From: an uncultured Acidimicrobiales bacterium
GTDB lineage: Bacteria > Actinomycetota > Acidimicrobiia > Acidimicrobiales > DATKAS01
Direction: 5' to 3'
DNA length: 64,000 nt
NCBI GenBank assembly: GCA_963733765.1
Contig: CAVTEI010000003.1
Span: forward strand, 1,867,336 to 1,931,335
Part shown: positions 1-64,000 of the stretch, piece after piece
Layout of the letters: every line of letters begins with the position of its first letter
Position numbering within the stretch: the stretch's first letter is position 1
The notes under the pieces: model-generated
What the model saw: the letters and a program-made list of their open reading frames with translations, nothing else
What the model was told of the DNA's origin: nothing
The model's database searches: none
Made by a program: the position numbers and the translations under genes

Positions 1-49
1 GGGTCGGGTCGGCGAGCGCGCCGAACACGTCGTCGAGACGATCCTTCAC
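1..49 (-). CDS. ArsR/SmtB-family transcriptional regulator (N-terminal fragment, runs off window edge)
   Basis: Minus strand from GTG at 49 reads VKDRLDDVFGALADPT..., the ALADPTRR-type N-terminus of ArsR HTH regulators. It lies 13 nt downstream of the SRPBCC gene stop. Only 16 codons are visible. Confidence 0.5.
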   Translation of the reverse strand, partial: MKDRLDDVFGALADPT

Positions 50-61
50 TGCCGGGGAGGT

Positions 62-481
62 TCAGGCGACGAGCGCGGCGGCCGACACTCGCAGCCACAG
101 GTTGTCGAGCCGCGCTTCCCAGTAGGAGGCCTTCGCCGCGCTCGCCTGGGCCGGGCACGCCTGGGCCGTCGTCGACTCGAGCGGCGTCTCGGTGACCACG
201 AGACGCGTGCCGGTCTCGGTGGGGCACAGCTCGAACGTGACCTCGGAGACCGCGCCGTCATCCGGCCACCACCGCAGCGAGAGGCGGTGCTCAGGATCGA
301 CCGTGCCGACACACGCGTGCCGCACTGTGCCGTCGTCATCGGTGAAGCATCCGGCGCCGCCGGGGCGCACGTCGAGGTCGACTGGCCCGCCCATCCAGCT
401 GGCCAGCTCGTCGGGATCGGTGAGCGCGGCCCACACCTGCTCGAGATCGGCGTCGAGCTGGATCTCCCTGTGCACCCGCAT
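62..481 (-). CDS. SRPBCC / AHSA1-like (activator of Hsp90 ATPase homolog) domain protein
   Basis: ORF 62..520 trimmed to ATG 481 (MRVHREIQLDADLEQVWAALTDPDELASWMG...), with GGGAGG just upstream. The sequence pattern is typical of SRPBCC proteins paired with ArsR regulators. Confidence 0.8.
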   Translation of the reverse strand: MRVHREIQLDADLEQVWAALTDPDELASWMGGPVDLDVRPGGAGCFTDDDGTVRHACVGTVDPEHRLSLRWWPDDGAVSEVTFELCPTETGTRLVVTETPLESTTAQACPAQASAAKASYWEARLDNLWLRVSAAALVA

Positions 482-500
482 GGCTGCCTCCCTGTGTGTT

Positions 501-547
501 GTGCAACTTCGGGGTTGCACTTATGATGTGCAACAACTTGGTTGCAG
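501..547. promoter_or_regulatory. Two tandem 20-bp palindromes GTGCAAC-N6-GTTGCAC (501-520) and GTGCAAC-N6-GTTGCAG (528-547); candidate operator
   Basis: Read directly in the divergent SRPBCC/ArsR - clpP intergenic region. The centres are 27 bp apart and the half-sites are identical. Confidence 0.55.
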
Positions 548-568
548 TATAGGCACTGGAGGTCTCGC

Positions 569-1184
569 ATGCTCGTCCCCACCGTGATCGAACAGACCAA
601 CCGAGGGGAGCGGGCGTTCGACATCTACTCCCGGCTGCTCTCCGAGCGGATCGTGTTCCTCGGCAGCGCCATCGACGACGCCGTCGCCAACCTGGTGATC
701 GCCCAGCTGCTGCACCTCGAGAGCGACAACCCCGATCAGGACGTGTCGCTCTACATCAACTCGCCGGGCGGCGACATGACGGCCCTGTTCGCCATCTACG
801 ACACCATGCAGTTCATGCGGCCCGACGTCGCGACGATCTGCATCGGGCAGGCCGCGTCGGCTGCGGCGGTGCTGCTCGCGTCAGGCGCAAGAGGAAAGCG
901 TGCCGTGCTGCCGAACGCACGCGTGCTCGATCCATCAGCCTCACGGTGGCGCCCAGGGCCAGTCGACCGACCTCGAGCTCGCCGTCGCCGAGATGGTCGA
1001 GATGCGCCGGCGCATGGTGCAGATCCTGGCCGAGTCGACGGGGCAGACGCCCGAGCGCATCACGTCGGACATCGACCGCGATTACATCCTTCGCGGCGAT
1101 GACGCGGTGGCCTACGGCCTCGTCGATCACGTGATCGAGAAGCGCGGCATCGTCGGTGCAGTGGAGGTCGCCGCCTCGGCGTGA
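569..1184 (+). pseudogene. clpP: ATP-dependent Clp protease proteolytic subunit ClpP, frameshifted as sequenced
   Basis: [24 protein letters not shown]...YINSPGGD...GQAASAA runs in one frame to ~930. It continues [16 protein letters not shown]...DIDRDYIL in ORF 900..1184. One extra nt sits at gtgctc-g-atccatcag. GGAGG lies 7 nt before ATG 569. Confidence 0.9.
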
Positions 1185-1188
1185 GGTG

Positions 1189-2004
1189 TCAGTTGATCGC
1201 ATTGGTCGCGACGAGGATCAGGACGAGGCCACCGAGCACGAAGCGGTAGATGATGAAGATCCCGAGCGACGCGTGGCTCAGATACTTGAGCAAGAACGAG
1301 ATCGACCAGTAGCCCGCGACGAACGCCGAGATCGTCGCGATGAGGGTCGGCCAGAAGCTGGCGCCCCCGGGGTCTCCGATCTCAGGCAGCTCGAACAGAC
1401 CACTGAGGACGACCGCCGGCACGGACAGCAGGAACGAATAGCGGGCCGCGGACACACGATCGAAGTTGACGAACAGGCCGGCTCCGATGGTCGCGCCCGA
1501 GCGGGAGACACCGGGGATGAGTGCGAGCGCTTGCGCGCCGCCGATGACCGCGGCGTCGCCCGCCTTGAGGTTCTCGAGCGGCCGGTTGCGCTTGCTGACC
1601 CGCTCCGCCATCAAGAGGAATAGGCCCCCCAGTATCAGCGCGATGCCGATGAGCGTGAGGTTGCGCGCCTCGTCCTCGATCTGGTCACGGAAGGCGAACC
1701 CCACGATCGCGATGGGGATCGTGCCGAGGCCGATGTACCAACCCATGCGCGCGTCGAAGTCGTCGCGTGCCGAGCGATCGGTGAGCGAGCGCAGCCAGGC
1801 GCGGGCGATCCGCCACAGATCCGACCAGAAGTGCAAGACGACCGCGGCCATGGTGCCGAGCTGGACGACGGCGGTGAACGCGGCACCGGGATCCTCCCAG
1901 CCGAGGAACGACGGGATGATGCGCAGGTGCGCGGTCGAGGAAATGGGGAGGAACTCGGTGAGTCCTTGGACGATCCCGAGGACGATGGCCTGGAACGCGT
2001 CCAC
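1189..2004 (-). CDS. uppP: Undecaprenyl-diphosphate phosphatase (BacA/UppP)
   Basis: 271 aa beginning MDAFQAIVLGIVQGLTEFLPISSTAHL..., with the PGVSRSGATI motif. A multi-TM protein with a GTG start. Confidence 0.92.
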   Translation of the reverse strand: MDAFQAIVLGIVQGLTEFLPISSTAHLRIIPSFLGWEDPGAAFTAVVQLGTMAAVVLHFWSDLWRIARAWLRSLTDRSARDDFDARMGWYIGLGTIPIAIVGFAFRDQIEDEARNLTLIGIALILGGLFLLMAERVSKRNRPLENLKAGDAAVIGGAQALALIPGVSRSGATIGAGLFVNFDRVSAARYSFLLSVPAVVLSGLFELPEIGDPGGASFWPTLIATISAFVAGYWSISFLLKYLSHASLGIFIIYRFVLGGLVLILVATNAIN

Positions 2005-2055
2005 TGTGCCGTCACGGTAACCGGGAGCATCTACGCCCCTTGGGCATCGCGCCCT

Positions 2056-2083
2056 TTGGCGTCTCAGGGTCGGTTGCTAGAGT
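2056..2083 (+). promoter_or_regulatory. Putative sigma-A type promoter for tRNA-Gly (TTGGCG-N16-TAGAGT)
   Basis: The -10 TAGAGT (2078-2083) lies 11 nt upstream of the tRNA 5' end. The -35-like TTGGCG is at 2056-2061. Motif reading only. Confidence 0.4.
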
Positions 2084-2094
2084 GGCGGGCTCAC

Positions 2095-2170
2095 GCGGAC
2101 GTGGCTCAGTTGGTAGAGCATCACCTTGCCAAGGTGAGGGTCGCGGGTTCGAATCCCGTCGTCCGCTCCA
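2095..2170 (+). tRNA. tRNA-Gly (anticodon GCC), CCA encoded
   Basis: Folded by hand into a cloverleaf. Acceptor GCGGACG/CGTCCGC, D-arm gctc-agttggta-gagc, anticodon arm tcacc-ttGCCaa-ggtga, T-arm gcggg-ttcgaat-cccgt, 76 nt. Confidence 0.92.
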
Positions 2171-2202
2171 AGCAAGTCCTGCGCGCAGCTGCTCAACGAG
2201 CA

Positions 2203-3006
2203 CTAGAGCGGTCGCCAGATGCGGAGCTCGTTGGCCGGCAGTGTCACGGTGAACCGCCCCGCCGGGTTCGAGTCGAACAGCGCGCGGCGGGCGTCGGCCA
2301 CAAAGGCGTCGAGCCGATCGCCGAACAGGTGGGGCGCAGTCGATGAGGACGACAGCGATTGCGCGATCAGGTCATCGACAGTTCGCTCGAGGACGCGCCC
2401 GTCGGGCACCGTGACCACGTCCATCTGCCGGAATCCGGCTGCCTGGAACACCTCGTCCTCGCCGCTGGGCGAGGTGTTGCGGATCGTGCGGCCGGCCCGC
2501 TTGTCCGGCCCGAGGTAGCGGACGCGTAGCTCGTCGACCTCCGCCTCCACGGGCGACCGGTATGACTGCGTGTCGACCTGGACCGCCGCACCTTCGGGCT
2601 CGAGCATGCCTCGCACCGAGGCAGCCACCTTCGGACGATCCATCCAGTGAAAGGACGCGGCGAACGTCGCGACGCGAAACGTCCCGAGGTCGAGCGGCAG
2701 CTCCTCGGCGCGCGCCAACACCCACCGTCCGTTCGTCATGCGGCGCTCCGCCGCGAGCCGCGCCGCCTCCGAGATCATTCCCCGGTCGGGGTCGAGTCCA
2801 ACGACCTCCTCGAAGAGGTGCGCGAGAAGCAGAGTGACCCTTCCAGGGCCGCACCCGACATCGAGCAGCCGTCCGCGCCCATCCAGAGCGAGCGCGTCGC
2901 GAAGCGCGTCAGCGAGTCCTGGCGCATAAGGCGGACGCCCCTGTTCGTAGTAGGGCGCGCAGCCCTCGAAAAGCGTCTCGTCCCACTCCCACGTCTCCCA
3001 ACTCAT
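2203..3006 (-). CDS. Class I SAM-dependent methyltransferase
   Basis: 267 aa with LLDVGCGPGRVTLLLAHLFEEVVGLDPD (SAM-binding motif I) and an ATG start at 3006. Confidence 0.8.
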   Translation of the reverse strand: MSWETWEWDETLFEGCAPYYEQGRPPYAPGLADALRDALALDGRGRLLDVGCGPGRVTLLLAHLFEEVVGLDPDRGMISEAARLAAERRMTNGRWVLARAEELPLDLGTFRVATFAASFHWMDRPKVAASVRGMLEPEGAAVQVDTQSYRSPVEAEVDELRVRYLGPDKRAGRTIRNTSPSGEDEVFQAAGFRQMDVVTVPDGRVLERTVDDLIAQSLSSSSTAPHLFGDRLDAFVADARRALFDSNPAGRFTVTLPANELRIWRPL

Positions 3007-3043
3007 GTCACGACCCGCCGTGACTCAAAGCCGTCGCGCATCT

Positions 3044-3077
3044 TGAGGGTCGCGGGTTCGAATCCCGTCGTCCGCTC
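3044..3077 (+). repeat. 34-nt exact direct repeat of the 3' end of tRNA-Gly (copy of 2135-2168); att-like remnant
   Basis: tgagggtcgcgggttcgaatcccgtcgtccgctc occurs at 2135-2168 (inside the tRNA) and again at 3044-3077. The second copy lacks the 5' half of the tRNA. Confidence 0.85.
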
Positions 3078-3096
3078 AAGTTGTGTCCAGCCGCAG

Positions 3097-4266
3097 TCAC
3101 GCCCGCGGCGGATGGGGAACGTGCCCTCGAGCTACCCGCCAGACGTTGCCGACCGTCGAGGCCGCGGATTGCCCAGCGATCGCAGCGGGGGCATAGCCGA
3201 ACGCCTTCTCCGGAAGGCGCACGCGTAACGCACCCGGGAGGATGCGGAACTGGAGCGGAGACTCCAGCTCCAGGGCTTCGCCGTCCACGCCGGCCGCGAC
3301 GGGAGCGCCCGACGTGACCTCGAACGTGGGTGCCGTCCAGTCCTCGAGGGCACGCGCGCCGTCGGGGCGCCGCAGGGCGACAAGCGTGGCGAGCTGCACT
3401 GCGGCCGCGGTGCCCGACACTTCGACGGCGAGGATGCCCAGCTTCCCGTCGTCGAGGCAGTCGCGGGTCCCCGCGCCGCCGCCGACGCGCAAGCTGTACC
3501 GGTTGTTGGAGACCTGGATGAGATGGGCCGAGTCGTGGTGCACTCCGTCGGGACCCGTCCAGCCGAGGTCCATGGGCTCGCCGCCCGGGCCTAGGAGGGT
3601 CGGCAGCTGGTCGAGCGTGGTGGCCACCTTGGCGTCGCGATACTCCTCGGACTGCGTGATCTGCCCGTAGACGCCGAGCGACACGTTGTTGACGAACACG
3701 CGGCCGTTGACCTCGGCCAGATCGATGCGCCGCTCCAAGGCGGGACCGAACGCGTCGAGGGCGCCGACGACGTCGTCGCGGTCGAGCCCCAGGTCGAGCG
3801 CGAAGTGATTGCGCGTACCAGCCGGGATCACGACGTGCGCGACGCCGCGCTGCGCGGCGACGGATGCGACCAACGCCTGCGACCCGTCTCCGCCCGCCAT
3901 CCCGATCACGTCGGATCCCCGTGCGATCGCGGTTTCGGCCAGCTCCAACAGGTCATCCCCCGGCTGGAGGACCACGGGCTCGATACCCCGGGCGCGGCAT
4001 TCGTCAGCCAGCTTGAACCGCTCGGCCTTTCCGCCGCCGGACTTCAGGTTCATGATCAGCACCGGCTGTCTGGCGGCCGGCACGGGCACGCCAGGGGTGG
4101 GTGCCGAGATCAGGGAAGCGCGGTCACGTTCGAGCGAGTACCGGGCGAGTGCCACGGCCGCCACGGCCAGGCCGAGGCTGGCGAACAACGCCAACAGATC
4201 ATTCGCCGCCACGAGCACGACGACCCACATCACGAGGGCGATCGCCAGCGATCGCGGCGCTGACAA
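3097..4266 (-). CDS. Diacylglycerol/lipid kinase family protein (YegS/BmrU-like catalytic domain) with N-terminal TM segments
   Basis: VLIMNLKSGGGKAERF...VIGMAGGDGSQALVASVAA...PAGTRNHFALDLGL. It has a TTG start as listed. An upstream TM-rich ORF 4199..4468 in another frame suggests a longer N-terminus broken near 4257. Confidence 0.75.
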   Translation of the reverse strand: MSAPRSLAIALVMWVVVLVAANDLLALFASLGLAVAAVALARYSLERDRASLISAPTPGVPVPAARQPVLIMNLKSGGGKAERFKLADECRARGIEPVVLQPGDDLLELAETAIARGSDVIGMAGGDGSQALVASVAAQRGVAHVVIPAGTRNHFALDLGLDRDDVVGALDAFGPALERRIDLAEVNGRVFVNNVSLGVYGQITQSEEYRDAKVATTLDQLPTLLGPGGEPMDLGWTGPDGVHHDSAHLIQVSNNRYSLRVGGGAGTRDCLDDGKLGILAVEVSGTAAAVQLATLVALRRPDGARALEDWTAPTFEVTSGAPVAAGVDGEALELESPLQFRILPGALRVRLPEKAFGYAPAAIAGQSAASTVGNVWRVARGHVPHPPRA

Positions 4267-4547
4267 GCCGCGCCGCGCCCCGGCGCGTGATCGCGTTCCA
4301 CGCCGCGGCCACCGCTACCGCGAGCGATGCGCCCGCGGCCACCATCGTCAACGGGTCGCTGAGCAGCAACAGCACGAGGACGAGCCCGGCCGAGAGCAGC
4401 ACGGCGAACGACGCGATAGCCGCCATCCGACGTGACGGCTTCGGGACGGGGAGCGGTTCAGTGGTCACCGTTCGAGCACCGTAACGCGCTCGTGTCGTCG
4501 CTGACGTCTACGTTCGCGCCGGACCACGACGACACACGGATGGTTTC

Positions 4548-6263
4548 GTGCAGGCTGACGAGCGCGGGGCAAACCCATCGAGATTGGAGCGTCAGCTGCC
4601 GGGCGTGGCCGCGCTGCGGACCTACAAACGCGCGTGGCTACGGTCCGACCTCATTGCGGGGGTGGTGCTCGCGGCCATCCTCGTGCCGCAGGGGATGGCG
4701 TACGCGGAGCTCGCCGGCCTCCCGCCGGTCAACGGCCTGTACACCACGATCGCCTGCCTCGTGGGGTACGCGCTCACGGGCCCGTCGAAGATCCTCGTGC
4801 TCGGCCCGGACTCCTCGCTCGGACCGCTGATCTTCGCGGCGATCACTCCGCTGGTCGTCGCCGGCGACGACCCGGCGAAGGCGATCGCCCTCGCCGGGAT
4901 GCTGGCCGTGCTCGTGGGTCTGATCGAGATCGGGCTCGGGGTCGGCAAGCTGGGCTTCGTCGCCGACCTGCTGTCGAGCGAGGTGCAGGTCGGGTACATG
5001 AACGGCCTCGCCATCACGATCGTCGTTGGACAGCTCCCGAAGCTCTGCGGGTTCTCGACTGACGCCGACACGTTCGTCGAGGAAGTGCGTGAGTTCGTGG
5101 CGAACTTCGACGAGCGCAACTCGACGGCCCTCGTCATGGGGCTCGGGACCTTGGCCGTGCTGCTCGTCCTGCCTCGCATCACCCGCAAGATCCCGGCCGT
5201 CCTCGTGGCCGTCGTCGGCGCGACTCTGCTGACCGCTCTCTTCGACTTCGACCTCAGTACGGTCGGCGGGCTGCCCGAAGGCCTCCCGACGCCGGAAGTG
5301 CCGTGGACAGAGGTGAACGACGTCTGGCCGTTGCTCGTCGCCGCGGTCGGCATCGTGCTCGTGTCGCTCACCGACACGATCGCGCTGTCCACCTCGTTCA
5401 ACGCCAGACGCGGCGAACAGGTGAAGCCGAACCAGGAGATGATCGGTGTCGGCACCGCCAACATCGCGGCCGGCTTCTTCCAGGGCTTCGCCGTCTCGTC
5501 GAGCAGCTCACGCACCGCGGTGGCCGAGCAGTCCGGCGCCAAGACCCAGCTCACCGGGGTCGTGGGTGCCGGCGTTGTCGTGCTGCTGCTCGTGTTCTTC
5601 AACGACCTGCTCGCCGATCTTCCGAACTCGGCGCTGGCCGCTGTGGTCATCGCGGCCGCGTTCAGCCTGGCGAACTTCGGGGCGCTGGTCCGCATCTGGA
5701 AGGTGCGGCCATCCGCCGTGGTGCTCTCGCTCACCGCAACCGCAGGCGTCATCTTCCTCGGAGTGCTCGAGGGCATCGTCGTCGCGATCGCAATGTCGAT
5801 CTTGTTGTTCTTCCACCGGAACTGGTGGCCGCGCGGCGCGGTGCTCGGCCGGGTGCCCGGCCGTGAGGGATGGCACAGTGATGCTCGCGGGGAGCGGTTG
5901 GTCGAGGACCCGGGCATCGTGGTGTTCCGGTGGGAGGCGCCCTTGTTCTTCGCCAACGCGGGCATCTTCAGTCAGCAGGTGCGCGAGCTGGTCCACGAAC
6001 GCCAACCGAGATGGGTGATCCTGCAGTGCGAGGCCGTCACCGACATCGACGTCACGGCGGCCGCGATGCTCGAACGACTCGACAACGAGCTCAACGCGCG
6101 CGGCATTCACCTCGCCTTCGTGGAGCTCCGGAGCCGCTTGCAGGACCTCGTGCGTGACTACGGCCTGCACAAGACGCTCGACGCCGACCACTTCTACGAT
6201 TCGATCGAGGACGCGCTCGACGACATCACCTCGACCCCGGGCGACGGGGCCTCCGAGTCCTGA
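4548..6263 (+). CDS. SulP-family anion (sulfate) permease with C-terminal STAS domain
   Basis: 571 aa with ...DLIAGVVLAAILVPQGMAYAELAGLPPVNGLYT..., many TM helices and a STAS-like tail (VILQCEAVTDIDVTAAAMLERL). Confidence 0.9.
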   Translation: MQADERGANPSRLERQLPGVAALRTYKRAWLRSDLIAGVVLAAILVPQGMAYAELAGLPPVNGLYTTIACLVGYALTGPSKILVLGPDSSLGPLIFAAITPLVVAGDDPAKAIALAGMLAVLVGLIEIGLGVGKLGFVADLLSSEVQVGYMNGLAITIVVGQLPKLCGFSTDADTFVEEVREFVANFDERNSTALVMGLGTLAVLLVLPRITRKIPAVLVAVVGATLLTALFDFDLSTVGGLPEGLPTPEVPWTEVNDVWPLLVAAVGIVLVSLTDTIALSTSFNARRGEQVKPNQEMIGVGTANIAAGFFQGFAVSSSSSRTAVAEQSGAKTQLTGVVGAGVVVLLLVFFNDLLADLPNSALAAVVIAAAFSLANFGALVRIWKVRPSAVVLSLTATAGVIFLGVLEGIVVAIAMSILLFFHRNWWPRGAVLGRVPGREGWHSDARGERLVEDPGIVVFRWEAPLFFANAGIFSQQVRELVHERQPRWVILQCEAVTDIDVTAAAMLERLDNELNARGIHLAFVELRSRLQDLVRDYGLHKTLDADHFYDSIEDALDDITSTPGDGASES

Positions 6264-6281
6264 GGCCCGTCCGTCGCAGAG

Positions 6282-6695
6282 ATGAGTGACGCGGCAGATG
6301 TCTCGCCCATGGTCATTGCGGCGCTGCACCCGATCTGCCTGACGCTGCCGGAGGCCTACGAGGAGCAGGCGTGGGTGGGCACGCGTTGGATGATCCGCAA
6401 GAGGACGTTCGCGCACGTCCTGCTGGTCGACGGCGGTTGGCCGCCGGCATACGCGAAGGCAGCAGGAACCGACGGACCGGCGACGCTGTTGATGTTCCGT
6501 TCGTCGGGCGCTGAGGCGCACGCGCTTCGCACGATGGGTCCGCCGTTTTTTGCACCGGTCTGGCGGACGGACGAAGTCGGCATGATCCTCGACGCTGCCG
6601 TCGACTGGGACGAGGTGGCCGAGTTGCTGACCGAGAGCTACTGCCTCCTAGCACCGAGATCTCTCGCCGCGCACGTCGAGCGACCTGACGTCTGA
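6282..6695 (+). CDS. MmcQ/YjbR-family protein
   Basis: 137 aa. Resemblance to the YjbR-like family in LTLPEAYEEQAWVGTRWMIRKRTFAHV. Confidence 0.6.
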   Translation: MSDAADVSPMVIAALHPICLTLPEAYEEQAWVGTRWMIRKRTFAHVLLVDGGWPPAYAKAAGTDGPATLLMFRSSGAEAHALRTMGPPFFAPVWRTDEVGMILDAAVDWDEVAELLTESYCLLAPRSLAAHVERPDV

Positions 6696-6706
6696 CGACG
6701 CCGCGC

Positions 6707-8158
6707 CTACAGGGTCAGGCGTGCGAGCACGGCATCGTCGTTCTCGGTGCCGTCAGGATCGGCGCCCTTGAAGCCGGCGAGGAGTGCGGTTGCGCCGTCA
6801 TCGGACACGCTGGCTCCGAAGAAGGCGTCGGCAGGACCTCCGAGGTCAACGAGCAGGTGTCCACCGTCGCCGAACGTCTCCACGAACGCACCCTCGGGAT
6901 CGAGCATGACGGCCATCGCGTCGATGTTCTCCGCGTCGAGCTTGCCGCTGCCCGCCAGCAGGATGTTGCCGTTCGGGAGGACCGTGAGGTAGCGCGCCCG
7001 ATCGTCCTCGCCGGTGAGATCGAGCCGAGTGACGCCGTCCGTGCCGAAAGAAGGATCGAAGCTGCCGTCAGCCAGGAAGCGGTAGGCGACGAGGTCGACC
7101 TTCTCCTCGGAGTCGGCGCCCCGGCCGTAGCCGGCGAGGACGTAGTTCTCACCCTGGCTGGCCCACTGGTATGCCTCGGTCACACCCTCGAGCACGACGT
7201 GGTTGGCGAGGCCGTTGGTGCCGAACTCCGCGTCGAGCACGCCTTCATTCGTGAGGCGGATCAGCACGGGGCTCACGACATCGGCGGTGTCGCGGCTGTA
7301 GCCGGTTGCCACGATCTTGCCGTCGGCCTGCACGCCGATGTTGCGGGCGCTGTCCGCGCTTGCGTTGAGGTCCGCAATGACCACGCCGTTGGTCCCGAAC
7401 CCGGGGTCGATCTGTCCCGACGCCGTCAGGCCGACGATCGCGAAGTCGACGTCGGTACGCTCGGGGCTCTGGTTCGGTGTCGTCGCGTTCACCGCGTAGC
7501 CGCCCTCGCGGGCGGCGAGTCCCCACGCGTTGTCGGTGATGAACGTCTCCTCGTCGATGACCTTGCCGACGCCCAAATCGATCCGTGCGATGCCGCCGGT
7601 GCCGAACGTGGTGTCGAGCTCACCGTCCGGCGTGAAGCGGATGACCGCCACGTCGAGATCGCCGGCGGCCTCGCCTTCGGCGCTGGGATCGTGCTCGGCT
7701 GGGCCTGCCACCACCACGGTGCCGTCGTCGTGCACCACGAGGCCGCGACCCACCTCAGCGCCGCCACCGCCTTCCGTCACGTTGACCGAGGCGGTGCCGC
7801 CGGTGCCGAACGTCGGGTCGAGCGAGCCGTCGGGGTCGAAGCGGCTGACCGCGAAGAGGTGGTCTTCGCCGACGGAGGTGAAGCCCGCCGCGTAGAGCTG
7901 GCCGTCGGGGCCGTGGACGACCGAGATGTACCGGTCGTTGTCGAAGTCCGAGATCGGCGTCGCGAGAATGCCGTCGACGCCGAAGGTCGGGTCGAGACCA
8001 GCGGAGGCGGTCGCGGCGGACGTATCAGGAGCCGCTGTCGATGCCGCACTGGCGCTGGTCGGCGCGTTCGTCTCGCCGGCGCTGTCGCCGTCATCGTCAG
8101 CGCAACCCGCGATGACGAGCGCCGCCACGAAGATCGTTCCGATGACCGTGCGTCTCAC
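6707..8158 (-). CDS. Secreted lipoprotein with delta-60-type repeats (beta-propeller-like)
   Basis: Lipobox MRRTVIGTIFVAALVIAGCADD. At least 7 repeats of D(P/T)xFGxxG(x)a about every 55-60 aa (DPTFGVDG, DPTFGTGG, DTTFGTGG, DPGFGTNG, DAEFGTNG, DPSFGTDG, ETFGDGG). Confidence 0.7.
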   Translation of the reverse strand: MRRTVIGTIFVAALVIAGCADDDGDSAGETNAPTSASAASTAAPDTSAATASAGLDPTFGVDGILATPISDFDNDRYISVVHGPDGQLYAAGFTSVGEDHLFAVSRFDPDGSLDPTFGTGGTASVNVTEGGGGAEVGRGLVVHDDGTVVVAGPAEHDPSAEGEAAGDLDVAVIRFTPDGELDTTFGTGGIARIDLGVGKVIDEETFITDNAWGLAAREGGYAVNATTPNQSPERTDVDFAIVGLTASGQIDPGFGTNGVVIADLNASADSARNIGVQADGKIVATGYSRDTADVVSPVLIRLTNEGVLDAEFGTNGLANHVVLEGVTEAYQWASQGENYVLAGYGRGADSEEKVDLVAYRFLADGSFDPSFGTDGVTRLDLTGEDDRARYLTVLPNGNILLAGSGKLDAENIDAMAVMLDPEGAFVETFGDGGHLLVDLGGPADAFFGASVSDDGATALLAGFKGADPDGTENDDAVLARLTL

Positions 8159-8267
8159 AGCTGCTCCCTCTGGTTAGGCCCTCTGGTAGGCGGCTTGAAT
8201 ATGAGCCGTCAAGGACTAGAAGCAGCAGATGTTAAGCATGCCTTATACAGCGCCGCAAGCGAGGGTG

Positions 8268-9248
8268 CTACTGCGGGGGCCGCCCGTGATCGATGAGCAG
8301 CACGACGTTGCCGGTCTTCTGCTCGGTCTCGACGTAGGTCGTGGCCTCGACGGCCTCGTCCAATGGGTACGTCCGGTCGATGACCGCTCGATAGCCGCCC
8401 GACTCGACGAGCTCGCGTGCGAACAGCACGTGTTCCTTCCGATATCGCGGGATCGGGAGCAGCACCCGCTTGCTCCCGAAGAACCGAGTCCACAGCGCGA
8501 GCGCCGGCACCTGCCAGAAGTACCCGAGGTCGGTGTCGACGTAGAACCCTCCGGGCTTCAGTGATGCCTTGCAGCGGCCGAACGAAATCTTGCCGACCGC
8601 GTCGAGGATCACGTCGTAGCGCTCGTCGTCGTGGAGGAACGGCTCGCGCGTGTAGTCGATGACCTCGTCTGCTCCGAGCGACTTCACCACGTCGACGTTC
8701 TCGGTGTTGCACACCGCCGTGACGTTCGCGCCGAGGTGCTTCGCAAGCTGCACGGCAGCGGTTCCGATCGATCCCGACGCGCCGTAGATCAGGATGCGGT
8801 TGCCTGCTTGCAGTCTGCCGGATCGGAGGCACTTGAGCGCGATGACGAACCCGTCGCAGATCGCTGCTCCCTCCTCGAACGTCATGCCCGCCGGCATCAC
8901 AGCGATCGCGCCGCGTTCACGCACCCGGAGGTACTCCGCGTGCGCTCCGAACCGATCCGCGTTGACGCCGAACACTCGATCGCCGCGCCCGAACTCGGTG
9001 ACGGCGGCGCCGACGGCGTCGATCTCGCCGGCGAACTCGGTGCCGAGAACTTGGCGCCGCGGCCGCACCAGCCCGCTGAACAACCGAACGAAGAAGGGCC
9101 GTGGGTCACGAAAGCCGCAGTCCGTACGGTTCACCGTCGTCGCGTGCACCTTGACGAGGACCTCGTTGTCCTTGGGCGCGGGCCGCTCGATGTCGGCGAC
9201 GCGCAACACCTCGGGAGGCCCGTACCTCTCGTAGACGACTGCTTTCAC
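8268..9248 (-). CDS. Zinc-type alcohol dehydrogenase / quinone oxidoreductase (MDR) family protein
   Basis: Long ORF trimmed to GTG 9248 (VKAVVYERYGPPEVLRVADIERPAPKDNEVLVKVHATTVN...). Rossmann motif ILIYGASGSIGTAAVQLAK. Confidence 0.85.
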   Translation of the reverse strand: MKAVVYERYGPPEVLRVADIERPAPKDNEVLVKVHATTVNRTDCGFRDPRPFFVRLFSGLVRPRRQVLGTEFAGEIDAVGAAVTEFGRGDRVFGVNADRFGAHAEYLRVRERGAIAVMPAGMTFEEGAAICDGFVIALKCLRSGRLQAGNRILIYGASGSIGTAAVQLAKHLGANVTAVCNTENVDVVKSLGADEVIDYTREPFLHDDERYDVILDAVGKISFGRCKASLKPGGFYVDTDLGYFWQVPALALWTRFFGSKRVLLPIPRYRKEHVLFARELVESGGYRAVIDRTYPLDEAVEATTYVETEQKTGNVVLLIDHGRPPQ

Positions 9249-9670
9249 GAGGGTACGGGGATGTTCGACACGGAGCGGTGAGCACGGATGCGCAGTACCA
9301 CCCTGTGCTCGCGTTCCGCGCGGGCACGGAGCTTCTCCCGGTCCTCGTCGTCGAGCTCGCGGCCCAGTGACTCCACGACGGCAGCCATCACTTCGAACGC
9401 GCGCTCCTGCTCGATCGTCGCGGTTCCGAAGAGCGTGACGTAGGGAAACGGCATCTCCTCGCCGAGGACACACACGCTGATCGCCGGATCTCGCCGCAGG
9501 GCGGCGGTCTTGGCCCTGTCCTCGGTGATCGAGATCAGCACGTCGTCGCCGTCGACGACGTAGAAGACCGGCGTCAGCGGCGGACCATCGGTCGCGCCGG
9601 ATGCGCGGTTCCAACTCAGGACGCACAGGCGGTTGGCGCGCACGAACTCACGGTGGTGGTCTGGGATCAT
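9245..9670 (-). CDS. PPOX-class (pyridoxamine 5'-phosphate oxidase-like), probably F420-dependent, oxidoreductase
   Basis: 141 aa from ATG 9670 (MIPDHHREFVRANRLCVLSW...). It overlaps the downstream gene by 4 nt. Confidence 0.65.
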   Translation of the reverse strand: MIPDHHREFVRANRLCVLSWNRASGATDGPPLTPVFYVVDGDDVLISITEDRAKTAALRRDPAISVCVLGEEMPFPYVTLFGTATIEQERAFEVMAAVVESLGRELDDEDREKLRARAEREHRVVLRIRAHRSVSNIPVPS

Positions 9671-10806
9671 TGCTCCCACTCCCGTCCGAACCACCGGCGG
9701 ACCCGAGTGGTCCCGAAGTCGGCCTTGTCGGCCGCGAGCACCGCGGATGGCCCTTCGAGAGAGCCATGCGGCGCTTGTCCGCTCATGAATGTGACGTCCA
9801 CCTTCGCGACGCTCCCGTGGCCGAACTCGAGATAGCAGATGCCGCGCCCGTCGTACTGGGACGATGGTGCATCGCCGCGGACCCGTGCGGCGACCCTCTC
9901 GGCAACGACAAGCGCTTGACCTTCGGAGAACACGCCTGCCTTCGGCGTGCCGACGCTGGTCACGTCGCCTACGGCATACACGTCGGGAAAGGACGTCTCG
10001 AGCGTGAGAGCGTCGACGGGGACCCAGCCGTCGACGGTCATCCCTGCCCGCTCGACGACCTGAGGAACGCAGTGCTTCGGGACTCCCAAGAACAGGTCGT
10101 AAGGCATCTCGGCCCCGTCGGCGAGGACGACCACGCCACGGGCCGGGTCGAGCGATTGCACCAGAGTCTGGGGATGCCACGAGATCTCGCGCTCTGCGAA
10201 CGCGCCCAGGAGCGCTTCGGACGCGGCGGGGGAGGGCGGGATCGGCACGGGCAAGGGCATGACCAGCGCGATCTCAGACCGTTGGCGCACTCCCAGGCTC
10301 ACGAGGTGATCGTGCATCAGGAGCGCGGTCTCGCTCGGCGCGGGCGGACACTTGAACGGCGTAGACGTGACCGCGACGATCACGCGCCCCCCAAGGAAGG
10401 TCGCGAGGACCTCACGTAGCGCGAACGCCCCCTCCTCTGTGTAGAACTCGTACCCGCCCTCGACGAGCCCGGGTGTCGCGCTCGGCTCGAGGTCGGCACC
10501 GAGCGCGACCACGAGGATGTCGGCCTCGAACGCACCGTCGTCGCTCACGACTCGCTTCGCGACCGGATCGATCGACTCGATGTTCGCCTGCACGAAGCGA
10601 ACACCCGGCTTGACGAGGTCGCGGTATCGGTGACGGACCCCCGATGGCGCCGCCCGCCCGAACATCACATCGAGCTTGGAGAAGCCGAACACGAACGAGT
10701 CGGTGCGATCGATCAGCACGACTTCGATGTCGGTGCCGAACTCCTCGGACAGTCGCGTCGTGAGCTCCAAACCCGCGAAACCGGCCCCCAACACCACGAC
10801 CCGCAT
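9667..10806 (-). CDS. FAD-dependent pyridine nucleotide-disulfide oxidoreductase (sulfide:quinone reductase / NDH-2-like)
   Basis: Trimmed to ATG 10806 (MRVVVLGAGFAGLELTTRL...). Second dinucleotide-fold region VYAVGDV. Confidence 0.75.
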   Translation of the reverse strand: MRVVVLGAGFAGLELTTRLSEEFGTDIEVVLIDRTDSFVFGFSKLDVMFGRAAPSGVRHRYRDLVKPGVRFVQANIESIDPVAKRVVSDDGAFEADILVVALGADLEPSATPGLVEGGYEFYTEEGAFALREVLATFLGGRVIVAVTSTPFKCPPAPSETALLMHDHLVSLGVRQRSEIALVMPLPVPIPPSPAASEALLGAFAEREISWHPQTLVQSLDPARGVVVLADGAEMPYDLFLGVPKHCVPQVVERAGMTVDGWVPVDALTLETSFPDVYAVGDVTSVGTPKAGVFSEGQALVVAERVAARVRGDAPSSQYDGRGICYLEFGHGSVAKVDVTFMSGQAPHGSLEGPSAVLAADKADFGTTRVRRWFGREWEQ

Positions 10807-10881
10807 CGCTGGCGACTCTACGGGAAGGTGACGAGCGCACTCCCCGTGTCCGGTCGGCGCGCCGCCGGGTAGGGACACGAC

Positions 10882-11670
10882 GTGAGCGACCACCCGTACC
10901 TTCTGGCGAACGCGGCGACCCAGGCCAAAGACCGATTCGCGTCGCTGTCCGCCCTCTTCGACCCGACGACCTTCCGACACCTCGAGGCGGTGGGCATCGC
11001 CGGGGGGTGGCGGTGCTGGGAGGTCGGCGCCGGCGGCCCGTCAGTGCCGGCCTGGATGGCAGGGACCGTCGGGCCGAGCGGTCACGTGGTGGCGACCGAC
11101 ATCGACACCGGGTGGCTCGGTGATGTTGGGACCACCTTTGAGGTTCGCACCCACGACGTCGCCAACGACGAACCCCCGGGCGAAGGTTTCGATCTGGTGC
11201 ACGCCCGTCTCGTGCTCGTGCACGTGCCCGGGCGCGACGCGGGTTTGCGCAACATGGTGAGGGCGCTGCGGCCCGGCGGGTGGCTCGTGCTCGAGGACTT
11301 CGACACGGCGCTCGTGGCGGTCGCGTGCCCCGAGGAGGCGACGCCGGCCGAGCAACGCGCGAACAAGATCCGGCTCGGCTTCCTCGAACTGCTCACCATG
11401 CGGGGCGTGGACGCAGAGTACGGGCGAAAGCTCCCGCGCCTTCTCCGCGAGGCAGGGCTCGAAGCCGTCGACGCCGACGCCTACTTCCCTGTGGCGAACC
11501 CGGCGGGCCGCCTCCTCGAACAAGCGAACACCGCGCAGGTCGCCGAAGGCTTCGTGACGACGGGGCTGGCGACCCGCGACGAGATCAACGACCACCTCGC
11601 ATCGCTCGCCGCGGGCGAGTTTGACATCATCACTCCGCCTCTCATCTCCGCCTGGGGCCGCAAGCCCTGA
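10882..11670 (+). CDS. SAM-dependent methyltransferase
   Basis: 262 aa with WRCWEVGAGGPSVPAWMA...GHVVATDID (motif I-like) and LRPGGWLVLEDFD. Confidence 0.7.
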   Translation: MSDHPYLLANAATQAKDRFASLSALFDPTTFRHLEAVGIAGGWRCWEVGAGGPSVPAWMAGTVGPSGHVVATDIDTGWLGDVGTTFEVRTHDVANDEPPGEGFDLVHARLVLVHVPGRDAGLRNMVRALRPGGWLVLEDFDTALVAVACPEEATPAEQRANKIRLGFLELLTMRGVDAEYGRKLPRLLREAGLEAVDADAYFPVANPAGRLLEQANTAQVAEGFVTTGLATRDEINDHLASLAAGEFDIITPPLISAWGRKP

Positions 11671-11676
11671 GGCTCG

Positions 11677-12123
11677 TCAGCGACCTGGGTTGGAGTAGAC
11701 CCGCTCCGCTGGCATCAACACGACCGTGCGCCGCTCGGCCGCCATGGCTCGGTCGTACTCGTCCCAGTCGTCATGGCTTCCGCCCGCAGCGGTGAAGACC
11801 TCGCGGAGGAGGAGCCGCAGCCGTTCGGCGTCGATCCCGGGATGGGGGTCGTCGGGCCCGATCAGCTCGGCCTCGCCTTCGGCGGTCATCCATTCCCAAC
11901 CCGAACGCGCAGTGACGGTCAGCTGTGGACGTTCGCGGAGGTTGTGGAGCTTGGCCGGTCCGTAGGTCACGAAGGCGAGCACCTGTGCGCCTGAGGTCGG
12001 GTGGGGCATCGCCGCGGCGTTGACGAGGGAGGACTGGATGGTGCCGCCTTCTCGGATCGTGGACACGACCACGAGGTGCGACTCGCGCGCCGCGATCGCA
12101 ATGAGATCATCGATCGTCGCCAT
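11677..12123 (-). CDS. PPOX-class F420-dependent oxidoreductase family protein
   Basis: 148 aa with SHLVVVSTIREGGTIQSSLVNA..., pattern of the TIGR03618-like family. Confidence 0.6.
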   Translation of the reverse strand: MATIDDLIAIAARESHLVVVSTIREGGTIQSSLVNAAAMPHPTSGAQVLAFVTYGPAKLHNLRERPQLTVTARSGWEWMTAEGEAELIGPDDPHPGIDAERLRLLLREVFTAAGGSHDDWDEYDRAMAAERRTVVLMPAERVYSNPGR

Positions 12124-13051
12124 CTCCCGAGTCTGCCTCGCTTGTCCACGCCGCGGTTGTCCAGGTGAGGGGAGCGAGGAACACGCCGCCCTGGCCCCAT
12201 CCGCAGTGGCTCACCCACCAGCCGCCCGCCTCGTCGCGGACGATCTCGGCCGCGTGCGCGTCGATCGTCGCGACCTGGTCGGCGAGGTCGAACGACAGGG
12301 GGTCGTCGCTTGCGATCACCCGGGTGCGGCGATACGCGGCGCGGTCGTATCGCCCGGTCTCCCGCTTCGACCGAACTAGTCCCTCGTAATCGGGACCGAT
12401 CAGCAGGTAGTAGGTGCCCTCGCGCTCGCAGACGAACGGTGACTCGGTGGGGCCCGCCATCGTCCCCGTCATCGGATCGCTGTAGACGATGTGCCGGTCG
12501 CTCCAATGGGTGAGGTCGGCGGACTCGGCCGCGGCGACGATGTGGTGCCCTCCTTCCGGCTCGCTCGTCGCGGTGTAGTACATGATCCAACGGCCGCCGA
12601 CGCGCAGCACCATCGGATCACGGGCCTCGAAACCGTCCTGCACCATCGGGTTGTCTTCGTGACGCTTCCATGACGCGCAGTCAGGCGACGTCGCGAGGTG
12701 GATGCGGTACTCCGACGTCGACGACCCGCCTCCGCAATAGAACATCCAGTACAGGCCGGCGTGCTCGACGATGTGGGGCGCCCACAGGTGGGTCTCTCCT
12801 GACTCTTGGTCAGCAGAGAGCGCGTAGGGCTGGCGCGTCCACGGACCCTGCAGTGACGGCGCCGTCGCGTGAGCGAGGTCGAGCTCGTCGAACGGTGCCA
12901 GCGGCTCCCGGTGGGTGATGCCCACGAGATGCCATGTCCCGAGGTGGTCGCGCATCAACGTGTGGTCGTTGATGTACCAACGATCGGGCTGGCCGTCAGA
13001 GGGGTCATAGAGAAGTGCGAAGTCGCCGGCGACTGGTCGCGCAGTGGTCAC
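12107..13051 (-). CDS. Five-bladed beta-propeller glycoside hydrolase-like protein (GH43/GH32 clan)
   Basis: 314 aa with ...HLWAPHIVEHAGLYWMFYCGG..., ARDPMVLRVGGRWIMYYTA, ESPFVCEREGTYYLLIG. The exact family is not resolvable by eye. Confidence 0.5.
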   Translation of the reverse strand: MTTARPVAGDFALLYDPSDGQPDRWYINDHTLMRDHLGTWHLVGITHREPLAPFDELDLAHATAPSLQGPWTRQPYALSADQESGETHLWAPHIVEHAGLYWMFYCGGGSSTSEYRIHLATSPDCASWKRHEDNPMVQDGFEARDPMVLRVGGRWIMYYTATSEPEGGHHIVAAAESADLTHWSDRHIVYSDPMTGTMAGPTESPFVCEREGTYYLLIGPDYEGLVRSKRETGRYDRAAYRRTRVIASDDPLSFDLADQVATIDAHAAEIVRDEAGGWWVSHCGWGQGGVFLAPLTWTTAAWTSEADSGDGDDR

Positions 13052-13157
13052 GAGATCGGAACCGTAGAACCTCCCCCCGCGGGCTCATAGTTGCTACGGT
13101 CCGTCTCGGCACGTGCACACACCAGGCATTACGCCGGCTTGTTCGGGGGGACGAGAC

Positions 13158-13918
13158 GTGGCCTTGCTGGAGGTGGAAGAGGTCTCCGTCCGCTTCGGGG
13201 GGATCGTCGCCCTCGACGATCTCTCGTTCGCGATCGAGCCCGGGCAGATCTGTGGCCTGATCGGGCCGAACGGAGCGGGAAAGACGACGCTCTTCAACGT
13301 CATCAGCCGGATCTATGACCCCACATGGGGCATGGTGCGCTTCGAGGGCGAGAACCTGCTCGACGTCTCGGCGTCGGGCATCGCGGGGCGGGGGGTGGCA
13401 CGGACGTTCCAGAACCTCGCGCTCTACCCGACGATGACCATCATCGAGAACGTCATGGTCGGCGCAACGTCTCGGTCGAAGACGAACTGGATCACCGCCG
13501 CGTTCCGGGTCGGCGCCGAGCGTGAGGATCGCCAGCTGCGGCACGACGCGATGGAGATCCTGGCCGAGCTCGACCTCACCCGGTACGCGCTGCATCCCGC
13601 GACGGGGCTGCCGTACGGCACGCTCAAGCGAATCGAGCTCGCCGCGCGATGGCGTCGCGCCCGCGCCTGCTGCTGCTCGACGAGCCCGCGAGCGGACTCA
13701 CCCATAGCGAGGTCGACGAGCTCGCGGAGACGATCCGCGTCCTCCGCGATCGCCATCAGCTGACGATCCTGCTCGTCGAGCATCACATGCAGATGGTGAT
13801 GGGGATCTCCGACCAGGTGGTCGTCTTGAACTTTGGTCGGAAGATCGCCGAGGGCACACCGGCCGAGGTGTCGAACGACCCCGTCGTCATCGAGGCTTAC
13901 CTCGGGGCTCCCGCATGA
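13158..13918 (+). pseudogene. livG: Branched-chain amino acid ABC transporter ATP-binding protein LivG, frameshifted as sequenced
   Basis: GTG 13158, then VALLEVEEVSVRFGG...GLIGPNGAGKTT...LPYGTLKRIELA. The frame breaks near 13645. It continues RAMASRPRLLLLDEPASGL...VVIEAYLG in ORF 13649..13918, implying 1 nt missing. Confidence 0.9.
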
Positions 13919-14631
13919 GCGAGCCCGTGCTCACGGTCAGCGACCTCGAGGCGTCATACGGGCCGGTCGCGGTGTTGCACGGCCTTGACTTCGTGGTGAA
14001 TGACGGCGAGATCGTCGTGCTGCTCGGGGCGAACGGAGCCGGGAAGACGACGACGCTGCGCGCCCTGTGCGGCATGGTCGACACGAAGGGCTCGGTGCAG
14101 TTCGAGGGGACCGAGCTCGTCGGCAAACCGCCCGACTGGATCGTGCGGCGGGGCATCGCGCACGTGCCGCAAGGGCGGGGCACATTCCCCGAGCTCACCG
14201 TCGAGGAGAACTTGCAAGCCGGTGCGTACATCCGCAAGGACCACGACGAGGTCTGGAACGACGTGCAGCGCTGGCTCGAGGTGTTCCCGCGACTCGGTGA
14301 CCGTCGCGGCGTCGCCGCCGGCAGCTTGAGCGGCGGCGAGCAGCAGATGCTTGCCGTAGCCCGGGCGCTCATGTCACGCCCAAAGATGTTGTTGCTCGAC
14401 GAGCCGTCGCTCGGGCTCGCGCCAATGGTGACGCAGGAGCTGTTCAAGCGGTTCTCGGACTTGAACCGCGACTTCGGCACCACGATGTTCCTCGTCGAGC
14501 AGAACGCGGGGCTCGCACTCGCCATCGCGCAGCGGGCCTATGTGCTCGAAGCAGGGCACATCGTGCTCGCCGGCCCGTCGGAGGAGCTGCGCGACCACGA
14601 CGACGTCCGCAAGGCCTACCTGGGGTTCTGA
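13915..14631 (+). CDS. livF: Branched-chain amino acid ABC transporter ATP-binding protein LivF
   Basis: 238 aa with LLGANGAGKTTT, LSGGEQQMLAVARAL, LLLDEPSLGLAP. ATGA overlap with livG. Confidence 0.92.
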   Translation: MSEPVLTVSDLEASYGPVAVLHGLDFVVNDGEIVVLLGANGAGKTTTLRALCGMVDTKGSVQFEGTELVGKPPDWIVRRGIAHVPQGRGTFPELTVEENLQAGAYIRKDHDEVWNDVQRWLEVFPRLGDRRGVAAGSLSGGEQQMLAVARALMSRPKMLLLDEPSLGLAPMVTQELFKRFSDLNRDFGTTMFLVEQNAGLALAIAQRAYVLEAGHIVLAGPSEELRDHDDVRKAYLGF

Positions 14632-14633
14632 CC

Positions 14634-15584
14634 ATGATCCTTGCCATTCCGTTCATCAACGAGAGCTTCTTCAACTGGACGCTCATCGGCCAGCTGTTCG
14701 TCAACGGCCTGAAGCAGGGCGCGATCTATGCGCTGATGGCCCTGACGGTCGTGATCATTTACAAGACGACGGGGCATCTGAACTTCGCCCAGGGCGAGAT
14801 GGGCACCATGGGCGCGTTCATCGTCTTCGTGATCGCCATCGAGAACGGTCACTCGTACTGGGTTGCGATCCCCATCGCGCTCATCTTCTCCTTCGTCCTG
14901 GGGGCGGCGCTCGAGCGCACCCTGATCCGACCGATCGAACGGCGCAGCGCTCTTGGCGTTGTCATCGTTACGCTCGGCATCTTCCTCATCATCAACGCGC
15001 TGAACGCCGCAATCTGGGGGACGCAGCAGCTCTCGCCGCTGGCGCCGTTCCCCAACTTCCCGGATGATCAGTTCGTGCTCGCGGAGGGCCCGCCCCGGTT
15101 CGCCGTTCGATATGGGGCGATCGGCACCTGGGTCACACTGTCGATCGTCGTCGCGGTCCTGTGGTTCTTCTTCCAGAAGACGAAGCTGGGCCTCGGCTAT
15201 CGCGCGGTCGCGTCGAATCGTGAGTCGAGCCAGCTCGTCGGAGTGCCGGTCGGACGCATGCTCATGCTCGGGTGGGCGATCTCGGCGGTGCTCGGCACGA
15301 TCGCCGCGATCATGGTCTCGCAGTCGACGAACACACTCGACTTCAACCTGATGACCGTGGTGCTCCTCTACGGCTTCGCGGCAGCGGCATTGGGAGGTTT
15401 CGACAGCATTCCTGGCGCCGTGGTTGGCGGTCTGATCGTCGGCATGGCGGAGGCGTTCATCCCCGCGTTCTTCAGCTTCGTCGGATCAGAGCTCAGCCTC
15501 GCCGTCGCATTGGGGGTCATCGTGACCGTGTTGCTCGTGCGTCCCGAAGGCCTGTTCGGCACCAAGCGAATCGAGCGGGTATGA
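14634..15584 (+). CDS. livH: Branched-chain amino acid ABC transporter permease LivH
   Basis: 316 aa. Contains GAIYALMALTVVIIYKTTGHLNFAQGEMGTMGAF, typical of the LivH N-terminus. Confidence 0.9.
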   Translation: MILAIPFINESFFNWTLIGQLFVNGLKQGAIYALMALTVVIIYKTTGHLNFAQGEMGTMGAFIVFVIAIENGHSYWVAIPIALIFSFVLGAALERTLIRPIERRSALGVVIVTLGIFLIINALNAAIWGTQQLSPLAPFPNFPDDQFVLAEGPPRFAVRYGAIGTWVTLSIVVAVLWFFFQKTKLGLGYRAVASNRESSQLVGVPVGRMLMLGWAISAVLGTIAAIMVSQSTNTLDFNLMTVVLLYGFAAAALGGFDSIPGAVVGGLIVGMAEAFIPAFFSFVGSELSLAVALGVIVTVLLVRPEGLFGTKRIERV

Positions 15585-16759
15585 CCTGGCCGATCGTCAT
15601 CGAAAAGGGCTCGTCGAAGCACCGCCTCTGGCAGGTGGTCGGCTACGCAGTGCTCGCCGGCGCGATCTTCTGGATCGCCTACCGGTTCCAGAACTACCAG
15701 CTCCTCAACTTCGCGCGAACCGCCGCCGATGCAGTCGCGATCCTGGGGCTGATGATCATCATCGGGTACTCCGGACAGGTCTCGATCGGTCAGAGCTTCT
15801 TCTTCGGGCTCGGTGCCTACGTCACGGCGTGGCTCGGCGTCGATCATGGATGGAACTTCCTTCTGACGCTTCCTGTGTCTGCCGCGATCGGCATGGCGAT
15901 CGGCTTCCTCGTCGGAATTCCCGCGCTGCGCATCCGCGGCCTCTACCTCGCGCTCGTGACGCTCGCTCTGGCCGCGGTGTTCCCGGTGCTCGCGAAGCTC
16001 GAGGTGATGCAGAGCATCACCGGAGGCGCGAACGGCAAGCCCGCGGACGACATCATCTGGACGACCCCCGGCTGGGTGCCGGGTTCGCCGTCAAATCAGG
16101 CGTGGCAGTTCCTGGTGCTCTGTGCGATCGCCGCGGTGCTGTTCATCCTCGCTTCGAACATGATGAAGAGCCGGCCAGGTCGGAACCTGATCGCCCTTCG
16201 CGACAGTGAGGTCGGCGCGGCTGTGAGCGGCGTGTGGCCCGCGGGCTGGAAGGTCGGTGCGTTTGCGATCAGCGCGGCGTACGGCGCGCTCGGCGGCTCG
16301 ATGCTCGTGTTCGTCACCCGTATCGCCGCTCCCGAGACCGGAGGATTCGCGACTGCGATCGCGCTGCTGACCGGCGCGGTGCTCGGCGGGCTCGGCACGA
16401 TCTCGGGTGCCGTCGTCGGCGCGCTCGCGGTGACGTTCGTGCCCTACTACACGAACGAGTTCATGGCCGGTGATGGGCTTCTCTTCATTCCGGCGTCGGA
16501 TGGACCGCGCGACTTCTTCATCTTCCAGGGAGGCGACGGTCCGATCCTTGCGGGAGCGCTTTACGGCGTGCTCCTCATCGCAGTTGTCTTCGTGATGCCG
16601 GGAGGCATCATCTACTTCGTGCGGCTGATGCGATCGAAGCTGATCCGCTTCGTGCCGAAGCTGCCCGACGTCTCTGCACCACGTAGGGACGAGCCATCTC
16701 CCGCCGAGCTCGAGCCGGCAGGAGCGATCAATCAGCCCAGGGGGGGAGAACCCGCATGA
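15581..16759 (+). CDS. livM: Branched-chain amino acid ABC transporter permease LivM
   Basis: Long ORF trimmed to ATG 15581 (MTWPIVIEKG...), an ATGA overlap with livH. Contains IIIGYSGQVSIGQSFFFGLGAYV. Confidence 0.88.
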   Translation: MTWPIVIEKGSSKHRLWQVVGYAVLAGAIFWIAYRFQNYQLLNFARTAADAVAILGLMIIIGYSGQVSIGQSFFFGLGAYVTAWLGVDHGWNFLLTLPVSAAIGMAIGFLVGIPALRIRGLYLALVTLALAAVFPVLAKLEVMQSITGGANGKPADDIIWTTPGWVPGSPSNQAWQFLVLCAIAAVLFILASNMMKSRPGRNLIALRDSEVGAAVSGVWPAGWKVGAFAISAAYGALGGSMLVFVTRIAAPETGGFATAIALLTGAVLGGLGTISGAVVGALAVTFVPYYTNEFMAGDGLLFIPASDGPRDFFIFQGGDGPILAGALYGVLLIAVVFVMPGGIIYFVRLMRSKLIRFVPKLPDVSAPRRDEPSPAELEPAGAINQPRGGEPA

Positions 16760-18141
16760 GAAGAAAGAACCTCGTCCGCTTCGCCGCGGTCGGACTTGCC
16801 TTCGTGCTCGTCGCCGCGGCATGCGGCGACGACAGCGACTCCGACAGCGCCGCGACCACCGCAGGAGCGGCCACGACCGGTGCCGCTGCGGCCACCACCG
16901 GCGCCGCCGCGGACACGACTGCCGCCGCTGGTGGGGAGACGCTCCAGGTCGACACCGCGGCCTGCCCGCCCGAGGCCACGACGCCGCTCGCGGACGGTGA
17001 GGACATCGTGATCGGCATCACCGTGCCGCTGACCGGTCCTCTCGCGGCGTTCGGCGCCATCCCGCAGGGTATGACCGTGTACTTCGACAAGGTCAACGCT
17101 GCCGGTGGGATCGACGGGCACAACGTCGTGCTGATCTCCAAGGACGACGCGTACGACCCGAACAAGACGCCGCCACTGGTGACCGAGCTGATCGAGCAGG
17201 ACAAGATGATGGCGTCGCTCCTGCAGGTCGGCACGCCGAACGTCGCGGCGACTCGCGCCCTCTACGAGGAGTCGTGCACGCCGCAGCTCTACGTGGGCAC
17301 CGGCTTCCCGGCATGGGGCGACCCGACGGCTCATCAGTGGACGATCGGCGGCATCCTCGCCTACAACACCGAGGCCGTCATGTGGGCTGACTTCATCGCC
17401 GAGCAAAAGCCCGGAGCCACTGTCGCCCAACTCGTGTTCAACAACGACTTCGGCAAGGCCTACCAAACCACCTTCGAGGCGATCGCGCCGGAGAAGGGAC
17501 TCGAGGTCGTCGAGACCCAGCTCCACGAGGGAACGGCGACCGCGATCGACAACGAGATCACGACGCTGCTCGCTGCGAACCCGGACGTCATCATCGGCGA
17601 GACGACGGGCGCGTTCTGCCCGAAGCTCTTCGCAGGGCTCGCGGCCGGTGGATACCAGGGCATCGTCATCATCTCGGCGACGTGCGCGTCCGTGGCCTCG
17701 TTCTTCAAGCCAGTCGACCCGGCCGGCAACGGCGTCTACATCCTCGGCCAGCAGAAGGATCCGAGCGACCCGCAGTGGGCCGAAGATCCCCCGATGGTCG
17801 AGTACAAGGCCGACATGGCCGAGTTCGGCGAGAGCCTTGACGCCAACAACGGTCAGCACCTCACCGGCTACAACCTCGCAGCGCTCATGGTGGACACGCT
17901 GGAGCGGGCGGCAGCCCTGGAGGGCGGCCTGACCCGGGCGAACGTCATGAACGCGGCGTGGGCGACGAACTTCAAGGTTCCGCTCATCCTCGGCGGCACC
18001 TTCCATGTCGACGGCATCACTGACGCGTACGGCGCGGAGTACGCGGCGATGCTGCAGTACGACGCGGCGACGGGCTCGCTGGCGGCGACGGACCTTGTGT
18101 TCGACGTCGAGGGCGCGACGGGAGTATTCGAAGCGAGCTGA
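16756..18141 (+). CDS. ABC transporter substrate-binding lipoprotein (Leu/Ile/Val-binding, type I PBP family)
   Basis: 461 aa with lipobox LAFVLVAAACGDD, an Ala/Thr-rich linker, and ATGA overlap with livM. Confidence 0.85.
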   Translation: MRRKNLVRFAAVGLAFVLVAAACGDDSDSDSAATTAGAATTGAAAATTGAAADTTAAAGGETLQVDTAACPPEATTPLADGEDIVIGITVPLTGPLAAFGAIPQGMTVYFDKVNAAGGIDGHNVVLISKDDAYDPNKTPPLVTELIEQDKMMASLLQVGTPNVAATRALYEESCTPQLYVGTGFPAWGDPTAHQWTIGGILAYNTEAVMWADFIAEQKPGATVAQLVFNNDFGKAYQTTFEAIAPEKGLEVVETQLHEGTATAIDNEITTLLAANPDVIIGETTGAFCPKLFAGLAAGGYQGIVIISATCASVASFFKPVDPAGNGVYILGQQKDPSDPQWAEDPPMVEYKADMAEFGESLDANNGQHLTGYNLAALMVDTLERAAALEGGLTRANVMNAAWATNFKVPLILGGTFHVDGITDAYGAEYAAMLQYDAATGSLAATDLVFDVEGATGVFEAS

Positions 18142-18158
18142 CCGAGAACAACGCACAC

Positions 18159-18182
18159 GGGGCCGCCCTTCGGGGCGGCCCC
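18159..18182 (+). terminator. Perfect 10-bp GC hairpin (ggggccgccc-ttcg-gggcggcccc) after the liv operon
   Basis: Read directly 18 nt after the binding-protein stop. There is no U-tract. Confidence 0.6.
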
Positions 18183-18218
18183 ATCGCGTTCCGGGCGCGT
18201 CGGCCCTAGCCTCGAGCC

Positions 18219-19257
18219 GTGAACGATCCGGTGCTGCAGACCATCCCGCTCGGCTTCCAGTGGGCGACCGTCGACCCCTTCCTCTTCTGTGTGCACCACC
18301 TCGACCGGTACCCCGAGGCAAACGAGCACATGGGCCCCAACGCCTCGCTCGCGGCGCGCGACATCGGCATGGACTTCGCGGGCGCCGACGGCTGGCGCAT
18401 GTACCACGGCAGCACCGTGCCCGGCTTCCCTCAGCACCCGCACCGCGGCTTCGAGACGGTGACGTTCGTGCGCCAAGGGTTCATCGACCACTCCGATTCG
18501 CTCGGCGCGACGGCGCGATTCGGTCGCGGCGACGTGCAGTGGCTGACCGCGGGGGAAGGGATCGTGCATGCCGAGATGTTCCCGTTGCTCGACCGCGACG
18601 GGCCGAACCCGTGCGAGCTGTTCCAGATCTGGTTGAACCTTCCCGCGACGGACAAGATGGTGCCGCCGTACTTCACGATGTTCTGGGATCAGGACATCCC
18701 GCGCCTCGCGACGACCGACGACGAGGGGCGCGCTACCGAGGTGACGGTGATCGCCGGTGCCCTCGCGGGCCTCGACGCCCCAGCGCCGCCGCCGAGCTCG
18801 TGGGCATCACGTCCGGAGGCCGACCTCGGCATCTGGCACATCGTCGCCGAGCCCAAGGCGCGCTGGTCGCTGCCGCCGGCCGCGGGGCCGGACACCGTAC
18901 GCACGCTCTACGTGTTCGAAGGCTCGCTGCGCATCGGCGAACACGACTTCGAGGCATCCACGGGCGCGGTCGCTTCGCGCCGAAGACTCGGTCGAGATCA
19001 CCGGAGGCGCGTACGGCGCCGAGGCGCTGGTCTTGCAGGGCCGCCCGATCGGCGAACCGGTCGCGCAGTACGGCCCGTTCGTGATGAACGACCGGGCGGG
19101 CATCGAGCAGGCGTTCGCGGACTATCGGCGCACGGGCTTCGGCGGATGGCCGTGGCCGACCGACGACCCGGTGCACCCGCGCGACGCCGGACGCTTCGCT
19201 CGACACGCCGATGGCCGAGTGGAACGACCCGACGAGGTGAACGCGCCCACGCGCTAG
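18219..19257 (+). pseudogene. Pirin-family protein, frameshifted as sequenced
   Basis: FPQHPHRGFETVTFVRQGFIDHSDSLG...VQWLTAGEGIVHAEMF runs in ORF 18219... The C-terminal part ...[38 protein letters not shown] is in ORF 18757..19257. The break is near 18970. Confidence 0.85.
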
Positions 19258-20066
19258 GTGATGCCTGATGTGTACGTCACGCTCGCCGACGCGGACCGCG
19301 CGACGCAGGAGCGAATCGCTGACGTGTTGGAGCTGCGGGCGGCAGACCCGCAGCAGCGGGCGATGGTCGAGTCCTACTTGTCGCTGATCGAGCTCCCATC
19401 CTCGGCGCAGCGTCCTCGACGTCGGCTGTGGCACGGGCGCTGTGACCCGGGCGCTGGCCGGGCGATCTGGGGTCGCCGAGGTGATCGGGATCGACCCGTC
19501 ACCGGTCCTCATCGCAAGAGCGCGCGAGCTCGCGGCGGCACTCGGCAGTGTGCACTTCGAGCAGGGGGACGGTCGGACGCTGCCGTTCGGTGAGGGCGAG
19601 TTCGACCTCGTTGTGATGCATACGGTGCTCTGCCATGTCCCGCAGCCGGAGCGGGTACTGGCCGAGGCGGCCCGCGTGCTGCGACCAGGAGGCACCCTCG
19701 CGGTCTGCGACGGTGACTACGCGACGATCACGGTCGCGCTCACGGAGGACGATCCTCTCCAAGTGTGCGTCGAGGCGGTGAAGAGGGCATTCATCCACGA
19801 TGTGTGGCTGGTTCGCCGGCTACCGAGCTTGCTGAGGTCGGCGGAGTTCGAGATCCTGAGTTCGGCCAGTCACGGTTACCTGCAAACCTCCGAGCCGGAG
19901 TACATGCTGAGTGTCCTCGACCGGGGTGCCGATGCACTCGTCGCCGCCGGCGGCAGCCCCGAGCTGGCGACGGCCTTGAAGTCTGAGGCGCGAACGTCGC
20001 GTCGAAGCCGATCAGTTCTTCGGCTTCATAGGGTTCGTGAGCTTCATCGCCCGCAAGCCGGGCTAG
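19258..20066 (+). pseudogene. Class I SAM-dependent methyltransferase, two frame breaks as sequenced
   Basis: The N-terminus is in ORF 19258... The core VLDVGCGTGAVTRALA...LRPGGTLAVCDGDY is in ORF 19442... The tail RRVEADQFFGFIGFVSFIARKPG* is in the third frame, ending at TAG 20064-20066. Breaks fall near 19410 and 19990. Confidence 0.75.
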
Positions 20067-20092
20067 CGCGCCCGGCGAAGTCATCGAGTCGG

Positions 20093-21061
20093 TCAGCTCG
20101 ACAGCAGGCGGCTGAGCGCTTCGCGTCGGTATGTGCGGATACGTCGCGAGGTCGACGCGTCCGGCACCGACATCTCCGAGCCGTGGAACGCGCCCGGCGT
20201 CACGTGCAGCTCGCACGGCACTCCTGCCGCGAGCAACCGAGACGCATAGCCGATGTCCTCGTCGCGGAACGGGTCGAGCTCACCAACGTCGATGTACGCC
20301 GGCGGCAGGCCGCGGAGCTCGGTCACCGTGGCCCGCGCTGGCGCCGCGTAGATCGGGACCTCGGCTCCGCCGACGCGATCGCCGAGGTACGCCCTCCAGC
20401 CGTGCTGATTGGACACCCGGTTCCAGACCTTCCCGAACGTGATCTCGCGGGTCGACGGCGTCTCGTCGCGGTCGTCGATCATCGGGTACACGAGGTACTG
20501 GAAGCACAGCGGGATTTCTCCGCGATCGCGGGCCAGCAGGGCCGCGCCGGCCGCGAGCCCGCCACCCGCGCTGGCCCCGCCGATCGCCACTCGTCTCGGG
20601 TCGATGCCGAGGTCGCCGAGGTGTCCGGCGAGCCACTGCAACCCCGCGTAGCAGTCGTCGATGTGCGCGGGGTACTGGTGCTCGGGCGCGAGCCGGTAGT
20701 CGACCGACGCGACGACACAGCCGAAGTCGCGCGCCCAGGTCTTGCACATGAAGTCGTCGCCGTCGATGGTGCCAAGGACCATGCCGCCGCCGTGGATCCA
20801 GAGGAGAGCAGAAGTGTCGGCGCGACGGTCGGGACGGGCGTACACCCTGACTCGGACTTCCGTGGCGTCGGCGCTGAGTGTGACATGGTCAGTGACCCCC
20901 ACCTCGGGGATGGGCGGAAGGGCTGCGCGCAACGGCGCTTCGAAGCGCTCGATCAGCAGGCGCAGCTTCGGGATGTTGCGGCCGAGGTCGATCTCCGGAG
21001 CGGCTTCCAGTGCAACGGCGAGCTCGGGATCGAGCTGGTCGAGGAAGGTCATCGCGCGCAA
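20093..21061 (-). CDS. Alpha/beta hydrolase, hormone-sensitive-lipase-like esterase family
   Basis: 322 aa with LLWIHGGGMVLG (HGGG oxyanion motif), RVAIGGASAGGGLAA (GxSxG) and DYRLAPEH. Confidence 0.88.
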   Translation of the reverse strand: MRAMTFLDQLDPELAVALEAAPEIDLGRNIPKLRLLIERFEAPLRAALPPIPEVGVTDHVTLSADATEVRVRVYARPDRRADTSALLWIHGGGMVLGTIDGDDFMCKTWARDFGCVVASVDYRLAPEHQYPAHIDDCYAGLQWLAGHLGDLGIDPRRVAIGGASAGGGLAAGAALLARDRGEIPLCFQYLVYPMIDDRDETPSTREITFGKVWNRVSNQHGWRAYLGDRVGGAEVPIYAAPARATVTELRGLPPAYIDVGELDPFRDEDIGYASRLLAAGVPCELHVTPGAFHGSEMSVPDASTSRRIRTYRREALSRLLSS

Positions 21062-21076
21062 ACGTACTTCGCGCCC

Positions 21077-21947
21077 TCAGAGGGCACGGCTGACGAAGCG
21101 CCAGATCTCGGTGAAGTCGCTATCAGGGAGCGCAGCATCGGTGCGTTGCCACACGTCCGAGACGGTGCTTCCGACATCATCGGCGGTGCCGGCGGCGCGC
21201 ACGGTCTCGACGTACAGCCTCAGGTCCTTCGCCATCAGCCGCGTGTGGAACCCGGCGTCGTAGGTGCCGGTGATCACTCGATTCGGGAACTTGTCGACGG
21301 TGGCCGAGTTGCGTCCCGGTCGACACGTTCAACACGTCGACCATCACGGCCATGTCGAGACCATGGGCCTCACCGAACGCCAAGCGCCTCGGACGTCGGC
21401 GGCCAGCGCGGTCGCCGAGAGGAAGTTGTTGAGCAGCTTCATCGCCTGCCCTGGCCGGCGCTGCTGCCGACGTGGAACACGTTGCCGGCGAACGCCTCGA
21501 ACAGCGGGCGGTGATCGTCGAGCACCGATCGGCGGCCCGGCGAACATGAGCGAGATCGTGCCCGCGCGGGCGCCAGCGACTCCGCCCGACACCGGACCGT
21601 CGACGTAGGTCACGCCGAGTCGGCGCCAAGATCTGCCGCGGCATCGGCGGCGGCCCGCGGTCCGACGGTCGAGAGATCGACCACCGTGGTGACCCGGCGG
21701 CTCGGCGCGGCGACGACCGCGTCGACGATCGCGGCGGTGGCCGCGCCGTCGGGCACGCTCAGCAGGACGTGTCGGCCGCGCCGCGAGGTCCCCGACGTCG
21801 AGCGCGGCCGACGCACCCGCCGGGAGGCGCTCCGTGGTGCCCGCGGCGTCGAAGCAGACGACCTCGAATCCGGCCGCCGCGATGCGTCGACGCCATCGGG
21901 TGGCCCATGTTGCCGAGCCCGACGAAGCCGACAACCGACGGGGTCAC
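21077..21947 (-). pseudogene. 3-hydroxyisobutyrate dehydrogenase-like NAD-binding oxidoreductase, at least 8 frame breaks
   Basis: The pieces lie in three frames: VTPSVVGFVGLGNMGHPMA / RRIAAAGFEVVCFD / DVLLSVPDGAATAAIVD...VDLSTVGP / GVTYVDGPVSGGVAGARAGTISLMFAGP / VLDDHRPLFEAFAGNVFHVG / QAMKLLNNFLSATALAA / TSEAL / AFGEAHGLDMAVMVDVLNVSTG / RNSATVDKFPNRVITGTYDAGFHTRLMAKDL. Confidence 0.85.
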
Positions 21948-22339
21948 GAGGCGGGCTCCGGCGTGATGCCCTCGGCCTCGAGCACCTGGCGTCCGAGCCG
22001 GAACGCCTCGACACCGGCCGGAATGCCGGCGTAGACGTGATCTGGATCAGCGTGTCGCGTAGCTCGTCGAGCGTGGCGCCGTTGCGGAGCGCACCCCGAA
22101 AGTGCGTCTTGAACTCCTCGGGCCGGTTCAGCGCGGCGAGAAGGCAGAGGTTGTTGAGGCTGCGCTGGCGATCGGTGAGCGGCGGTGCGACCCCAGACCT
22201 CGCCCCAGCAGTACTCGGTGACCAGCTTCTGGAACTCGAGGTTGAAGCTGTCGGCATTCGCGAAGGCCCGCTCGACGTACTCGTCGCCGAGCACCCGCTT
22301 ACGTGCCTCCAGCCCGACCTCGAAGAGCTCTTCGTCCAT
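21944..22339 (-). pseudogene. Carboxymuconolactone decarboxylase (AhpD-like) family protein, two frame breaks
   Basis: MDEELFEVGLEARKRVLGDEYVERAF...EYCWGEVWG / PPLTDRQRSLNNLCLLAALNRPEEFKTHFRGALRNGATLDELRDTLIQIT / VYAGIPAGVEAFRLG... The breaks are near 22187 and 22036. GTGA overlap with the downstream dehydrogenase. Confidence 0.8.
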
Positions 22340-22390
22340 CGTTCCCTCCTCAGGCTCGATGACGCGGCCGGGCCGTACAGTACGAGCTCG

Positions 22391-23177
22391 GTGCATCGGG
22401 TCTACGCGGTGAAGTACGCGGAGCGCGACGCCCGCCGGCCCGAGCACTTCCTCGGTGGCGATCCGCACGATGACCCGATGCCGATGGACTACTTCGTCTG
22501 GGCGGTCGTCGGGGAGCGGCCACCTGGGTCGTCGACACCGGGTTCGACACCGCCGACGCCGAGCGGCACGCCGGCGCAAGCTCCTGCGCACCGCGGCGGA
22601 GGCGCTCGCCGCCGATCGGTGTCGATGCCGCGTCCGTCACCGACGTCGTCCTCACGCACCTCCACTACGACCACGTCGGGCGGCCTCGACCACTTCCCGA
22701 ACGCACGCTTCCACGTGCAGGACCGCGAGATGGCGTTCGCGACCGGCCGCAACATGACCGAACCCGCCCAGGGGCACGGCTTCACCGCAGACCATGTCGC
22801 CGCGCTCGTCCACCATGTGCACGACGGACGCGTCGTGTTCCATGACGGCGACGACCCACTCGCCCCGGGTCTCTCGTTGCACCTCTTGGGAGGGCACACG
22901 GACGGGATGCAGGTGGTGCGAGTCGAGACCGAAGGTGGCTGCTCTCGTGCTCGCGTCCGACGCCACTCACTACTACGAGAACTTCGAGACGGGGCGTCCC
23001 TTTCCGATCGTCTACGACGTGGACGCGATGGTCGAGGGGTGGCAAACGCTGCGTCGCCTGGCGTCGTCGCCCGACGCGATCATCCCCGGGCACGACCCCC
23101 TGGTGCTCGAGCGCTACCCGGCGATGTCGAGCGAGACCTCCGGTGTCGCGGTCAGGCTGGACGGAGGCCGCCGCTGA
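22391..23177 (+). pseudogene. MBL-fold metallo-hydrolase (N-acyl homoserine lactonase-like family), at least 5 frame breaks
   Basis: VHRVYAVKYAERD...FLGGDPHDDPMPMDYFVWAVV / TWVVDTGFDTADAERHA / RRKLLRTAAEALAA / IGVDAASVTDVVLTHLHYDHVG / GLDHFPNARFHVQ...LLGGHTDGMQVV / ALVLASDATHYYENFE...IIPGHDP. The pieces lie in alternating frames. Confidence 0.8.
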
Positions 23178-23191
23178 TCCGCCGTGGTGGA

Positions 23192-24397
23192 TCAGCTGTG
23201 GTGGCGCTCGTAGTGCTGCCGCAGAAGATCGATGCCGTAGTCGTTGCCATTCGGTGTCCGCACGATCGTGTGCACGTGATGTCGCGTCGGCTCGTCGTTC
23301 GCGAACACGACTCCGGGCTCGTGGTCGAACTCGATCAGCACCACCGGGCTCTGCACCTTGTAATAGAACGGGCTGACGTCGTCGGTGCCCCCCATCCAGG
23401 TGAAGTGGGTCTCGTCGAGGTGGTCGCCGATCTCTTTCATCGTGAGCGTTGCGTGCCCGTCACGGATGCGGCCGATGTAGGTCTCGACGAGATCGCGCAG
23501 CAGGCGCCGCTGTCCGTCTGACATCGCGTCGGCGCGCAGGCCCTCGTACGACAGCCGGCGGTTGTCCTGGAACGCGCCCGCCTGCATCTGTCCGTCGATC
23601 GGGACATCGCGGTCGGGCGGCACGTCGCCGTGGTGAATCGACGAGTACAGGATCGCCTGCTTCGCTTGGTCGTTCGAGAGGGACCGCACCATCGCGAGCC
23701 CGTTCTGCGCCTCGGCCTCGAACACGCGCAGGCCCGCGAACGGCCCGGACTTGATGTGGCACGGCTCGGCACCGAGGAACGCTGGCGTGAGGACCACCTG
23801 ATCGCCCAAGACGAAGCAATGCAGGTTGATGTGGTGGCCATCGAGCTGCCAGCCCCAAGGCTCGTCGCCTGATGGCGTTCCGAAGATCGTGAGGAAGTAG
23901 GCCCACTCGCCGTACTCGTCGGGGCTGTTCGTGATCTCCGCGAGGAACTCGTTGCAGCGCATGAGGTCGCGCACATCGTCGAAACCTCGGGCACTGAGGC
24001 TCGCGCGCACGAGGCTGAGGGCAGCGGCGCGCTGCCCGGCGTCGAGGTCTTCGAGCAGGACACCGTGACGCCACATGTAGATGTGGACGTTGCACCATGT
24101 CCGCCATTGGTCGGAATCGACAGGCAGTGTCGCGACGGCGCGCTGCTTGCCGTCGAGAGACTGCAGGTAGGCGTGGGCGGCGTCGACCATGGCGGAGGTC
24201 GAGATGCCGGTCTTTCGGATTGGGAAGAGCCCGGGAACCACGACGCCGTCGGTCGTGATGCCGACGAACGGCTTCGCCACCGCGTCGTCGCCGAATCGCT
24301 CGAGATCGAGCAACAAGCCCGGGAGGCCCGGCTTGTGGCGAGCGGACAATGGCGGCATCCCCCGGAGGCCGAGCTGTTCGTAGTCGACGAGCGTCAC
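23192..24397 (-). CDS. DUF3500-family protein (function unknown)
   Basis: About 400 aa with ...FVGITTDGVVVPGLFPI...WRTWCNVHIYMWRHGV...PWGWQLDGHHINLHCFVLGDQVVLTPAFLGAEP...LIEFDHEPGV. The GTG 24397 start overlaps the aldolase stop (GTGA). The alternative ATG is at 24358. Confidence 0.7.
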   Translation of the reverse strand: MTLVDYEQLGLRGMPPLSARHKPGLPGLLLDLERFGDDAVAKPFVGITTDGVVVPGLFPIRKTGISTSAMVDAAHAYLQSLDGKQRAVATLPVDSDQWRTWCNVHIYMWRHGVLLEDLDAGQRAAALSLVRASLSARGFDDVRDLMRCNEFLAEITNSPDEYGEWAYFLTIFGTPSGDEPWGWQLDGHHINLHCFVLGDQVVLTPAFLGAEPCHIKSGPFAGLRVFEAEAQNGLAMVRSLSNDQAKQAILYSSIHHGDVPPDRDVPIDGQMQAGAFQDNRRLSYEGLRADAMSDGQRRLLRDLVETYIGRIRDGHATLTMKEIGDHLDETHFTWMGGTDDVSPFYYKVQSPVVLIEFDHEPGVVFANDEPTRHHVHTIVRTPNGNDYGIDLLRQHYERHHS

Positions 24398-25170
24398 CGC
24401 GCCCCATCCCTTCTGTCGCCGGGCCACAGCGCCGCGCCCATCTCGACTGCGGCCCGCCCGAACATTGTCGCGTCGTTGCTCACCATCACGAACGAGAACC
24501 CGCGCTCCGCCGCTGCATGCGCGGCGGCAGCGTCGCCTACCGCCGTCCCGCAGGGCAACCCGCGAGCTGCGGTCGCTGCGAGCAGCTTGTCTGTCCAGGT
24601 TTGCAGCTCGGGGGCCGTCGGTGGCAGCCCACTCGAGAGCGAGAGGTCGCCGGCGCCGAGGAACACCGCGTTGAGATTCGGGATGTCGAGGATGGCGTCC
24701 ATCTGGGCGAGCGCCTCGACATCTTCGAGTTGCACACCACGGATGGTTTGCTGCCCGCGAGCGAGATAGTCGGCTTGGCCGGTGAGCCCCCAGCGCCCAG
24801 CGCGGGAAGTCCCGCCGGACCCTCGCGTGCCTTGTGGCGGGTGCACCATCAGGTCGACGGATCGCTGGGCCTCTGCCGCGTCCGAGACCTGTGGCACGAG
24901 GAGCCCGTCGGCGCCCGCGTCGAGCAAGCGTTGCGTGTGGCTGCCGCTGCGATCGGGCACCCGCACGAGTGCGGTCATGTCCATCGACTGGGCAACGACG
25001 ATCGCGCTGTAGGCGAAATCCAGAGTGAGCGGGCTGTGCTCCATGTCGATGACGACGAACTCGAAGCCGGCCGACGCCAGCATCTCGAGCGTCTCGAGGC
25101 TCGGCAGCTTCACCCACGTGCCGAACGTCGTCGACCCTGGCCGGCGGAGGCCCTCGGGGACCGATCTCAC
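24394..25170 (-). CDS. HpcH/HpaI-family aldolase (2-keto-3-deoxy / 4-hydroxy-2-oxo acid aldolase type)
   Basis: 258 aa with GTWVKLPSLETLEMLASAGFEFVVIDMEHSP...VRVP...LDAGADGLLVPQV. Confidence 0.8.
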   Translation of the reverse strand: MRSVPEGLRRPGSTTFGTWVKLPSLETLEMLASAGFEFVVIDMEHSPLTLDFAYSAIVVAQSMDMTALVRVPDRSGSHTQRLLDAGADGLLVPQVSDAAEAQRSVDLMVHPPQGTRGSGGTSRAGRWGLTGQADYLARGQQTIRGVQLEDVEALAQMDAILDIPNLNAVFLGAGDLSLSSGLPPTAPELQTWTDKLLAATAARGLPCGTAVGDAAAAHAAAERGFSFVMVSNDATMFGRAAVEMGAALWPGDRRDGAR

Positions 25171-25194
25171 GGCTCGGCGCTCATGGCTCCGCAG

Positions 25195-26100
25195 TCACGG
25201 TACGGGGTACTCGTCGGCGTTCAGCACCCAACCCGGCCGCTCGGAGAAGTCGACGCGCGGTGGACAGAAGATGTCGATCAGGTGGTGACGCATCTGCTCG
25301 ACCCCTTGACTGGTGTGGATCGTCGGTGGCGGGATGATCGTCACTGCGGGACTGCTGCACCTCTGGTGGTCGTCAGGGCGCCAGGCGTCGAGGTCGACCG
25401 TCCACGGAGTGCGGATGTGGTGCACGTACTCACCGGCAAGCTGCAGCGAGATCTGCTCGAAGTCGTCGTGGTGATGGGGCGACAGCTTGTGCGGATCGCG
25501 AGGCCCGTCGTCGGGATAGAAGTAGTTGACCATGATCGTGCTGCAACGCAGCAGGCGCCCGAACCGGTCGCTGTCCTGCGGGATCGCGGCCAGCGGGTAG
25601 ACCCGGATCGCGTGTCCACCCGGCGGGTCCGGCCACGGCACGAACGTCGGGACATTGGGATCGGCGGTGGCGAACACGTCCGCGTTGCGGCACTTGTCGG
25701 CGAGATCACGCGCCTGAGTCGAGAAGAGCCGGACGACGGTTCCCGAAGATCCGAGCGTGATCGCGCTCCGTCCCGGTGGGATGACAACGACGCTCTCGCC
25801 GTTCACGTCGGCGTGGTCGTTCCCGGCGGAGATCGTGGCCGCGGCATCGCCGGGGAACAGCACCATGTACTCGTCGGGTTGGTCGGCGCGCTCGAGCACG
25901 TCGCCCTTCGCTCCGTCGGAGAAGACGACGCAGCAGTTCTGGCTGCGCACGTACCACGATCTCGTGCCCGCGTCCGAGACCTCATCGGGATCGACCTTGT
26001 CGAACTCGAAGTACTGGGGAGCGAAGCAGGCACCGGTCGGTCGCTCCTTGGTCTGGGTGCCGCCGAGCTGCGAGCGCGGGTCGTTCTTGTCGTAGGGCAT
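25195..26100 (-). CDS. Cupin-like (possibly bicupin) protein, uncharacterised
   Basis: Trimmed to ATG 26100 (MPYDKNDPRSQ...). Contains beta-barrel-like segments and a His-rich HHHDDFEQISLQLAGEYVHH segment. The assignment is weak. Confidence 0.45.
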   Translation of the reverse strand: MPYDKNDPRSQLGGTQTKERPTGACFAPQYFEFDKVDPDEVSDAGTRSWYVRSQNCCVVFSDGAKGDVLERADQPDEYMVLFPGDAAATISAGNDHADVNGESVVVIPPGRSAITLGSSGTVVRLFSTQARDLADKCRNADVFATADPNVPTFVPWPDPPGGHAIRVYPLAAIPQDSDRFGRLLRCSTIMVNYFYPDDGPRDPHKLSPHHHDDFEQISLQLAGEYVHHIRTPWTVDLDAWRPDDHQRCSSPAVTIIPPPTIHTSQGVEQMRHHLIDIFCPPRVDFSERPGWVLNADEYPVP

Positions 26101-26588
26101 CAGCGCTCTCCTTTGTCGGGCTCGTCTGGTTCGAGGGGAGTATTCGGCCCGAATGGCAGGACACCGGGCTCGTCGCCGAGAAAGGCCTGCGTGAGGTGGC
26201 GGTGAACGATGCGCCACTGCCCGTCGGCTTCCTTCACGTACTCATCTTGGACGTCGGTGACCGACACCGGAAGGGTGAGCTTCAGTGGCGCCTCGCCGTC
26301 GCGGGCCCAGAGCGTGAGCATCGAGGTGCCGCGCGCCCGGCTCGGCGACTCGATCGTGAGGCGCAGGTTGCTGTGCGCGTGGCGCGACAGCCGGGGGCCC
26401 CGGCTGGCGCGCTTCACGTACGACTCGGCGATCGCGGCTCGTCCCGCGTTGCGTCCCGTCGCCACCGAGTACACGCCGTCCTCGGTGAACAGGTCCGCGA
26501 CACCCTCTCCGTTCTGGTGATCGACCCGGTACCAGAACTCGACGCAGAGCGCCTCGATCTCGGCCCGGATCCGCAGGTCGTCGGTCAT
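26100..26588 (-). CDS. SnoaL-like / NTF2-fold protein
   Basis: 162 aa with MTDDLRIRAEIEALCVEFWYRVDHQNGEGVADLFTEDGVY..., pattern of SnoaL_4-type proteins. It has 1-nt overlaps at both ends. Confidence 0.6.
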   Translation of the reverse strand: MTDDLRIRAEIEALCVEFWYRVDHQNGEGVADLFTEDGVYSVATGRNAGRAAIAESYVKRASRGPRLSRHAHSNLRLTIESPSRARGTSMLTLWARDGEAPLKLTLPVSVTDVQDEYVKEADGQWRIVHRHLTQAFLGDEPGVLPFGPNTPLEPDEPDKGER

Positions 26589-27634
26589 CAGGCGCGATTC
26601 TGCTCGTGAATTGCGGACACGAGCGGTTCGAGCTCAGCGGGCGCGGCGCCGTGCAGGATCACTCCGTCGGCGCCGAGGTCGAACTGTTCCTGCACCTTGG
26701 CCGCGCAGTGCTTGGGCGACCCGATCGCGGCGGGAGCGAGCCACTCGTCAGGGATGAGCGTGGCGACGTGCTGCAGCTCCTCGGTCGTCGCCTTGTCATC
26801 GAGCGCGCCGCGAAAGCCGGCGACGAACGGGTCGGCGCGGAAGCGAGCGAGCACCGCGGGATCCCATTGGTTCGTCGACACCATCAGGTCGCCGTACGCC
26901 TGGAGGTACGTCGCGAGCCGTCCGACCGTCTTCTTCAGGCGGACGTCCTCCGGGAGGTGGTCACCGATCGCGGCCGAGACGGACCACACCTTCACGGTGT
27001 CGGGGTCGCGGCCGGCGGCTTCTGCTGCCTGCTTCACCGTGCGGACGCATCGCACCAACGTCTCGTCTGTGAAAAAGGTGTGCAACACCACGTGATCGAA
27101 CGTGCGGCCCGCGAGCGCGAGCGTGTTCGGGCCGAACGCCATGATCGCGACCGGGATGTGCTCGTCGAAGTCGGGATCGAGTCGGAGAAACGGGTACCGG
27201 CCCGCGGGACCGTCGTGACCGAGGATCGTCTCGCCCCGCCAGAGTCGACGCATGAGTCCGACGAAGTCCTCCATCTGGGCCGTCGTGATCGGCGGGAGTC
27301 CGAGCGCTCCCATCATCGGGCCGATCCCGCGACCCAGCCCGAGCGTGAACCGGCCATCAGTGAGGCGGTGCATCGTCGTCGCGTGCGACGCGGTGATGAT
27401 CGGATGGCGCGTGTTGTGGTTCGTCGCGCCGGTGGCGATCTGAAGGTTCGACGAGACGGCTCCCACTGCACCCGAGAGGGTGGCGGCCTCCTTGATGTTG
27501 AAGCGCTCCGAGATGAAGACCCAGTCGAGGCCGAGACGCTCGCCATCGTGGACCTCCTGGATGAGATCACGCGGCGATCGAGGAGCTCCGGCCAGCGTGT
27601 AGAACCCCAGCGGCCCCCTCACCCCTCCGCTCAC
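26588..27634 (-). CDS. LLM-class (luciferase-like) F420-dependent oxidoreductase
   Basis: LGFYTLAGAPRSPRDLIQEVHDGERLGLDWVFISERFNIKEA...GRFTLGLGRG. The start is ambiguous, either GTG 27634 or GTG 27622, both inside the tandem repeat. Confidence 0.8.
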   Translation of the reverse strand: MSGGVRGPLGFYTLAGAPRSPRDLIQEVHDGERLGLDWVFISERFNIKEAATLSGAVGAVSSNLQIATGATNHNTRHPIITASHATTMHRLTDGRFTLGLGRGIGPMMGALGLPPITTAQMEDFVGLMRRLWRGETILGHDGPAGRYPFLRLDPDFDEHIPVAIMAFGPNTLALAGRTFDHVVLHTFFTDETLVRCVRTVKQAAEAAGRDPDTVKVWSVSAAIGDHLPEDVRLKKTVGRLATYLQAYGDLMVSTNQWDPAVLARFRADPFVAGFRGALDDKATTEELQHVATLIPDEWLAPAAIGSPKHCAAKVQEQFDLGADGVILHGAAPAELEPLVSAIHEQNRA

Positions 27635-27680
27635 CCCCCTCCGCTCGCCCCTCCGCTCACCCCTCCGCTCACCCCTCCGC
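27619..27680 (-). repeat. Tandem repeat, 5 units of GCGGAGGGGTGA on the coding (minus) strand; one unit has 14 nt, one has a G>C change
   Basis: Plus-strand units tcacccctccgc lie at 27619-30, 27631-44 (14 nt), 27645-56, 27657-68 and 27669-80. They fill the whole 46-nt spacer between the AKR stop (27681) and the LLM start. Confidence 0.9.
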
Positions 27681-28652
27681 TCACCACGCGTAGGCCTCGG
27701 GCGCGGTGCCGCCGGGGCCCGGGAACAGCTCGTCGAGCCGCCGCAACGCGTCGTCGTCGAGAATGATCTCGAGTGACCGCAGGCCCCCTTCGAGATGGGC
27801 CATCGTGCGCGGTCCGACGATCGGAGCCGTCACCGCCGGTTGGTGCAGCAACCACGCGACCGCGACATCCGCAGGCTCGTGCTCGAGCTCGTCACACAGC
27901 GCCTCGTACCTCTCGATCCGCTCTCGGTTCTTCTCGACGCCCGCCGCCGCCCGCCCACCCTTCGACCGGCCGAGGTCCTGCTTGCGCAAGATGCCGCCGA
28001 GCAGACCTCCGTGCACAGGCGACCACGGCAGGATGCCGATGCCGTAGTCGACCGCGGCGGGAAGTACCTCGAGCTCGACCGTGCGCTCCATCAGGTTGTA
28101 GAGCGACTGCTCACTCGCGAGGCCGGAGAAGTGGCGGCGGTGGGCGGCTTCCTGGGCCTTCACGAGATGCCAGCCCGCGAAGTTCGACGACCCGACGTAC
28201 AGCACCTTCCCTTGTTGGACGAGCGTCTCCATCGCCTGCCAGATCTCGTCCCACGGCGTCTTCCGGTCGACGTGGTGCATCTGGTACAGGTCGATGTAAT
28301 CGGTCTGAAGGCGACGCAGCGATGCCTCGCACGCGAAGCGGATGTTGCGCGCCGAGAGGAACGTGTCGTTCGGCCAGTCCGACATGCTGCCGTACAGCTT
28401 CGTTGCGATGACCGTCTTCTCGCGGCGGCCGCCGCCCTGCGCGAACCACCGGCCGACGATCTCCTCGGTCCAGCCCTTGCGGTCGCCGAACCCATAGACG
28501 TTGGCGGTGTCGAAGAAGTTGACGCCTTCGTCGATGGCGCGATCCATGATCAGGTCGGAGTCGGCTTCGTCGGTCTGCGGGCCGAAGTTCATCGTGCCGA
28601 GGCAGATGCGGCTCACCGACAGACCGGTGCGACCGAGATGCGTGTACTTCAT
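27681..28652 (-). CDS. Aldo/keto reductase
   Basis: Trimmed to ATG 28652 (MKYTHLGRTGLSVSRICLGTMNFG...FFDTANVYG...), with GAGGAG upstream. 323 aa. Confidence 0.9.
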   Translation of the reverse strand: MKYTHLGRTGLSVSRICLGTMNFGPQTDEADSDLIMDRAIDEGVNFFDTANVYGFGDRKGWTEEIVGRWFAQGGGRREKTVIATKLYGSMSDWPNDTFLSARNIRFACEASLRRLQTDYIDLYQMHHVDRKTPWDEIWQAMETLVQQGKVLYVGSSNFAGWHLVKAQEAAHRRHFSGLASEQSLYNLMERTVELEVLPAAVDYGIGILPWSPVHGGLLGGILRKQDLGRSKGGRAAAGVEKNRERIERYEALCDELEHEPADVAVAWLLHQPAVTAPIVGPRTMAHLEGGLRSLEIILDDDALRRLDELFPGPGGTAPEAYAW

Positions 28653-28665
28653 GGTGGGAATCTCC

Positions 28666-29544
28666 TCAGATGAGTGCGGGGGCGAGGGTGCGCCATTCCT
28701 CACGCGGGAACGAGGCGGGATCGGCGACGAGCACTTGGACGCACACGTGGTCCGCGCCCGCATCGTGGTGGGCTCGCACACGCTCGACGATCGCGTCGGC
28801 GTCTCCCCACGCAACGATCGCGTCGATCAGTCGATCGCTGCCCGGAGCCGCGAAGTCGTCGTCGCCGAAGCCCAGATTGCGGAGGTTGTTCGTGTAATTC
28901 GGCAGGACGAGATATCGCGACGCGTGCTCACGTGCGACCGCACGCGCCGCGGTGGGGTCGTCGTCCAATACCACCATCTGCTCGGTCGCGAGCAACGGAC
29001 CGGTCCCCAGCGCCTCGCGAGCGACAGCCGTGTGCTCCGGGGGTACGAAGTACGGATGCGCGCCTGACGTGCGACGCGCTGCGAGCTCGAGCATCCGGGG
29101 GCCGAGTGCGGCGAGCACCTCTTCCTCGTGGGGAACCGGCGGAGACTCCGCGTCGAGCGCGTCGAGGTAGTCGACCATCTTGCTGAACGGACGCTTGTAC
29201 TCCTGGTTGCTTCGCTCCACTGCTGGCGCGTGACTCACTCCCAGACCGAGGAGGAACCGTCCGGGATGCGCCGTCGTCAGCTCAGCGTGTCCATTCGCGA
29301 CATCGGCGGGCTCGTGCATCCACACATTGAGGATGCCGGTGGCCACGACCGCGCTGCTGGTCGCCTCGAGGAGCCGTCGCGCATCGCCGAGCACGTCGCC
29401 GCCGGCGCCGCCCGGGATCCAGAGCGCCCCGTAGCCGAGCTCGTCGAGCTCCGCCGCGGCGTCAGCGGCTTCAGCAGGATCGCCTCTTCGCAGAACTCCG
29501 CTCCAGATGCCGACACGCCCGAGGTCTCTGGGGGCAGGGTCCAT
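28666..29544 (-). CDS. LLM-class F420-dependent oxidoreductase
   Basis: Trimmed to ATG 29544 (MDPAPRDLGRVGIWSGVLRRGD...LGYGALWIPGG...RFLLGLGVSH). Confidence 0.75.
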   Translation of the reverse strand: MDPAPRDLGRVGIWSGVLRRGDPAEAADAAAELDELGYGALWIPGGAGGDVLGDARRLLEATSSAVVATGILNVWMHEPADVANGHAELTTAHPGRFLLGLGVSHAPAVERSNQEYKRPFSKMVDYLDALDAESPPVPHEEEVLAALGPRMLELAARRTSGAHPYFVPPEHTAVAREALGTGPLLATEQMVVLDDDPTAARAVAREHASRYLVLPNYTNNLRNLGFGDDDFAAPGSDRLIDAIVAWGDADAIVERVRAHHDAGADHVCVQVLVADPASFPREEWRTLAPALI

Positions 29545-29561
29545 GCGTCGCAGATTGCCAC

Positions 29562-30578
29562 TCACGAGAGCCAGGCGCGGGCGAGCCTCTCCAGACTGTC
29601 GAGGCGCTCGGGCAGGGCGTAGGTGACGGTGCTCACCATCACCTCGGCGGCGTGCGTCAGACCCGCCAGCTCCTCGAGCCGCTCGACGGCCTCGTCCGGC
29701 GTGCCGACGATGCGGTTGGTGGGCAGTGCGCGAGCTTCCTCGAGGGACGGATGGGTCGCCGCGACCTCGGGTGGCTTGAGCGGCTCGAACCGGCCGCTGT
29801 GCCGGGCGAGCAGCACGAGCCTCCCTGGCAGGGCGAACCATTCAGCCTCGTCGCGGGTCTCGGCGGTGAGGACGTTCGCAGAGACGATCGCGTAAGGGTC
29901 GTCGAGCATCGGCGACGGGCGGAAGGCCTGGCGATAGAGCTCGAACGCGCGGGCCGTCTCCGCGACTGACGAGCGATCGAAGTGATGCGCGAACGAGAAG
30001 GGAAGGCCCAGATAGCCCGCGAGCTCGGCGCTGTAGCCACTCGAGCCGAGCAGGGCGATCCACGGGGTCGAGGTCGACACGGGCGTCGCCGCGAACTGGC
30101 TCCACAATCCCGCCTCCGTGCGCACGTCGCCGAGCAGCCCCATGAGGTCGAGCAGGTGGAGTGGGAAGTCCTCGGCGCCGAGCGCGGCGGGGGAGCGGCG
30201 AAGCGCCGCCGCGGTGGCGTGGTCGGTGCCAGGCGCGCGTCCGATGCCGAGATCGATCCGCCCCGGATGGAGCGCCTCGAGCATCGCGAACTGCTCGGCC
30301 ACGACGAGCGGGGGATGGTTCGGGAGCATCACGCCGCCCGACCCCACACGGATGCGATCGGTGCTCGCAGCCAGATGGGCGATGAGCACGGCGGGGCTCG
30401 TGCTGGCCACCGTGCGCATGTTGTGGTGCTCGGCCACCCAGAAGCGCGTGAGCCCCAGCGCGTCGGCGCGCTGCGCGAACGCGGTCGTCTCCTGCAGAGC
30501 GTCGCTGCTCGTCTTGCCTTCGCTCACGATCGCGAGGTCGAGCGCGGACAGGTGTGGCCTCACGCGGTCACGGTACAT
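29562..30578 (-). CDS. LLM-class flavin-dependent oxidoreductase (MsnO8-like)
   Basis: 338 aa with LSALDLAIV...FWVAEHHNMRTVASTSPAVLIAHLA...RVGSGGVMLPNHPPLVVAEQF. The start may instead be GTG 30563. Confidence 0.8.
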   Translation of the reverse strand: MYRDRVRPHLSALDLAIVSEGKTSSDALQETTAFAQRADALGLTRFWVAEHHNMRTVASTSPAVLIAHLAASTDRIRVGSGGVMLPNHPPLVVAEQFAMLEALHPGRIDLGIGRAPGTDHATAAALRRSPAALGAEDFPLHLLDLMGLLGDVRTEAGLWSQFAATPVSTSTPWIALLGSSGYSAELAGYLGLPFSFAHHFDRSSVAETARAFELYRQAFRPSPMLDDPYAIVSANVLTAETRDEAEWFALPGRLVLLARHSGRFEPLKPPEVAATHPSLEEARALPTNRIVGTPDEAVERLEELAGLTHAAEVMVSTVTYALPERLDSLERLARAWLS

Positions 30579-30587
30579 TCGCCCGCG

Positions 30588-31469
30588 ATGGATGCCTCTT
30601 TGGTCTCAGTCGTCACGGGCGCGAACTCGGGAATTGGCCGCGCCACCGCGATCCACCTCGCCGAGCAGGGTCAGACGGTGTACGGCACCGTCCGTGACAC
30701 GGCGAAGGCGACCAAGCTCCTCGCCATGGCGGGCGACCATGGGGTGGAGGTGAAGCTCGTCGAGCTCGACGTCGCCGACGACGCCTCGGTGCGCGATGGC
30801 CTTGCCTCGATACTGGCCGAGGCGGGTCGCGTCGACGTGATGGTGAACAACGCGGGAATCGCCGTGGCGGGCGTCGCCGAGGAGACCGATCCTTCCGTGT
30901 ACCTCGAGCACATCAACGTGAACGTCTGCGGAGCCGTGCGCTGCATCAAGGCCGTCCTGCCGGGGATGCGCGAGCGGGGCAGCGGGGTGATCGTGAACGT
31001 GACCTCCATCGCGGGTCGGATCGCAGCTCTCGCCCAATCGCCGTACGTCGCGTCGAAGTGGGCGTTCGAGGGCATGAGCGAGGGCTTGGCGCAGGAGGTC
31101 GCGCCCTTCGGTGTCCGCGTCGCGATCGTCGAGCCGGGTGTGACGAAGTCGGCGATCTTCGCAAAGAGTGTCGACGTGCCGCACGAGACCGGGGCCTACG
31201 ACGCGCAGTACCGGCGGTTGTTCCAGTTCTACACAGCCGGGCTCAGCGCGGCGACCGATCCGTTCGAGGTGGCGCGTGTGATCCATCACGCGATCACGAC
31301 CGACGACCCCCAGCTGCGATACCAGGTCTCGTGGGGAGCGCGCGAGATCGTCGACGGCCGGGAGCGCATGAGCGACAACGATTGGGTCGCGCTCGGCAAC
31401 GCGGAGGACGACGACGCGTACTACGACCGGTTCCGCGAGCTCTTCGGGTTGGAGCTTCGCACCGGCTGA
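30588..31469 (+). CDS. Short-chain dehydrogenase/reductase (SDR)
   Basis: ATG 30588, then VSVVTGANSGIGRATA (TGxxxGIG), NNAG, and YVASKWAFEG (YxxxK). Confidence 0.9.
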   Translation: MDASLVSVVTGANSGIGRATAIHLAEQGQTVYGTVRDTAKATKLLAMAGDHGVEVKLVELDVADDASVRDGLASILAEAGRVDVMVNNAGIAVAGVAEETDPSVYLEHINVNVCGAVRCIKAVLPGMRERGSGVIVNVTSIAGRIAALAQSPYVASKWAFEGMSEGLAQEVAPFGVRVAIVEPGVTKSAIFAKSVDVPHETGAYDAQYRRLFQFYTAGLSAATDPFEVARVIHHAITTDDPQLRYQVSWGAREIVDGRERMSDNDWVALGNAEDDDAYYDRFRELFGLELRTG

Positions 31470-31551
31470 CGAATCGTCCGTTCGGGATGATGACTCGGAA
31501 CGTGCCAAACTCCACGATGGCCGGGTCATCCGGTTCTACGAGGAGGGTGTT

Positions 31552-31950
31552 GTGTCGGTTTTGGCAGCGGAATGGGGAACCGGTCAGGTCTTCTGGTCGA
31601 TGATGTGGTTCTTCATCTTTTTCATCTGGATCTGGCTGTTGATCACAGTGTTTGCGGACATCTTCCGCAGCCACGATCTCTCGGGCGTCGCGAAGGCGAT
31701 CTGGATCATCTTCGTGATCCTCGTGCCCTATCTGGGTGTCTTCGTGTACCTCATCGCTCGCGGTCACAAGATGCAAGAGCACGCGATGGAGTCAGCGCAG
31801 GCGCAAGACCAGGCGATGCGTCAGTACGTGCAGAGCGTGGCTCCGACCGCGAGTCCCGCAGACGAGCTCGCGAAGCTCGCCGACCTCAAGGCCAAGGGCG
31901 TGATCAGCGACGCCGAGTACGAGGCGGCGAAGGCCAAGGCACTCGCCTAG
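31552..31950 (+). CDS. Small membrane protein with PLDc_N-type N-terminal TM domain and C-terminal SHOCT domain
   Basis: 132 aa with FWSMMWFFIFFIWIWLLITVFADIFRS...AIWIIFVILVPYLGVFVYLIARG and the tail LAKLADLKAKGVISDAEYEAAKAKAL. Confidence 0.75.
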   Translation: MSVLAAEWGTGQVFWSMMWFFIFFIWIWLLITVFADIFRSHDLSGVAKAIWIIFVILVPYLGVFVYLIARGHKMQEHAMESAQAQDQAMRQYVQSVAPTASPADELAKLADLKAKGVISDAEYEAAKAKALA

Positions 31951-31976
31951 CCCTCACGCACTCGCGATCTGAACGG

Positions 31977-32002
31977 AGGCGGCGGGGGTTCGCCCGCCGC
32001 CT
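31977..32002. terminator. 10-bp GC hairpin (aggcggcggg-ggttcg-cccgccgcct) between convergent genes
   Basis: Read directly. It is followed by ttt on the plus strand and sits between the stops at 31950 and 32019. Confidence 0.55.
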
Positions 32003-32018
32003 TTCGCTCGCCCCCGGC

Positions 32019-32705
32019 TCACAGGAAGCCGGCGATGATGTTGATCGTCGTCGCCACGATCACCACTCCGAAGATGTAAGCGATAAGGCTCTGCCGGAGC
32101 GCGGTGCGGCGCATGTGGCGCGTCGACAAGGCCGTGTCAGAGACCTGGTAGCACATGCCGATCGTGAACGCGAGATAGGCGAAGTCGCGGTAGTCCGGCG
32201 GCCCCTCCTCGTCGTCGAACAGCACGCCGCCGTGGGGCTCCGTGTAATACATGTGGGCGTAGTGGAGCGTGAAGACCGTGTTGACCAGCGTCCACGACAG
32301 CACGACGGTGAGCAGCGCCACGGCGACGAGAAGCAGCTCGCGTTCCCCCGTGCGCTCATTCGCACGGTGCAGCGCGAAGGCAACGCCGGCAAGGCTGCCG
32401 ATGCACGCCAGGTTGATCAGCAAACGGGCGCTGTTACGCGTCTCGTCGGCCCTCGTCGCGAGCAGCTTCGTCTGCTCCGCGTCGGCGCGATAGATGACGT
32501 GCCACACGACCGCGAGGATCACCGCAGTCATGGTGTCCCACGCCCCCAGGAGCGCGAGCTCCCACGGCACGAAGAACGCGAGGACGAGCGCGACGACCGC
32601 GCCCATCGCGATCCCGACGACGAGCCGGTTGAGCGCGGGCGCATGCGCGCCGATCAAGCGGTGATACGCATTCGGCGGCCCGGCGCCGTCAGGCTGCATC
32701 CGCAT
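32019..32705 (-). CDS. DUF1345-family membrane protein
   Basis: 228 aa with several TM helices and the motif LHYAHMYY...DFAYLAFTIGMCYQVSD. Confidence 0.7.
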   Translation of the reverse strand: MRMQPDGAGPPNAYHRLIGAHAPALNRLVVGIAMGAVVALVLAFFVPWELALLGAWDTMTAVILAVVWHVIYRADAEQTKLLATRADETRNSARLLINLACIGSLAGVAFALHRANERTGERELLLVAVALLTVVLSWTLVNTVFTLHYAHMYYTEPHGGVLFDDEEGPPDYRDFAYLAFTIGMCYQVSDTALSTRHMRRTALRQSLIAYIFGVVIVATTINIIAGFL

Positions 32706-32778
32706 TGGCTAGCCGACCGCAGCTCGGGACGTCGACCACGGGACGTGATGGACTGGCGTGCACGGCGAGAGGAGAGCG

Positions 32779-33507
32779 ATGCCCCGGCTGGAAAGACAGG
32801 ACGCGCTGATCCACTACGACGCGCGCGGCGACGGGCCTGTCGTCCTCCTCACGCACGGCTTCTCCTCGAGCGGCAATGCCTTCGCCGGCAACGCCGCCGC
32901 GATCGTGAACGCAGGATGTCGTCTCGTCACCTGGGACCTGCGTGGCCACGGGCGCACCGACGCGGGCACCGACGCCGAGTCGTACACCGTCGCTCGCGTG
33001 CTCGGGGACATCGCCGCACTGCTCGACGACGTCGGCGCCGACCGCGCGGTCGTCGGCGGCCACTCGCTCGGCGGCTACCTCTCGCTCGCGTTTCGCATCG
33101 CCCACCCGGATCGCGTCGAGGGCCTGATCCTGCTCGACACCGGTCCCGGCTACCGCGACGACACCGCCCGCGCGGGCTGGAACCGGTTCGTCGACAAGGA
33201 GGTGCGGCGGCTCGCGGAGGAGCAGCCCGGCGACGAGTCGGAGGGATGGACGCGGACCGCCGAGCGCATCCTCAAGCAGCACGACGGCTCCGTGATCGAG
33301 TCGCTGCCCGCGATCGACGTGCCCGTGTTGGTCATCGTCGGAGAGAACGACAAGCCGTTCCGAGGTGGCTCGGCCTACATGGCGGACAAGATCCCCGATG
33401 CCGAGCTCGTCGTCATCGACGGTGCGGGCCACTCCCCGAACGTGACCCACAAGGAGGAGTTCGACCGCTGCGTCACCAAGTTCCTGGCCCGGGTAGCGAC
33501 GCCGTGA
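32779..33507 (+). CDS. Alpha/beta hydrolase
   Basis: MPRLERQDALIHYDARGDGPVVLLTHGF..., VVGGHSLGG (GxSxG), GAGHSPN. The upstream in-frame ATG at 32758 is also possible. Confidence 0.85.
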   Translation: MPRLERQDALIHYDARGDGPVVLLTHGFSSSGNAFAGNAAAIVNAGCRLVTWDLRGHGRTDAGTDAESYTVARVLGDIAALLDDVGADRAVVGGHSLGGYLSLAFRIAHPDRVEGLILLDTGPGYRDDTARAGWNRFVDKEVRRLAEEQPGDESEGWTRTAERILKQHDGSVIESLPAIDVPVLVIVGENDKPFRGGSAYMADKIPDAELVVIDGAGHSPNVTHKEEFDRCVTKFLARVATP

Positions 33508-34136
33508 GTCGCGTGATCACGGTGTCCGCTACGTACGGCGCCGGTGGCAGCGTCGTCGCGCCGGGCCTGGCGGAGCGGCTCGGCTTGCCGTTCTACGACC
33601 GTCTCACCCACGGGCCGGACACGCGGACACCGGAGCGCATCGCCGAGCGTCTGACCGAGGAGGAGCGCACACAGGCGCCGCCGGGTCGTGTCGTCGCGAG
33701 CCTCAGTCACCTCGGCAGCGCGCTCGGGATGCCCGTCGGTGACGCTCCCGAGCTCGATCCGAGCTCCGACCTCCGTCGCCAAGTGGCCGAGAGCGTCGCC
33801 CGCATCGCGAGCGGCGGCGGAGGAGTCGTGCTCGGCAGGGCGGCAGCGGTCCTCCTGGCTGCGCACGCGACGTCGTTCCACGTGCGCCTCGACGGTCCGG
33901 TGGACCGTCGGATCGCGCAGGGTATGAGGATCGAGGGCGTGACTGAAGAAGTCGCCCGTACTCACCAGGCCGACACCGACAAGGCGCGGAGCCGCTTCGT
34001 CCAGCGCCTCTTCGAGCGCGACCCCGCCGATCCGCGGCTCTATCACCTCATCGTGGACTCGACCGCGGTCGCATTGCCGGAAGTCGTCGAGGCGATCGCC
34101 ATTGCCGCCGTCAGCTTCTGGGACTCCGAGCGCTGA
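33504..34136 (+). CDS. Cytidylate kinase-like (AAA/P-loop) family protein
   Basis: GTG 33504 overlaps the previous stop (GTGA). Sequence VITVSATYGAGGSVVAPGLAERLGLPFYDR...ADPRLYHLIVDST. Confidence 0.65.
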   Translation: MSRVITVSATYGAGGSVVAPGLAERLGLPFYDRLTHGPDTRTPERIAERLTEEERTQAPPGRVVASLSHLGSALGMPVGDAPELDPSSDLRRQVAESVARIASGGGGVVLGRAAAVLLAAHATSFHVRLDGPVDRRIAQGMRIEGVTEEVARTHQADTDKARSRFVQRLFERDPADPRLYHLIVDSTAVALPEVVEAIAIAAVSFWDSER

Positions 34137-34139
34137 GAG

Positions 34140-34910
34140 GTGCGCGTCGCGTTGCGCGGCGGGTCGATCGACGTCGTCGAGCTCGACGGTGATCCCGGCC
34201 GACCGCCGCTGGTCTTCCTCCACGAAGGGCTTGGCTCGATCGGGCTGTGGAGGACGTTCCCGCGCGATGTCGTGGAGGCGACGGGTCGGCGGGGCGTCGT
34301 GTACTCGCGGTTCGGCTATGGGCGGAGTGACCCGTGGGTGGAGCCGACGGGCCCCGACTACATGCACCACGAGGCGCTCGTCGTCCTTCCCGAGCTGCTC
34401 GGCGCGCTCCGCATCGAGGCTCCGGTGCTCATCGGTCACAGCGACGGCGCGTCGATCGCGCTCATCTTCGCTGGCGCCGGCGGCGACGCGTCCGGGCTGG
34501 TGCTGCTCGCGCCACACGTCTTCGTCGAGGATCGATCGATCGCGGGGATCGAGGTCGCGCGAGACGCCTTCCTCACGACCGACCTGGCCGGGCGGATGGC
34601 CAAGCACCACGATGCCGGAGCCGCCACGTTCTGGCGTTGGAACGAGATCTGGCTCGCGCCCGAGTTCCGATCATGGAACATCGAGGACTCCCTCGGTGGC
34701 GTGAGGGCGCCCGTGCTGCTCGTCCAGGGGAGCGAAGACGAATACGGGACCGTGCGCCAGCTCGACGCGGTCGAAGCGGGAGTGCCGGGCGCAGTCGAAC
34801 GTCTCGTGCTGGAGGGATGCGGCCACGCGCCGCACCTGGAACGGCCCACCGACACGATGGAGGCGGTGACACACTTCGTGCTCTCGCTTGAAGGGAAGGT
34901 GCAGCCATGA
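34140..34910 (+). CDS. Alpha/beta hydrolase
   Basis: 256 aa with PLVFLHEGLGSIGLWRTFP, LIGHSDGASIAL, GCGHAPHLE. Confidence 0.8.
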   Translation: MRVALRGGSIDVVELDGDPGRPPLVFLHEGLGSIGLWRTFPRDVVEATGRRGVVYSRFGYGRSDPWVEPTGPDYMHHEALVVLPELLGALRIEAPVLIGHSDGASIALIFAGAGGDASGLVLLAPHVFVEDRSIAGIEVARDAFLTTDLAGRMAKHHDAGAATFWRWNEIWLAPEFRSWNIEDSLGGVRAPVLLVQGSEDEYGTVRQLDAVEAGVPGAVERLVLEGCGHAPHLERPTDTMEAVTHFVLSLEGKVQP

Positions 34911-35827
34911 GCGTGCTCGACGGCCCCCGACAAGAGCAGCGCCGTGTCCTCCACGCCGGACGGGTGCACTTCTGCCGGCCCGAATCTGATGCCCTTCTCC
35001 TGGACGACGGGACCACCATTCCCGAGGCGACCGCGACCTACCTCGCGCCCGTCGACCCGAGGACGATCGTGTGCGTCCACCTCAACTACCTGTCGCGCGC
35101 GATCGAGTTCGGCCGCGATCTCGAGGGGGACCATCCCACGTACTTCCTCAAGCCCGCCTCCGCGGTCAACGCGCATCGAGGTGATCTCGTGCGGCCCGCC
35201 GACTGCGAGCTGCTCAACTACGAAGGCGAGATCGCCGCGGTCGTCGGGAGATCGATGCGGCGAGTCCGCGCCGACGACGTCTGGGACCATCTCCGAGGCT
35301 TCTGCGCCGCGAACGACGCGGGGCTCCACGACTTCCGCGACACCGACGCCGGCTCCATGCTGCGGGTGAAGGGACACGACGGCTTCTGCCCGCTCGGGCC
35401 GGGCGTCGTCAGTGGGGTCGATGTGCGCGACTCAACGGTCCGGACGTATGTGAACGGAGTCGTCGTGCAGCGCGCGCCGGTGTCGGAGATGGTGTGGGGC
35501 ATCGACGCGCTCCTCGAAGACATCACCCGTCACCTCACGCTGCTCCCGGGAGACGTCGTGCTCACCGGTACGCCGGCTAACTCCCGCCCTGTCTTCCCGG
35601 GTGACGTGGTCGAGGTCGAGATAGAGGGAATCGGGCGTCTCACCAACCGCGTCGTCGACGGCCCCGCAGTTCCGCCGGGTCAGGGCTTTCCGGCCACCGT
35701 CTCGAAGAACTGCCTCGGCGTCGCGCTCGGCGGCGACTACCGGCGGCTCAAGGACGCTGGCGTCGAGCCGTCGAGCAAGGCGTACCTCGAGCGACGCGAC
35801 GAGCTCATCCCACTCAACGTGCGATGA
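34907..35827 (+). CDS. Fumarylacetoacetate hydrolase (FAH) family protein (HpcE-like hydratase/isomerase/decarboxylase type)
   Basis: 306 aa with LNYEGEIAAVVGR...KGHDGFCPLGP...LLPGDVVLTGTP. ATGA overlap with the preceding gene. Confidence 0.8.
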   Translation: MSVLDGPRQEQRRVLHAGRVHFCRPESDALLLDDGTTIPEATATYLAPVDPRTIVCVHLNYLSRAIEFGRDLEGDHPTYFLKPASAVNAHRGDLVRPADCELLNYEGEIAAVVGRSMRRVRADDVWDHLRGFCAANDAGLHDFRDTDAGSMLRVKGHDGFCPLGPGVVSGVDVRDSTVRTYVNGVVVQRAPVSEMVWGIDALLEDITRHLTLLPGDVVLTGTPANSRPVFPGDVVEVEIEGIGRLTNRVVDGPAVPPGQGFPATVSKNCLGVALGGDYRRLKDAGVEPSSKAYLERRDELIPLNVR

Positions 35828-35837
35828 CCACCGTGCC

Positions 35838-37368
35838 ATGACCACCAGGATCGCCGCGGCGTTGACACGCACGAGACGCACCGACTCCTTCCGCACTGCG
35901 CTCGTCTGTGGTGATCGCGCAATCGGGTACGCCGAGCTCGCTGATCGCTGCGATCGGGTGGGTCCGGCGATGGCCGCGCTCGGGTTGCAGCACGGTGATC
36001 GCGTCGCGATCCTCGCTGGCAACTGCCACCGCTACGTGGAGGCGTACATCGGTGTGCCTGCGGCCGGGATGGTGCTGCTGCCGTTGAACACCCGCCTTGC
36101 GCCGGCCGAGCTGGTCGCGATCGCTGATGCCGCCCGCCCGCGCCTGCTCGTGACCGACCGCGATCCCGGTCCGCTCGGCGACGCGGTGCCAAGAGTCGTC
36201 ACCTTCGACGAATGGGACGCACTGCTCGATGGGGTGGAGCCTGCCGAGATGGCTGCCCACGGCGACGCGGACGAGCTCGCGCTCCTGTACTTCACCGGTG
36301 GGACCACGGGCCGGCCCAAGGGCGTGATGCTGACCCACCGCAACCTGGTCGCGAACTCATTCCACAAGACCCTCGCGTGTCGGTTCCAACCCGACGACGT
36401 CTACCTCGCGGTGGCGCCCTTCTTCCACGTCGCGGGCACGGCTCCGCTTGTGTCGATCCTGTGGCTCGGTGGGTCGCTCGTACTGCTTCCCGCATTCGAC
36501 GCCGGTGACAGCCTCGATCGGATCGAGCGCCACCGCGTCACCGTGGCGATCCCAGTCCCCACGATGCTGGGTGCCCTCGTCGAGGAACAGGGCGCACGGC
36601 CGCGCGACGTGACGTCGTTGCGGTTGCTCGGCCACGCGGGGTCTCCGATCACGACCGATCTCTTGCGGAGGGCGCACGCGGCGTTCCCGAGTGCAGAGCT
36701 GGCCCAGTTCTACGGCGCGACCGAGACGGCGTCGATCGTGACCTGCCTTCCGCACGAAGAACGTCATCTCGAGGGTGGTCGGCTCGGGTCCGTCGGTCAG
36801 CCGGCGGTCGGCGTCGAGATCGCCGTGCTCGACACGTCGGGAGCCCGCTGTGCCGTGGGTGTGGCCGGCGAGGTTGTCGTTCGCGGACCGAACGTGATGG
36901 TTGGCTATTGGGAGAACCAGGAGGCGACCGAAGCCGCGCTCGTCGACGGGTGGTACCGCTCCGGCGACATCGGATACGTCGACGACGAGCACTACCTGTA
37001 CCTGCTCGATCGCGCGAAGGACATGATCGTCTCAGGTGGCGAGAACGTGTACTCGCTCGAGGTCGAGGACGCGCTGAGCTCTCATCCCGCGGTGCTCGAA
37101 GCCGCGGTGTTCGGTGTGCCCGACGAACGTTGGGTCGAGGCCGTCCACGCGGTCGTCGTCGTGCGCGACGCTTCGCTCCTGTCCGAGACGCTGCCCGACG
37201 AGCTTCGCGCGCACTGCCGACGGACGATCGCCGGGTTCAAGGTTCCGAAGCGCATCGACGTGCAGGCAGAGCCACTTCCCAAGTCGGGACCCGGCAAGAT
37301 CCTCAAGCGCGAGCTGCGCCGCGCCCTACTGGGAGAGCCCGTCAGACTCCACACGCCCGGACTCCTGA
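35838..37368 (+). pseudogene. Acyl-CoA synthetase (AMP-binding ligase), C-terminal frame break as sequenced
   Basis: LLYFTGGTTGRPKGVMLTHRN, YGATET, GWYRSGDIGYVD, GKILKREL. After ~37320 the expected tail RAPYWESPSDSTRPDS* lies in the +1 frame and ends at TGA 37366-68. As sequenced, the frame runs on into the RidA gene. Confidence 0.85.
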
Positions 37369-37412
37369 CACGGGGCGTCGTGAGCGGAGACCTCTGCGTT
37401 ACGTTTCCCGAG

Positions 37413-37865
37413 ATGGACGTCGCGAAGCGCCTCGAAGAGCTCGGCATCACACTCCCACCTGTGCAGAAGCCCGCGGGCGCCTACGTCGGGTGCAGTCTCG
37501 TCGGCAACGTGCTCTACGTCAGCGGACACGGCCCGAGGCAGGGCAACGCGTACGTCCGGGGCAAGGTCGGGCACGACCTCACCGTCGACGAAGGCGTCGA
37601 GGCGGCGCGGGTGACCGGACTGTCGATCCTCGCGACGATCGACGACGCGATCGGGCTCAGCCGAGTGCGCCGCATCGTGAAGACCCTGGGGATGGTCAAC
37701 ACCGCTCCGGGTTTCCACAACACCCCCGCCATCATCGACGGCTGCTCGAACCTGCTCATCGACATCTGGGGCGACGCGGGACGAGGCGCCCGTTCGGCGG
37801 TGGGCATGGCCGAGCTCCCGTTCGACATCGCCGTCGAGATCGAGCTCATCGCCGAGGTGGACTGA
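37413..37865 (+). CDS. RidA/YjgF (endoribonuclease L-PSP) family protein
   Basis: ATG 37413, then MDVAKRLEELGITLPPVQKPAGAYVGCSLVGNVLYVSGHGP... It is listed only as the tail of the 675-aa ORF. Confidence 0.8.
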   Translation: MDVAKRLEELGITLPPVQKPAGAYVGCSLVGNVLYVSGHGPRQGNAYVRGKVGHDLTVDEGVEAARVTGLSILATIDDAIGLSRVRRIVKTLGMVNTAPGFHNTPAIIDGCSNLLIDIWGDAGRGARSAVGMAELPFDIAVEIELIAEVD

Positions 37866-37869
37866 GCGC

Positions 37870-38724
37870 ATGTCGTCGATCGACCGGACGTGGTCAGCGA
37901 CGCGAGCCCGCATCAGCTCGATCGACCCGCTGCACGCCAAGAAGCTGATCGACGACGGAGCATTCCTCGTCGACACCCGCCCGGCGGCCCAGCGCTCCGC
38001 GTTCGGCACGATCCCTGGAGCCGTCGCGATCGAGCGGACCGTGCTCGAGTGGCGTCTCGATCCCTCGTCTCCGGATCGCCATCCCCGAGCGCAGTTCGGG
38101 GAGCCGATCGTCGTGTTCTGCCAGGAGGGCTACTCCTCGGTGCTGGCCGTGGACTCGCTCGTGCAACTCGGGCTGCGTCCGGTGCACGACCTCGCGGGCG
38201 GATTCGACGCGTGGATGGCGGCGGGTCTTCCGGTGACGAGTGCCGACGATCTCGTCGCTCACAACGTCGAGTACGCGTCTCGTTTCGAGCAGGGAACGTT
38301 GTCGAGGAGACCCACTCGTCGGCTGGCGGTCATCGCGTGCATGGACAGCCGCATGGACCTCTTCGCCATGCTCGGCCTGCGCGAAGGCGAGGCTCACATC
38401 ATCCGGAACGCCGGTGGCATCGTCACCGAGCACGAGATCCGCTCGCTCGCCGTGTCGCAGCGGCTGCTCGGCACCGAGGAGATCATCCTCATCCATCACA
38501 CCGACTGCGGCGCCCACGGCCTCGACGACGCGATCTGGGTCGACGCGATCGCCGCCGAGGTCGGCGTTCGTCCCGATTGGGCGCCGGGCGGCTTCGGTGA
38601 CCTCGACGACGACGTCCGTCAATCCGTGGACCGTTTGCGCGCGAGCCCGTTTCTCCCCCACACCGACCGCGTCCGCGGCTTCGTCTACGACGTCACCACC
38701 GGCCTCCTCCGCGAAGTCACCTAA
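37870..38724 (+). CDS. Rhodanese domain fused to beta-class carbonic anhydrase (CanA/Rv1284-like)
   Basis: The N-terminal ~120 aa are rhodanese (VVFCQEGYSSVLA...LAGGFDAWMAAGLPV). The remainder is VTSADDLVAHNVEYASRF...VIACMDSR...IILIHHTDCG...VRGFVYDVTTGLLREV, which is beta-CA. Confidence 0.8.
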   Translation: MSSIDRTWSATRARISSIDPLHAKKLIDDGAFLVDTRPAAQRSAFGTIPGAVAIERTVLEWRLDPSSPDRHPRAQFGEPIVVFCQEGYSSVLAVDSLVQLGLRPVHDLAGGFDAWMAAGLPVTSADDLVAHNVEYASRFEQGTLSRRPTRRLAVIACMDSRMDLFAMLGLREGEAHIIRNAGGIVTEHEIRSLAVSQRLLGTEEIILIHHTDCGAHGLDDAIWVDAIAAEVGVRPDWAPGGFGDLDDDVRQSVDRLRASPFLPHTDRVRGFVYDVTTGLLREVT

Positions 38725-38801
38725 CCCAAGCCCCGGCTTCTCGCGCGCAGAACGCGTCACGGATGGCGCGTCACTCGAGCGAGAACGCTGGGGGCGCGGC
38801 C

Positions 38802-39972
38802 TTAAGGCGTCGGGAGGATCGTGCCGGTGGCTTCGCCGAAGCCGATGCGGGGGCGGCCGTCGCCGCCGGCCCAGCCCCGCAGCGCGACCGTGTCGCCGTC
38901 CTCGAGGAACGTGCGGGTGCTGCCGTCCGGCAGCGTGATGGGTTCGGCTCCGCGCCAGGTCGTCTCGATGAGGCTGCCCCGTTCACCGGGGTTCGGCCCG
39001 GACACGGTGCCCGAGCCGATGAGGTCTCCCGTCCGCGCCGAGGCACCGTTGACCGTCATGTGCGCGACCTGCTGCGCGAACGTCCAATACATGTCGGCGA
39101 ACCGCGTTCGGCAGATGGGGTGTCCGTTCAGCAGCACTTCGAGGTGCAGGTCGAGGCCCCACGGCTCGCGCGGCGCGCAGGTAGGGGTCGGGCTCGGGAT
39201 CTTGCTCGGGGGGCGCAACCAGATGAGGCCGCAGCGCGTCGAGCGTCACGACCCACGGCGAGATCGTCGTCGCGAAGCTCTTCCCGAGGTTCGGGCCGAG
39301 CGGCTGGTACTCGTAGGCCTGGATGTCGCGCGCCGACCAGTCGTTCAGCAGCACGAAGCCGAACACGAGTGACGCCGCATCGTCGGGCGCGACCCGCGTC
39401 CCCGGTCGGCCGATCACGGCTCCGACTTCGAGCTCGATGTCGAGCGAGCGGCTCGGCGCCGCGGCTGGCGTGGCGCCGTCGGCACCGCCGATCATCCCCA
39501 TCGGGCGGGGGATCGCGGTGCCGGACACCACGACGCTCCCCGCGCGCCCGTGATACGCGACCGGGATGTGCCGCCAGTTCGGCATCAACGGCTCGGTGCC
39601 CGGCCGCAGGATCTGGCCGAGGTTCGTCGCATGGTGCAAAGACGAGTACGAGTCGACGTAGTCGGCGACCTCGAAGGGGAGCACACACTCGCAATCTCTG
39701 ACGGGGTGGACGAGGTCGTCGCGCGGGGAAGCTGCCAGCAGCTCGCCGACCGCGTTTCGCACCTCGGCGCCCCGACCCGAAGCCATCAGCGCGTTGAGGG
39801 CGGGTTGGGCTGTCACCTCTCGGGCGATCCCCGCAGCCGAGACGTCCACAACGTGATCGCCGATGCGCACGACGACGCGCGGCTCGCCGCCGCGGACGCG
39901 GGCGACGCCGAACGGCAAGTTCTCGAGCGGGAAATCGGACCCGTCAGGGACCGGCACCCACCCTTCAGGCAC
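38802..39972 (-). pseudogene. fahA: Fumarylacetoacetase, frameshifted as sequenced
   Basis: The N-terminal 2/3 is in ORF 38983..39972 (...FPLENLPFGV...YHGRAGSVVVSG...LNDWSARDIQAYEYQPLGP). The C-terminal part is in ORF 38802..39218 (EPWGLDLHLEVLLNG...GDLIGSGTVSG). The break is near 39170. Confidence 0.88.
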
Positions 39973-41128
39973 GTCCCGCCCAGGACCAGGGGTACGAGGC
40001 GTCGCTCACCGAGCGCGCCAGGTCGGTGAGGCCGAGCGGGCGGAACGTGTCCATCATCACCGCGAGCTCACTGGTGCGATCGACGCCTTCGCTGCGCTCG
40101 CGGCTGCCCGGTTGTGGCCCGTGTACGAAGCCGGCGGGATGGAGGCTGATCGACCCCTTCCCGATGCCGGACCCGGCGCGGCTCATGAAGTCGCCGCCGG
40201 CGTAGAACAGCACCTCGTCGGAGTCGACGTTCGAGTGGTGGTACGGCACCTTCACGGCGTCGGGGTCGAAGTCGTAGAGGCGGGGGACGAAGCTGCAGAT
40301 CACGACGCCCGGTCCCGCGAACGTCTGGTGCACGGGAGGCGGCTGGTGCACCCGACCGACGATCGGTTCGAAGTCGTGGATCGACAGGGCGAACGGGTAG
40401 AGGCAGCCATCCCACCCGACGACGTCGAACGGATGGTTGACGTGGACGTGGCGCGAGAGCCCGCCCCGGGTGCGCACGACCACCGGGACGTCCTCGCCCT
40501 CGGCGATGAGCGGTTCGCCTTCGGGCCCGCGCAGGTCGCGCTCGCTGAACGGCGCGCCTTCGGCGAGCTGCCCGCGTTCGGTGAGGTACTTCTGGGGGAC
40601 GTCGACGTGGCCGCGCGCCTCGAACACGAGCAGGTCGACTGAGTCCTCGACGACATACCGATGCGTCGTGGCACTCGGCACGACGAGATAGTCGCCTTCC
40701 GTGGCCGCGAGACGACCGAACACCGACTCGAGAACGAGGTTGCCGCTGTGCACATAGACGAGCTCGTCGCCTGTCGCGTTGCGGTACAGCGGCGAGGTGT
40801 CGGTCACCGTCGCGAACGCGAGCGAGATCTGGTCGTTGCCGAGGAGGTAGCGACGTCCGAGCACGGCGTCGGCGTGCGCCGCGGGCGACAGCTCGCCGGT
40901 CCGCAGGTGGTGAGGTTTCAGCGGCATGTTGGCCGTGAACTCGGGTTCCGGTGCTTCGACGCTCTCGATCGTCCGCAGGGCCGATGGCGAGTGGCGGTGA
41001 TAGAGGAGCGACGACGCGGCTGAGAAGCCCTCCTCACCCATGAGCTCCTCCGCGGCGACCTTGCCGTCGACGCGGTGCAGCGTGTGGCGCTTGCGGGGAA
41101 CGTCGCCGACGCGGCGGTAGGGAGGCAC
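39965..41128 (-). CDS. hmgA: Homogentisate 1,2-dioxygenase
   Basis: Trimmed to GTG 41128 (VPPYRRVGDVPRKRHT...), directly after the hppD stop. Cupin-type core with conserved ...VPYHHSNVDSDEVLFY...SISLHPAGFVHGP. Confidence 0.85.
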   Translation of the reverse strand: MPPYRRVGDVPRKRHTLHRVDGKVAAEELMGEEGFSAASSLLYHRHSPSALRTIESVEAPEPEFTANMPLKPHHLRTGELSPAAHADAVLGRRYLLGNDQISLAFATVTDTSPLYRNATGDELVYVHSGNLVLESVFGRLAATEGDYLVVPSATTHRYVVEDSVDLLVFEARGHVDVPQKYLTERGQLAEGAPFSERDLRGPEGEPLIAEGEDVPVVVRTRGGLSRHVHVNHPFDVVGWDGCLYPFALSIHDFEPIVGRVHQPPPVHQTFAGPGVVICSFVPRLYDFDPDAVKVPYHHSNVDSDEVLFYAGGDFMSRAGSGIGKGSISLHPAGFVHGPQPGSRERSEGVDRTSELAVMMDTFRPLGLTDLARSVSDASYPWSWAGRA

Positions 41129-41130
41129 GG

Positions 41131-42240
41131 CTACAGGTTTCCGCGTCGGGCCTGGTCGCGCTCGATCGCTTCGAACAGGGCCTTGAAGTTGCCTTCGCCG
41201 AATCCCTTCGCGCCCTCGCGCTCGATGATCTCGAAGAACACGGCCGGACGGTCGGTGATGGTCTCGGTGAAGATCTGCAGCAGGTGTCCTTCGTGGTCGC
41301 GGTCGACGAGGATGTTCAGTCGCTCGATCTCGTCCCACGGAAGGTCGATGCCGGATAGCCGCTCGCGCGCCTCGACGTAGTAGGTGGACGGGACCCGCAT
41401 GAACCGCACGCCGCGGTCGCGCAGGGCTTGGACCGTCGGAATGATGTCGTCGGTGCGCAGGGCGATGTGCTGCACGCCGGGACCGTCGTAGTGCTCGATG
41501 TACTCCTGGATCTGGCTCTTCTTCAGCCCATCGGCCGGCTCATTGATCGGCATCACGATCTTCGAGCCGTCCCAGACGACCGTGGACATCAGCGCGGAGT
41601 ACTCGGTGCGGATCTGGTCGTCGTCGAAGTGCTGGAGCTGACTGAAGCCCATGACCTCTGCGTAGAAGCGCACCCAGTCGTCGAGGCGACCCTGCTCCAC
41701 GTTGCCGACGACGTGGTCGATGCGGGCGAGTCCGACGGGAGGTCCGACCACGGGGTTCGGCAGGTTCTCGTCCGTGTACCCGGGTTCGAGGAGCTCGCTG
41801 CGATACCGGCTGCGGTCGACGAACGTGTGGACCGTGTCGCCGTACGCGGCAACTTGACCGAGGCGCAGCTCCCCGTGCTGGTCGCGCTCGGACCACGGCT
41901 CGCGGACGGGATGCGCGCCCCGCTGCACCGCCGCGGCGAACGCGGCGTCCGCGTCGTTCACGAGCCACGCGAGGTCGTGCACGCCGTCGCCGTGGCGGCG
42001 CACGTGGTCGGCGATCGGTGACTCCGCGTCGAGGGCGCCGGAGACCACGAGGCGGATGTCGCCCTGCTCCAGCACGTAGCTGGCCTTTGTGTGCACACCC
42101 GTCTCGGGACCGGCGTAGGCGGTGCAGCGGAAGCCGAATGCCGACATCAGGAAGCCGGCCGTCGTGCGGGCGTTGCCGACCCAGAACTCGATGCAGTCCC
42201 ACCCCAGGAGGTGTGCCGCCGGACTCTCGGTGACCGTCAT
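41131..42240 (-). CDS. hppD: 4-hydroxyphenylpyruvate dioxygenase
   Basis: Trimmed to ATG 42240. IDHVVGNVE...PINEPADGLKKSQIQEYIEHYDGPGVQHIALRT...LLQIFT...FFEIIEREGAKGFGEGNFKALFEAIE. Confidence 0.93.
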   Translation of the reverse strand: MTVTESPAAHLLGWDCIEFWVGNARTTAGFLMSAFGFRCTAYAGPETGVHTKASYVLEQGDIRLVVSGALDAESPIADHVRRHGDGVHDLAWLVNDADAAFAAAVQRGAHPVREPWSERDQHGELRLGQVAAYGDTVHTFVDRSRYRSELLEPGYTDENLPNPVVGPPVGLARIDHVVGNVEQGRLDDWVRFYAEVMGFSQLQHFDDDQIRTEYSALMSTVVWDGSKIVMPINEPADGLKKSQIQEYIEHYDGPGVQHIALRTDDIIPTVQALRDRGVRFMRVPSTYYVEARERLSGIDLPWDEIERLNILVDRDHEGHLLQIFTETITDRPAVFFEIIEREGAKGFGEGNFKALFEAIERDQARRGNL

Positions 42241-42330
42241 GGTTCGATCAAAGCCCGCCCCGACCGTGACCGCAACCAGGGTCAGGGAGTAGACAGGGAT
42301 CACCGTCAACCAAACCCTTCGGGAGGGCCG

Positions 42331-43833
42331 ATGAAGCAGCTGAGTGGGCTCGATGCGTCCTTCCTCTACATGGAGACCGGCTCGCAGTTCGGCCACGTGT
42401 CGAGCGTGTCGGTGTACGAACGACCCGACGACCCTGACTATGACCCCTACGCCGCATGGCGTGCCCAGATCGAGCGCCGCCTTCATCTTCTCGAGCCCCT
42501 GCGGCGCCGCCTGCGGACGGTGCCGTTCTCGCTCGACCACCCGTTCTGGATCGAGGACCCCGACTTCGACCTCGACTTCCACGTGCGTCACAACGCACTG
42601 CCGCCGCCGGGCTCGGACGAACAGCTCGCCGAGCTGACCGCGCGGATCATCGGCCGCCCGCTCGACCGGAGCCGACCGTTGTGGGAGAGCTACGTCATCG
42701 AGGGACTTCCCGACGATCGCTTCGCGATCCTGACGAAGCTCCACCACGCCACGATCGACGGAGCGTCGGGTGCCGAGCTGCTGACGATGATGCTCGACAG
42801 CGACCCGGAAGGTGACTACATCGAGCCGCCGCGCACCGAGTGGCGCGGTGAACGCGTGCCGAGCGACGGCGAGATGATCGGGCGAGCGTCGATGTCGCTC
42901 GCCCGCAAGCCGGGCCGCGCGCTCCTCCTCACCGCGCGCACGACCCGAGAGCTCGGCAAGGCGACGCGCAACCCCGCGCTCGTGGATGCCGCCAACCAGG
43001 CCCGCGCCAGCCTGCGCGGTCCGGTCGGCGCGCTCCTCAACGTCGGCCGGCCCCGCGCGCCGGAAGGCGAGCAGCTCGGCTCGGCGCCGTCACTGACCGC
43101 GCCCAAGACACCGTTCAACGCCACGATCACCCCTCACCGCCGGTTCGCGTTCCGCTCCGTCCCGCTCGATGCGATCAAGGCGATCAAGACCTCGCTCGGT
43201 GCGACGGTCAACGACGTCGTGATGGCGGTGTGCGCCGGTGGACTGCGTGCCTGGCTCGAACGCGAAGACGCGCTGCCCGATGGTCCCCTCGTCGCAATGG
43301 TGCCGGTTTCGATCCGCACCGGCGAGGAGACAGAGAAGTGGACGAACCGGGTGTCCGCGATCTTCGCGTCGTTGCCCACGGACGAGGCTGACCCGGTCGA
43401 GCGCGTCTCGCGAGTGCACGACGCGATGGCCGACGCGAAGCGGCTTTTCGATGCGGTTCCTGCGGATGTGCTCACGGACTTCGCCCAGTTCCCGCCGCCG
43501 GCGGTCTTCGCGCAGGCGATGCGCACCGCGACGCGGCTGAGCGGGCGCTTCGGCACTCCCGTCAACCTCGTGATCTCGAACGTGCCAGGACCGAGGGAGC
43601 CGCTCTACACCGCCGGGGCCAAGCTGCTGCACTACTACCCGGTGTCGACGATCGTCGACGGCCAAGGGCTCAACATCACGGTGCAGAGCTACCTGAACAC
43701 GCTCGACTTCGGGCTCGTGAGCTGTCGCGAGCTCGTTCCCGATCTCTGGGAGCTGCTCGACGACATCATCGACGACGTCGTGACGTTGGGGAAGGCCGCG
43801 GGCGTCGACGTCGACCTCTCGGCGACCGGCTAG
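42331..43833 (+). CDS. Wax ester synthase / diacylglycerol O-acyltransferase (WS/DGAT)
   Basis: ATG 42331 with GGGAGGG upstream. MKQLSGLDASFLYMET...KLHHATIDGASG (the HHxxxDG active-site motif). Confidence 0.9.
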   Translation: MKQLSGLDASFLYMETGSQFGHVSSVSVYERPDDPDYDPYAAWRAQIERRLHLLEPLRRRLRTVPFSLDHPFWIEDPDFDLDFHVRHNALPPPGSDEQLAELTARIIGRPLDRSRPLWESYVIEGLPDDRFAILTKLHHATIDGASGAELLTMMLDSDPEGDYIEPPRTEWRGERVPSDGEMIGRASMSLARKPGRALLLTARTTRELGKATRNPALVDAANQARASLRGPVGALLNVGRPRAPEGEQLGSAPSLTAPKTPFNATITPHRRFAFRSVPLDAIKAIKTSLGATVNDVVMAVCAGGLRAWLEREDALPDGPLVAMVPVSIRTGEETEKWTNRVSAIFASLPTDEADPVERVSRVHDAMADAKRLFDAVPADVLTDFAQFPPPAVFAQAMRTATRLSGRFGTPVNLVISNVPGPREPLYTAGAKLLHYYPVSTIVDGQGLNITVQSYLNTLDFGLVSCRELVPDLWELLDDIIDDVVTLGKAAGVDVDLSATG

Positions 43834-44672
43834 TGGCCGATCGCGCCGTTCTGACGACGGGTGCGAACTCGGGCATCGGGCTCGCGACCGTCGTCGAGGT
43901 CGCCAAGCGTGGCTTTCGCTCGGTCGGCTCGGTGCGTTCACTCCCGAAGGCCGAGATCGTCCACTCCGCGGCGGCGGAGGCCGGTGTCGAGGTCGAGACG
44001 ATCCTGCTCGACGTCACCGATGCCGAGCAGTGCGAGAAGGCGATGGCCGGGCTCGTCCTGGACGGCCTCGACCTCTATGGACTCGTCAACAACGCCGGCT
44101 ACGGCTTGACGGGCGCGGTCGAGGACGTCGGTGACGACGAAGCGCGGGCGCTGTTCGAGACGATGGTGCACGCGCCGATGCGCTTGGCCCGCCTGGCCCT
44201 GCCGGCGATGCGTGCGAGGGGTGCGGGCCGCATCGTGAACGTCTCGTCGATCGCGGGGCTCACGACGATGCCGTTCGCGGGCCACTACACCGGGGCCAAG
44301 CACGCACTCGAGGCGCTGTCCGATGCCCTGCGGGTCGAGGTCGCGCGCGACGGGGTGAAGGTCGTGCTCGTCGAGCCCGGCGGCTTCAAGACCGGGATCT
44401 GGGAGGAGTTCGAGCGCGACATCACCAAGCGCGAGGCCGAGGGCAGTCGGCATGTACCTGCGTACCGACGCTCCTTGCAGGGACAACGCCTGATGGAGCC
44501 GATCATGGGCAACCCGCAGGCATGTGCCCGCGTGATCGCCGCCGCGCTGACGTCGGGTCAGCCCCGTAGTCGGTACCTCATTGGTTTCGACGCGCAAGCA
44601 CTTCTGCTCGCCGAGCGGCTCACGCCCACATTTGTGAAAGATCGGGTGATGCGCCTCGGCCTCGGCCTTTGA
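43833..44672 (+). CDS. Short-chain dehydrogenase/reductase (SDR)
   Basis: AVLTTGANSGIGLATV, NNAG, YTGAKHALEA. The GTG start overlaps the previous stop by 1 nt. Confidence 0.88.
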   Translation: MADRAVLTTGANSGIGLATVVEVAKRGFRSVGSVRSLPKAEIVHSAAAEAGVEVETILLDVTDAEQCEKAMAGLVLDGLDLYGLVNNAGYGLTGAVEDVGDDEARALFETMVHAPMRLARLALPAMRARGAGRIVNVSSIAGLTTMPFAGHYTGAKHALEALSDALRVEVARDGVKVVLVEPGGFKTGIWEEFERDITKREAEGSRHVPAYRRSLQGQRLMEPIMGNPQACARVIAAALTSGQPRSRYLIGFDAQALLLAERLTPTFVKDRVMRLGLGL

Positions 44673-44800
44673 GCCGACTGCCTGGTAGCAACGCGACCGG
44701 GGCACGCCCTCTATATTTCTCCGACACATACGATCAGGGGGGATCGAGTGGGGGACACGGGGGTGGGTCACCCGGCGAACGCCGGTGTGACGCGGCGGGG

Positions 44801-46951
44801 ATGAGCGTGACTGACGCGACCGTCGTCACGAGACGCGTCCCGCGCGTCACGTTCGACCTCGACCGCGCCATGCCCTACCTCCTCGCGCTGGGCATCCTCG
44901 TCGTCCAGCAGATCTTCTTCGGCGTGCCGATCGGCATCTTCGTCCGCGGCATCGTCGTCGGCCTTCTCACCGCGCTGATCGCGCTCGGCATGGCCTTGAC
45001 CTACCGGTCGAACCGCTTCATCAACTTCGCGCAGGGCGACCTCGGCACGCTCCCGGTCGTGCTGGTCGTGATGCTGATGACGGCGTGGTCGTGGCCGTAT
45101 CTGCTCGCGGTGCCCGTCGGCATCGTCGCGGCGCTCGCGCTCGGCGCCGTCGTCGAGCTCTTCATCATCCGGCGGTTCTTCAACGCCCCTCGGCTGATGA
45201 TCACGGTCGCGTCGCTCGGGCTCGCCCAGCTGCTCGGTGGCCTTGCCATCCTCCTGCCCCGGGCGTGGGGCCAGGACTTCCCGCTCCTCGGACAGCGCCT
45301 CGCGCCGCCGTTCGACATGGAGCTCACGATCGGCACGGTCGTCTTCGACGCGAACGACGTGATCGCCATGATCGTCGCGCCGTTGACGCTTCTCGGGCTC
45401 GCGATGTTCTTGCGCATGAGCAGCGTCGGCATGGCGATCCGAGCGAGCGCCGACAGCGCGGACCGCGCCGCGCTCCTCGGCGTGCCGGTCAAGCGGCTGC
45501 AGACCCTCGTGTGGTCGGTTGCCGCATTGATGGCGTTCATCGCCATCTTCTTGCGGGCCGGCATCATCGGCCTGCCGGTGTTCGGTGCGCTCTCGATCGG
45601 CGTCCTCCTGCGAGCGCTCGCCGCGCTCGTCCTCGGCCGGATGACGAACCTGCTGGCCATCGGCGTGAACGCGGTGGCGCTCGGCATCCTCGAGATCGCG
45701 ATCGGCTTCAGCGCCTCGAGCCCGTTCCTGATCGACCCGATCCTCGCCGTCATCATCATCGTGGCGTTGATGCTCAGCCGCTCGTCGTCGACGCGCGTGG
45801 ACGAAGCGGACGCGTCGACGTGGCGAGCGGCCGACGACGTGCGGCCGATCCCCGAGAACGTCGGTCGTATCCCGGTCGTCCGGCGGCCAAGTGGGGAGGC
45901 GTCGCGCTCGTCACGGCGTTCCTGCTGATCCTTCCGCAGGTGCTCTCCGTCGATCGCACCTACAAGGCGTCGGTGATCGGTGTGTACGCGGTGCTCGGGC
46001 TCTCGGTGGTGGTGCTCACCGGATGGGCCGGTCAGGTGTCGCTCGGGCAGATCGCGTTCTTCGCGATCGGTGCCGCCGTCGGGGCGAAGGCGACGCTGGA
46101 CTGGGGACTCGATCTCAGCCTCGCCCTCGTCGTCAGCTTCGTGATCGGCGCGATCGTGGCGGCCGCGGTCGGGCTGCCCGCGCTGCGAAGACGCGGGTTC
46201 TACCTCGCCGTCGCGACGTTGGCGTTCTCCCTCGCGACGACGTCGTACCTTCTCAACCCGAGGTACTTCGTCGTGGGTGCCCGAGGGTCGCATCCCGAGA
46301 CCGCCGCTGTTCGGCAAGATCGACATCGAGTCGACCTCCGGCATGTACTACGTGATCCTCGGCGTGCTCGTCATCTGCTTCTTCTTGGTGAAGGGCATCC
46401 ACGAGAGCCGAACCGGCCGGGCGTTCATGGCGCTCCGCGACAACGAGCGAGCGGCCGAGGCGTACGGCCTTCACGCGATTCGCGTACACGTCGTCGCGTT
46501 CGCGCTCTCGGGCGGTCTCGCCGGCGTCGCCGGGTGTCTTCTCGCGCACCAGCAGCAGGGCCTCGATCCGGAGTCGTTCGGCGCGTTCGCGAACCTGTAC
46601 ATCCTCACGATGGTGATCATCGGGGGCGTCACGACACCGATCGGTGCGCTCATCGGCGCGATGTACCTCGTCGGCACCGAGTCGTTCCTGCCGGTGCGGT
46701 GGCAGTTCCTCGCGAGCGCGATCGGCGTGCTGCTGATCCTGCTGATCCTGCCGAGCGGCCTCGGCGGGCTGCTCTACCGCCTGCGCGATCGATGGCTCGC
46801 CCGGGTCGCGAAGCAACACGGCGTCGATGCGCCCGGCCTGGCGACCTCGGACCCGCGCGCGGCCGAGTCGGTGCTCGCGGCCGCGCCACTGGCGCAGAGT
46901 GCCGGGCCGGAACCCGAGCCCGAACCGGTGCCTGCAGGGGAGCGCTCATGA
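44801..46951 (+). pseudogene. Fused LivH-like + LivM-like ABC permease, two frame breaks as sequenced
   Basis: The LivH-like half is ...ALGMALTYRSNRFINFAQGDLGT... A linker STRVDEADASTWRAADDVRPIPENVGRIPVVRR follows. After a break near 45885 comes the LivM-like half ...VVVLTGWAGQVSLGQIAFFAIGAAV..., and after a break near 46272 come WVPEGRIPRPPLFGKIDIES...ALRDNERAAEAYG. Confidence 0.8.
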
Positions 46952-49876
46952 TCAAGCGCTGGATGTATGGCATCACCGGTGGCGCCGCGATCTACCCGCT
47001 GCTGATCCTGTTCGGCCTGAACGCGGTCGACGAGCTCGACCGCACCGCGTTCGCGGTGCTGCTGCCCAACATCCGCGACGAGTTCGGCCTCGACCTCACC
47101 GGTCTGCTCGCGCTGATCGCGGCTGTCAGCTTCGTCGCCCTCGTCCTCCAGATCCCGATCGCGTCGTACTCCGACCGTCACAACCGGGTGCGCATCACCT
47201 GGATCGGCGCGCTCGCGTGGGCGTTCTTCTCGCTGCTCACCGGGTTGGCGTGGTCGATCATCGTGCTCGGCATCGCCCGGGCCGGCTCCGGCATCGGCAA
47301 GGCCGTCGTCGACCCGACGCACAACTCGCTGATCGCCGACTGGTACGACATCCCGAGCCGGCCGCGGGTGTACTCGTTCCACCGGGCCGCGAACGCGGTC
47401 GGCGCGATCATCGGCCCGCTCGTCGCCGGACTGCTCGCGGCCGCGTACGGATGGCGCTGGCCGTTCATCGTCTTCACGATCCCCACGCTCGTGTTCGTCG
47501 TCCTGGCCTGGCGGCTGCATGAGCCCAAGCGCGGGGTCTTCGAGCGGCGAGCGGCGGGTGCATCCGAGGAGGCCGCGCAGACCGAGGAAGCGCGGCCGAG
47601 CTTCGCCGAATCGTGGCGGATCGTGTGGAAGGTCGAGACCTTGCGCCGCATCTGGTACGCGCTGCCGTTCCTCGCGGTGTCGCTGATCGGCTTCTCGGTG
47701 CTCGCGTCGCTGCTGTACGAGGAGGTCTACGGCCTCGACGAGCGGGCCCGCGGCATCATCGCCGCGTGCGTCGAACCGGCGCAGCTCCTCGGGCTCATCC
47801 TCGGCGCCCGAATCGCCACCCGCCTGATGGTTCGAGGGCGCGGCGGAGGTGATCAAGTTCCTCACCTACGTCATCTATGCGGTCGCGGTGGGCTTGGCGG
47901 TCATCGCCGTGGTCCCCAGCCTCGGTGTCACCATTGCCGTGAACTTCGTGATCACCGGACTCGGCGCCATCCTCGCTCCGGGCATCTTCGCCGCGCTGAG
48001 CCTCGCCATCCCTCCTCGTGCCCGTTCGTTGGGGTTCTCGGTGGCGTCGCTCTGGATCATCCCGGGCCTGCTGGTTCTGCCGATCATCGGCGCGATCGGC
48101 GACAGGTGGGGGCTGCGTACCGGCATGTTGCTCATGACGCCGTTGTTCCTCGTCGGCGGGCTCGTACTGGCGACCACCAGGCGGACGATCAACGGCGACA
48201 TCGCCGACGTCTGGCGGGCGACGGCGGCGCGGTCTGAGGTCGCCTACGAGCGCGCGCAGGGCCGCGCCAAGCTCCTGCTGGTCCGTGGTCTGGAGGTGCG
48301 CTACGGCAGCGTGCAGGTGCTGTTCGACGTGAACATGGAAATCGAGGAGGGCAGCTGCGTCGCGCTGCTCGGCACGAACGGTGCCGGCAAGTCCACGCTC
48401 CTCAAGGCGATCTCCGGCATCGTCGAGGCGGACCGCGGCGCGGTGATCTTCGACGGTCGGGAGATGACCCACGCGCCGCCGAACGAGATCGCCGCGTTCG
48501 GCATCCGGCAGGTGCCGGGCGGCCAAGGCGTGTTCCTGAACCTCACCGTCGAGGAGAACCTGCAGACGGCCTCGTGGCTCCACCGCCGCGACAAGGCGGC
48601 GACGGATGAAGGCATCGCAGCGCGTCATGGAGCTGTTCCCGGTCCTCGCCGAACGGCGTTCGGATCCGGCCGGCAACCTGTCGGGCGGACAGCAGCAGAT
48701 GCTGGCGCTCGGCATGGCGTTCCTCTCCAAGCCGAGACTGCTCATGATCGACGAGCTGTCACTCGGGCTCGCACCGGTCGTCGTCGCGCAGCTGCTTCCG
48801 CTGATCGATCACCTGCGTGAAGAGGGCACGACGATCATCCTCGTCGAGCAGTCCGTGAACCTCGCACTCGCCGTGGCCGACACCGCCTACTTCATGGAGC
48901 GGGGGCAGATCCGGTTCCACGGCCCCACCCGCGAGCTGCTCGACCGGCCCGACCTCATGCGTTCGGTGTTCATCGAGGGCGCGTCGGAGCGGCTGCACGA
49001 GAACGGGGACGAGCCCGCCGCCGGCCGAGGCCGGAGAAGTTCGCGGTCACCAAGTACGCCCCCGACGGTCCCGCCTTGCTCGAATCGTGCGGTGTCTCGG
49101 TGGCGTTCGGTGGCAACCGCGCCGTCGACGACGTGAGCTTCGATGTTCACACGGGCGAGGTGCTCGGCATCATCGGCCCGAACGGTGCCGGCAAGACGAC
49201 GCTCTTCGACCTGCTGTCCGGCTACCTGAAGCTGGACTCCGGCGCGATCCATCTGAACGGTCGCGACATCACCTCGATGGGGCCCGCGTCGCGCGCCGAG
49301 CACGGCCTCGGCCGCTCGTTCCAGGATGCCGCCCTGTTCTCGTCGCTCACGGTGGAGCAAACGATCGCGGTGGCATGCGAGCGCTGGATCAAGGTGCGCG
49401 ACCCTGTGTCCGCCGCCCTCCACCTCCCCAACGCCTACGACTCCGAGCGCCAGACCATGGCGCGCGTCCACGAGCTGGTCGATCTGCTCGGCCTCGGGCG
49501 TGCACCGCACGAAGTTCACCCGCGAGCTGTCGACGGGCACGAAGCGCGTCGTCGGTCTCGCCTGCCTGCTCGCGCACCGTCCGTCGGTGATCCTGCTCGA
49601 CGAGCCGTCGAGCGGCATCGCGCAGAAGGAAGTCGAGGCGCTCGTCCCCGTCCTGTTGCGCATCCGCGACGAGACCGGCGCCAGCCTCGTCGTCATCGAG
49701 CACGACATGCCGCTGCTGCGCTCGGTCGCCGACCGGATGATCGCCATGGACCAGGGCGCGGTGATCGCCGAGTGGCCACCCGCCGAAGTGTTGGCGCGCC
49801 GGAGGTCGTCGAGTCGTACCTCGGCACGACCGCCGACGCCATCGAACGTTCGGGAGCCTTCGGCCCTCGCAACTGA
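46948..49876 (+). pseudogene. MFS-like 12-TM domain fused to LivF-like and LivG-like ABC ATPase domains, at least 5 frame breaks as sequenced
   Basis: MFS N-half with motif-A-like SYSDRHNRVRI. The MFS C-half and NBD1 (LLGTNGAGKSTL) share one uninterrupted ORF (47849..48820). NBD1 continues LSGGQQQMLALG/LLMIDELSLGLAP. NBD2 has IIGPNGAGKTT, LSTGTKRVV, ILLDEPSSGIA, EVVESYLG. The breaks are near 47828, 48619, 49028, 49500 and 49795. Confidence 0.75.
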
Positions 49877-49912
49877 CCCCCACTGCCCATCCCAGACGAG
49901 AAAGGCAACCTC

Positions 49913-51670
49913 ATGCAACCGAGCAGCGCCGATACCCCGAGCAAGTCCGGCAGCCCGATGCGCCGCTACGGACCGCTCATCGCGATCGTCGCGGTGATCG
50001 CCGTGGTCGCAGGCATCTTGATCTTCGCCAGCGGTGGGGACGACGACGACGACAGCGCCGCTGCGACAACCGCGGCGGTCGGCGCGGGCACGACCGCGGC
50101 TGCAGGCGCAGGGACGAGCGCCGCCGCCGGCACGCGACCGGAGGGCGCCATCACGTTCGCTCAAGCGCAGGAGCAGGGCCTCGATCTCACGTTCGGAGAC
50201 TCATGCGATCCCGAGACGGGACGGCTCATGATCCCGGACTACTTCGCGCCCGAGTGCTACGCGGACGCCGACGACAACGGCGGCGCGACCGCGCCGGGCG
50301 TCACGGCCGACACCATCACCGTCGTCGCCTATGTCGCTCCCGACAGCGACCCGGTGCTCGACTTCATCACCGCGGCGATCAGCAACGACGACACCGCCGC
50401 CCAGGTCGCCGAGACCTACCAGAACTACACCACCATGATGAACGACCTCTACCAGACCTATGGGCGCCAGGTGGAGCTCAAGATCCTCAACGGCTCGGGC
50501 ACGTCGGAGAACGGTGTCGCCGCGCGCGCCGACGCCGTGAAGGCCGTGGAGGAGATGGGTGCGTTCGCGGTCTGGGGCGGCCCGGCGCTCGCGCCGTCGT
50601 GGACAGAGGAGATCAAGGCCCGCGGCGTCATCTGCCTCGGCTGCCCGGCCATCGCCGACCCCGAGCCCTACGTCTTCCCGATCACCGCGAGCGGCGACCA
50701 GACGCGGCTCCAGCTCGCCGAGTGGATCACGAAGAAGCTGAAGGACGGCAACGCGGAGCACGCCGGCGATCCGGCGCTCACCTCGCAGCCGCGGGTGTTC
50801 GGTCACATCTACCTCGAGACTGTGGGCGGTCCCCAGCCGCAAGAGGCGGCGGACTTCAAGGCGACGCTCTCCGAAGGCGGCGTCGAGCTGGCCGAGCAGA
50901 TCTCGTACGCGCTCGACCCGGCGACGCTGCAGGAGCAGGGCGCGGGCATCATCCAGCGCCTGAAGGCGGCCGGCGTCACGACGATCATCTTCAACGGTGA
51001 CCCCATCGCCCCGAAGATCTTCACCGAGGAGGCGACCAAGCAGAACTACTTCCCCGAATGGCTCTACGGCGGCTCCGTGCTCGTCGACACGAACGCGTTC
51101 GGCCGCACCTTCGACCAGCAGCAGTGGGCCCACGCGTTCGGCATCACCTCGCTGTCGACTCGGGTCTCGCCCGAAATCGTCGCCGAGCACGACCTGCACA
51201 CCTGGTACTTCGGCGGCCTGGCGCCGGCCGACGACAGCTACGGCGTCATCTACCCGCAGCCAGCGTTGTTCTTCGCCGGGTTGCAGGCAGCCGGGCCGAA
51301 CCTCACCGCGGAGACCTTCCGCGACGGGCTGTTCGGATTCACCGCGGAGCTGCCGGAACCCGCGCTCACCCAGCCGCTCATCACCTACGGCGACCACGGG
51401 CTCTGGCCCGAGGCGCCCGACTACTTCGGCATCGACGACTTCACCGAGATCTGGTGGGATCCCACCGCGACCGGGGAGGACGAGATCCGTCGCGAGGGCA
51501 ACGGCATGATGCGCTTCGTCGACCAGGGCAAGCGCTACCGGCTCGGCGAGTGGACGAGCGAGCTCAAGGCGTTCGATCCGGAGAACGCGCCGGCGACGTT
51601 CGACGAGCTCCCCGCATCCGAGGCGCCTCCGTTGTATCCGCCGCCTCCGGGGTCGCCGGCCGCAGGCTGA
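49913..51670 (+). CDS. Large ABC transporter substrate-binding protein (type I PBP-like) with N-terminal membrane anchor and Ala/Thr linker
   Basis: 585 aa, intact, with LIAIVAVIAVVAGILIFASGGDDDDDSAAATTAA... It lies directly downstream of the atypical ABC genes. The family assignment rests on context and general composition. Confidence 0.6.
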   Translation: MQPSSADTPSKSGSPMRRYGPLIAIVAVIAVVAGILIFASGGDDDDDSAAATTAAVGAGTTAAAGAGTSAAAGTRPEGAITFAQAQEQGLDLTFGDSCDPETGRLMIPDYFAPECYADADDNGGATAPGVTADTITVVAYVAPDSDPVLDFITAAISNDDTAAQVAETYQNYTTMMNDLYQTYGRQVELKILNGSGTSENGVAARADAVKAVEEMGAFAVWGGPALAPSWTEEIKARGVICLGCPAIADPEPYVFPITASGDQTRLQLAEWITKKLKDGNAEHAGDPALTSQPRVFGHIYLETVGGPQPQEAADFKATLSEGGVELAEQISYALDPATLQEQGAGIIQRLKAAGVTTIIFNGDPIAPKIFTEEATKQNYFPEWLYGGSVLVDTNAFGRTFDQQQWAHAFGITSLSTRVSPEIVAEHDLHTWYFGGLAPADDSYGVIYPQPALFFAGLQAAGPNLTAETFRDGLFGFTAELPEPALTQPLITYGDHGLWPEAPDYFGIDDFTEIWWDPTATGEDEIRREGNGMMRFVDQGKRYRLGEWTSELKAFDPENAPATFDELPASEAPPLYPPPPGSPAAG

Positions 51671-51671
51671 G

Positions 51672-52178
51672 CTACCAAACCCAGCGCGTCGCTCGCTGCG
51701 CGAAGTCCTCTTCGCGTTCGATGACGGCGAAGGCGCGCTGGGGCACGATCTCCCACACCGCGTTCGACTTCACGAACGCGGCCAACTCGGCCTGCTTGTC
51801 GGGGTCGGGCTCGTACTTCGTCGCATACTGACCGGCCATCGGGTCGATCAGGTCGGCGGCCAGGATGCGAGCCCGACCCTCGACCGAGATGCACTCGACG
51901 GTGTCGTCGACCGTGAACGCGACTTGCGGGTTCGCCTGCATGTTGCGGGCCTTTCGCGAGGTCGGCGCGCACGAGAACGCGAACGATGACGAGTCGGGGA
52001 GCCACACTCCCCAGACCGGCAACGCGTGGGGGCGCCCCTTCGCCGATGCCGTGACGACCCAGTAGTTGCGGTTGCGCAGCAGTCGCTCCTCCGCCCACGA
52101 CCACGGCAGCAAGCCGTCGGGCTCGTCGGGCACGCCGTAGTCCTTCATCGCCGGCCGCTCGGCGCGGGGCTCAGCCAC
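51672..52178 (-). CDS. Pyridoxamine 5'-phosphate oxidase-family protein
   Basis: 168 aa with RNRNYWVVTASAKGRPHALPVWGVW...NPQVAFTVDD. Confidence 0.65.
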   Translation of the reverse strand: MAEPRAERPAMKDYGVPDEPDGLLPWSWAEERLLRNRNYWVVTASAKGRPHALPVWGVWLPDSSSFAFSCAPTSRKARNMQANPQVAFTVDDTVECISVEGRARILAADLIDPMAGQYATKYEPDPDKQAELAAFVKSNAVWEIVPQRAFAVIEREEDFAQRATRWVW

Positions 52179-52902
52179 CGTGAGGCTCCTTTCGTCGATT
52201 CGTGACCCGAATGAGCTCGTCGAACAGTCGTTGCTGTTGGGGATCGTCAGCGGCGGTGTCCTCGGGGTGCCACTGGACCGCGACGACCCATGTCGCGTCC
52301 TCTACCTCCACTGCCTCGATCGTGCCGTCGTCGGCCCAGCCGGTCTCGACGAGGCCCGGCGCGAGACCGCTGATCGCCTGATGGTGGAACGACGAGCACA
52401 GCGGCCGCTCGGTGCCCATCGCCTTCGCGGCGCGGGAGGACGGAGCGAGGTCGACCTCGTGCAGGACCCCGTCACGGTGCTCTTCGGTCCCGTCACGATC
52501 GGGAAGGTGTTGGATCAGCGTGCCGCCGAGTGCCACGTTGAGCACCTGCAGCCCGCGGCAGATCGCGAGCGTCGGGATGTCGTTGCGCACCGCAGCACGC
52601 GCGAGCGCGAGGTCGAACGCATCGACGTCGGCGTTCACCCCCGCCACCGCCTCGTGCTGGTCCTCGCCGTACTCCGCCGGGTCGACGTCGCCTCCGCCGA
52701 TGAGCACGAGCGCGTCGAAGCGGCTGAGGAGCTCGTCGGCCTCGGCATCGGTGAGCGGCACCGCGAGCAACGCCGCCTCTTGACCGCCCGCGCGCCGGAT
52801 CGCATCGAGGTACCGACGCGAACACGACAGCACGTCCGCGCGCGCTCCCTTCAGGTTGTCCCGGCTGACGAGCCGGGTGCTCACCGCGACGAAGGGGCGC
52901 AC
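52171..52902 (-). CDS. Gamma-glutamyl-gamma-aminobutyrate hydrolase-like class I glutamine amidotransferase (peptidase C26, PuuD family)
   Basis: 243 aa with LVLIGGGDVDP, PTLAICRGLQVLNVALGGTL, VQWHPE. Confidence 0.8.
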   Translation of the reverse strand: MRPFVAVSTRLVSRDNLKGARADVLSCSRRYLDAIRRAGGQEAALLAVPLTDAEADELLSRFDALVLIGGGDVDPAEYGEDQHEAVAGVNADVDAFDLALARAAVRNDIPTLAICRGLQVLNVALGGTLIQHLPDRDGTEEHRDGVLHEVDLAPSSRAAKAMGTERPLCSSFHHQAISGLAPGLVETGWADDGTIEAVEVEDATWVVAVQWHPEDTAADDPQQQRLFDELIRVTNRRKEPHGG

Positions 52903-53032
52903 GGTTCCTGTTTACCCGCTCCCGCTACTGGCGCTCGACGCCTCGTCGTCGCGGCGGGCCGGCCCCGAGATAGGTACGGGCGGATTGCGGCAGACTCCTG
53001 GGCAGCCATTCACATCAACCTGGGGGAAGTCG

Positions 53033-54600
53033 ATGAGTGGATTCGGACGACGGGCGTTCCTTCGAGGGCGCAGTGGCGACGACGGGCGGTGTGCTCGTCA
53101 GCGGGCCGCTGCAGGCGTCTGCTCGCCGACGCGGTGTCGGCGAAACCGGACGGGCCGCTCGGCCCGGTCGCCGACCTGCGCGACGGAATCGTGCGGCTGC
53201 ACCTCCGGCCCGGGTTCCAGTACCGGTCGTTCCACGACACCGACACGCTGTGGGACCCCGCCCCGGCCGTACCGCCCGCACCGCCACCGGCGCTGCAGCC
53301 GCCACAGCCTGCCCTCGTGCTCCGCGACGGGACGTGCTTGCCGGGTCGGCACGACGGCATGGCGGCGTTCCCCGGGCCGAACGGCAACGTCTGGCTGGTC
53401 CGGAACCACGAGATCAACGGACCGGTTGCTGCCGCCTTCGGGCCAAGTGCTCCAGGTCCGGCAGACGCGCCCTACGACTCGCGCGCCGGCGGCGGGACGA
53501 CGTCGATCCTTGTGACGCCGCGCGGCGAGGTGCTCGACGCGTTCACGAGCCTGAACGGCACGCAGATGAACTGCTCCGGCGGGCCGATGCCGTGGGGCAG
53601 CTGGATCACCTGCGAGGAGACGGTCAACGGTCCGGATGTCGGGCCCGACTTCACGAATGCGTCCAACATCCCGCTCACGCAGCCCCACGGCTTCATCTTC
53701 GAGGTACCTGCGGGCGGCAAGTCGAACCGCGTGCCGATCACGTCAGCCGGGCGCTTCGCGCACGAAGCGGCGGCGTACAGCCCGGACGAGGGGATCGTTT
53801 ACCTGACGGAGGACAACTTCGAGTTCCCGTCGGGCTTCTTCCGTTACATCCCGCCGGCGAACCCGATGGTCGCCGGGCACCTCGCGAACGGTGGCGAGCT
53901 GCAGATGTTGCGCGTCGTCGGCACCGCGCAGGCGCACCTCGAAGCGAATCAGCAGATCGGCGCGAGCTACGCCGTCGACTGGGTGACGATCGACGACCCG
54001 AACCCGACCTTCGAGTTCACGCCCGGCGAAACCGCGCCGACGACGAACGACGCCGCCCTCCAGTACGTGGGGAACCAGGGCCGGGCGCAGGGGGCCGCTC
54101 ACTTCTCCCGCCTCGAGGGAGCCGTCTACACGCGGGGCGAGATCTACTTCACCTCGACGCAGGGCGGCGGACTGGCCGAGACCGGGCCCGAAAACGTGAC
54201 CGGATACGGCAACGGCACCGGCCAGGTGTGGTCCTACGACCCGCGTTCGTCGACCTTGACGTGCCGGTACCAGGCGCCGAACGCCGCGGCGTTGGAGCTG
54301 CCGGACAACATCACGGCCCGCAACGACCGCGGGACGATCGTCCTCTGCGAGGACGGTCCGGTCGAGAACTACATCCGCGGCCTGACTCGCGATGCGACGA
54401 TCTTCGACATCGCCCTGAACCAGCTGCGGCGCAACAACCCGAACACCGTCAACGGCCAGGTCGTCCACCTGGCCCGATTCGGCGAGGAGTTCGCCGGCGC
54501 GACCTTCAGCCCCGACGGCGGGACGTTGTTCGTCAACATCCAGGCCGCGCAGGCCGTCACGTTCGCCATCTGGGGACCCTGGGGCCGAATCGGGGTCTGA
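53033..54600 (+). pseudogene. PhoX-like / DUF839 secreted protein with Tat signal, two frame breaks in the signal region
   Basis: ATG 53033, then MSGFGRRAFLRG / AVATTGGVLVSGPLQA / LLADAVSAKPDG... in three successive frames (extra nt near 53069 and 53118). The body is intact: GRHDGMAAFPG...GGGTTS...NCSGGPMPWGSWITCEE...FSPDGGTLFVNIQ. Confidence 0.8.
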
Positions 54601-54644
54601 CCAGCGACACCACCGATGCGGCCGATGAGCACGAGCGCGTCTCG

Positions 54645-56024
54645 CTACTGACGCTCGAAGCCTCGTCGCCGCTCCCAGTCGGTGACGTGGTTGTTGAACG
54701 CGTTCCATTCCTGGCGGGCGGTGTTCAGCAAGTGACGATGGACATCGTCGCCGAAGGACTTGCAGGCGATCTCCGAACGGTCGAAGAGCTCGATCGCCTC
54801 CACGAGGGTGTGCGGGACGCGGGCCAGGTCGACGGCCGTGTAGCCGTTGCCGACGAAGGGGTCGCCCGGCTCGATGCGGTGCTCGACGCCGTGCAGGCCG
54901 CACGCGATCGTCGCCGCGAAGGCGTAGTAGGGGTTCGCGTCCGCACCCGGGATCCGGCACTCGACCCGTCGGTTCCCGCCGTGTCCGACGACGCGGAAGC
55001 CGAGCGTGCGGTTGTCGAGCCCCCACGCCACGGCGGTCGGGGCCCACGAACCAGGCCGGTAGCGCTTGTACGAGTTGACGTACGGCGCGTAGCACCACGC
55101 CATTTCGCGGGCACCCGCCATCAGGCCGCCGAGCCACCACCGTCCCAGGTCGCTCAGCCCGTGCGCGGCGTCGGGGTCCGCGATGAGCGCCTCGTTGCCG
55201 TCGACCGACCACAACGACGAATGGATGTGGCAGGACGATCCGACGCGGTCGATGTCGAACTTCGCCATGAACGAGATCGACTGACCGTGGGCCGCGGCGA
55301 TCTCCTTCGCCCCGTTCTTGTAGATCACATGCCGGTCGGCCATCGTGAGCGCTTCGGCGTAGCGCAAGTTGATCTCGTGCTGCCCGGCTTCGGCTTCACC
55401 CTTCGAGAACTCGACCGGGATCCCGGCTCCGTCGAGTCCGTTGCGGATCGCGCGGATGAGGTACTCGTCCTTCGTCGTCTGGAGGATGTGATAGTCGAGG
55501 ATGTAGTCGTTCTGCGGTGTGAGACCGGTGTAGCCCTTCGCCGCTGCCTCCTCGTAGCTCTCGTGGAACACGAAGAACTCGAGCTCCGAGGCCGTCATCA
55601 CCTCCAGACCCGCGGCGCGGGCCCTCTCGATCTGGCGCCGCAGGATCTGGCGCGGAGAGACCTCGATGGGTTCGCCGCCGTCGACGTCGAACAGGTCGCA
55701 CATGACGAGCGCGGTCCGGTCGATCCACGGCACGATGCGGAGCGTTGCCATGTCGGGCCGGCACGCGAAGTCGCCGTAGCCCTTGTCCCAGTTGGCGAAT
55801 TGGTAGCCGGGGAGGACCGTCATGTCGACATCGACGGCAAGGAGGTAGTTGCAGCACTCGATGCCGCCGTCGTCGACCGCGACCTCGTCGACGAAATAGT
55901 GGCCCGTCACGCGCTTGCCCATGAGCCGGCCCTGCTGGTCGGGGAAGACGACGAGGACCGTGTCGACGTCGCCCGAGACGACCAGCTGACGCAGGGCCGC
56001 GAGGTCGAGCATTCCCCGGAGCAT
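54645..56024 (-). CDS. Glutamine synthetase-family protein (type I-like; gamma-glutamyl-amine synthetase candidate, GlnA3/4 or PuuA type)
   Basis: 459 aa with ELEFFVF...FSKGEAEAGQHEINLRY...GSSCHIHSSLW...NSYKR...ECRIPGADANPY. Confidence 0.85.
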   Translation of the reverse strand: MLRGMLDLAALRQLVVSGDVDTVLVVFPDQQGRLMGKRVTGHYFVDEVAVDDGGIECCNYLLAVDVDMTVLPGYQFANWDKGYGDFACRPDMATLRIVPWIDRTALVMCDLFDVDGGEPIEVSPRQILRRQIERARAAGLEVMTASELEFFVFHESYEEAAAKGYTGLTPQNDYILDYHILQTTKDEYLIRAIRNGLDGAGIPVEFSKGEAEAGQHEINLRYAEALTMADRHVIYKNGAKEIAAAHGQSISFMAKFDIDRVGSSCHIHSSLWSVDGNEALIADPDAAHGLSDLGRWWLGGLMAGAREMAWCYAPYVNSYKRYRPGSWAPTAVAWGLDNRTLGFRVVGHGGNRRVECRIPGADANPYYAFAATIACGLHGVEHRIEPGDPFVGNGYTAVDLARVPHTLVEAIELFDRSEIACKSFGDDVHRHLLNTARQEWNAFNNHVTDWERRRGFERQ

Positions 56025-56111
56025 CGGCGAAGACTACGAGGACCTGGTCGTGGACGAACGGTCCGGCCGGTGGTGCAAGGATGGGCCTCCCAGCGTGAAG
56101 GAGGACGGCCG

Positions 56112-56558
56112 ATGAACGCCGACGAGGCCAAGGCGCAGGCGGAGAAAGCCTTCGAGAAGGTCAAGGAGATCGTGGAAGTCGCTCTGAAGCGCGGGCAGGA
56201 GATCACCAACGACCTCATCGACAAGGCGAAGGAGTACACCAACAAGTCGAAGGATCAGGCCGGTGACACGGCCGACAAGACGAAGGACATGGCCGCGGAC
56301 GCGACGGACAAAGCGAAGGACATGGCCGCGGATGCGACGGACAAGGCAAAGGACGTCGCGGCTGACGTCACCGACAAAGCGTCGGCTGCTGCCGACGCGG
56401 CAGCGGACAAGGCGTCGGCTGCTGCCGACGCGGCGACGAGCAAAGCAAAGGACATCGCTGTCGACGTGACCGAGAAGGCGTCAGATCTCGCCGACACCGC
56501 AGCAGCCAAAGCGTCGGCCGCTGCCGACGCGGCGACGAGCAAGGCCAAGGAGCTCTGA
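56112..56558 (+). CDS. LEA-like (group 3 type) hydrophilic protein built of 11-residue repeats
   Basis: ATG 56112 with GAAGGAGG upstream. 148 aa containing 8 tandem 11-mers DKAKDMAADAT-like (33-bp DNA periodicity from 56274 to 56537). It has no Cys, Trp or Pro. Confidence 0.65.
   Translation: MNADEAKAQAEKAFEKVKEIVEVALKRGQEITNDLIDKAKEYTNKSKDQAGDTADKTKDMAADATDKAKDMAADATDKAKDVAADVTDKASAAADAAADKASAAADAATSKAKDIAVDVTEKASDLADTAAAKASAAADAATSKAKEL
56274..56558 (+). repeat. Eight and a half tandem 33-bp coding repeats (gacaaRgcgaaggacatggccgcggaYgcgacg and diverged copies)
   Basis: Unit boundaries at 56274, 56307, 56340, 56373, 56406, 56439, 56472, 56505 and 56538, read directly. All are in frame inside the LEA-like CDS. 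Confidence 0.85.
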
Positions 56559-56587
56559 ACGACCTCGCGGCGCCGTCGTCCGCGCTA

Positions 56588-57484
56588 TTGCGGCCGGCGT
56601 CGTTTCGGATGCGACATCGCCGTCTCGTCGTCGGCGTCGCAGTAGCTGCCGCGATCGGTCTCGCCCTCGCCGGCTACAACGCCACGTTCGCGATCGCAGG
56701 CTTGTTCGTGGTCACCGTGCCGTTCGAGAAGATCTGGCCGCGGCACCGTCAGAGGTTGCGCCGGCCCGAGCTCACCACCGACTTGCTGTACGCGATGCTC
56801 GCCCCCATCACGCAGGTCGTCGGCGCGATTGCGGCGGTGGCGATCGGTCTCGTGAGTCTGGCGTGGGTACCCGCGCTCCCACTCCGGCCGATCGTCGCTT
56901 CGCTTCCGGGGCCGGTGCGGGGAGTCGTCGCCATCGTCCTGTTCGACTTCCTCGTCTACGCGAGCCACCGGGCGTCACACGAGGTGCCCTTCCTCTGGCG
57001 ATTCCACTCGGTGCACCACTCGACGAAGACCCTCGACTGGGTATCGGGGTTCCGAGCCCATCCTCTGGACGGGGTGTTCGCGGCTCCGGCGTTCGCGGTG
57101 CTCCTGGGCGCGGGGTTCTCGCTCCGGGTCGCTGGCGCGCTCGCGGTCGTGCAGGCCGTGCTCGGCATCACGGCCCACCTCAACGTGAGCTGGCGGCTGC
57201 GACCGCTCCAGAAGCTGGTCTTCACGCCCGAGTTCCACCACTGGCACCACAGCAACGAGCCCGAGGCGTGGAACCGCAACTACGGGGTGCTCTTGCCGTT
57301 GTGGGACATCGTGTTCGGCACGGCCTATCTGCCTCCCGACCGCCGGCCCCAGAGATATGGCATCGACACGCCCATGCCCTCCGGCGTCGTTGCCCAGCTC
57401 AAGCACCCGTTCCGCCGTCCCCTGCCACTCGACTCACCTGCCCCTGGAGTCAAGGGCCCGGCCGGTAGTTTGAACACCCGATGA
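56588..57484 (+). CDS. Fatty acid hydroxylase / sterol desaturase-family membrane protein
   Basis: 298 aa with histidine boxes HRASHE, HSVHHS and HHWHH. Confidence 0.8.
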   Translation: MRPASFRMRHRRLVVGVAVAAAIGLALAGYNATFAIAGLFVVTVPFEKIWPRHRQRLRRPELTTDLLYAMLAPITQVVGAIAAVAIGLVSLAWVPALPLRPIVASLPGPVRGVVAIVLFDFLVYASHRASHEVPFLWRFHSVHHSTKTLDWVSGFRAHPLDGVFAAPAFAVLLGAGFSLRVAGALAVVQAVLGITAHLNVSWRLRPLQKLVFTPEFHHWHHSNEPEAWNRNYGVLLPLWDIVFGTAYLPPDRRPQRYGIDTPMPSGVVAQLKHPFRRPLPLDSPAPGVKGPAGSLNTR

Positions 57485-58155
57485 CGGCGATCGACACGGA
57501 CGGCAGCGAGCACCTCGACGCCGACGGCGCCTTCGACGAAGAGGTCGAGGACCGTCCGCGCTTCCAGTGGACCTGGCCGAAGGTGCTGCTGCTGGTGGGC
57601 GCGGTCGCGTTCCTGGCCGCCGCCGCGACGTACTTCCTCACGAACCGAGCCGAGGAGAGTCCCGGGACGGTCGACGTCGGGTTTCTGCAAGACATGATCG
57701 ACCACCACGATCAGGCCGTCGCGATGGCGCTCAACGTGATCGGGCGAGAGTCGGACACAACGACACAGAGCTTCGCCCGCGAGGTCGTCATCTACCAGCG
57801 GTGGGAGACCGGCGTCATGGACACGCTGCTCGCCGGTTGGGGCGAGGATCGCGGAGCAGTCGATCGTCTGGCGATGGGGTGGATGGGCATGCCGTCGCCG
57901 GTGGGGGCGATGCCCGGCATGCAGCCGGCCGAGACTCTTGAACAGCTGGGCGAGCTCACGGGGAGCGATCTCGACGAGGCGTTCTTCACCGCGATGCGCA
58001 CGCACCACCTCGGTGCGGTGCACATGGCCTCCTACGCGGCCGAGCATGCCGAGACCGCTGAAGTGCGCGAGCTCGCCGCCCGCATGGCCCAGTACCAGCA
58101 GATCGAGGCAAACGAGTACACCGAAGCACTGAAGCGGCTCGGGCTCGAATCCTGA
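57481..58155 (+). CDS. DUF305-family protein
   Basis: 224 aa with an N-terminal TM and FLQDMIDHHDQAVAMA...FFTAMRTHHLGAVHMA...ELAARMAQYQQIE. ATGA overlap upstream. Confidence 0.75.
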   Translation: MTAIDTDGSEHLDADGAFDEEVEDRPRFQWTWPKVLLLVGAVAFLAAAATYFLTNRAEESPGTVDVGFLQDMIDHHDQAVAMALNVIGRESDTTTQSFAREVVIYQRWETGVMDTLLAGWGEDRGAVDRLAMGWMGMPSPVGAMPGMQPAETLEQLGELTGSDLDEAFFTAMRTHHLGAVHMASYAAEHAETAEVRELAARMAQYQQIEANEYTEALKRLGLES

Positions 58156-59687
58156 TGGGTCCCGTCGTCCTGGGCGGCGGCGGTCTCACCATTGACGACG
58201 TTGTAGCGGTGGCTCGCGGCGGTCGCCGCGCCGTGCTCGGCGACGATGCCCGCACCGCGATGGAGCGCTCGCGCGGGATCGTTGAACGCCTGGCCGGCTC
58301 AGGGAAGCCGGTCTATGGCGTCTCCACCGGGTTCGGCTCGCTCGCCGATGTGTACATCGAGCCCGACGACCGGGCGCGCCTCCAGGCGGCGTTGATCCGC
58401 TCTCACGCGGCCGGTCTCGGCGCGCCCGTCGAGGACGAAGTCGTGCGGGCCATGATGCTGCTCCGCGCGAGAACGCTGGCGATGGCCCACAGCGGCGTCC
58501 GACCGCTGCTCGTCGACCGCCTGCTCGCACTGCTCGCGGCGGGCATCACGCCACGCGTGCCCGAGCACGGATCGTTGGGCTGCAGCGGTGATCTCGCGCC
58601 CCTCGCGCACGTCGCTCTGGTCCTCCTCGGCGAGGGGCAGATCGTGGTGAACGGGGTGTGTGTCGACGCCGCGCCGACGCTCGCCAAAGAGGGCATCGAT
58701 CCGGTGGTGCTCGAAGCCAAGGAGGGCCTGGCTCTCGTCAACGGCACCGACGGGATGCTCGGGATGCTCGCGCTGGCGTGTCACGACGCGGCTCGCCTCG
58801 TCACCATCGCGGACATCACCGCCGCGATGAGCATCGAAGCGCTGCTCGGGACCGACGCCGTGTTCGACGCAGACCTCGTCGGTCTACGGCCGCACGCCGG
58901 ACAAGCCCGCAGCGCCGCGAACCTGCGTCGGATGCTCGAAGGATCGCCGATCGTGGCGTCACACCGTGTCGGTGACTCGCGGGTGCAAGACGCCTACTCG
59001 CTGCGCTGCGTCCCGCAGGTGCACGGCGCGGTCCGGGACACGCTGGCGCACGTGGAAGCGGTGTGCGCGGCGGAGCTCGACGCCGCGATCGACAACCCGG
59101 TCGTGCTCCCGGACGGGCGGGTGAGCTCGAACGGCAACTTTCACGGCGCGCCGCTGGCCTACGGCGCCGACTACCTGGCGATCGTCCTGGCGGACCTGTC
59201 GTCGATGGCCGAGCGACGCGTCGACCGGATGCTCGACCCGGCTCGCTCCCACGGCCTTCCGCCCTTCCTCGCCGACACGCCGGGGGTGGACTCGGGACTC
59301 ATGATCGCCCAGTACACCGCGGTGGCGTTGGTGGACGAGAACCGCCGGCTCGCGACGCCGGCCAGCGTCGCGTCCATCCCGACTTCGGCGATGCAGGAGG
59401 ACCACGTCTCCATGGGATGGGCGGCGGCGCGCAAGCTGCGGACCGTGATCGGGAACCTCGGGCGCGTGCTCGCCATCGAGTTCGTGGCCGCTGCCCGCGC
59501 CATTGAGCTGCGGAGCCCGTTGTCGCCCGGTGCCGGCACAGCAGCCGCCGTGCGAGCGCTGCGCGACGTCGTCGCCGGTCCCGGCCCCGACCGGTGGGTC
59601 ACGCCCGACCTCGACGCGGCCTTCGAGCTCGTCCGCGACGACGCATTGCGCCGCGCGGTCGAAGCCGCGACAGGCGCACTCGAGTGA
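58155..59687 (+). CDS. hutH: Histidine ammonia-lyase
   Basis: 510 aa with [25 protein letters not shown] (the ASG-type MIO region appears here as CSG), [15 protein letters not shown]. Confidence 0.92.
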
Positions 59688-61343
59688 CGTCCGAGCCCCG
59701 GCTCGTCCGCGCGCCGAGAGGGAGCACGATCACCTGTCGCGGCTGGCCGCAAGAGGCCGCGATGCGCATGCTCATGAACAACCTCGACCCGGAGGTCGCC
59801 GAGCGTCCCGACGACCTCGTGGTGTACGGCGGAACCGGCCGCGCCGCGCGCTCGTGGGCTGCGTTCGACGCGCTCGTGGCGACACTGGGCACGCTGGGCG
59901 ACGACGAGACGATGCTGGTGCAGTCCGGCAAGCCGGTGGGGGTGTTCCGCACGCACGAATGGGCGCCGCGGGTGCTCATCGCCAACTCGAACCTCGTGCC
60001 CGAGTGGGCGACGTGGGAGGAGTTCCGGCGGCTCGAGGCGCTCGGCCTCACGATGTACGGGCAGATGACCGCAGGCTCGTGGATCTACATCGGCACGCAG
60101 GGAATCCTGCAGGGCACCTACGAGTGCTTCGCCGAGATCGCGCGGCGCCGGTTCGGCGGTTCGCTCACCGGCACGATCACGCTGACCGCCGGCTTGGGCG
60201 GCATGGGTGGCGCGCAACCGCTCGCGGTCACGATGAACGGGGGCGTCGCGCTGTGCGTCGAAGTCGACGGCCATCGCATCCACCGGCGGCTGGAGACGCG
60301 CTATCTCGATGAAGTCGCGGATTCGCTCGACGACGCGATCGCGCGGTGCGGCGCCGCGAAGGCGGAAGGGCGAGCGGTGTCCGTGGGCCTGCTCGGCAAC
60401 GCCGCGGACGTGGTGCCGCGACTGCTCGATCTCGGCTTCGACGCCGACATCGTCACGGATCAGACGAGTGCACACGATCCCCTGAGCTACGTCCCGAACG
60501 ACGTCAGCGAGGACGGCCGCGGCGGCGCTGCGGCGGGATGACCCTGACGAGTACGTACGGCGGTCTCGGGCTGCGATGGCCGCGCACTGCGCGGCGATGG
60601 TCGGCTTCCTCGACGCGGGCGCCGAGGTCTTCGACTACGGCAACAGCCTGCGCGCCGAAGCGTTGCTCGGCGGCTTCGAGCGCGCGTTCGACTACCCCGG
60701 CTTTCTGCCCGCGTACATCCGGCCGCTGTTCTGCGAGGGCAAGGGCCCGTTTCGATGGGTCGCGCTGTCGGGCGATCCCGAGGACATCGCGGCCACCGAC
60801 GCCGCGGTGCGTGAGGTGCTTCCTGACGACGAGGGCTTGGCGCGCTGGCTGCATCTCGCCGAGGAGCGGGTCGCGTTCCAGGGATTGCCCGCTCGCATCT
60901 GCTGGCTCGGATATGGCGAGCGGGCGCGGGTGGGACTGCGGTTCAACGAGATGGTTCGAAGGGGTGAGGTGTCGGCGCCGATCGTGATCGGACGGGATCA
61001 TCTCGACTCCGGGTCGGTGGCCTCGCCGTACCGCGAGACTGAAGCGATGGCCGACGGCAGCGACGCCATCGCCGACTGGCCGCTCCTCAACGCGCTCGTG
61101 AACACCGCTGCGGGAGCGTCGTGGGTGAGCATCCACCACGGTGGCGGTGTGGGCATCGGCCGGTCGATCCATGCGGGCATGGTGTGCGTCGCCGACGGGT
61201 CGGACCTCGCCGCGCAGAAGCTCGAACGGGTGCTCACCACGGATCCGGGGATGGGCGTGATCCGGCACGTCGACGCGGGATACGAGCGCGCGGCGATCGT
61301 GGCGGCCGAACGCGATGTCCGGGTGCCGATGCCGCCCCAATGA
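59684..61343 (+). pseudogene. hutU: Urocanate hydratase, frameshifted as sequenced
   Basis: GTG 59684 (GTGA overlap with hutH). [25 protein letters not shown]...[14 protein letters not shown]...DQTSAHDPL, then a break near 60515. It continues [12 protein letters not shown]...[17 protein letters not shown]...[21 protein letters not shown] in ORF 60576..61343. Confidence 0.92.
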
Positions 61344-62674
61344 CGCAGTCGCTCTGGTGTGAGTGGGCATGGCTCGGAGGCGAGGTGGCGGAGTCGGGCG
61401 TCGTGATCGAGCTCGAGGGAGACCGCATCGCCTCGGTCACCGAGGGGATCGCAGCCTGCCCGTCGAGCGCGGTGAGGCGAGATGGGCTCACGCTGCCGGG
61501 GCTCGTCAACGCGCACTCCCATGCCTTTCACCGTGCACTCCGTGGGCGCACGAACCGAGGGGCGGGCTCGTTCTGGACGTGGCGGGAGCAGATGTACGAG
61601 CTCGCCGCGTTGCTCGACCCCGACACGATGTACGCACTGGCCCGGGCGACCTACGGGGAGATGGCGCTCGCCGGAATCACGACCGTCGGGGAGTTCCACT
61701 ATCTGCACCACGGCGCCGAGGGCGAGGGCTATGCGGATCCGAACGCGATGAGCCGCGCGATCGCGGCGGCCGCTCGTGGTGCCGGTGTGCGCGTGACCGT
61801 GATCGATGCGTGCTACCTCGAAGGGGGCATCGGCCGGCCCGTCGAAGGGGTGCAGCGCCGGTTCAGCGACGCGAGCGTGGACGCGTGGGCGGACCGCGTC
61901 GCTGCCCTCGATGCATCGGACGAGGTGCGCGTCGCTGCCGCGATCCACAGTGTTCGAGCGGTCCCACCGGTCGCGATGGAGGAGATCGCTCGGTGGGCGC
62001 ACGAGCGCTGGCTGCCGTTGCACGCGCACGTGAGCGAGCAGCCCGCAGAGAACGCCGCGTGCGTCGAGGCTTACGGGAAGACGCCCACGCGGTTGTTGCA
62101 CGATGCCGGTGCGTGCGGTTCGTCGTTCACTGCGGTCCACGCGGTGCACGTCACCGACGACGATCTCGCGGATCTGGAGGGCGCGACCGTCTGTTTGTGT
62201 CCCACGACAGAGCGCGACCTCGCGGACGGCATCGCTCCGAGCGGGCGGCTGCGCGATGCCGGGTTGGAGCTGGCGCTCGGGTCGGACTCGAACGCGGTCA
62301 TCGATCTGTTCGAAGAGGCGCGTGCAGTCGAGCTCGACGCGCGCTCGGCGACCGGCTCGCGGGGTACGCACACCGCGGCAGCGCTGCTTCACGCGGCCAC
62401 GGCTGGTGGCGCGAGGTCGCTCGGCTGGGACGATGCCGGGATGATCGCGACGGGAGCACTGGCTGATCTGGTCACCGTCGGCCTCGACTCTGTTCGCTTG
62501 GCCGGCGTGCCCGGAGCCGACGTCGTCAACGGTGTCGTGTTCGCCGGCACGGCCGGCGATGTGACCCACGTGATCGTCGGAGGAAAGGAGATCGTCCGCG
62601 GCGGCGACCACGTGACGATCGATGTCGCCACCGAGCTTCGGCAGGCCGTGCGCGACGCGTGGCGTGAGTCGTGA
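61340..62674 (+). CDS. hutF: Formimidoylglutamate deiminase
   Basis: ATG 61340 (ATGA overlap). [18 protein letters not shown]...EFHYLHH...[11 protein letters not shown]...AVHAVHV...GSDSN. Confidence 0.8.
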
Positions 62675-63831
62675 CCCTCGTCGTCGACCGCATCGGTCTG
62701 CTGGTGACGAACGATCCGACCGTGGGAGAGGGCCCGCTCGGCGTCGTCCGCGACGCGGCGGTCGTCATCGACCACGGAGGCGTCGTCGCGATCGAGCGAA
62801 GTGGTGTCGCCGCCGATCGCCGCGTCGACGCGGGCGGGCGCTGCGTGATCCCCGGGTTCGTCGACAGCCACACCCACCTTGTCTTCGCTGGTGACCGCTC
62901 AGAGGAGTTCGCGGCGCGGATGGCGGGGGAGCCCTACTCCGCCGGCGGCATCCTGTCGACGGTCGCGGCGACGCGGGCGACATCCGACGCGGAACTCGCG
63001 GCACTCGCGGCCGATCGTCGCCGCGACGCCCTGCGCGGCGGCACGACGCATGTGGAGGTGAAGTCGGGCTATGGCCTGCGCACGGCGGACGAACGTCGAC
63101 TCGTCGAGCTCGCGGCGGTGCTCACCGACGACGTGACCTTCCTCGGTGCCCACACCGTGCCGGTTGAGTTCGAGGGCAGGGCCGACGAGTACGTCGACCT
63201 GGTCTGCGGCGAGATGCTGCTGGAGTGCGCGCCCCACTCGCGGTGGATCGACGTGTTCTGCGAGGTGGGCGCGTTCGACGAGGACCAGTCACGCGCCGTC
63301 CTTCGGGCGGGGAAGGCGGCCGGGCTCGGCCTCCGAGTTCATGCGAACCAGCTCGGCGCGGGACCGGGCGCGAGGCTGGCCGTCGAGGAGGGCGCCGCCT
63401 CGGCCGACCACTGCACTCATCTCACCGGCGACGACGTCGAGGCCCTCGCCGCGAGCGACACGGTCGTCACGTTTCTCCCCGCCGCCGACTTCTGCACGCG
63501 GCAGCCCTATGCCGACGCGCGGCGGGTGCTCGACGCCGGCGCCACCGTCGCCCTGGCGAGCAACTGCAACCCAGGGTCGAGCCCGACGAGCTCGATGCCG
63601 TTCTGCATCGCGCTCGCCGTGCGTGAGATGCGCATGACGGTCGAGGAGGCGCTGCGCGCCGCGACGCTCGGCGGGGCCAAGGCCTTGCGTCGGGACGACC
63701 TCGGGCGGCTCGGTCCGTCGTCGCGTGCCGACCTCGTGGTGCTCGACGGGCCCACCTACGTGCATCTGGCGTCGCGGCCGGGGATGGCGCTCGCTCATCG
63801 TGTCGTCGCGGGCGGCGAGCTCGTCGACTGA
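62671..63831 (+). CDS. hutI: Imidazolonepropionase
   Basis: 386 aa with [22 protein letters not shown]...[14 protein letters not shown]...RVHANQL...ADHCTHL...[11 protein letters not shown]. Confidence 0.9.
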
Positions 63832-63865
63832 GCAGCGCCGGCGAGTGCTTGGGATACTCGCGGCC

Positions 63866-64000
63866 ATGGCCTTCGACCCGCTCGAGCCCTACGGGCCCCT
63901 CATCGAGACCCGCGCGCGCATCGTCACTTGGAATGTGTGGGCCAACTCCGGGCCGTGGGAGCAGCGCTTCGCCCGCATCGAGCAGCTGCTGCGGGGGATG
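63866..64000 (+). CDS. Endonuclease/exonuclease/phosphatase-family protein (N-terminal fragment, runs off window)
   Basis: ATG 63866, then MAFDPLEPYGPLIETRARIVTWNVWANSGPWEQRFARIEQLLR. The IVTWNVW start is typical of EEP-fold proteins. Only 45 codons are visible. Confidence 0.45.
   Translation, partial: MAFDPLEPYGPLIETRARIVTWNVWANSGPWEQRFARIEQLLRGM

What the first reader, a model, noticed from the sequence alone, without database searches (positions are those of the whole stretch)
46948..49876. Chimeric transporter gene: MFS-like 12-TM domain fused to two Liv-type ABC ATPase domains
- **The MFS-NBD junction is real in the sequence.** ORF 47849..48820 is one uninterrupted frame. It holds the C-terminal half of an MFS-type membrane domain (AILAPGIFAALSLAIPPRARSLGFSVASLWIIPGLLVLPIIGAIGDRWGLRTGMLLMTPLFLVGG). 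About 35 residues later it holds a LivF-like nucleotide-binding domain (LLLVRGLEVRYGSVQVLFDVNMEIEEGSCVALLGTNGAGKSTLL). None of the frame breaks creates this junction.
- **Upstream.** The MFS N-half starts at ATG 46948, has a motif-A-like SYSDRHNRVRI, and joins across one extra nucleotide near 47828.
- **Downstream.** NBD1 (LSGGQQQMLALG, LLMIDELSLGLAP) continues, with no stop in the frame that takes over, into a LivG-like NBD2 (IIGPNGAGKTT, LSTGTKRVV, ILLDEPSSGIA, EVVESYLG).
- **Product.** The reconstructed protein is roughly 975 aa: MFS-NBD-NBD.

A secondary-transporter fold covalently joined to a complete ABC ATPase pair is not the canonical HAAT/Liv layout. The canonical layout is itself present in this window at 13158-18141. 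The chimera sits between a fused LivH-LivM permease and a 585-aa binding protein. The MFS-like domain could act as a regulatory or anchoring module, or as a second translocation path.
Basis: partly seen in the sequence, partly recalled or inferred. Interest (0 to 1): 0.72.

Follow-up and report, generated by a model that had tools for sequence, protein, structure and literature searches.

The report
MFS domain fused to Liv ATPases
The window really does encode one roughly 975-residue protein that joins a 12-helix secondary-transporter (MFS) domain to both ATPase subunits of a Liv-type ABC importer; the design is conserved across Acidimicrobiia but I found no study of it, and the five frame breaks here are most likely Nanopore assembly errors.

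Summary
Window 46948-49876 (+) encodes, after correcting five single-base indels, a 975-aa protein: MFS_1 domain (12 helices), a conserved linker helix, a LivF/UrtE-like NBD, a variable linker and a LivG/UrtD-like NBD. ORF 47849-48820 carries the MFS-to-NBD1 junction uninterrupted.

Of 80 related loci from GTDB species genomes, 61 hold the whole protein as one ORF of about 955-1045 aa. One is the finished genome of the isolate Actinospongicola halichondriae. A fused LivH-LivM permease always lies directly upstream, and a membrane-anchored LivJ-fold binding protein always lies directly downstream.

Frame breaks occur only in Nanopore-only MAGs (9 of 28 loci, against 0 of 52 others). They sit at different positions in different genomes. 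dN/dS against the closest relative is 0.067, like the intact neighbouring genes. The breaks are therefore most likely assembly artefacts, not decay.

The MFS domain is about as conserved as the NBDs, and its family-wide invariant residues sit on the cytoplasmic face. It is probably an active accessory module of a complete HAAT importer, but its role is unknown. A sister lineage has LivH-LivM-LivF-LivG in one chain with no MFS.

I found no paper describing the fusion. Verdict: real, common, uncharacterised; a new variant of a known kind.

The parts
44798..46951 (+). Fused LivH-LivM permease gene, two BPD_transp_2 domains. Broken in the window by a missing base at about 45885 and an extra base at about 46273. 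The start codon is uncertain (ATG 44798 is likely; the mechanical ORF starts at TTG 44669). Its stop overlaps the next gene's ATG (ATGA at 46948-46951).
   Evidence: Pfam BPD_transp_2 on all three in-frame pieces. Intact fused orthologues of 667 aa (L001) and 721 aa (L054). Indels relative to L005. Directly upstream in 72 of 72 loci.
46948..48187 (+). MFS domain of the fusion protein (residues 1-413): 12 transmembrane helices in a 6+6 arrangement, motif A (SYSDRHNRVRI) and a highly conserved central cytoplasmic loop. Contains frame break 1, an extra base at 47839.
   Evidence: Pfam MFS_1 at 147.4 bits. AF2 helices with pLDDT about 93-97. Conservation 0.69-0.79. Family-wide near-invariant D76, R77, R80, D131, R195, G196, R224, R233, P355, R357, R359.
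48188..48268 (+). Conserved linker helix (residues 414-440, DIADVWRATAARSEVAYERAQGRAK) that joins TM12 to NBD1. It lies within the uninterrupted ORF 47849-48820.
   Evidence: Single helix 414-436 in the AF2 model. Conservation 0.73, D417 invariant. The same linker aligns in LivHMFG single-chain relatives. The junction is in one frame in 28 homologues.
48269..48971 (+). NBD1 (residues 441-674), LivF/UrtE-like: Walker A GTNGAGKST, signature LSGGQQQ, Walker B LLMIDE, and LVEQS in place of the H-loop. Contains frame break 2, an extra base at 48620.
   Evidence: Pfam ABC_tran. NCBIfam UrtE and LivF stretches at 444-674. PDB 1ji0 at 42% identity, TMt 0.90.
48972..49072 (+). Variable, disordered NBD1-NBD2 linker (residues 675-708). 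Contains frame break 3, a missing base at 49031. In-frame in orthologues.
   Evidence: pLDDT below 50. Conservation 0.23. One frame without a stop in L001 and in 61 intact loci.
49073..49876 (+). NBD2 (residues 709-975), LivG/UrtD-like: Walker A GPNGAGKTT, degenerate signature LSTGTKR, Walker B ILLDEP, H-loop IEHD, C-terminal EVVESYLG motif. Contains frame breaks 4 (extra base at 49499) and 5 (missing base at 49799). Stop at 49874-49876.
   Evidence: Pfam ABC_tran. BCA_ABC_TP_C scores 19.8 bits in the window and 26.9 bits in L054, against a cut-off of 25.5. NCBIfam UrtD and LivG stretches at 710-960.
49913..51670 (+). Intact 585-aa substrate-binding protein candidate. It has an N-terminal membrane anchor, an acidic disordered linker and a LivJ-type (type I periplasmic-binding) fold with extra beta elements.
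   Evidence: No Pfam or NCBIfam hit. Some homologues carry PF13458. AF2 pLDDT 87. Foldseek TMt 0.65-0.70 to Leu-, aromatic-acid- and urea-binding proteins. Directly downstream in 71 of 71 loci.

Best explanation
**What it is (shown)**
- Window 44.8-51.7 kb is a three-gene operon for a complete HAAT-type (Liv/Urt-like) ABC importer built from unusually fused parts.
  1. LivH-LivM in one chain: both membrane domains.
  2. A 975-aa chain carrying an N-terminal 12-helix MFS domain, a conserved linker helix, a LivF-like NBD and a LivG-like NBD: both ATPases plus the extra MFS.
  3. A membrane-anchored LivJ-fold binding protein.
- The five frame breaks in gene 2 and the two in gene 1 are single-base indel errors of a long-read assembly. 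They are not gene boundaries and not decay.

**How it most likely works (inferred)**
- The binding protein delivers a still-unknown small solute to LivHM.
- The tethered LivF-LivG pair closes as a head-to-tail dimer and drives import, as in canonical Liv/Urt systems.
- The MFS domain is an accessory module beside LivHM. It is not needed for the ABC core, because a sister lineage has LivH-LivM-LivF-LivG in one chain with the same kind of binding protein and no MFS.
- The MFS domain keeps its alternating-access switch (motif A, its C-domain counterpart, a DHA-like TM1 and TM5). Its family-wide invariant residues are all on the cytoplasmic face, next to the NBDs.
- My leading reading (about 0.35) is that it is still a working proton-coupled carrier for a related solute: a by-product exporter or a low-affinity second route. 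In this reading, its conformational state and the ATPase cycle influence each other through the conserved central loop and linker helix.
- A non-transporting regulatory or anchoring role is nearly as likely (about 0.3).
For: **Architecture**
- Pfam and NCBIfam domains of the reconstruction.
- The junction lies within the uninterrupted ORF 47849-48820 and in 28 homologues.
- 61 of 80 GTDB-genome loci have one ORF of 955-1045 aa covering residues 2-972.
- The isolate Actinospongicola halichondriae has LivHM (721 aa), the fusion (993 aa) and a 575-aa downstream protein.
- Synteny holds in 72 of 72 loci upstream and 71 of 71 downstream.
- Many cluster representatives of about 1000 aa align end to end at 35-58% identity.

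**Frame breaks are artefacts**
- Breaks occur only in Nanopore-only MFD MAG loci: 9 of 28 against 0 of 52 others. The sequencing technology and the single Medaka polishing round come from PMC12313526.
- The closest relative L005 breaks at other positions. It also carries 14 single-base insertions in a gene that is intact in the window.
- Other candidate breaks are scattered over the window.
- dN/dS is 0.067, compared with 0.042-0.104 for neighbouring genes.

**The MFS domain is under selection**
- Conservation is 0.69-0.79, against 0.75-0.78 for the NBDs and 0.23 for the inter-NBD linker.
- Near-invariant positions across the wider family: D76, R77, R80, D131, R195, G196, R224, R233, P355, R357, R359.
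- AF2 model: pLDDT 90.1, pTM 0.76, 12 helices plus a linker helix.
- The NBD pair superposes on single-chain tandem NBDs of M. tuberculosis DppD/OppD (TMt 0.74 to the ATP-bound form).

**The MFS domain is accessory**
- A LivHMFG single chain (1287 aa) is followed by a 562-aa Peripla_BP_6 protein with no MFS gene nearby.

**Binding protein**
- LivJ-type fold.
Against: - No reads are available, so the indels cannot be proven to be errors. The window has more breaks in this operon (7 in 5.2 kb) than elsewhere (roughly 9 candidates in 59 kb). The locus could be a very recently inactivated copy.
- Nothing here shows that the MFS domain binds or moves any solute. Across the wider family the cavity-facing residues are not invariant, which fits a non-transporting role as well as substrate diversification.
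- No MFS subfamily model reaches its cut-off.
- The substrate is unknown. The binding protein is only 11-17% identical to solved relatives.
- The relative placement of MFS and LivHM is not modelled. I had only a single-chain prediction and no coordinates.
Confidence: 0.85

Rival explanations
1. The MFS domain no longer transports anything. It is a membrane tether, assembly scaffold or transceptor-like regulator. It holds the fused ATPase pair next to LivHM and gates ATP hydrolysis, for example by trans-inhibition or by sensing membrane or solute state. In that respect it resembles the accessory TMD0 domains of some eukaryotic ABC proteins.
For: - All family-wide invariant MFS residues lie on the cytoplasmic face and in the central loop, not in the cavity (with the helix map).
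- The central loop is the most conserved MFS segment at 0.79, as expected for a docking surface.
- The ABC core can work without any MFS in the sister LivHMFG lineage.
- No MFS subfamily assignment was possible.
Against: - A simple tether would not need an intact motif A, its C-domain counterpart or a DHA-like TM5 GP motif conserved at NBD-like levels.
- ABC importer NBDs normally need no anchor.
Confidence: 0.3
2. This is a hybrid primary/secondary pump. The NBD dimer's ATP cycle mechanically drives the MFS domain through the TM12-linker helix, making the MFS a second, ATP-powered translocation path alongside or instead of LivHM.
For: - The covalent TM12-helix-NBD1 connection is conserved, with D417 invariant and linker conservation of 0.73.
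- The MFS domain is always N-terminal to the LivF-type NBD, including in relatives where LivG is a separate gene.
Against: - Both NBD coupling grooves are expected to be occupied by LivH and LivM, which are strictly co-encoded (72 of 72 loci).
- The same linker also precedes LivF in LivHMFG chains that have no MFS. It is therefore a property of this LivF subfamily, not an MFS-coupling device.
- I know of no precedent for an ATP-driven MFS.
Confidence: 0.12
3. The locus in this particular genome is a decaying pseudogene, and the frame breaks are real mutations. On this reading the window documents loss of the system rather than a working gene.
For: - Seven breaks are concentrated in 5.2 kb, against roughly 9 candidates in the other 59 kb.
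- The flanking SDR, WS/DGAT and binding-protein genes are intact.
Against: - dN/dS is 0.067 in every in-frame block, the same as the intact neighbours.
- There are no in-frame stops or large deletions.
- Identical kinds of indel clusters occur in other genes of the sister Nanopore MAG.
- Breaks in this gene are confined to Nanopore-only assemblies.
Confidence: 0.08

Closest known systems
Canonical HAAT-family ABC importers (TC 3.A.1.4): E. coli LivJ/K-LivHMGF and the urea system UrtABCDE
   Same: - Two BPD_transp_2 membrane domains.
- A LivF/UrtE-type plus a LivG/UrtD-type NBD heterodimer, including the LivG C-terminal motif and the LivF VEQ in place of the H-loop histidine.
- A type I (LivJ-fold) binding protein.
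- A canonical unfused copy lies in the same window at 13113-18141.
   Different: - H and M are fused into one chain.
- F and G are fused in F-G order and carry an N-terminal 12-helix MFS domain.
- The binding protein is about 200 residues longer, is anchored by a transmembrane helix and escapes Pfam.
- No equivalog cut-off for LivF, LivG or UrtD is reached. The UrtE score exceeds its cut-off only as a sum over two NBDs.
Single-chain LivH-LivM-LivF-LivG proteins (about 1250-1290 aa, e.g. P0145, P0167, P0195), uncharacterised metagenomic relatives
   Same: - The closest NBD relatives, at 49-59% identity over the NBDs.
- The same linker precedes LivF.
- The same large binding protein lies downstream.
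   Different: LivM, not an MFS, is joined to the linker, and there is no MFS gene in the neighbourhood.
Mycobacterium tuberculosis OppD / DppD (PDB 8j5q, 8wdb): tandem NBDs of an ABC importer in one polypeptide
   Same: Two NBDs in one chain form the head-to-tail dimer. These are the best structural matches of the AF2 model (TMt 0.59-0.74).
   Different: They belong to the peptide (PepT) family, at 22-26% identity, and have no membrane domain attached.
MFS fusion families catalogued in TCDB, e.g. Sensor Kinase-MFS fusion (TC 2.A.1.34, listed in PMC3924187), and accessory N-terminal membrane domains of ABC proteins (TMD0 of ABCC/SUR; from my own knowledge)
   Same: An MFS fold is covalently joined to a cytoplasmic catalytic or signalling module, or an ABC system carries an extra N-terminal membrane domain outside the translocation core.
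   Different: The partner here is a complete ABC ATPase pair. TMD0 is a 5-helix bundle, not an MFS. None of these is homologous to the present fusion beyond the generic fold.

Membership tests
HAAT-family ABC importer (TC 3.A.1.4, Liv/Urt type) | Two BPD_transp_2 (LivH/LivM-type) membrane domains | tested here: met
   Pfam BPD_transp_2 on the window pieces 44798-45883, 45886-46272 and 46283-46948. Two stretches in the intact orthologue L054.
HAAT-family ABC importer (TC 3.A.1.4, Liv/Urt type) | A LivF/UrtE-type and a LivG/UrtD-type ATP-binding domain with intact Walker A, Walker B and signature motifs | tested here: met
   Two ABC_tran stretches. UrtE/LivF models match 444-674 and UrtD/LivG models match 710-960. 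The motifs were read directly from the sequence.
HAAT-family ABC importer (TC 3.A.1.4, Liv/Urt type) | Equivalog-level identity to LivF, LivG, UrtD or UrtE (NCBIfam curated cut-offs) | tested here: inconclusive
   LivG 278 against 362, LivF 276 against 441 and UrtD 295.5 against 304.1 are all below cut-off. UrtE at 315.3 against 285.8 is above it, but that score sums two NBD stretches of a fused protein.
HAAT-family ABC importer (TC 3.A.1.4, Liv/Urt type) | Cognate type I (Peripla_BP_6 / LivJ-like) substrate-binding protein | tested here: met
   There is no sequence-profile hit for the window protein. Some homologues carry PF13458. The AF2 model (pLDDT 87) matches LivJ-type binding proteins at TMt 0.65-0.70. 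The feature is met by fold, not by profile.
HAAT-family ABC importer (TC 3.A.1.4, Liv/Urt type) | ATP-dependent uptake of branched-chain or hydrophobic amino acids, urea or related small solutes | not testable with these tools
   Needs transport assays. The nearest solved binding proteins (11-17% identity) bind Leu, aromatic acids, urea, amides or pyroglutamate, so no substrate can be inferred.
Major facilitator superfamily (TC 2.A.1; Pfam MFS_1) | Profile match above the curated threshold | tested here: met
   MFS_1 at 147.4 bits against 33.4, residues 22-367. 132.5 bits in the L054 orthologue.
Major facilitator superfamily (TC 2.A.1; Pfam MFS_1) | Twelve transmembrane helices as 6+6 with a central cytoplasmic loop and both termini cytoplasmic | tested here: met
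   The AF2 helix list covers residues 16-412 with a loop at 188-229, at pLDDT 92-97. The cytoplasmic C-terminus is implied by the fusion to the NBDs.
Major facilitator superfamily (TC 2.A.1; Pfam MFS_1) | Motif A (G-x3-D-R-x-G-R-R/K) in the TM2-TM3 loop | tested here: met
   The window has ASYSDRHNRVRI. D76 and R77 are at least 90% conserved and R80 is invariant in 49 sequences of 33-57% identity. The counterpart PPRxR lies in the TM8-TM9 loop.
Major facilitator superfamily (TC 2.A.1; Pfam MFS_1) | Assignment to a named MFS subfamily with known substrate | tested here: not met
   The best NCBIfam model, TIGR00893, scores 99.6 bits against a cut-off of 395, and all others are far below theirs. 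The best PDB matches by sequence are EfpA, DgoT and NorA at E 1e-15 to 1e-5.
Pseudogene / decaying locus | Relaxed selection and breaks shared with, or nested within, close relatives | tested here: not met
   dN/dS is 0.067 against 0.042-0.104 in neighbouring genes. The breaks are not shared with L005. Breaks are restricted to Nanopore-only assemblies, 9 of 28 against 0 of 52.

The most novel reading that the evidence does not exclude
The MFS domain is a second, functionally coupled translocation path. ATP binding and hydrolysis by the tethered LivF-LivG dimer drives or gates alternating access of an MFS carrier through the conserved TM12-linker helix and central loop. One complex would then combine primary and secondary transport, for example ATP-gated exchange or an import/export cycle. 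I know of no described transporter that works this way.
Probability: 0.12. Interest if true: 0.9.

Novelty: new variant of a known kind. Interest (0 to 1): 0.55.

Why it matters
- ABC (primary) and MFS (secondary) transporters are the two largest transporter superfamilies, and they are normally treated as mechanistically separate.
- Here an MFS fold is covalently and stably joined to a complete ABC ATPase pair inside an otherwise complete binding-protein-dependent importer. The arrangement is conserved under strong purifying selection across a whole bacterial class that is abundant in soil, sediment, activated sludge and marine sponges.
- This is a natural 'Rosetta stone' for a functional link between the two mechanisms: regulation, metabolite exchange, or possibly ATP control of an MFS.
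- A cultured host now exists (Actinospongicola halichondriae Hal317), so the question can be tested experimentally.
- There is also a practical lesson. In Nanopore-only MAGs this 2.9-kb gene is often shattered into fragments that gene callers and protein databases then record as separate 'MFS' and 'ABC ATPase' proteins. That hides the architecture and inflates apparent pseudogene counts.

Tried and rejected
- **Programmed frameshifting or split genes.** I considered this because the first protein search returned only fragments of 450 aa or less, several frameshifted near the same places. I rejected it for two reasons. The break positions differ between genomes. Short-read MAGs and the isolate have one clean ORF.
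- **Fragment-only hit list.** This was a property of that search, not biology. The exhaustive representative search finds many full-length proteins.
- **Exact look-up of the window ORF product.** It is not on record, so the source assembly could not be identified directly.
- **First alignment for the genome scan (A1).** A tighter alignment (A2) worked.
- **Apparent read-through of NBD2 into the binding protein in L057 and L064 (1547 and 1615 aa).** This was a bug in my ORF extension. Both have a stop after NBD2.
- **MFS-NBD1-only proteins (about 700 aa).** I suspected these were artefacts. In L083, however, the 4-nt overlap with a following ABC_tran gene suggests a genuine variant with LivG separate. 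That LivG is only 198 aa, so it remains unsettled.
- **Literature searches.** Five literature searches found no description of an MFS-LivF/LivG fusion. Reading three candidate papers also found none. The library lacks most subscription journals and TCDB itself, so this is absence of evidence only.
- **Substrate inference from NCBIfam (UrtE above cut-off).** Rejected as unreliable because the score sums two NBDs.
- **Domain packing and cavity.** No coordinates or PAE of the AF2 model were available, so domain packing and cavity lining could not be analysed.

Full report
**1. What is in the window**

The window is 68% G+C. Its closest relatives are Acidimicrobiia MAGs. Between 44.7 and 51.7 kb all coding signal is on the + strand.

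Three-frame translation, GC3 phase and a codon-usage Viterbi agree. The coding frame changes without a stop at about 45880 and 46280. It changes again at about 47830, 48615, 49030, 49495 and 49770-49800. At 46948 there is instead a true gene boundary, a stop overlapping ATG (ATGA).

ORF 47849-48820 is uninterrupted. It runs from the last five or six MFS helices, through a roughly 30-residue linker, into Walker A and the Q-loop of an NBD.

**2. Reconstruction**

I used homologues to place the breaks. The protein assembles from six in-frame blocks:
- 46948-47838
- 47840-48619
- 48621-49031
- 49031-49498
- 49500-49799
- 49799-49873

That corresponds to three extra bases and two missing bases, mostly in short G or C runs.

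The 975-aa product has these features:
- Pfam MFS_1 at residues 22-367: 147.4 bits against a cut-off of 33.4. ABC_tran is matched twice. There is a sub-threshold LivG C-terminal motif.
- NCBIfam places NBD1 with UrtE/LivF and NBD2 with UrtD/LivG.
- The MFS part alone reaches no subfamily cut-off. Its best solved relatives are EfpA, DgoT and NorA.

**3. Is the fusion real?**

A scan of one genome per GTDB species, using two MFS- and linker-specific peptide patterns, confirmed 341 relatives. The best 80 loci are all Acidimicrobiia.
- The reconstruction aligns end to end (residues about 2-972) in a single frame in 61 of them. The ORFs are 955-1045 aa (two apparent outliers were my script's error).
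- One of these is the finished chromosome of the cultured Actinospongicola halichondriae Hal317. It has fused LivHM (721 aa) and an ATGA overlap into a 993-aa MFS-NBD-NBD gene. A 575-aa downstream protein follows.
- In L001 the NBD1-linker-NBD2 stretch is also one frame.
- LivHM lies directly upstream in 72 of 72 loci and the large downstream protein follows in 71 of 71.
- An exhaustive search of 1.84 billion cluster representatives finds dozens of proteins of about 1000 aa that align over the full length at 35-58% identity. One is from Bowdeniella nasicola (Actinomycetaceae) and is annotated only as 'MFS transporter'. Others are named 'branched-chain amino acid transport system ATP-binding protein'. 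Its locus again has fused LivHM immediately upstream.

**4. The frame breaks**

Frame breaks in this gene occur in 9 of 28 loci from Microflora Danica MAGs, 13 breaks in total. They occur in 0 of 52 loci from short-read MAGs, other assemblies and the isolate. The Microflora Danica MAGs are Nanopore-only assemblies polished with one round of Medaka. Their authors report reduced coding density at low coverage (PMC12313526).

The closest relative, L005, is 91% identical in nucleotides and 94-99% in amino acids.
- It is broken at different positions.
- It carries 14 single-base insertions inside the WS/DGAT gene, which is intact in the window.
- Local clusters of indels are therefore a feature of such assemblies.

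The window has further candidate breaks at about 927, 13644, 18969, 19410, 21300-22035, 22929, 29463 and 39228.

Between the window and L005, dN/dS of the frame-corrected gene is 0.067, and 0.046-0.108 per block. The comparison values are 0.046 for the binding protein, 0.042 for LivH and 0.104 for the SDR gene. I conclude that the breaks are artefacts with probability about 0.9. A very recent inactivation cannot be excluded without reads.

**5. Anatomy and conservation**

AlphaFold2 with 49 family members gives pLDDT 90.1 and pTM 0.76. The model contains:
- twelve MFS helices (residues 16-412);
- one continuous helix at 414-436 leading from TM12 to NBD1;
- NBD1 (441-674);
- a disordered 675-700 linker;
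- NBD2 (709-958).

The NBD pair superposes best on the single-chain tandem NBDs of M. tuberculosis DppD and OppD, at TMt 0.74 to the ATP-bound state. No solved structure combines an MFS with NBDs.

Conservation across 60 Acidimicrobiia orthologues (mean frequency of the commonest residue):

| Segment | Conservation |
|---|---|
| MFS N-half | 0.72 |
| MFS central loop | 0.79 |
| MFS C-half | 0.69 |
| TM12-NBD1 linker | 0.73 |
| NBD1 | 0.78 |
| Inter-NBD linker | 0.23 |
| NBD2 | 0.75 |

In the wider family (33-57% identity) the near-invariant MFS positions fall into four groups:
- D76, R77 and R80, which form motif A;
- D131;
- R195, G196, R224 and R233, which lie in the central loop;
- P355, R357 and R359, which form the C-domain counterpart of motif A.

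All of these lie on the cytoplasmic face. TM1 (LNAVDELDRTAFAVLLP) and TM5 (GAIIGPLVAG) resemble the motifs of drug:H+ antiporter-type MFS proteins. That resemblance is my own reading of the sequence, not a test.

NBD2 has a degenerate signature (LSTGT). NBD1 has Q in place of the H-loop histidine, as in LivF. The two ATP sites are therefore probably unequal.

**6. The downstream protein**

It has no Pfam or NCBIfam hit, and most homologues are 'hypothetical'. A minority carry PF13458. AF2 (pLDDT 87) followed by Foldseek shows a LivJ-type two-lobe fold. TMt is 0.65-0.70 to binding proteins for leucine, aromatic acids, urea and amides, at 11-17% identity. It also has extra beta elements, an N-terminal membrane anchor and an acidic disordered tether. 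'Binding protein' is supported. The substrate is not inferable.

**7. Relatives with other layouts**

The nearest NBD relatives include single chains of 1250-1290 aa with BPD_transp_2 twice and ABC_tran twice, that is LivH-LivM-LivF-LivG. In a short-read contig such a gene is followed by a 562-aa Peripla_BP_6 protein, and no MFS gene is nearby.

The linker preceding LivF aligns between the two layouts. So the ABC core works without an MFS, and in our lineage the MFS occupies the position N-terminal to the LivF linker.

About a dozen representatives end right after NBD1 (MFS-LivF, about 700 aa). In one such locus a short separate ABC_tran gene follows with a 4-nt overlap.

**8. Mechanism**

- **Shown:** the operon encodes every part of a HAAT importer, plus an MFS domain under selection as strong as that on the ATPases.
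- **Inferred:** the binding protein, LivHM and LivF-LivG act as in Liv/Urt systems. The MFS is an accessory module.
- Its switch motifs and its cytoplasmic face are the best conserved parts, and it is tied to NBD1 by a conserved helix. I therefore think it still changes conformation and communicates with the ATPase.

My probabilities for its role:

| Role of the MFS domain | Probability |
|---|---|
| Still a working proton-coupled carrier for a related solute, cross-regulated with the importer | about 0.35 |
| Non-transporting regulator or anchor | about 0.30 |
| ATP-driven or ATP-gated second pathway | about 0.12 |
| Something else | remainder |

**9. Novelty**

The architecture is common and is already present in sequence databases under generic names. 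I found no paper that describes or tests it. The library lacks most subscription journals and TCDB itself.

It is best filed as a new, uncharacterised variant of the HAAT ABC importer. A cultured host is available for experiments.

Noticed in passing
window ~927, ~13644, ~18969, ~19410, 21300-22035, ~22929, ~29463, ~39228: These are further places where the coding frame changes on the same strand without a nearby stop, so they are candidate single-base indel errors elsewhere in the window. The one at about 13644 would split the LivG-like gene of the canonical liv operon: ORF 13113-13763 has an ABC_tran domain cut at profile position 121 of 137.
   Followed up: partly
L005:742-1770 (window 42601-43618): The sister Nanopore MAG (MFD02242.bin.2.229) has 14 single-base insertions within 1 kb of the WS/DGAT gene, which is intact in the window. 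Indel errors in these assemblies evidently come in local clusters.
   Followed up: partly
window 49913-51670: The 585-aa downstream protein escapes Pfam and NCBIfam. Its AF2 model has a LivJ-type fold plus extra beta elements (about residues 80-135 and 509-543), an N-terminal transmembrane anchor and an Asp-rich disordered tether. It looks like an undescribed large subfamily of type I binding proteins, mostly annotated as hypothetical.
   Followed up: partly
L084:7001-12558; P0145, P0167, P0195, P0252: Complete HAAT importers exist as one polypeptide, LivH-LivM-LivF-LivG (1250-1290 aa; one of 1571 aa), followed by a 562-aa Peripla_BP_6 protein. These are the closest NBD relatives of the MFS fusion and lack any MFS.
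   Followed up: partly
L082:3130-11296 (Bowdeniella nasicola JAUNVN010000004.1): In this distant Actinomycetaceae member the order is GntR regulator, LivHM (734 aa), MFS-NBD-NBD (1026 aa). MoxR-like AAA and DUF58 genes then follow, instead of the large binding protein.
   Followed up: no
window 49500-49560 (NBD2 signature) and 48800-48830 (NBD1 H-loop region): NBD2 carries LSTGT(K/R)R instead of LSGGQ, conserved family-wide. NBD1 has LVEQS in place of an H-loop histidine. The two composite ATP sites are probably functionally asymmetric.
   Followed up: no
(protein searches): The word-indexed protein search listed only fragments of 450 aa or less for this family, although many full-length relatives of about 1000 aa exist. 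Fragmented gene calls from long-read MAGs dominate the top of such hit lists and can suggest, wrongly, that a gene is always split.
   Followed up: yes
window 13113-18141: A canonical unfused liv-type operon (LivG-like, LivF-like, LivH, LivM, 461-aa Peripla_BP_6 protein) is present in the same window. The organism therefore has both layouts.
   Followed up: yes
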